A DNA stretch of 63,938 bases, counting the filler, from Reclinomonas americana ATCC 50394 (lineage: Eukaryota), in the NCBI GenBank assembly GCA_048213135.1. It is 8 parts of 4 records of this genome, joined end to end, with 100 filler letters (N's around TTAATTAATTAA, not from the genome) between each part and the next. Parts side by side here need not be neighbours in the genome. Positions count along the whole stretch, not along the records: positions 32,050 to 43,535 come from PS015325.1; 7 more parts are not named here. One strand, written 5' to 3'. The notes under the pieces were generated by a model. The model was not told where the DNA came from and ran no database searches. It was given only the letters and a program-made list of their open reading frames with translations. Made by a program: the position numbers and the translations under genes. Below are positions 1 to 63,938 of the stretch, piece after piece; within the stretch, counting starts at the first letter, position 1, and each line of letters starts with the position of its first letter.

Positions 1-33498: not shown

Positions 33499-34598
33499 AT
33501 GGACTCACTGCTGGCCGCGCTGCAAGTCGAAGAACCCGCAGTATACGCGCGATTAACCACCAGCGCTCCATATGATCCACAGGTGCGACTCACTCAACTC
33601 TCTCTCTCTGTCTCTCTCTGTGACTCTCTGACAGCATGTGTGGCGCACAAGGCGTTGCGCGCACTGGCCAGAGAGCGACTCACCAGTGCAGAGCTGAGCA
33701 CACTGGGCGACCCCTCTGCTGTCAGCGACGATGCGATTGCCGATGCGCTGTTGGATCACAGGGCAGCGGTGGTGGCCGCCGAGCGCGCAGCTCAGCTGTG
33801 CACGCAGGAGTCACTCACATTCGAGATGGAAGAGGAGGAGGACGACGATGACGATGGGGAGGAGGAGTCGGAGTCAGAGTCGGATGCGAGCTCGGCGGTG
33901 GCGACGCCCGGTGCGCTGATGCACACGACGTCGTTTGAGGAGGAGCGCGCGGCGATTGCGGGGTTGACGTGGGACGAGGCAGCGAGGGCGATCAGGACGC
34001 GCATGTTCCCCGTCGATCCGAGACAGGAGGCGGAGAGGCAGGCGCGCGAGGCGGCGGCGGCTGCCGAGGTCGAGCATCTGTGCGAGTTGCGTTTGTCTCC
34101 ATTACACAACAGCAGCAACAGCCGCAGCATCCACGTAACTGATGCTTTGCTGTGCGCAGGCTGCAGCAGTGCCCGGGGCGACCGGATCTGCTGGTGCCGG
34201 AGGTGCGCGAGGGCGACTTGGAGATTGTGCGATCGGTCAAGGCGAGCAAGGTGCTGCTGTTTGAGGTGCTGGCGAGCTTTGAGCAGGCGCTGAAGAAGCA
34301 CAACTCGCGGGAGGCCAACACGGTGCTCTTTGATCGCATGCAGAATGTGGTGTTTGACAAGTTGCGTCCGAATGTCTCCTCACCGACCCTGCTCATTTTG
34401 TGCTCACACGTGCGCCGCAGTCTCGACGACCTGATGCCGCTGCTGTCGCCAATGGACATGCAAAAGTGGGCCGACACCCTGCGCAGCCACCAGGCCATGA
34501 AAGACGAGGATTACAGCTGCATGTGGGAGGCGGCGCGATTCATCCGCGTTCGACTCGGCCACGAGATCCTGTCCATTGTCGCCACCGCCTTCAAGTGA
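33499..34598 (+). CDS. Hypothetical helical protein with an acidic patch (4 exons)
   Basis: MDSLLAALQVEEP.. to ..IVATAFK-TGA; short GT-AG introns join the ORF pieces. No family recognised. Confidence 0.65.
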
Positions 34599-34953
34599 CC
34601 GCGTGAGAGAGGTGGAGAGGGCGAGGGAGAGAGAATGCAATACGACTGTGCACCCTGCGGTCGATGAATGAAGTCAATGACGCACCAAGACGAGGCTCGC
34701 ATGGCGTTTTTTTATGTAAGTGTGTTCGACGTCTGCTTTGTCACTCGCTCTCCGCTCTCTGTTCTGACAGTGGCGCAGGTTAGCTTGCCTAGCACACTAC
34801 GGCGCGTCTGCAGCCAACATGCGCAACTCCTTTCACACACCGTTTTTTCGCGATACCGCCAATCACGCAATTGCGTCCGCGTGTCCGATACGACTCCTTC
34901 TCGAGAGAGCGCCACTCACACGCACGCACGCACACACACACATACGCACACAA

Positions 34954-35911
34954 ATGCAAGGACAGGACCCGCAACAACAACAGCCAACCGGCTTCGTGCC
35001 CTTGTCACGACAAATCCCACAAATGCCAAGCGCGCCTCCCGCGCCCGCTGCTCTCATTGAGCGCCCAGCCGGTCCCTCGCCGCAGCTGTTTCATCGTCTA
35101 CAGCCGCCGCGATCACTGCAACAGCAGTCGCCGACACAACAGACCGACATGGCCGCCAACACACACGCAGATGACCCTTTGCCCTCACAGCAGCAACAAC
35201 AGCAACAGCAGGCAGTGTCGCGGCGACTGTTGCGCACACTGGTGCAAGGGCGGTTGCGATTACCACCACTGCCAGCAGCGCCACCACCGCCGCACATGAT
35301 GTCGGTCAACAACGAACGTGCAATGGGAGTGTTTGGCGACAGAGTGGTGCGTCCACCTGCCTATCCCTCTCCCTCTCTGTGTGTGATAGGTGTCTCACAT
35401 GGGGGGTGCCTGTGTGTATGCACAGACGCACATTGACGCTGATTTCGGCGGCAATGATGATGATGTGGATGCTGATGATGGACGACGAGTGGAACCGCGT
35501 GGATACATCGACGCGCCAAAGCACCCGCGTGCCATGTCGTTGGTTCGGAGGTTAGCAAACGCGCGGCTCTTCCACAATGTCAACACGCCAGTGGATGAGG
35601 TGCGTTGGTGGGTGAGTGGGGTGGGGAAACTAGACAAATCAGACTCGCTCACCTCCTCTCCGCTGCAGCTGGCGAGTCCCGCCATTGGTGACTTGAGCAA
35701 CGCGCAACGAATTCACCCTGTAAACGCCGATGCGCTGGTGGAGGTAGATGACAGCAAGCCGCAGCATTCGCCGTCGTCGTCGGCGTCGGTGGAGTCGGCT
35801 GTGTCGGTGCCGATTGCAGACTTGAGATTACGCAACGTTGGAGGAGGCGCCGAGCGCGCTGCAGCGCAAGTGACCAAGCGACAGCTGACAGTGCTGTGGA
35901 TTGCGGTGTCA
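34954..35911 (+). CDS. Q/P-rich N-terminal exons ending in the start of a hydrophobic helix (probable N-terminus of the fibre protein)
   Basis: MQGQDPQQQQ.. with two GT-AG introns, ending KRQLTVLWIAVS at the gap. Confidence 0.6.
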
Positions 35912-36355
35912 NNNNNNNNNNNNNNNNNNNNNNNNNNNNNNNNNNNNNNNNNNNNNNNNNNNNNNNNNNNNNNNNNNNNNNNNNNNNNNNNNNNNNNNNN
36001 NNNNNNNNNNNNNNNNNNNNNNNNNNNNNNNNNNNNNNNNNNNNNNNNNNNNNNNNNNNNNNNNNNNNNNNNNNNNNNNNNNNNNNNNNNNNNNNNNNNN
36101 NNNNNNNNNNNNNNNNNNNNNNNNNNNNNNNNNNNNNNNNNNNNNNNNNNNNNNNNNNNNNNNNNNNNNNNNNNNNNNNNNNNNNNNNNNNNNNNNNNNN
36201 NNNNNNNNNNNNNNNNNNNNNNNNNNNNNNNNNNNNNNNNNNNNNNNNNNNNNNNNNNNNNNNNNNNNNNNNNNNNNNNNNNNNNNNNNNNNNNNNNNNN
36301 NNNNNNNNNNNNNNNNNNNNNNNNNNNNNNNNNNNNNNNNNNNNNNNNNNNNNNN

Positions 36356-39300
36356 GACGGTGGGTTCATTGCAGGGAAGCTCAGTCAGCACGTTCGGTGT
36401 GATCAGCGGCGGCAGTGTTACGACTGTAGGCACGCTTGAGAGCAGTTCGGTCAGCACATTTGGTGTGATAAGCGGCGGGAGTGTGACGACGGTGGGCTCA
36501 TTACAGAGCGGCTCAGTCAGCACATTCGGTGTGATCAGCGGTGGGAGCGTGACGACAGTGGGCACGCTGGAGAGTGGCTCGGTCAGCACTTTTGGTGTGA
36601 TTAGCGGCGGCAGCGTGACGACGGTGGGCACATTGCAGGGCAGCTTAGTCAGCACATTCGGTGTGATCAGCGGCGGCAGTATGACGACGGTGGGTTCATT
36701 GCAGGGCAGCTCGGTCAGCACATTCGGCGTGATCAGCGGCGGCAGTGTGACGACAGTGGGTACGCTTGAGAGTGGCTCGGTCAGCACATTCGGTGTGATT
36801 AGCGGCGGCAGTGTGACGACGGTGGGTTCATTGCAGGGAGGCTCAGTCAGCACATTCGGTGTGATCAGCGGTGGCAGTGTTACGACGGTGGGCTCATTAC
36901 AGAGCGGCTCAGTCAGCACCTTCGGTGTGATTAGCGGCGGCAGTGTGACGACAGTGGGCTCATTACAGAGCGGCTCAGTCAGCACATTCGGTGTGATCAG
37001 TGGCGGCAGTGTGACGACGGTGGGTTCGTTGCAGGGCAGCTCAGTCAGCACATTCGGTGTGATCAGCGGCGGGAGTGTGACGACGGTGGGCTCATTACAG
37101 GGCAGCTCAGTCAGCACATTCGGTGTGATCAGCGGCGGCAGTGTGACGACAGTGGGCACATTGCAGGGCAGCTCAGTCAGCACATTTGGTGTAATCAGCG
37201 GCGGCAGTGTGACGACGGTAGGCACATTGCAGGGAAGCTCGGTCAGCACATTCGGTGTGATCAGCGGTGGCAGTGTGACGACGGTGGGCACGCTAGAGAG
37301 TGGCTCAGTCAGCACATTCGGTGTGATCAGTGGCGGCAGTGTTACTACGGTGGGCACGCTTGAGAGTGGCTCGGTCAGCACATTCGGTGTGATTAGCGGC
37401 GGCAGCGTGACGACAGTGGGCACATTGCAGGGCAGCTCAGTCAGCACATTTGGTGTGATCAGCGGCGGCAGTGTGACGACGGTGGGTTCGTTGCAGGGCA
37501 GCTCTGTCAGCACATTCGGTGTGATCAGCGGCGGTAGTGTGACGACAGTGGGCACACTGCAGGGCGGCTCAATCAGCACATTCGGTGTGATTAGCGGCGG
37601 CAGCGTGACGACAGTGGGCACGCTCGAGAGTGGCTCGGTCAGCACATTCGGTGTGATCAGTGGCGGCAGTGTGACGACTGTTGGCACGCTCGAGAGTGGC
37701 TCGGTCAGCACCTTTGGTGTGATCAGCGGCGGCAGTGTGACGACAGTGGGCACATTGCAGGGCAGCTCAGTCAGCACATTTGGTGTAATCAGTGGCGGCA
37801 GTGTGACGACTGTTGGCACGCTCGAGAGTGGGTCGGTCAGCACCTTTGGTGTGATCAGCGGCGGCAGTGTGACGACAGTGGGCACGCTTGAGAGTGGCTC
37901 GGTCAGCACGTTCGGCGTCATTAGCGGTGGCAGTGTTACTACGGTGGGCACTCTGGAGAGTGGCTCGGTCAGCACATTCGGTGTGATCAGTGGCGGCAGT
38001 GTGACGACAGTGGGCACGCTGGAGAGTGGCTCGGTCAGCACCTTTNNNNNNNNNNNNNNNNNNNNCGGTGAGCACATTCGGCGTGATCAGCGGCGGCAGC
38101 GTGACGACGGTGGGCACGCTGGAGAGCAGTTCGGTCAGCACATTCGGTGTGATCAGTGGCGGCAGTGTGACGACAGTGGGCACATTGCAGGGCAGCTCAG
38201 TCAGCACATTCGGTGTGATCAGCGGCGGCAGTGTGACGACGGTGGGTTCGTTGCAGGGCAGCTCTGTCAGCACATTCGGTGTGATCAGCGGCGGCAGTGT
38301 TACGACTGTAGGCACGCTTGAGAGCAGTTCGGTCAGCACATTTGGTGTGATAAGCGGCGGCAGTGTGACGACGGTGGGCACGCTTGAGAGTGGCTCGGTC
38401 AGCACGTTCGGCGTCATTAGCGGTGGCAGTGTTACTACGGTGGGCACTCTGGAGAGTGGCTCGGTCAGTACTTCAGGTCTTCTCGTTGCTGCGAACATCA
38501 CAACTGCGGGGTCTATTAGTGCAGCAGTTATCGTGACGAATACCCTTGGCATTGCAAGTAACATCAGTGCTGTAGGCATCGTCAGTGGCGGCAGTCTGAC
38601 TACAAGTGGATTACTTTCTGCAGGCAGTATAACGAGTTCAATTCTCGCTGTTGATGGTCTTATCAGCGGCGGCAGTGTGACGACTGTTGGCACACTGGAG
38701 AGCAGCTCTGTCAGCACATTCGGTGTGATTAGCGGTGGCAGTGTGACGACAGTGGGCTCATTACAGAGCGGCTCAGTCAGCACCTTCGGTGTGATTAGCG
38801 GCGGCAGTGTGACGACAGTGGGCTCATTACAGAGCGGCTCAGTCAGCACATTCGGTGTGATCAGCGGCGGCAGCGTGACGACAGTGGGTTCATTGGAGAG
38901 CGGCTCAGTCAGCACCTTCGGTGTGATTAGCGGCGGCAGCGTGACGACAGTGGGCTCATTACAGAGCGGCTCAGTCAGCACATTCGGTGTGATTAGCGGC
39001 GGCAGTGTGACGACAGTGGGCTCATTACAGAGCGGCTCTGTCAGCACATTCGGCGTGATCAGCGGCGGCAGCGTGACGACGGTGGGCACATTGCAGGGCA
39101 GTTCGGTCAGCACATTCGGTGTGATCAGCGGCGGCAGCGTGACGACAGTGGGTTCATTGGAGAGCGGCTCAGTCAGCACCTTCGGTGTGATTAGCGGCGG
39201 CAGCGTGACGACAGTGGGCTCATTACAGAGCGGCTCAGTCAGCACATTCGGCGTGATTAGCGGCGGCAGTGTGACGACGGTGGGTTCGTTGCAGGGCAGC

Positions 39301-40800
39301 TCAGTCAGCACATTCGGTGTGATCAGCGGCGGCAGCGTGACGACAGTGGGTTTATTGGAGAGCGGCTCAGTCAGCACGTTTGGTGTGATTAGCGGTGGCA
39401 GTGTGACGACAGTGGGTTCTTTGCAGAGCGGCTCAGTCAGCACATTCGGTGTGATCAGCGGCGGTAGTGTGACGACAGTGGGCACACTGCAGGGCGGCTC
39501 AATCGGTACATTCGGTGTGATCAGCGGCGGCAGCGTGACGACAGTGGGTTCATTGGAGAGCGGCTCAGTCAGCACCTTCGGTGTGATTAGCGGCGGCAGT
39601 GTGACGACAGTGGGTTCGTTGCAGGGCAGCTCAGTCAGCACGTTCGGTGTGATCAGCGGCGGCAGTGTGACGACTGTGGGCACGCTAGAGAGCGGCTCAG
39701 TCAGCACATTCGGTGTGATCAGCGGCGGCAGCGTGACAACAGTGGGCTCATTACAGAGCGGCTCAGTCAGCACGTTCGGTGTGATTAGCGGTGGCAGTGT
39801 GACGACAGTGGGTTCTTTGCAGAGCGGCTCAGTCAGCACATTCGGTGTGATCAGCGGCGGCAGCGTGACGACTGTTGGCACGCTCGAGAGCGGCTCGGTC
39901 AGCACCTTCGGTGTGATCAGCGGCGGCAGCGTGACGACAGTGGGTTCATTGGAGAGCGGCTCAGTCAGCACCTTCGGTGTGATTAGCGGCGGCAGTGTGA
40001 CGACAGTGGGCTCATTACAGAGCGGCTCAGTCAGCACATTCGGTGTGATTAGCGGCGGCAGCGTGACGACTGTTGGCACATTGCAGAGCGGCTCAGTCAG
40101 CACCTTCGGTGTGATCAGCGGTGGCAGTGTGACGACTGTTGGCACGCTTGAGAGTGGCTCAGTCAGCACCTTCGGTGTGATCAGCGGTGGCAGCGTGACG
40201 ACGGTGGGTTCATTGCAGGGAAGCTCGGTCAGCACATTCGGTGTGATCAGCGGCGGCAGTGTGACGACAGTGGGCACGCTAGAGAGCAGTTCGGTCAGCA
40301 CATTCGGCGTGATCAGCGGCGGCAGTGTGACGACGGTGGGTTCATTGCAGGGAAGCTCGGTCAGCACATTCGGTGTGATCAGCGGCGGCAGCGTGACGAC
40401 GGTGGGTTCATTGCAGGGAAGCTCGGTCAGCACATTCGGTGTGATCAGCGGCGGCAGCGTGACGACGGTGGGCACATTGCAGAGCGGCTCAGTCAGCACA
40501 TTCGGTGTGATCAGCGGCGGCNNNNNNNNNNNNNNNNNNNNGACAGTGGGTTCGCTTCGCGGCAGTTCTATAAGCTCGTCTGGTGTGATCAGTGGCGGCA
40601 GTGTGACGACGGCGGGCACTCTTGAGAGTGGCTCGGTGAGCTCTGGCGGCTTGATCAGTGGCGGCAGTGTGACAACCGTTGGGTCGCTGCGCGGTGCGTC
40701 CGTTAGTTCGTCTGGTGTCATTAGCGGCGGCAGCGTCACTACGGTGGGTTCGCTGCAAGGCGTCTCTGTGAGCACTGGCGGCCTCGTGGCGGGTGGCAGT
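36356..40800 (+). repeat. Coding 66-bp tandem array (~60 units, one divergent insert at ~38470-38660)
   Basis: Unit visible directly. Variation is mostly at third codon positions plus S/T, Q/E and G/S swaps. Confidence 0.95.
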
Positions 40801-42198
40801 CTGAGCACAGCCGGTAGCCTTGTCGTCGGCGCCAGTGTCTCGTTACCGCTGACACAGGGTGCGCTTCTTCTTGGCAACTCATCTGGTCGATCCGCTGAGT
40901 TGGCTGTGGGTTCTACCGGTCAGGTGTTGACAGCGTCGGGCGCAACGGCGCTGTGGTCAACACCTGGAAGCACGCTCGTGTGGAGCTCAGTGAGCGGCAG
41001 CTACACCGCCTCCTCCTCCGACTATGTTCTTCTCGTTCGACCGGCCTCCTGTTTCCCAGCGATCAGCACGACGATTACGGTGACGCTGCCGACAGCAGCG
41101 GGTGTGTCTGGCAAAGCGTACATGGTTGTCAACACGTGCATCGGTCAGAATGCTGGCGGTCTGTTCAACGTGTTGGTGACGTCGGCAGTGGCATCCCAGT
41201 TGAAACGTGGACTGAACGAGAGCGAAGTTCGGCCCTTCTACGCCTTGCAAGTAATGAGCGACGGATCGACCTGGGTCCCCATCTTTGCTGCGCCATCGCC
41301 ACCGCGCACCGATTGTCCAACCATTACGTGGACGGGACGTGCCACCTCGCAGCCTTGGACGTCGGTGGCCACAAGTCAGGACGGGACTAAGGCTCTCGCC
41401 AGTGTCTCTGGAGGCACATTGTACATGTCATTGGACTCGGGCGTGTCATGGGCTCAGGCAAATGCTGGAGCCGGTAACAGGAGTTATACCGATGTGGCCA
41501 TGAATTCTGACGGATCGGTGATGGCTGCCGTGGTGAACGGTGGCAACATTTGGGTGACGACAAATAGTGGTGCAACATGGACCGCTCGCAACACCGGCTC
41601 CAATCAGCCTTACACAGCAATCTCTATGAGTGCAGACGGTACTCGAATGCTGGCCGTTGGTAACGCCTCAAACGTGTTCCAATCGACTGACTCTGGCACC
41701 ACCTGGACAACTGCTCCTGGATCGTCGTCGCGTGCCTACATGGACATTGCATGCAATTCGGATTGCTCCAAGTTCATCACCGTGGTCACCAGCGGGCGTA
41801 TTTTCACCGGCGTCTTCAACTCATCGATGACGCAACGTACCGGGCAAGATAAGGACTGGACTGCGTGCGCGTCGAGTGCGGATGGTGTGCGCCTCTTTGC
41901 CTCGATCGACGACAGCAACATCTACTTCTCGAGAGACTCGGGCGCCACCTGGGAGCAGACGCCGACCATGCTCGACAACAAGAACTGGACGGGAATAGCG
42001 AGCAGCGCAGACGGCATGCGCGTGATCGCGTGCAACAAGTCTGTGCCTGCCGTGTACGGCTCCAATGACGGCGGTCAGACGTGGCTGGTGGAATTCGGAC
42101 CTACCGGCAACGATGTAGAGGCGGTCGCGCTCAGCGCCTCCGGCGGCCGTGGCTACGCCGCCGTCAACAACTCGCTGATCCTCGCCACCACGTGCTGA
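36356..42198 (+). CDS. Giant repetitive fibre-like protein: 22-aa repeats + tail-fibre-like module + Asp-box (BNR) beta-propeller
   Basis: Open on + between small gaps. (GSVTTVG[ST]L[QE][SG]xSVSTFGVISG)n, then GALLLGNSSG..LAVGSTGQVLTASG..W, YTASSSDYVLLV..ITVTLPTA..GKAYMVVN..SDGSTW, and about seven blades, most with SxDxGxTW-type Asp boxes. Confidence 0.85.
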
Positions 42199-42285
42199 GA
42201 ACTGGAGAGGAGCCAGGCTGTCGCAAAAGGTATGTTGAGTTTGGCTACAGGTTAAGGCAATGGCATTCTCACCTTTACCACTTCC

Positions 42286-42528
42286 GACCCAGGCATTGCA
42301 TAGCTGTGGTTGCGTCTGACCGTAGACACCGCGACGTCAGGAATGAAGTGTTATCGTCGTTTCAGTTGCTCTTTAAGTCGGCGCACCTCAACTTATCAAA
42401 TCGCATTCTCATCGTCACCACTACAGACCCAGGCATTGCATAGCTGTGGTTGCGTCTGACCGTAGACACCGCGACGTCAGGAATGAAGTGTTATCGTCGT
42501 TTCAGTTGCTCAAAGTCAGCGCACCTCC
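42286..42528. repeat. Direct repeat, ~100 bp x2, period 140
   Basis: GACCCAGGCATTGCATAGCTGTGG..TTTCAGTTGCTC is identical at 42286 and 42426. Confidence 0.9.
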
Positions 42529-42593
42529 ATGCAGTGTTGACAAACTTCCGATCAACTAAACATTGATATCTCGTCTGCTGAAGAGAGAGCACC

Positions 42594-42893
42594 ATGCGTG
42601 CACTTTTCCTTGCGCTTTTTCTTGCCCTTCTCTGCACCACAGCAGCAGCAGCAACAGCAGCATCCTCGTCGTCGCTTACACAAGGCGGTGTGCTGAGACT
42701 CGTCAATGGACACGAGGCGATTGCGGAGGGATACTGTGTGCAGTTGCCCGACAGTCCGTGGTGCCCGGCGCCCGATGATTACATTCCTCCACTGTTGCCA
42801 GAGGGTGAGTGTGTGAGAGAGGGAGAGTGCGTGAGAGAGGAGGGAAGGGAGTGAGAGAAGGGAAGAAGGGGAAGGGAGTGAGTGAGTGAGTGA

Positions 42894-42926
<33 letters not shown>

Positions 42927-43446
42927 TGTGTGTGTGTGAGTGAGTGTGAGTGAGCGTGAGTGTGAGTGTGAGTGTGAGTGAGTGAGCGTGAGTGTGAGTG
43001 TGAGTGAGTGAGTGAGTGAGAGTATAAGTGACTTTAGGTGTCGCCTTAGGTGACGACTTGGGTGTCGCCTAAGGTGACTTTTGAGATGACACAGTCAGAG
43101 TTGACTTGCATTACACATTGTGTTCTCTCACTCTCTCACTCTTGTGCTTTCTCTCTCTTTTTTTTTGTGTGTGTGTGTTGACACAGATGACCAAGTGGAA
43201 GGTGCGTTGTTTGCTCAATGATTCCTCCGTCGCGCATTTCACACACAAGTCTCTCACCTTTGCTTTCTCACATAGTGTATTACATGCAGGCGAGTGTGCA
43301 TTTGGTGCTGTTTTCGTTGTGTTTTTGTCTCGCTGACTTACTGTTGATTGAACAGGCGCCGCTGATGGAGTCGGTGTTGTCGGACTTGTTGGGCGATGTG
43401 GACTTGTATCACACGGGCATTGGGTTCCGCAGTCTGTTGAGTGCGC

Positions 43447-43505
<59 letters not shown>

Positions 43506-45104
43506 GGAGAGAGAGAGAGAGAGAGAGAGAAGAAGNNNNNNNNNNNNNNNNNNNNNNNNNNNNNNNNNNNNNNNNNNNNTTAATTAATTAANNNNNNNNN
43601 NNNNNNNNNNNNNNNNNNNNNNNNNNNNNNNNNNNCAGAGAGAGAGTGTGTGTGTGTGTGTGTGTGGAGAGGGACAAGAGAGAGAAGAAACGGAGAGGAG
43701 GAGGAAGGGAGAGAAAGGAGGGGGAGGGAGGGAGAAGCAGTAGTGTGAGCAAGTTGAAGATGAGTGAATCCTTGCAGAGACAGACAGAGAGAGAGAGAGA
43801 GGAAGGATAGAGAGAGGTCTGTCTTGTGTGCCTCGCAAGCACTGATTGCGAGAGTGTGAGAAGGGAGGAAGGCACAACACTCAATCATCTCCGCCCCTCG
43901 ACAGCGCGTTCATATGGGCTGTTGTTTTCTCGTCCCTCTCGCACCTGTCTTTTTGCTATTTGTCTCCCGTCTGTCATTCACTCTCCCTTTCCTAATTTCC
44001 CCCTTCTCCTGCTGCGCTCTCTCCTTCCTCCATCCATTCTCCGCCCCCTTACCCTCTTTCCTCCCTTCCCCTTCCCCTTCTCGCCCCTTGCAGCAAGACC
44101 GGCCAGAACGCCACCGTCGAGCTCGACGCCGTGTACAGCATCCAAAACGCCACCTTCCCGTTCGTGTACGCCAAACCCAACGGAGATCACGACGTGGTGT
44201 ACTGCGATCGCGGTCAGTCTCCCTCGCACTTCTTCCCCTGCATTCTCACTCTCACTCGCACCCACGCCGCTTCTCCCCCCACAGCTGGCATTTGCGCCAT
44301 GAATTCGCTCTCGCACCGGTACTGGCAACTGCGCCTGAAGATTGCCACGGTGTCCGGCTCGGCGTACAATCGCTTCATGAGGGAGTGGCTGCCGATGGCT
44401 CGTGCGCAACCCGATCTGTTCACCAATTACAGGTGACTTGTTGTTTTCATTCTTCCTCAATTGTTCTGTGCACGTCGCTCACCCGTGTGTGCTTCTGGCA
44501 GGTTGTGGAATGTGTTTGGCGAGTGGCCGACGGACTGGCAGATGAAGTCCGTCACATGCGCCGATTTTGCGTGGGCCGCCATGGGTGCGCTGGAGGACTA
44601 CGGCATGGAGATTTCGACGCCGCTCCCGTGCCTCCACGACTACGGTGTGCTCTATGGCTCCTACGATCCGACGCCAGCCAACTTGACGGATCCCACCGTC
44701 GCAGCCGAGTTGCTGGAGTATTTTGACAGCACCGAGGTGCCTTGTTCTTCACGTAGCTTTATTTCAAGCGCGTGCCTCACACCCTTCGCTTGTCGTGCGC
44801 GCAGTTGCACGACGTGCATGCCGTTGATTTTGTGGAGCACCTGATCCACTTTGTGGTGAGCGACAAGTGGATTCCGGTCGACGGCGAGCTGCGTCGCGTC
44901 GTCTCCAAGAAGCCCTTTGTGTATTACCACTGGTACGCTGCTCTCGCTTTTGCAATAATTCCTCTCCTGCTCACTTGCTTATGCGCCTCGCGCAGGGCTG
45001 TGGCTCCCATTTGCTCGTACGAGGTGTGGCTGGCCGACCGTTGCGGTCACCCGCTGGCATCTGCGCCGCCGCCGCGCCTCGTCGATGCCACCGCCGATCA
45101 ATAG
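42594..45104 (+). CDS. CLN5: CLN5-like lysosomal protein
   Basis: Signal peptide; spliced DDQVEVYYMQAPLMESVLSDLLGDVDLYHTGIGFRSLKTGQNATVE..NATFP..ATVSGSAYN..WNV..SVTCADF matches human [53 protein letters not shown] as recalled. Confidence 0.88.
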
Positions 45105-45213
45105 CTCACCCTCCTCCGACGTGTCGTTGTTGTTGTTCATGTGGTTTTTTGTTTTCGATAATTTACCTATGCAGTTGTTGTTCGTCATGGTCGCCGTCGT
45201 CGTAGTGATTCAT

Positions 45214-46362
45214 TCAAACGGGCGGGTTCTCGTCGTCGGCCGACTGGTACGCCTTGTCGTATTCCGCAGCCTGCTTCTTCTCAGCCACTGTCGGTTCCTT
45301 GCCGACGGCGCTTGCCGCCGGCAGCGGTCCTTCTGCCGCCCGAATATCGTGCCAAAGCGATGGTGCCTGCAAGACGAGCACTCCGACACCAAAGTACTGC
45401 CAGCTGCGTGAGCAGGTGGAAAGAAGAGAAGCGGTTGGCAATTATTTAGCATACCTCGGCGATTGGCACCAGATACTGCGTGGCATCCCAGCCACGGTTG
45501 CGTATGATAAAGTACGTGACAACGGCGGCAATCACTCCTGGAGAGGCGGCGGTGAGCATGAATGCAGCACACGCAGAGAGGGGAGTAGTAGACGTACCGG
45601 CAATGATGAAAATCAGCAGGCCAACTATGCATGCAAGCGCTGCGGTGAGGGATCGCGTGCTGGACAGGAATTCAAGTGTCACACCCCGTCGACGCACTCC
45701 TGTACCACATCCAGAAGCGATCGTGTGGATGGCGGAGGGCGTAACAGTCGGGATACGGGACCATGGAAAACACACAAAAGTCGCAGCACAGCAAGTGCGC
45801 AAAGGTGGCCACAAAGAATAGGATGGCCGCCCACCGGTGCAGCGGCGGGTACTGCTGGTTCGACACGACAGAGAGGATTGTCAGCAACGGCGCCGAGACC
45901 ACACCGAAAAAGAAGGCCAGCAGATTCCAGACAAAGGAGGGCACGAGAAAGTAGCGACGGTGTGGCGGATGCAGGCGCTTGTTGTTGGCCAGGAAGTGAA
46001 ACACGACGGTGAGCAGCAGGAACGGCGCCACCACGCCACCCATGAGCACTGCAAAGGCGTAGTACTGAGGGTACACCTGCAGAGCGCCCGATCCCGGTTA
46101 GTGTGCAAGGGGGAATCGGTGAAGGATGGGGTGGTGCACGCTCACCGCCGCCGTATCCGAAATGTACGGCAGTCCGTAGTCGGTGACATCCCACTCGGTG
46201 ATCGACACTACATACACCGTGATGAGCGTGACAAAGGCCACAACGTCACCAAACAGCTGTGCAGCAAGTGAGACAAGGAAGATCCCACAAGAAAATGAAG
46301 GCGAACTCAGAGAATACCGGTGCGGTCCACTTGGGTGGTGGACACCATCTCCGGAAACGCAT
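45214..46362 (-). CDS. Frag1/DRAM/Sfk1 (TMEM150-like) membrane protein
   Basis: LPYISDTAAVYPQ motif after TM1, LHRWAAILFF motif, about six hydrophobic segments. Confidence 0.75.
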
Positions 46363-46385
46363 GTCGCCACAGCGGTGTCACAAGA

Positions 46386-46418
<33 letters not shown>

Positions 46419-46595
46419 ACACACTCACAATGGGTGCAATGGCGCGAGCGCGCGTGCGTATGCGTGTCAGTGTATGAGGATTAATGGACGCGACAGCATT
46501 TTCGTGCCGACCATGAGGAATCTCATTTGTACACACACTCAAACACTCCGCGGCGTCGATTCATTAGTGCGGGGTGGAGGGCTCATAACGTGCAT

Positions 46596-49500
46596 TCATA
46601 GCCGCCTGCGCGTAGCAAAGTGAGTTTTTCCACGCAGTACGCAGAGAGAAAGACGAAATACACAAGCACTTACAATGTACGCATTGCGTTTCTCCTGCAG
46701 CTCCGGTGCCATTCGCGCCGACGTCTGTTTCCACGTCTGCTGAATGGCGGCCATATCGTCGGGCGTGACGGGCCACTTGCGACGACCCTCGTCGTTTTGC
46801 AGCACAATCATCAGCGTCGTGTGCGTGCACATGACGAATTGGTCGCCGTGTGAAACGGCATGAGCGGCGCCCGAGCGGAACACGTGCTCGTCCGGACCGA
46901 GTGCCACCAGGAAGCGCATGAAGCGACTCTCCTTCAGGCGAGCCACGCCGGGGGTGGGCGGATCGTCCCAGTTGGGCACAAACACCACAAAGGACAGCGC
47001 TGCGGCATCCGGGTGCTCGAGCAAGCGCTCGACCAAGCGCGCCGACGAGTCAATCACCTCCTCCGAGTACGGTGGGTGCATCTGGAAGGAGCCCTGCCGC
47101 GGCTCCAGCTGAAAGAAGGAGCCACAGGAACCGAAAGCCGCGTCCGTGTCCGGAAACGCGGAGCCGTAGTTCGGCAAGTAGCAGTTCAGGGGCGACGCAA
47201 AGCACTCAAACTGCACGTCGAGTCGCTCACGCAGCGCCACCCACACCTCGGTGGGAATCGCCTGCTGCAGCGTGGTGCCCTCGAAGCGATCCGTGCCAAA
47301 GTACGTCTGGTAGCGTCGCAAGAGGAGCCACAGATCCACCTCGAAGCGATCGTGGTGCATGGCGTTGCCGGGTGGGGCGTGAAGCGCGTGCAGGCGCTTC
47401 AGCTTCGGGACGAACTCGGCGTTGATGGGCATTTGGTCGCCGCGGGTCGAGACGAATACCATGCCGTCGGTGGGCGCTGGGGTGATTGAGATGGTCACCG
47501 CTGTGGGAGGGGGAAGGGGAAGGGGGGTGAGAAGGGGAAGGGGAAGAAAGGGGAAGGGGGGAAGGGGGGAAGGGGAAGGAGGGAAGGGGGTATGGTGGGA
47601 GGGTAAAGGGGTATGGGGGAATGGTGGGAGACGGAAGGGAGAAGACGGAAAATGGGAAGACGGAAGGGGAAGAAGAAAGGGAAAGACGAAGGGAATGTAA
47701 AGGGGGAGGGGTACGGAGAAGACGGAAGGGGAAGGACGCAAGAGGAAGAGAAGGGAGAAGGAAAGGGAGAAGGAGCACGCGGGAAAGGAAAGGAGAACGA
47801 TAAGGGGAGATGGAAAGGGGAGAAGACGGATCTCCGACTCTACTCTCTGCTGCATCTCACTTCCTTCTATCCGCGGCTCTGAAATCCCTGCCGCCTCTCC
47901 ATCCCAATCCCTTCTCCCCCTGTCACCACTCACCAGGTGGCTCCACCACGGCATCGCTCTGCAGCAGTCGCTTCCGCAAACTACTGAGCTTGGAGGCCAC
48001 CTCGTGCGACATGTCATTCAGCTTGGCGCACACCAGCTCGGCCTGCTGCGTCACCAACCCCTGAAACACGGGGCCAACTTGTCTCCGCAAATCGGTGCAC
48101 TTTTCAACGTACTCGGCCACCGGCTTGTCGCTGTGGAGCTTGGCAAAATCGTTGCAGTCGTTGGCTTCTTGTTGCAGATGCCGCAACAATTTAGCGTCGC
48201 CAACACCTTGCTGCGCACGCCGATCAATCAATGAGTGGATGCTAAACAAGCACACACACACATAGGCGCCGGGGAGGGTGCACGCAACGTCAAGGAAATA
48301 CCGCGTGAAGTCGCGAGTGGCGGTGCACAACGCAAAGAGCGCCGCACGACCCTGTCGCGACGTGGTCGGGTATCGCCGCCGTGCCGGCACGTCGGAAAGC
48401 AACTCGCGCAGCATCGGTGTCGACACCATGGGGTCGACACGGGCGGGAAACAGCGGATCTAACCGCGGTCCATCCGGGTGCAGCATGCGCTCGGCGAGCC
48501 AGCGATTGACGGACTCCTTGGGTGCCGGAATGCCCACCTCTTGCTGGCACATGTCGCCAAACGTCTCGCGCATGGTGGCCATTTCCTTGGCGCGGTGGAT
48601 CTCGAGCTCCACGCGGGCTGCGGGGCGGGGTGAGATAATACAGAAGAAAAAAGTGGCGGTTCTCTCTTGTCGATTCACCTGCATCGCTCATTGTCCTCTC
48701 CCTCTCCGCGTCCTTCCACGCCGCCAGCACCGTGGGTGCAGACACCCGTACCACCAGGCTCACTGCTGCGGAGGTCGATGAAGTCGCCGCATTGCTGGAC
48801 GACTGACCGGCGGCATCGGCAGACGCGGCCGACGATAGTGATTCCACCTCCATGGGGCCCTCTTGCGACGCGGAGGCGGAGATGACCACGGGTGCGTTGG
48901 CCAGCACAATAAAGGTGGGTTGGACGGTGAAGTCGTACATGCCGGGCTGTGGCGGGCGGGAGAAGGGAGAAGGGGGGAAGGGGGGGAAGGGTGAGGGGTA
49001 AGGAGAGAGAAGGAAAGACACAAGAGAGGAAAAAACAAGAGATGCCTGCTTGAAATCAGATCAGACCAGCTGTCTAACGCGCACGGACTTCCCTCACTTG
49101 GTGCCTTATCGAAAAGAAGAATGCAACAGAAGGGGGAGTGTGAGGATGAATTAGAGAGCAGGGGAGAGAGTCAGCAAAGGCTGGGAGAAGGCTGCGAACC
49201 TCTTGCTGTTCAGGAGAGGCTGAGGAAGTGAGCGATAGAGATGGTTGAGCGAAGGTCATGAGAGAGAGACGTGGAAGTGAACGCATCTCGCGAGCGACTG
49301 CTTGTCTCTGTCACACTGAAGCAAAATCGAGAGAAGGCAGCAGCACGAGAGAGAGAGAGAGAGAGAGAGAAGTAAAGAACAAAGCTAGAGGAGGTGACNN
49401 NNNNNNNNNNNNNNNNNNNNNNNNNNNNNNNNNNNNNNNNNNTTAATTAATTAANNNNNNNNNNNNNNNNNNNNNNNNNNNNNNNNNNNNNNNNNNNNCC

Positions 49501-49892
49501 ACTGATGCAGCAGCCGCACCACCACCAGCTGATGCAGCAGCAGTAGCAGCTGGTCTCTTACTGCCCGCCACTGGTGGAGGAGGAGGAGGCATTGGTGAGA
49601 CAACTGGAGCAGGCGGAGGAAGAGGTGCAGCTGATGCAGTGGGAGGAGGAGCTGATGCGAAGGGATGTTCCCACACAGACTGGCCAGTGTTGACATTGAA
49701 CCAGTAGACGCCTGTGCGTGAGTGAGACACAAAGAAGAGAGTGAGACATGTCGTGTTCCCGCGCATTCTCACATTGCATTTGTGTGCGCGTGTGTCTCTT
49801 CTGTGTGTGTGAGTGTGTGAGGAGTAACGTTGTTGGGAGCGGCTGAACTGCTCGGTCCAGCCGCCGCCCAAGTCGCGCCCTCCCGCGCTCAT
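46596..49892 (-). CDS. PCIF1: PCIF1/CAPAM cap-specific adenosine N6-methyltransferase homolog with N-terminal WW domain
   Basis: WW: GWTEQFSRSQQRVYWFNVNTGQSVWEHP. PKESVNRWLAER; LWLLLRRYQTYFG; FECFASPLNCYLPNYGSAFPDTDAAFGSCGSFF; GSFQMHPPY; LSFVVFVPNW; LQNDEG..WP. Confidence 0.92.
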
Positions 49893-49939
49893 GAAATGGT
49901 CACAATAACGTCGACGGGACAGGTGGAGGACACTCTCCT

Positions 49940-50520
49940 TCAGAAGCTGCTGAGTGCCGGGAAAGGTCAAGTAGTGGGCGATACGTACACTGCTTTATGT
50001 GCTGCTCGTGCGCTGAAGAAGACGAAGAAATTCGAATTCGAATTCGCGTTTGAAGTGGATCCGGAGGGTAAGTTGCTTCGTTGCAGCAACGAATGCACAG
50101 CTGCTGGGTGATGGGAAAGGTCAAGTAGTGAGCGATACGTACACTACTTTCTGTGCCGCTCATATGCTGAAGAAAACGAAGAGCTTTACAATTCGAATTC
50201 GAATTCGCGAATGAAGTGGAGGACAAGTTGCTTGCAAGCCCTTGCGTATCTTCTGGCGCTGGTACAAGCCGAGCACTTGATGTATCGCGACCCGTACACT
50301 GCTCTCTCTGCCGTTCGTGCGCTGAAGAAAACGAAGAGCCTTGTAATTCGAATTCGAATTCGCGTATGATGTGGAGGACAAATTGCTTCGTTGCAGCATG
50401 CGCAGTGCAAAGCTGCTGGGGAAAGGTCAAGTACTGGGCGATGCGCGCACTGCTTTATGTGCCGCTCGCGCGCTGAGAAGAACGAAGAGCTTTGCCGAAT
50501 TCGCGCTTGAAGTTGCAATT
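49940..50520. repeat. ~155 bp tandem repeat x3-4 upstream of PCIF1, carrying (GAATTC)n arrays
   Basis: GAAAGGTCAAGTA..GCGAT..TACAC..GCTGAAGAA.ACGAAGA..AATTCGAATTCGAATTCGCG recurs (triplets at 50029, 50190, 50345). Confidence 0.85.
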
Positions 50521-50855
50521 CTTTCGAGCACTGCTTTCCGTCGCGCTGAGGGTGCTGAAGAGTCCGTCAACTTCGCAGTACGTGCTTCCGCAAAACGACC
50601 TCCGTTGAACTCGACAAGTGGTTGTGGAAGCACTGACTTGTTTAGTGTTGCGCATGACAGTTTTCGTGTGATTCACTTCTTTTTTGTGACAGAGAACGCG
50701 GAGAGAGAGGGACGGAGGAGGAGAGGAAAGGAGGGGTCGGTTGTACGAGAGAGATAGAGGGGGGATATCGGAGCGCCCTATATGAATCAGCGTCAGTTCG
50801 TGTACACGCACGTGTGCGTGTATCTGTGTTGTTGTTGTTGTTGTCGTCATTGCCA

Positions 50856-51198
50856 TCACTCCCAGTCACCCTCCAATGATCTCTCCGCCACTCGTCTCAC
50901 TCTCCTTTGGTACTCCTTGATGTCGGACTCGTACATGTGGGCGGCTTCGGGGTTGGCGGGCGAGTGGGGATTTGGGTCGGTGAGGAGGGACTGCGGGGGA
51001 TAGTGAGACGAGGGGGAGAGGGAAGGAAGAGAGGCGATGGGGGAGGAAGGGAGAGGGAGAGGAAGGGAGGGAAGGAGAAAAGGGGGAGGGGGGAAACGGA
51101 GGAGAGGGAGATGGGCGAGGAAGACGAAGGGAGGGAGAGAGGCAGAGAGAAAGATGGGAGGAACGGGAGAAGGGGGGAAATGGGGAGAAGAGAGACGG

Positions 51199-51231
<33 letters not shown>

Positions 51232-52212
51232 CACACACACACGCACACACACACACACAGAGAGAGAGAGAGGGTGGCGGCGAGAAGAGAGTGAGACAAG
51301 AGGAAGAAGGGGGGAACGGTAGAGAGGCAGGAAACGATATCAGCAAGACGCACCTGCACCGACGTGAGAATGCTGTTGACATTGTAGATTGGTGACCACT
51401 TGTCCTGCAGAATGTCGAGGCACAGTGTGCCGTCCGCGTAGACTACACCACCACAAACAAAGTGAGGACCGAGGCGTGGCGGTAACACTACACTGGCACG
51501 ACGAAACTGTTCGGGTGGAACATGGGCGTGTTGAAGCGCAAACGCGGTGGCTTCTCCGGATACTGCTCCGGGAAGGTCATCTTCAGCGTGAAGATGCCGC
51601 CTGAAAAGGAGAGGATCAAGAGCGCGTGAGAAAAGAGACAGTAAGGAGCACTGGAGCAGAAGAGCGGAGACGAGCAAGGGCTTCGCCAGTCACTCACCCT
51701 CCCATGGCGTGTCCGACGGTCCAAAGATCGTGCACTGCCACACATACAGATTGTCGTCTGAGAGGGGGGCACCGCTGCAGCCCTGCACACAATAACAGCA
51801 ATCCATCAGTCAGACAGTCGGCGAATGATATAAAGTCCAACAATAGCACAATCACAAGTCGTCAATGTCGTGCGACTAAAGGGTGAAAGAGGAGGAGGGG
51901 AGAGGAGGAGGAGGAGAGGAACAAGAGCATAAGGAAGGTGGAGGAGAAGGAGAAGAAGGAGGAGAAACAGGATGAGAAGAGCAAGGGAAAGAGAAAGAAG
52001 AAGAAGAAGAAGAAGAAGAAGGAGGAGAAGAAGAAGAAGGAGAAGGAGAAGGACAAGAGAGAGGAGGAGAGAGGAGAAGAAAGAGGAGAAGAAGCAGGAC
52101 AAGGAGAACAAGAAGAAGGGGGAGGAGGAGAAGAAGAACATGAGAAACAAGGACAAGTAATGGACGGAAGATGAGAAAGAGGAGGCCAAAGAGAAGGAGA
52201 AGAAAGGGAAGG

Positions 52213-52251
<39 letters not shown>

Positions 52252-52818
52252 GGAGGAGGAGGAGAAGGAAGAGGAGAAGAAGAGTAAGTGCAAGACAAGA
52301 GCATAAGAAATGAGATATTGACAGAGAGAGAGAGAGAGAGGAGTTCTCGCGCACACTGTCTCTCTCTCTCTGCCTGTGCGTGTGACAGGGAACGAGTGCA
52401 CGTGTGTGTATCTGTGAGAGAGAGTGGGACAAGCTAAGTGAGAACCGGACGAGTGCGAGGCACGCGCGCGCGCGCACGTGTGTGAGTGCGTTACTCTCTC
52501 CCTCTCTCTCTCGCCCACAAGCAGACACTCAGTGTGCTCAACTGCGCGAGAGTGCGCGCGCCCGCGCTCAGTCACAGACAAAAGAAAAAACTATAAACTG
52601 CTTCTCTCAGTCACACACACACACACGTAACACACACACAACGCAACATCCGGTGGCTCCGTGCGCATCTGTCAAGAGAGAAACACACACATAAAGAGAT
52701 GAGCGTTATGAGTGTGTGTGAGCACTCACAGTGACTGAGAGCGTTACGTCACTCTCTCTCTCTCTCTTACCTGACGAACGTCGTTCATCAAGCGGATCTG
52801 AGACGAGGACATCGACAT
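50856..52818 (-). CDS. UBC2: E2 ubiquitin-conjugating enzyme RAD6/UBC2
   Basis: Spliced [107 protein letters not shown]. Confidence 0.93.
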
Positions 52819-53383
52819 GGTCGCGGTCAACACAAAGCACTTAGAGAGAAGAGAGAAGAGCACGTGCGCGCGCTCGACACAAAATCAAGGTTGATTGAGT
52901 GAAATGGCGGCAAATTGGCGGAGGGACCTCTTTGAGTTTTTTTGTGCGTGTGTGTGTGTGGATCCGGGTGTAGTCACGTTTAGGATTGTAGCGGCGTATA
53001 ATTAGTTGAAGAGATTGGCGAGAAAGGTCAAGCAGAGGTCGATATCGATGTATATCGTGAATTCGAATTCGAATTTGAGGGGAAGTGCACAAGCTGACAC
53101 GAGCACAGCAGTTATTTGCACACACCATTGTAGTGCGACGTGCAAGGGAAGTGGAATTAGCTGAACTCAAGCAGCTGGTCAAGGAGGGTCGAAGTTTGCA
53201 ATTGCAATTTGCAAAAGTGGTCCGGCCGGCCGTGTCGTCTTCCCTCCAGCAACATTCTTCACTGCTTCTGAATTACAGAATTGGCTTTCCCTTTACGCAG
53301 CTTTCAAGAAAACAAATATCAGGTAACCCGTTGCAATTGAACGAAATTGCGCGGGAAGTCCAGTCGTTTCTCTTTTCCCCAGC

Positions 53384-53967
53384 ATGGAGAACGATGACGG
53401 CATTCTCGACTCTGACTCTGACTGCGAGTCACCGCCTTCTTCTCCTCAACGCAACGAGCGTGAGGAGGATCATCGATATGCCGACGCGTTCACACCGCAA
53501 AAGTGGTCGGGCGGCCATGTCGTCGTCCCTCCAGCGACATCCTCACGCACTGCCACCACTGCCACTGGTCATCTGCTGACTGACATGGGAGCGCTGCCTG
53601 AGTCGTCCTCTGAAGACGAGGGCGATGCTGAGCAGGGGAATGAGCATCATACGAAGCAGGCGGCACTTCGACCCATGGATGTGCTGCTGCGCGATATGGA
53701 GGAGGTCGACGAGGAAGAGATCGACGATGTGATTGTGCACGAGTCCGCAGAAGAAGACGACGACGATGATGATGATGATGACGGTGTCGATGATGATGAT
53801 GATGAGGGATTCTACTTTGATGAGGATGATGAGGATGATGATGATGATGATGGCGAGGGCGTGGATGGTGAGCAGGCAGTGCCGCAACCGTATCGTCGAC
53901 GTGGGGAACAGACGCAGCAGCTGGCGACGTCGGCGCCGGCGGCTGTGGCGATTGCTGCGCATGTGGG
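53384..53967 (+). CDS. Acidic low-complexity first exon of an unknown gene (rest lost in gap)
   Basis: MENDDGILDSDSD.. D/E-rich ORF ending at a GTGAGT donor; divergent from UBC2. Confidence 0.55.
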
Positions 53968-54196
53968 TGAGTTGGTTGGTGGAGAGAAGTTGTCTTCTCT
54001 TGTCGCTCGTCTCTCTCTCTTTCTGTCTGTCTCTCTCTCTCTCTCACACACACACGCGTACACTGCGTCACTCTCGCACGAACGCCCTCTTCGGCACTGT
54101 CTCTCTCTCTCTCTGTTAGCGCTGTGGATCTGTCATAGCAGCGAGCTCTTCACAACAATCTGTGCTTCTTTTCCTTCTTGCCCTCCGTTTCTATCA

Positions 54197-54228
<32 letters not shown>

Positions 54229-54371
54229 TGCACTCTCCGGTGCTTTCTCTCTCAACGGTTGTGGATCTGTANNNNNNNNNNNNNNNNNNNNNNNNNNNNN
54301 NNNNNNNNNNNNNNNTTAATTAATTAANNNNNNNNNNNNNNNNNNNNNNNNNNNNNNNNNNNNNNNNNNNN

Positions 54372-56288
54372 ATGTCATTCGATCAGACGTTCAACATTGC
54401 TGGTTGCGTGCTATTCTGATTTTGTGATATTTTTTGATGCACGATGATGCTGACTGTCTTGCATGCAGCACCCACTGTGACATCGCTGTCAGCCACATTT
54501 GTATCGGCACTGGCTGGCCAGTTGATAACACTGACGGGAACCGCGCTTGTTGACAACTCGGCCGACGCGTCGGCGTATGTGCTTGCCACTCCCCTTTGTG
54601 GCGCCACGACGCCGCCGACAGCCGTGGCCAGCACCAGCATCAGCAGCACATTCGGCAGTGCAACCAGCATCACGTTGACGATTGGAGCGGCGGGTGCTGC
54701 TGTTGGCACGTACGAGCTGTGCACACGGTGGGCGTCAACCAAGACATATCTGGCCGTGTCGGCGTTCGCGATTGGTGGGGGCAGAGAGAAGCATCCTGCT
54801 TGTGTGCGTGTTGTCGACTAAACGAGGTGTGTGTACAGGGACTGTTGGCCCGAGCGACATTCTGCTGTCGGGTGCGCAGACGTACTCGAGTGCGACGGTG
54901 CCGTTCACGGTGGGCACGCTGAGCATGGTGGATCTCAACACGGGACTGACGCCGACATTCAGCATTGCGGGTGGTGTACATGCGGCTCTGTTCACCATCG
55001 TGGGCGGCAATCAGCTGACGATCTCGGTGGCGCCGCCACTGAGTCGGCAGCTGCAAGTGTTTGTGCAAGTAAGCGATGGCACGCTGACGTACACCAAGCA
55101 GTTCACGATTGTCTATGGTGCGTAGGTGGGAAGGGAGGGAGGAATAAGAGAAAGGAAGGGGAAGGAGGATGAATACCACCGGTAGCGATGGAATGAGGCG
55201 AGCAGAGAAGTATTGTGATGCTGAGGCTGATGAGTCATGGGTAGAGAGTGAAAACAGATTAAGGGCAGCGCAACGATAGCACACATGTTGGTTCTTGCAC
55301 TCTTCAGTGTGCAGCAGAGAGTGGGGACATTAGCCTGACGTTCATACCCGCTCTTCTATGTTGTTGGCACCATTGGCTACTTTGGATGTTGTTCTGTCAG
55401 CGGAGATGTGTTCATGTGCTCGTCTCTCTCTCCTCTCTCCTCTCTATAAATAATAGATGTTCTTGTGCACCTTGTGCATTGCCTGGTAATGATACTGATG
55501 TTGATCTGGGTGCATGCGCAGCAAGCGGTGCAGGTTGCAGAACGGTGCAGAATGGAGTTGTGGCTCGTTGCGTTGATTTCTTACTGCGTGCACCATCTTC
55601 TTGCCGTCTCACTCGTACACATGGGACCGAGCAGCTGCGTTGGAAGTGTGCCAGTTCGAGGCAGTGGATCGACCCGGCGGTACGGTTATTGGTGTGGCGG
55701 GTTCTGCCTCTAGCGAGGTGGCGTGCTGTGAAGCGTGCGATCGGAACTCCCAGTGTCGATCGTGGACGTTCCTGGATGCTGCTGCGGCGTCAAACACGTC
55801 TGGTGTGAATTTGTGCACCATGAAGGCACGTGATCGGAGATGAGAAAGGGATTGTGTGGATTGACGAGCTCACTTCTTGATTTATGCAGAGCACCGTGCC
55901 AGCGACGGCAGCCAATGCAGAGACCAGCAACGTGTGTGGCTCGCATTTCTGCCTGGTGTCGGGACGCAAGACGAGTGCTGCCGCATACGACAGCAGCGGG
56001 TTCCTGGCCAGCACGGGCGAGTGGCTGAGATGAGAGATGAGAGAGAATCGTGACTGATGTGTTGGGTGCTTGTATGCAGATCGACCTGGTGGCGACCTCA
56101 CGTGGGCCATCAAAACCACAACTGGACCGCAAGCATGCTCGTTGTGGTGCTCCCAGTTGAGTGCATGCGGGTCGTGGACATTCACAGCGTCGACGAAGCA
56201 GTGTGTGCCAAAGAGTGGCGTGGTGGCCACGTCGACGGCGACCGCGTGTGCGACGAGCGGCGACTGCACGTCGGGGTTGAAGATATGA
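54372..56288 (+). CDS. NHL/cadherin/PAN adhesin family, copy 3 (3' part)
   Basis: Same exon series as ~9700-11601; ends SGLKI-TGA. Confidence 0.85.
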
Positions 56289-56478
56289 GTGAAAAAATGT
56301 GCTATATCCAACCGCTCTTCTCTCTCACACACACGCAGTCGCTTAACGCCTACTTCAGTTTCTTCTCCTCTCCGCTCTTGCCCACTTACTTCCGGCGGAT
56401 CCAGATTCTCGATTATCACTGCATGCTTGGCACCGCATTAGAAACTAACAAGCCACCAGTCTCCTCCATCCTCCACCC

Positions 56479-58550
56479 TCAGTCCTCCACTTCTTCGTCA
56501 TCTTCTTCCTCCGCCTCCTCTTGCTCCATCGTCTTCCCTCTCTTCCTCTCTGTTGCTTTCTCGTCCCGCGCCCGACACCACTTGGCGGCCTTGGCAATGT
56601 GCGCATCCGACAGCGATCCATTTTGAAGCAAGGCAGCCATCACACCAGGGCATTCACGAAGGGCCCGCACAGCCTGTTCGACAAACGGCAACAGAAAGTT
56701 CTTTCTGTTACAGAAATACGTTGCCAGGTCCTGCCAAAAGGGAGAAGCGTGAGTCAATGGAACCAGCAGTTGCGCAGCAGCGCGCAAACCTCAGAGTAAC
56801 CACCTTTCGTCAAGCACACTGCGTGGCCTCTTGATTACGTCACCCAAGGCAGCACCACGCAGCTCACTCTCCTACTCCGCAGAATCATTGAGTCAGTGAC
56901 TGCGACAAACATGCAACCCGACAGGCATTCTTACCAAGACGAACGCGCTCATCCGCTTGAGCACAGCCTCCACTGACTTGGCCGTGACCGAGCTACAACT
57001 GTGAGCCGACTTGCCCATAACCTTGCCCAAACTTGCGGATGACTGCGGACGACGGTCGATCCGCTGCGGACCACGAAACACCGCACTCACGGATGCAAGC
57101 TCACAGAGTAGGTGGCGATGATGGCGAACAGTGGCTGACATGGCAATAGGTGCCATGAATCCGAACGCCGTCACCAGCACCCTCCTGCGGTTGCATCCCT
57201 GTAACCAGGTCAGATGCAAATGCGAAAGAGCTTCCGCACCGACAGCAAAGCACGCAACTAGAAGTCTCTCCAGCAGCTGACGTTCGTCCTCGCTCAATCC
57301 ATCGGACTCACAGAGAGGGTCAGAAGATTGGCTCTGCTGAGAAGCACCAGGTACCTTCACCTGCGCCAACAACAGATTGAGTGGTCGATGCGGAGTCTTA
57401 TGTCTTGCACACTCCCCACGAACCGGTGCTGGAAGATCCTCATCGATGCAAGGCAGCTCCTTCTTCCGTGATTTCTTCATGCTCTTCTTCCCACTGGCAG
57501 CAGTAGCAGCAGTGGCATACTCGTCATCGTGTGTTGTTCTGCACCACTCCACTGCACGTGCAATTTCAGCCTCCGAAAGACTGGCATCGCGGAGCAGCGC
57601 AGCCAGCAATCCAGGACAGCCGCGAAGCGCTCGCACTGCCTCGGAAACAAACGACAATAGCACATTTCTGCTTCCGACGTGCACTTGACACTTCTCCCAA
57701 GATTCCTGCCATACACCCGGGTGAGAGGAAAGTGTGCCGGTCAAGATCTCTGTCCGTCTCTTACCTCCGAGTATCCACGCTCATTAATTACAATCAGTGG
57801 CCGCTCAACAGCATCCACCAGCGCGTCTCCTCGCAGCCCACTCGCCTGCAGTTCACCAAGCATCACAATCAATGTCATCGCGAGCAGCGACACGAAAAGT
57901 CATTTGCAAACCAAAACAAAGTTGCCGATGGTCGCAAGTACGCCCTCCACTGACTTGGAAGTCTTGCCGCGTGCATCGTTGGTTGTGTCGCCAAGGCTTT
58001 TGCCAAATAACCGCCGCACTACAGGCGACGGACTTCCTGGCCCAGACGACGGCAACCCGCATTCCTCACAAGCGAGCGGCAAGATCGCGCTCTGGTGGTG
58101 ACGAACTGTACTCGCCATGCACATGGGTGCCATGTAGCCAAAGGCCTTCACCAATATCTTCTTCCGATTGCTGGCCTGCTGGTCAATAACAGTGTGTATG
58201 TTGAGTGCATGCAGCAGGAACCAGAGAGCAAACATGCACACACAACGAGAAGTCGATCGAGTATCAGCCGCTGATCTTCGCTCAAGTCCTCAGAATCTGC
58301 GACGCGACACGCCGCGGTATGCTGCAGGCACATACGATAAGCAAGCAGACGACAATCGAGAGAGAAAAGGAGATGGCGAGCACACCTTTCTTGCCGTTTC
58401 ACGGTCCTCACAAACTGATTTAGACTGCTCGCAGACACAATGTGGGCTGCTGGTGAACAAGGACGAAGCACCGCGCGAAAGCCTCACCTCTGACGAGCGC
58501 TTGCCCAGAAGCGATGCATCGCGCCTGCGCTGTGAGATTTGCTGCAAGCA
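56479..58550 (-). CDS. Unknown protein with two tandem copies of an unrecognised domain
   Basis: LSED.R..L.RLL / LV.AFG.MAP..M..TVRHH / KSVE.VL..FVL / LL.FV..AVRALR.CPG..AALL..SLS.A.IA.A..WCR each occur twice in the same order. 5' end uncertain. Confidence 0.6.
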
Positions 58551-58854
58551 CAAACAAAGTGTGTTGACATGGATTCTTGATTGTGATCAGAGTCTCTCTC
58601 TCCACCCTCCCTTGAGCGCTGTGTGCTTATGATCAGCTCACTTCATCGCTCCCTTGGTTGGCGTATGCGTGTATAGCAGAGTCTCTCTTCCCCAGCGACC
58701 CTTGATCAGTGAGTGCGAGTAACCCGTGTTCCTTTCCACCCTCTCTCCCTTTCCTCACACTCCCTTGGTTGGTGCATGCGTGTAGATCAGTGCCGCTCCC
58801 CCTCTCTTCCTTGATCGCTGTGTACATGCGATCAGAGTCCCCGCCTCCCACCAA

Positions 58855-58947
<93 letters not shown>

Positions 58948-59833
58948 NNNNNNNNNNNNNNNNNNNNNNNNNNNNNNNNNNNNNNNNNNNNNNNNNNNNN
59001 NNNNNNNNNNNNNNNNNNNNNNNNNNNNNNNNNNNNNNNNNNNNNNNNNNNNNNNNNNNNNNNNNNNNNNNNNNNNNNNNNNNNNNNNNNNNNNNNNNNN
59101 NNNNNNNNNNNNNNNNNNNNNNNNNNNNNNNNNNNNNNNNNNNNNNNNNNNNNNNNNNNNNNNNNNNNNNNNNNNNNNNNNNNNNNNNNNNNNNNNNNNN
59201 NNNNNNNNNNNNNNNNNNNNNNNNNNNNNNNNNNNNNNNNNNNNNNNNNNNNNNNNNNNNNNNNNNNNNNNNNNNNNNNNNNNNNNNNNNNNNNNNNNNN
59301 NNNNNNNNNNNNNNNNNNNNNNNNNNNNNNNNNNNNNNNNNNNNNNNNNNNNNNNNNNNNNNNNNNNNNNNNNNNNNNNNNNNNNNNNNNNNNNNNNNNN
59401 NNNNNNNNNNNNNNNNNNNNNNNNNNNNNNNNNNNNNNNNNNNNNNNNNNNNNNNNNNNNNNNNNNNNNNNNNNNNNNNNNNNNNNNNNNNNNNNNNNNN
59501 NNNNNNNNNNNNNNNNNNNNNNNNNNNNNNNNNNNNNNNNNNNNNNNNNNNNNNNNNNNNNNNNNNNNNNNNNNNNNNNNNNNNNTTTAGCACGCTTCAC
59601 TCTGGACCTGGCTCCCTTCGAAACGCTGCAACACACCAAGTCAACGTCGACGTCACGACTTGATATCGCGCACTGCGCAGCGATCGACATTATAATTATG
59701 GTGGCATGTAACAACGTTAACGCAGAGTGCAGCAGACACTTACACTCGCATCACCTTCGACGTGCGCCATCATTTTGGCGCCAAATTCGCGTTTTCACCT
59801 GTTATCGTGCGTGTCTCAACACTGCGCGCGCCA

Positions 59834-62180
59834 ATGATGCACACCACGCCACACATACGCATTCGAATTCGCGTGGCCATCACGCGCACTCTCTGGAGTG
59901 CCGCGGTCATTGCACTCATCGTCACACTCTCGTGTTCTCGTTCTGCAAGTTGCGCTGCGTGCGGACGTGTGCGCGCGCTTGCGCTCACGCTCACTCTCAC
60001 TTGCCTCCCCCTCCACACCGACTGCAGACGCACAGACAGTGACCACCGCCGTCGCCAGCAGCATCGCAGGCACGTCTGTCACTCTCAATTCGTGGGTCAA
60101 TCCCAACGGCGTCGCTGGAGGCACCACCAACTCATACGAGTGGTCTCCGTATGCGGCCGCTATTGGCGTGTCTCCCGCCACTGTCTCCACCTTTGCGGGC
60201 ACGGCGGCCACATCGGGAACGACAGATGGCGTTGGAGCCAGCGCACGACTCACAACTCCTACGGTGAGCGATGATGCGTGGCACGTCTCCTTGCCGCGCT
60301 TCTCTTGTGATGCACTGAATAGTGAGTGTGTGCCCTCTCCACAGGGACTTGCGTTTGACGCCATGGGCAACGTGTACGTGGGCGATAACGGGTTTGTCAT
60401 GCCTCCATCCCCAGCTCTGTCTGTCGTTTCGCCCTTTCCGTCGTCTCACAAACGCGCGCTTGCGATGATGATGATGGCAGCAACTGTCGCATTCGACGCA
60501 TCACACCTGCAGCCACAGTGACCACCTTTGCGGGAAGCACATGCGGCCTGCTTGATGGCACGGGAGTGGCAGCTCAGTTCAACAAGTGCGGTCTCCCTCT
60601 CCTTCCCTTTCTCTCCCTCTCCCTCCCTTCACTCACTCATCAAACACGCTCACAGTGTTGGCGGTCTAGCCATCGATCAAACCACGGGAACGATGTATGT
60701 CGCCGATGTGAGTGTGCATACTGGCATGCATGATCAAAGCTTGACGCATTTTGCTGACTCTGGCACTCTTCGTCTCTCTCCCATAGTTGACGAACCACGC
60801 TGTACGCGCCGTCACCGCAGCGGCCGTGGTCACCACGTTGGCGGGAAACGGGGCATCGGGAAGTGCCAACGGCTCTGGCGCAGCAGCCTCCTTCTTTTGG
60901 CCTGCGGGTGTGGCGGTGGATGCCACGAACCAAGTGGTGTATGTGGGCGACTGGCTCAACAACACCATTCGACAAGTGACCTACGCCGGTGTGGTGACGA
61001 CCTTCTGCGGCACTGCTGGCATGAGTGGCACTGCCGATGGCGCGTGTGTGGGAACGGCGCGATTCGGTGGTCCCAATGGCGTGCTGCTCGTCGGATCCAA
61101 GCTGTATGTTGGTGAGCACTCTGTGTGAGAGGCGGCAGAGAGATGCCGTTCATCCCGTTGTCATCTCCGTTTTTGTGTGCTTGAGTGCAGTCGATCGCAA
61201 TAGCAACTCCATCCGCGCCATCAACACGGTGGCGATGACGGTGACGACGGTGGCAGGTTCAACGAGCGGCGCGTCTGGATCCACAGATGCCACCGGTGAG
61301 TGCACCATGGGCAACTCAGTGTGATTGTTTGTATTCATACTGATCGATGCACACCAGGAACGGCTGCCCGCTTCAGCACGCCGATCGGACTGGCATACGA
61401 CCCTGGAAACAGCGTCATCTATATCTCCGATGTTGTGTATCTCCCCCCACTTCCCCCATGCGGAGCCGTCTTACGCTGTTTTATCCTGACTGCCTGATCC
61501 TCCCACACAGTCTGCCAACAACACCATTCGGCAACTCCGAGTGTCAGACTCGTCAGTGACAACGATTGGCGGCGCGGCGGGCGTGAGCGGCTCTGCCGAC
61601 GGCAGCGCACTGACCGTGGCGCGCTTCAACTCGCCGCACTTTGTTGCATTTGATGCATCGACGGCATCGGTGCTGGTTGCCGATTACACCACGCACATCA
61701 TCCGACGTCTCTCGCTGGCGTCGCAGACGTTGTCGGCCACGTTCAACGCCGTCACCGCCACCGGCTCTCTGGTCACTTCAGTCACCGCCTCACTGACTGG
61801 ATTGGTGACCAACTGGACGTACTACTACCGCGCCGTCGGCGTCACCTCCGCGCCCAGCACTACCTATGGCGCCACCGTGTCTTTCACCACCTCCACCAAT
61901 GTGGCTCCCACCGACGTCAGCTGTTCGTCGATGACGTACGTGTCGCCGTCGGTGGCGAATCAAGTCGTGTGTGCGCTGCAGACGACGGACGCGAATGTGG
62001 GCCAGTCGTTCACGTACTCGATTGTTGGTGGCGCCAACAGCGCAGTGTTTTCGATCAGCGGACAGTCGCTGGTGATTGTGGCGGCGGGCCAGGCGGGCAG
62101 CTCGCTGGCGGTCACGATCCGGTCGACGGATAATGGGTCGCCGGCGCTGTTCTTCGACAAGTCTTTCACCATTACCACGG
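59834..62180 (+). CDS. NHL/cadherin/PAN adhesin family, copy 4 (5' part)
   Basis: Signal-like exon, then exons and intron positions matching 4857-6965; ends at a gap. Confidence 0.85.
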
Positions 62181-62428
62181 GTGAGACGCAATTTGTGCTG
62201 CATGATCGTCAGACTATGTCTCTCTCTCTCTCTCTNNNNNNNNNNNNNNNNNNNNNNNNNNNNNNNNNNNNNNNNNNNNTTAATTAATTAANNNNNNNNN
62301 NNNNNNNNNNNNNNNNNNNNNNNNNNNNNNNNNNNGTACGTACGACGTACGTACGTACGTACGTACGACGTACGTACGTACGTACGTACGTACGAGACGA
62401 CGTAGACGACGTACGTACGAGAGTAGAG

Positions 62429-62513
<85 letters not shown>

Positions 62514-62795
62514 GATGCAGTCGAGAGGGGCGCGAGACTGGCGCGTTGTGGGCGCGACAAAGGACAGTCCTTGAGATGTAATGGAGGACGATACACTTGT
62601 CGACGTTTGTGTGCCTCGAAGACACCATGCTGTCTGCATCTGCGACTATACAAACATCAACAATTCATTCACCAACAAAACAAGCAACAGCAGCCGTCCG
62701 GATGACCATCTATCGAAGAGAAAGCCACAGACAACACAAGCCGAACTCTCAACCCATGCGCCTTCTCCTTCCCGCCCCCCCCCCCCCCGCCCAAG

Positions 62796-63884
62796 TCACA
62801 GACACAGGCTGCTGTCTGCGAAACAGAGATGCACAACAACCTCGGCCTCCTCCACCAGAAAGCAGCGCATTACAATCTCCACCAAACAACGCGGATCTGG
62901 ATCGTCTTCCCCTTCCCCCTCGATAGGCATCTCCTGCACCGCGCGCATCGCCGACTGTGCGCATTCGAGCTCCTGTCGAGCCAATCCACCTGGTGTGGAC
63001 CACACGCGCACTGTCTTGTCGTTAGACCCACTTACGATGAGTTGCCCATCGGGGGAGACGGCGACAGAGTTCACTTGCCCAGTGTGCCCTACCAACCGCC
63101 GCACTTCCTCGCCACTCGCCACGGACAACATTCGCACATTGTTGTCCAGGCTGCCAATCACCACGTGACGACCATCAGGAGTGATGGCGACAGAGTACAC
63201 GTCGTCATCATGTCCATCAATCCGTCGCACTTCCTCGCCGCTCTCAACGCACAACACTCGAACCATCCCGCCCCAGCTCCCGCTCACCACGTGCCGACCG
63301 TTGGGAGTGACTGCGACAGAGGTCACAATTTCCAAGTGTCGGTCCCACCGTCGCAGTTGTTCTCCACTCGCCAGTGACCACATGCACACTGTCTTGTCCC
63401 CACTCCCACTGACAACATGCTGCCCGTCGGAGGTGACGGCGACAGAGTACACGGCGCGAGTGTGCCCCTCCAGCAATTGCACTGTCTCGCCACTCGCCAG
63501 CGACCACACTCGCACACGCATTTCATTGCTCCCACTCACAATGAACTGTCCGTCGGGAGTGACCGCAACACACAGCACTGCCGCGGTGTGTCCCTTCAAC
63601 TGCTGTACTTCCTCTCCGTTCACCAGCGACCACACACGCACAGTACCATCAGCCGCTCCACTCACAATGTGCTCACTGTTGGGAGTGACGGCGACCGCAT
63701 ACACCCAACCTGTGTGTCCCTGCAAGTGCAGCACTTGCTCTCCAATCGCGGCAGACCACACTCGCACGCTGTAGTCACTCGCAGACACCACATGTTGACC
63801 AGTGGGAGTGAATGCGACGCAATGGACATTGCTAGGGTGTCCGTGCAGGCGTCGAGAAGGGAGAGATGGAGGCGCAACGGACAT
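62796..63884 (-). CDS. Intronless 7-repeat WD40 protein
   Basis: Seven regular GH..V..VA(V/I)(T/S)PDG..(I/V)VSGS.D.TVRVW repeats plus a short tail; 362 aa. Confidence 0.9.
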   Translation of the reverse strand: MSVAPPSLPSRRLHGHPSNVHCVAFTPTGQHVVSASDYSVRVWSAAIGEQVLHLQGHTGWVYAVAVTPNSEHIVSGAADGTVRVWSLVNGEEVQQLKGHTAAVLCVAVTPDGQFIVSGSNEMRVRVWSLASGETVQLLEGHTRAVYSVAVTSDGQHVVSGSGDKTVCMWSLASGEQLRRWDRHLEIVTSVAVTPNGRHVVSGSWGGMVRVLCVESGEEVRRIDGHDDDVYSVAITPDGRHVVIGSLDNNVRMLSVASGEEVRRLVGHTGQVNSVAVSPDGQLIVSGSNDKTVRVWSTPGGLARQELECAQSAMRAVQEMPIEGEGEDDPDPRCLVEIVMRCFLVEEAEVVVHLCFADSSLCL

Positions 63885-63938
63885 GATGTGTGAGTGAGAG
63901 AGAGAGAGAGAGGGTGAGGGAGAGGAGTGGAGGAGGGA

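Follow-up and report, generated by a model that had tools for sequence, protein, structure and literature searches.

The window (the whole stretch of DNA that was analysed, 63,938 nucleotides from Reclinomonas americana ATCC 50394) contains a stop-free frame on the plus strand that occupies 36356-38045, 38066-40521 and 40542-42198 and closes with a stop codon at 42196-42198. Apparent frame shifts in this long frame are located only at two 20-N gaps (38046-38065 and 40522-40541). The coding span, 36356-42198, measures 5,843 bp and has 1,932 visible codons and no intron; the protein is no shorter than these 1,932 visible residues (2,202 counting the upstream exons). The first-pass annotation had described more than 5.8 kb of intron-free coding sequence, which was confirmed, the N gaps being the sole breaks in a single plus-strand frame. 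Its statement that neighbouring genes carry an intron every few hundred bp was overstated, as coding stretches of 1.0-1.7 kb without interruption occur in host genes of the window (11619-13316, 46599-48017, 20784-21857 and 62799-63938). The features of the locus are as follows.

34954..35346, plus strand: putative exon 1, read from the sequence; ATG, 131 codons, Gln/Pro-rich, GT at 35347
35347..35425, plus strand: putative intron 1, 79 nt, GTGCGT...CAG; its removal restores the frame
35426..35599, plus strand: putative exon 2, 58 codons, acidic
35600..35668, plus strand: putative intron 2, 69 nt, GTGCGT...pyrimidine tract...CAG
35669..35911, plus strand: putative exon 3, with KRQLTVLWIAVS at its end abutting the 444-N gap; possible start of a membrane helix
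35912..36355, no strand: 444-N scaffold gap, covering the junction between upstream exons and repeat array
36356..38045, plus strand: shaft segment 1, 563 aa, 25.6 units of 22 residues
38046..38065, no strand: 20-N gap within the array, hiding the true unit number
38066..40521, plus strand: shaft segment 2, 818 aa, containing the divergent stretch 38464-38661
40522..40541, no strand: 20-N gap within the array
40542..40851, plus strand: last shaft units, degenerating, within the predicted trimer interface
40852..40965, plus strand: 'GQVLT' module, single copy, TQGALLLGNSSGRSAELAVGSTGQVLTASGATALW, found by profile match and BLASTP
40966..41322, plus strand: 'knob', a beta-rich domain of ~115 residues and no known family, YTASSSDYVLLV...SDGSTW
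41323..42195, plus strand: BNR/Asp-box beta-propeller, 291 aa, five clear Asp boxes, followed by the stop codon
42199..43535, no strand: 3' flank, microsatellite-rich, in one gap-free contig with the C-terminal coding part

The repeat region comprises 1,480 aa, or ~67 units, with a period of 66 bp (25.2 and 37.5 copies by Tandem Repeats Finder). Set out in 22-residue rows, the shaft unit reads ISGGSVTTVG(T/S)L(E/Q)(S/G)(G/S)SVSTFGV. Two frames of the minus strand are likewise open (725 and 1,050 aa). The 57 canonical units show 48 different DNA sequences yet encode only 13 different protein sequences, and their diversity by codon position is 0.114/0.003/0.294; despite the open minus-strand frames, this pattern identifies the plus frame as coding. 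The stretch 38464-38661, formerly taken for a phage-like 'NISAVGIVSGGSLTTSGLLSA insert', consists of six divergent half-units of the shaft's own repeat, each of 11 residues, and its foreign origin was therefore rejected.

The neighbouring genes encode THO complex subunit 1, PCIF1, a ubiquitin-conjugating enzyme, Frag1 and WD40 proteins. A 490-bp contig from a second public data set covers 40774-41261 with 97.5% identity and 12 differences. Of the ten differences listed, seven are synonymous and the other three fall in two codons; those within the GQVLT module are all synonymous. Codon use in the C-terminal part correlates with that of host genes at r = 0.79 (host genes among themselves, 0.42-0.86), and GC3 is 0.68 compared with 0.71 in host genes. 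These observations support a gene that is real, under selection, free of introns and part of a eukaryotic scaffold. The edges of the fibre contig, a 444-N gap upstream and an artificial N44-TTAATTAATTAA-N44 joiner downstream, together with the bacterial or viral nature of the fibre's relatives, would fit a bacterial or viral contig misassembled into eukaryotic sequence. Gap-free sequence from 40542 to 43535, however, joins the end of the coding region to 1.3 kb of flank that is rich in (GAGT)n, (GA)n and (GT)n microsatellites, as is the rest of the window. Codon use and GC3 also fit the host, and the propeller carries five Cys and six N-x-S/T sites, where 47 homologues have medians of 1 and 2. 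We regard contamination or misassembly as extremely improbable.

Upstream of the 444-N gap, the sequence agrees with the first-pass annotation: an ATG at 34954 is followed by Q/P-rich exons, the last of which ends in KRQLTVLWIAVS. Intron 1 has to be removed, since the frame of 34954 stops at 35436 and that of 35426 continues; splicing of intron 2 cannot be read from the frame, its 69 nt being a multiple of three. A Pfam search with these exons returned no family. We infer that exon 1 belongs to the fibre gene and that the protein is plausibly anchored through an upstream type-II helix. Alternatively, the repeat-propeller frame may be a separate secreted protein, with its start and signal peptide inside the 444-N gap, and the Q/P-rich exons a different transcript. 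Scaffold order alone links the two parts, the upstream exons have no family match and their codon use correlates more weakly with host genes (0.45-0.56, over few codons). On the other hand, the upstream frame stays open to the gap edge, where a Lys-Arg pair is followed by LTVLWIAVS, a signal-anchor-like arrangement of which only nine hydrophobic residues are visible; the preceding gene ends at 34598 and the next ATG is that at 34954. We consider two genes possible but the less probable arrangement, a judgement that concerns the N-terminus only, is compatible with any other reading of the locus and stands outside the sum of their probabilities.

Ten shaft units (38662-39321) were modelled alone and gave an all-beta solenoid with pLDDT 94 and pTM 0.87; the input was a single idealised repeat sequence, and AlphaFold2 can be over-confident on such sequences. 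A regular coil-length repeat and a stacked all-beta model are both present, so at the level of predicted fold the shaft qualifies as a parallel beta-helix. The model resembles curli CsgA (VIA Z 18.8, rmsd 8.5), a beta-helical antifreeze protein (VIA Z 14.1, rmsd 3.0 over 190 residues) and autotransporters, filamentous haemagglutinin and phage tailspikes (VIA Z 12-14). Foldseek with the same model gave no PDB or BFVD match at E <= 0.001. Sequence searches found no relative of the shaft, viral or other: it is absent from IMG/VR, and query P0003 matched no Pfam family at E <= 10, pectate-lyase-type beta-helix families included. Each 22-residue unit is predicted to form one coil of a stacked parallel beta-helix. 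A beta-helix rises 0.48 nm per coil, and ~67 or more units would make a rigid rod of ~32 nm or more. The predicted fold is that of the solved single-chain rods curli CsgA (8c50) and Marinomonas antifreeze adhesin region IV (3p4g), and equally of autotransporter passengers, filamentous haemagglutinin and phage tailspikes (Z 12-19), with no sequence relationship to any of them. Compared with the solved rods, the length and regularity of the shaft are extreme, with 67 or more near-identical coils.

Both motifs quoted in the first-pass annotation as resembling phage or giant-virus fibres were located, and their fates differ. The first belongs to a ~45-residue module of phage tail-fibre and virion proteins, with the pattern ...G-D-L-x-x-G...R-L-x-[IV]-G-x-x-G-Q-V-L-T...G-x-P-x-W. 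A profile built from 26 copies in one viral contig matched it with 29 bits (E 1.8e-8 among the 585 ORFs of the window, the runner-up having 0.53), and its identity to viral and metagenome copies is 43-54% over 37-40 residues (43-48% by BLASTP). The motif occurs in 42 viral loci, and a single protein can have as many as 13 copies in tandem. Among 34 motif-bearing ORFs, 13 match tail or virion-structural PHROGs, six match PHROGs of unknown function only and 15 have no match; none matches any other named PHROG functional category. The ~45-residue module is shared with GQVLT-repeat virion and tail proteins (phrog_23837, 'virion structural protein'; loci L013, L017 and L034) and with metagenome protein P0154, which also has a pectate-lyase-like domain. 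The link to phrog_23837 passes via P0154 and L013, no direct profile match being listed for P0001 or P0002 at E <= 1. Unlike the tandem arrays of the virion and tail proteins, the window has one copy, and different domains come after it. The second motif (YTASSSDYVLLV...SDGSTW) had no detectable relative in any search, contrary to the earlier suggestion. It lies in the knob, whose monomer model failed to fold (pLDDT 35). Pfam gave no match for the linker and no family for the GQVLT module or the knob.

In the trimer modelling proposed by the first-pass annotation, a predicted homotrimer of the shaft end and linker reached an ipSAE of 0.72, the best control reaching 0.02. Contact agreement between runs was at least 92% and partner pLDDT at least 76. 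In calibration the mark was reached by 21/30 proteins solved as one-chain pairs and 0/23 single chains (on eukaryotes, 17/29 and 0/30), sets of two copies whereas our model has three, and the pass may reflect memory of solved fibres. Predicted contacts place the GQVLT module (40852..40965) at the core. The rod end and linker are accordingly modelled as a homotrimer around this module. A confident monomeric solenoid and a trimer would be compatible only if three helices lie side by side, tailspike fashion.

The Asp-box propeller was borne out by five S-x-D-x-G-x-x-W boxes and a Pfam match to Sortilin-Vps10 (PF15902; 47 bits against a cut-off of 33, E 2.2e-12). The boxes lie at residues 262, 305, 347, 429 and 473 of P0001, spaced by 42-44 residues or double that; with 291 residues in all, this spacing suggests seven blades. 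PSII_BNR missed its cut-off (17.4, with 27 required), and in the PDB the closest sequence match to the propeller is Ycf48 (E 7e-4). Sortilin combines a propeller of ten blades with 10CC modules after it. Assignment as a Sortilin/Vps10 receptor was rejected, as the domain has only 291 residues, the best stretch spans no more than profile positions 2-87 of 446 and the stop codon comes directly after the domain. The window's propeller has Asp-box blades in common with Sortilin/Vps10 and Ycf48 but seven suggested blades and no 10CC, and nothing in the comparison ties it to plastid or sorting. The catalytic motif of GH33 is F/Y-R-I-P. An exo-alpha-sialidase (GH33) was rejected on the sole criterion that R-[IVL]-P is absent from P0001.

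Relatives of the propeller are abundant, with 22,847 clusters at E <= 0.001 and full-length matches of 34-45% identity in many bacterial phyla and in viruses. They account for 185 of 400 candidate stretches in viral contigs and 478 of 571 in prokaryote genomes of many phyla. Nine of 54 viral propeller proteins match tail or virion PHROGs, and 8 of 76 viral propeller loci are named as giant-virus bins. Of 29 clusters, the four that carry organism names are all bacterial; eukaryotic relatives could be among the other 25. The propeller's best sequence relatives, at 36-45% identity, are giant bacterial multi-propeller surface proteins named 'photosystem II stability/assembly factor-like' (COG4447-type names in IMG), from MAGs of Desulfobacterales, Opitutae, Patescibacteria and Pseudomonadota. 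These have tandem propellers (up to 34 matched stretches) together with domains of bacterial adhesins such as PKD, Lcl_C, DUF4214 and BclA_C, and lack both the linker and the shaft repeat. Clear tail-fibre matches among the viral propeller proteins number four (L049, L055, L063 and L114, uncultivated contigs in IMG/VR). Their propellers are 33-41% identical to that of the window over the full length, they match tail-fibre PHROGs down to E 1e-150, the L055 gene lies downstream of a tape-measure gene, and as here a fibrous shaft precedes the propeller. They differ in that their shafts are collagen-like or other tail-fibre repeats without the 22-residue unit or the GQVLT module, their propeller precedes a distal tail-fibre domain rather than forming the C-terminus, and they are encoded in virion modules rather than a eukaryotic chromosome. 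By sequence similarity, the propeller belongs to a family that is widespread among giant surface proteins of bacteria and also occurs in some tail fibres of phages.

Horizontal acquisition of a phage fibre, as first proposed, thus stands in part. The GQVLT module, the tail-fibre relatives of the propeller and the trimer model speak for it; the knob, the shaft, the supposed insert and the combination of motif with propeller do not. Modules shared with clear tail fibres are present (the GQVLT module and the propeller's relatives). By its own sequence the protein was rejected as a phage tail fibre, with no PHROG, Pfam (linker and shaft) or GenBank phage match. Encoding in a virion tail module with a baseplate-docking N-terminal domain was also rejected: the flanks are eukaryotic and the visible N-terminal candidate, the upstream segment, is Q/P-rich and family-less, the array's true N-terminus lying in the 444-N gap. 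We judge it unlikely that a complete phage or giant-virus receptor-binding fibre entered the genome in one piece and later became joined to an N-terminus and anchor of the host. Such a capture would account for the motif in tail-fibre and virion proteins, propeller relatives inside clear tail fibres downstream of tape-measure genes, the giant-virus bins, the trimer score, the 5.8 kb without an intron and, as a lead only, the linker's language-model neighbours, which are Uroviricota clusters (0.93). Motif and propeller were, however, never found together in one viral or bacterial locus among those examined: a related propeller is missing from all 937 ORFs of the 42 motif loci, the GQVLT motif from all 1,966 ORFs of the 76 propeller loci and the linker from the best 150 propeller matches. 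The window's protein has no PHROG match at E <= 0.01 (only phrog_15809, of unknown function, at E 0.096), tblastn of linker, propeller and shaft against 50,697 GenBank phage records gave no match, and IMG/VR lacks the shaft. Since the propeller is equally close to many bacterial phyla and to viruses, it does not show that a whole phage fibre was captured.

In the star-like tree of propellers the closest neighbour is 1.3 substitutions per site away, and transfer is therefore judged from distribution rather than nested phylogeny. An old or lineage-born eukaryotic surface protein, with a propeller of Sortilin/Vps10-type stock and a motif that is convergent or untraceably short, would need no transfer. 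The top Pfam family is eukaryotic, codon use is host-like, the closest donor is at most 45% identical, and those of the searched collections that can be named are prokaryote-only or viral by construction. We nevertheless think this origin very unlikely: full-length propeller matches abound in bacteria and viruses whereas the Pfam match covers blades only, all four named clusters are bacterial, and the motif match is specific within the window.

On balance we favour, as reasonably probable, a single resident and functional gene of the eukaryote, coding for a chimeric surface fibre or adhesin assembled from prokaryote/virus-type modules. Its product has, in order, ~67 or more 22-residue units whose protein sequence is strongly conserved, one GQVLT module, a ~115-residue beta-rich domain and the C-terminal propeller. 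The C-terminal modules probably reached it through an old transfer out of the prokaryote/virus gene pool, the shaft presumably being a lineage-specific expansion. The protein is probably a cell-surface stalk for sticking to something; it could hold a non-catalytic and probably glycan-binding propeller far from the cell, and might attach to bacteria, substrate or matrix. A bolder version, which we rate as quite unlikely, is that a bacterivorous eukaryote took over the hardware with which phages recognise bacteria, setting a trimeric tip (GQVLT module, knob and Asp-box propeller) on a home-grown, membrane-anchored beta-helix rod of more than 30 nm and catching or sensing bacteria by phage-type receptor binding. 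Bacterial adhesins and phage receptor-binding proteins are typically built as a beta-helical rod with a binding-domain tip. Here an adhesin-type rod of this kind is predicted in a eukaryotic chromosome, under purifying selection and with host-matching codon use. If placed at the cell surface, it would mean that a eukaryote has reused prokaryote/virus-type adhesion modules, and would provide a tractable candidate for the means by which cells of this kind bind to bacteria or substrate. With its predicted fold, the shaft would also be among the most regular natural beta-solenoid arrays for structural work.

The fibre gene is read from the sequence as a plus-strand frame free of stops, in which a repetitive shaft is followed by a short motif ('GQVLT'), a beta-rich knob and a C-terminal propeller; motif and knob together are referred to as the linker.

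36356-38045, 38066-40521 and 40542-42198, + strand: stop-free frame of the fibre gene
Directly before the motif, + strand: four degenerating shaft units
After these units (40852-40965), + strand: the motif, TQGALLLGNSSGRSAELAVGSTGQVLTASGATALW
After the motif (40966-41322), + strand: beta-rich knob of about 115 residues, YTASSSDYVLLV...SDGSTW
After the knob (41323-42195), + strand: propeller region of 291 residues with five S-x-D-x-G-x-x-W boxes

In total 1,932 codons of this frame are visible. The apparent frame changes coincide exactly with two 20-N gaps and are therefore assembly artefacts. Tandem Repeats Finder gives the shaft a period of 66 bp (25.2 and 37.5 copies). The repeat region comprises 1,480 residues, or about 67 units; set in 22-residue rows the unit reads ISGGSVTTVG(T/S)L(E/Q)(S/G)(G/S)SVSTFGV and is itself made of two 11-residue halves. 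What the first-pass annotation took for an insert (38464-38661) is a run of six divergent half-units of 11 residues in the same register as the shaft. The 57 canonical units exist in 48 DNA versions as against 13 protein versions, and their diversity at the three codon positions (0.114/0.003/0.294) bears the mark of purifying selection acting on the + frame. The repeat also opens two long minus-strand frames (35909-38086, 725 codons; 37767-40919, 1,050 codons); since the codon-position diversity marks the + frame, these are by-products of the repeat and not genes. Neighbouring genes had been described as having an intron every few hundred bp, which is overstated: the window contains host coding stretches 1.0-1.7 kb long, and the long single-exon stretches of THO complex subunit 1 (20784-21857, + strand, E 4.6e-56) and PCIF1 (46599-48017, - strand, E 1.4e-54) show that exons above 1 kb are normal for this genome. 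The 5.8 kb of the fibre gene is nonetheless the longest intron-free stretch by far.

Three agreeing lines of evidence identify the fibre gene as a real gene, and it is long resident and under selection. Judged from its sequence the window is eukaryotic; its six-frame ORFs include matches to THO complex subunit 1, PCIF1, ubiquitin-conjugating enzyme, Frag1/DRAM, DUSP, TIG, NHL and WD40 families. Contamination as the source of the gene is very unlikely, because codon use in the C-terminal part correlates with that of host genes at r = 0.79 (0.42-0.86 for host genes among themselves), GC3 is 0.68 against 0.71 in host genes, and the final coding segment forms one gap-free stretch with 1.3 kb of microsatellite-rich flank. 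A contig of the linker region was found in three runs of one public sample, as about 490 bp covering ~40774-41261 in two of them and as 214 bp in the third. The longer contig (490 bp) is 97.5% identical to the window (12 differences); among the 10 differences listed, seven are synonymous third-position changes and three fall within two adjacent codons, and the motif has synonymous changes only. Its limits are the repeat at one end and 41261 at the other, and an allele, a paralogue or a sister strain could account for it. The same three runs gave zero cover of the gene beyond 40773-41261. No RNA run was among the public sequencing runs listed, and all 23 rows contain at most 0.08 of the sampled words.

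The window consists of contigs strung together in an order set by scaffolding. Its artificial joiners are identical, each consisting of 44 N, TTAATTAATTAA and a further 44 N, where TTAATTAATTAA stops every one of the six frames; most joins have (GA)n or (GT)n microsatellites beside them. The joiners and the features upstream of the fibre array are as follows.

19531-19630, 25898-25997, 31950-32049, 43536-43635, 49399-49498, 54272-54371 and 62236-62335: seven artificial joiners in the window
ATG at 34954, + strand: start of a Gln/Pro-rich frame
35347-35425 and 35600-35668, + strand: two plausible GT...AG introns, read from the sequence

Splicing both introns would carry the Gln/Pro-rich frame to KRQLTVLWIAVS, which borders a 444-N gap (35912-36355). 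Only their order in the scaffold and nine visible hydrophobic residues speak for the proposed fusion of these exons to the fibre, with a type-II anchor.

The shaft belongs to no Pfam, PHROG or NCBIfam family, and no relatives were found in GenBank phages, IMG/VR, metagenome contigs or the best propeller hits. A PDB sequence match to a 22-residue leucine-rich repeat (E 1.3e-7) was set aside as a periodicity artefact, the alignment accuracy being 0.28. Language-model neighbours of the shaft are a weak mix (0.90, 152 shared features). Ten units modelled alone gave an all-beta fold with pLDDT 94 and pTM 0.87, values that may be over-confident for idealised repeats. Foldseek returned nothing for this model at E <= 0.001 in the PDB or BFVD; an exhaustive structural search aligned the whole model to single-chain beta-solenoids, including curli CsgA (Z 18.8, rmsd 8.5), a beta-helical module of an antifreeze adhesin (Z 14.1, rmsd 3.0 across 190 residues) and, at Z 12-14, autotransporter passengers, filamentous haemagglutinin and many phage tailspikes. 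We read the model as one coil per 22 residues. A beta-helix rises 0.48 nm per coil, so the rod is predicted to be about 32 nm long or more.

The linker was searched against 5.8 billion proteins of near, longer and shorter lengths, giving only two weak matches, both through the motif. These are 834-residue proteins with five tandem motif modules followed by a pectate-lyase-like domain, and their motif copies match phrog_23837, 'virion structural protein'. The architecture of these metagenome proteins (P0154 and P0155) is odd, an N-terminal CxxC region resembling a DnaJ-type zinc finger preceding the five modules and the pectate-lyase-like beta-helix. Scanned for the motif pattern, IMG/VR yielded 220 matches, of which 47 were confirmed, at 42 loci. 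The genomic contexts are tail modules, and proteins carry the motif module singly or as tandem arrays, the highest count of significant copies being 13, in a protein of 1,065 residues. One 87.6-kb IMG/VR contig (L013:3167-8531) has two viral genes side by side, of 1,065 and 692 residues, built mostly from modules in tandem, 13 significant copies in the first and 5 in the second. No Pfam family covers the module, which merits one. Among 34 non-redundant motif-bearing ORFs, 13 match tail-fibre, minor-tail or virion-structural PHROGs, six match families of unknown function only and 15 match nothing; no other named functional category appears. An independent profile, built from 26 copies all taken from one viral contig, picked out the motif among the window's 585 ORFs (29 bits, E 1.8e-8; next best 0.53); the match is short, and against a whole database its score would be marginal. 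The same profile matched only the two motif proteins among 179 collected proteins and had zero matches among 1,966 ORFs of propeller loci. The first-pass annotation of this first motif as phage-type was thus right.

The same cannot be said of the second quoted motif, the knob, which has no detectable relative. It matched no family, nothing in GenBank phages by tblastn, nothing in a word index of 5.8 billion proteins at any length class and, with phmmer, none of 937 ORFs of motif loci; a profile of the phage knob type at loci L017 and L003 did not find the window. A 14.9-bit match to a 131-residue viral ORF looks compositional. The BLASTP alignments with L003 and L034 reach beyond the motif but are anchored by it, and were discounted as knob evidence. 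For the linker as a whole, the language-model neighbours are Uroviricota clusters of small size (0.93), a lead and not a test. As a monomer the linker gave no confident fold (pLDDT 35). Three copies of 40711-41322 (last coils, motif and knob) co-folded with a homotrimer score of 0.72 against 0.02 for the best control, contact agreement of at least 92% and partner pLDDT of at least 76; the tightest predicted contacts lie within the motif. The mark was reached by 21 of 30 one-chain pairs and 0 of 23 single-chain proteins (17 of 29 and 0 of 30 for eukaryotes), a calibration made with two copies, and the pass may reflect memory of solved fibres. The suggested trimer modelling supports, without proving, that the shaft-tip junction is an obligate trimer, like tailspikes with three beta-helices side by side.

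The propeller scores above the Pfam cut-off for Sortilin-Vps10, and its best PDB sequence match is Ycf48; the sialidase R-I-P motif is absent from the protein. Exhaustive searching at E <= 0.001 gave 22,847 clusters, led by giant multi-propeller proteins at 36-45% identity. Organism names were present on four of 29 clusters looked up, all bacterial (Desulfobacterales, Opitutae, Patescibacteria and Pseudomonadota), and in prokaryote genomes 478 of 571 scanned candidates were confirmed, spread over many phyla. A profile-guided IMG/VR scan confirmed 185 of 400 candidates at 76 loci. Nine of 54 viral propeller proteins examined match tail or virion PHROGs, with four clear tail-fibre matches (L049, L055, L063 and L114); at L055 a tape-measure gene lies upstream. 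Eight of the 76 loci (L058, L072, L079, L083, L094, L109, L110 and L116) are metagenome bins named as giant viruses and hold full-length relatives at 33-39% identity; the name is a bin label only, and these may be binned bacterial DNA. The propeller had zero matches in GenBank phages, and single-protein scans with the C-terminal 517 residues found no close relatives in IMG/VR or metagenome contigs. In a tree of 48 full-length domains the branches radiate in a star shape, viral and other sequences are interleaved and no donor is supported; the nearest propeller is at least 1.3 substitutions per site away. The window's propeller has five cysteines and six N-x-S/T sites against medians of one and two in 47 homologues, a weak hint of adaptation to the secretory pathway.

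The shaft-motif-knob-propeller combination is unique among everything examined, and full-text literature searches turned up no description of a comparable protein. A term search in the main text of two papers on gene transfer in choanoflagellates (PMC4046809 and PMC7971027) finds none of the words BNR, sialidase, phage and propeller. That a phage fibre was captured whole, as first proposed, is possible but unsupported: none of the 937 motif-locus ORFs has a related propeller, the motif occurs in 0 of 1,966 propeller-locus ORFs, and neither linker nor shaft is present in the best 150 propeller hits. Vertical descent of the protein is possible, because most propeller relatives lack an organism name and the identifiable collections searched are limited to prokaryotes or viruses. 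The protein is best read as a chimeric surface fibre of a eukaryote, in which the rod would be a lineage-specific beta-helix and the tip would have been put together from modules of the prokaryote/virus pool. Elsewhere in the window, ORF pieces at 1551-2072 and 5538-7757 (+ strand) match the IPT/TIG domain and NHL or teneurin-NHL repeats, and possibly belong to another large extracellular receptor gene with domains of bacterial-like type.
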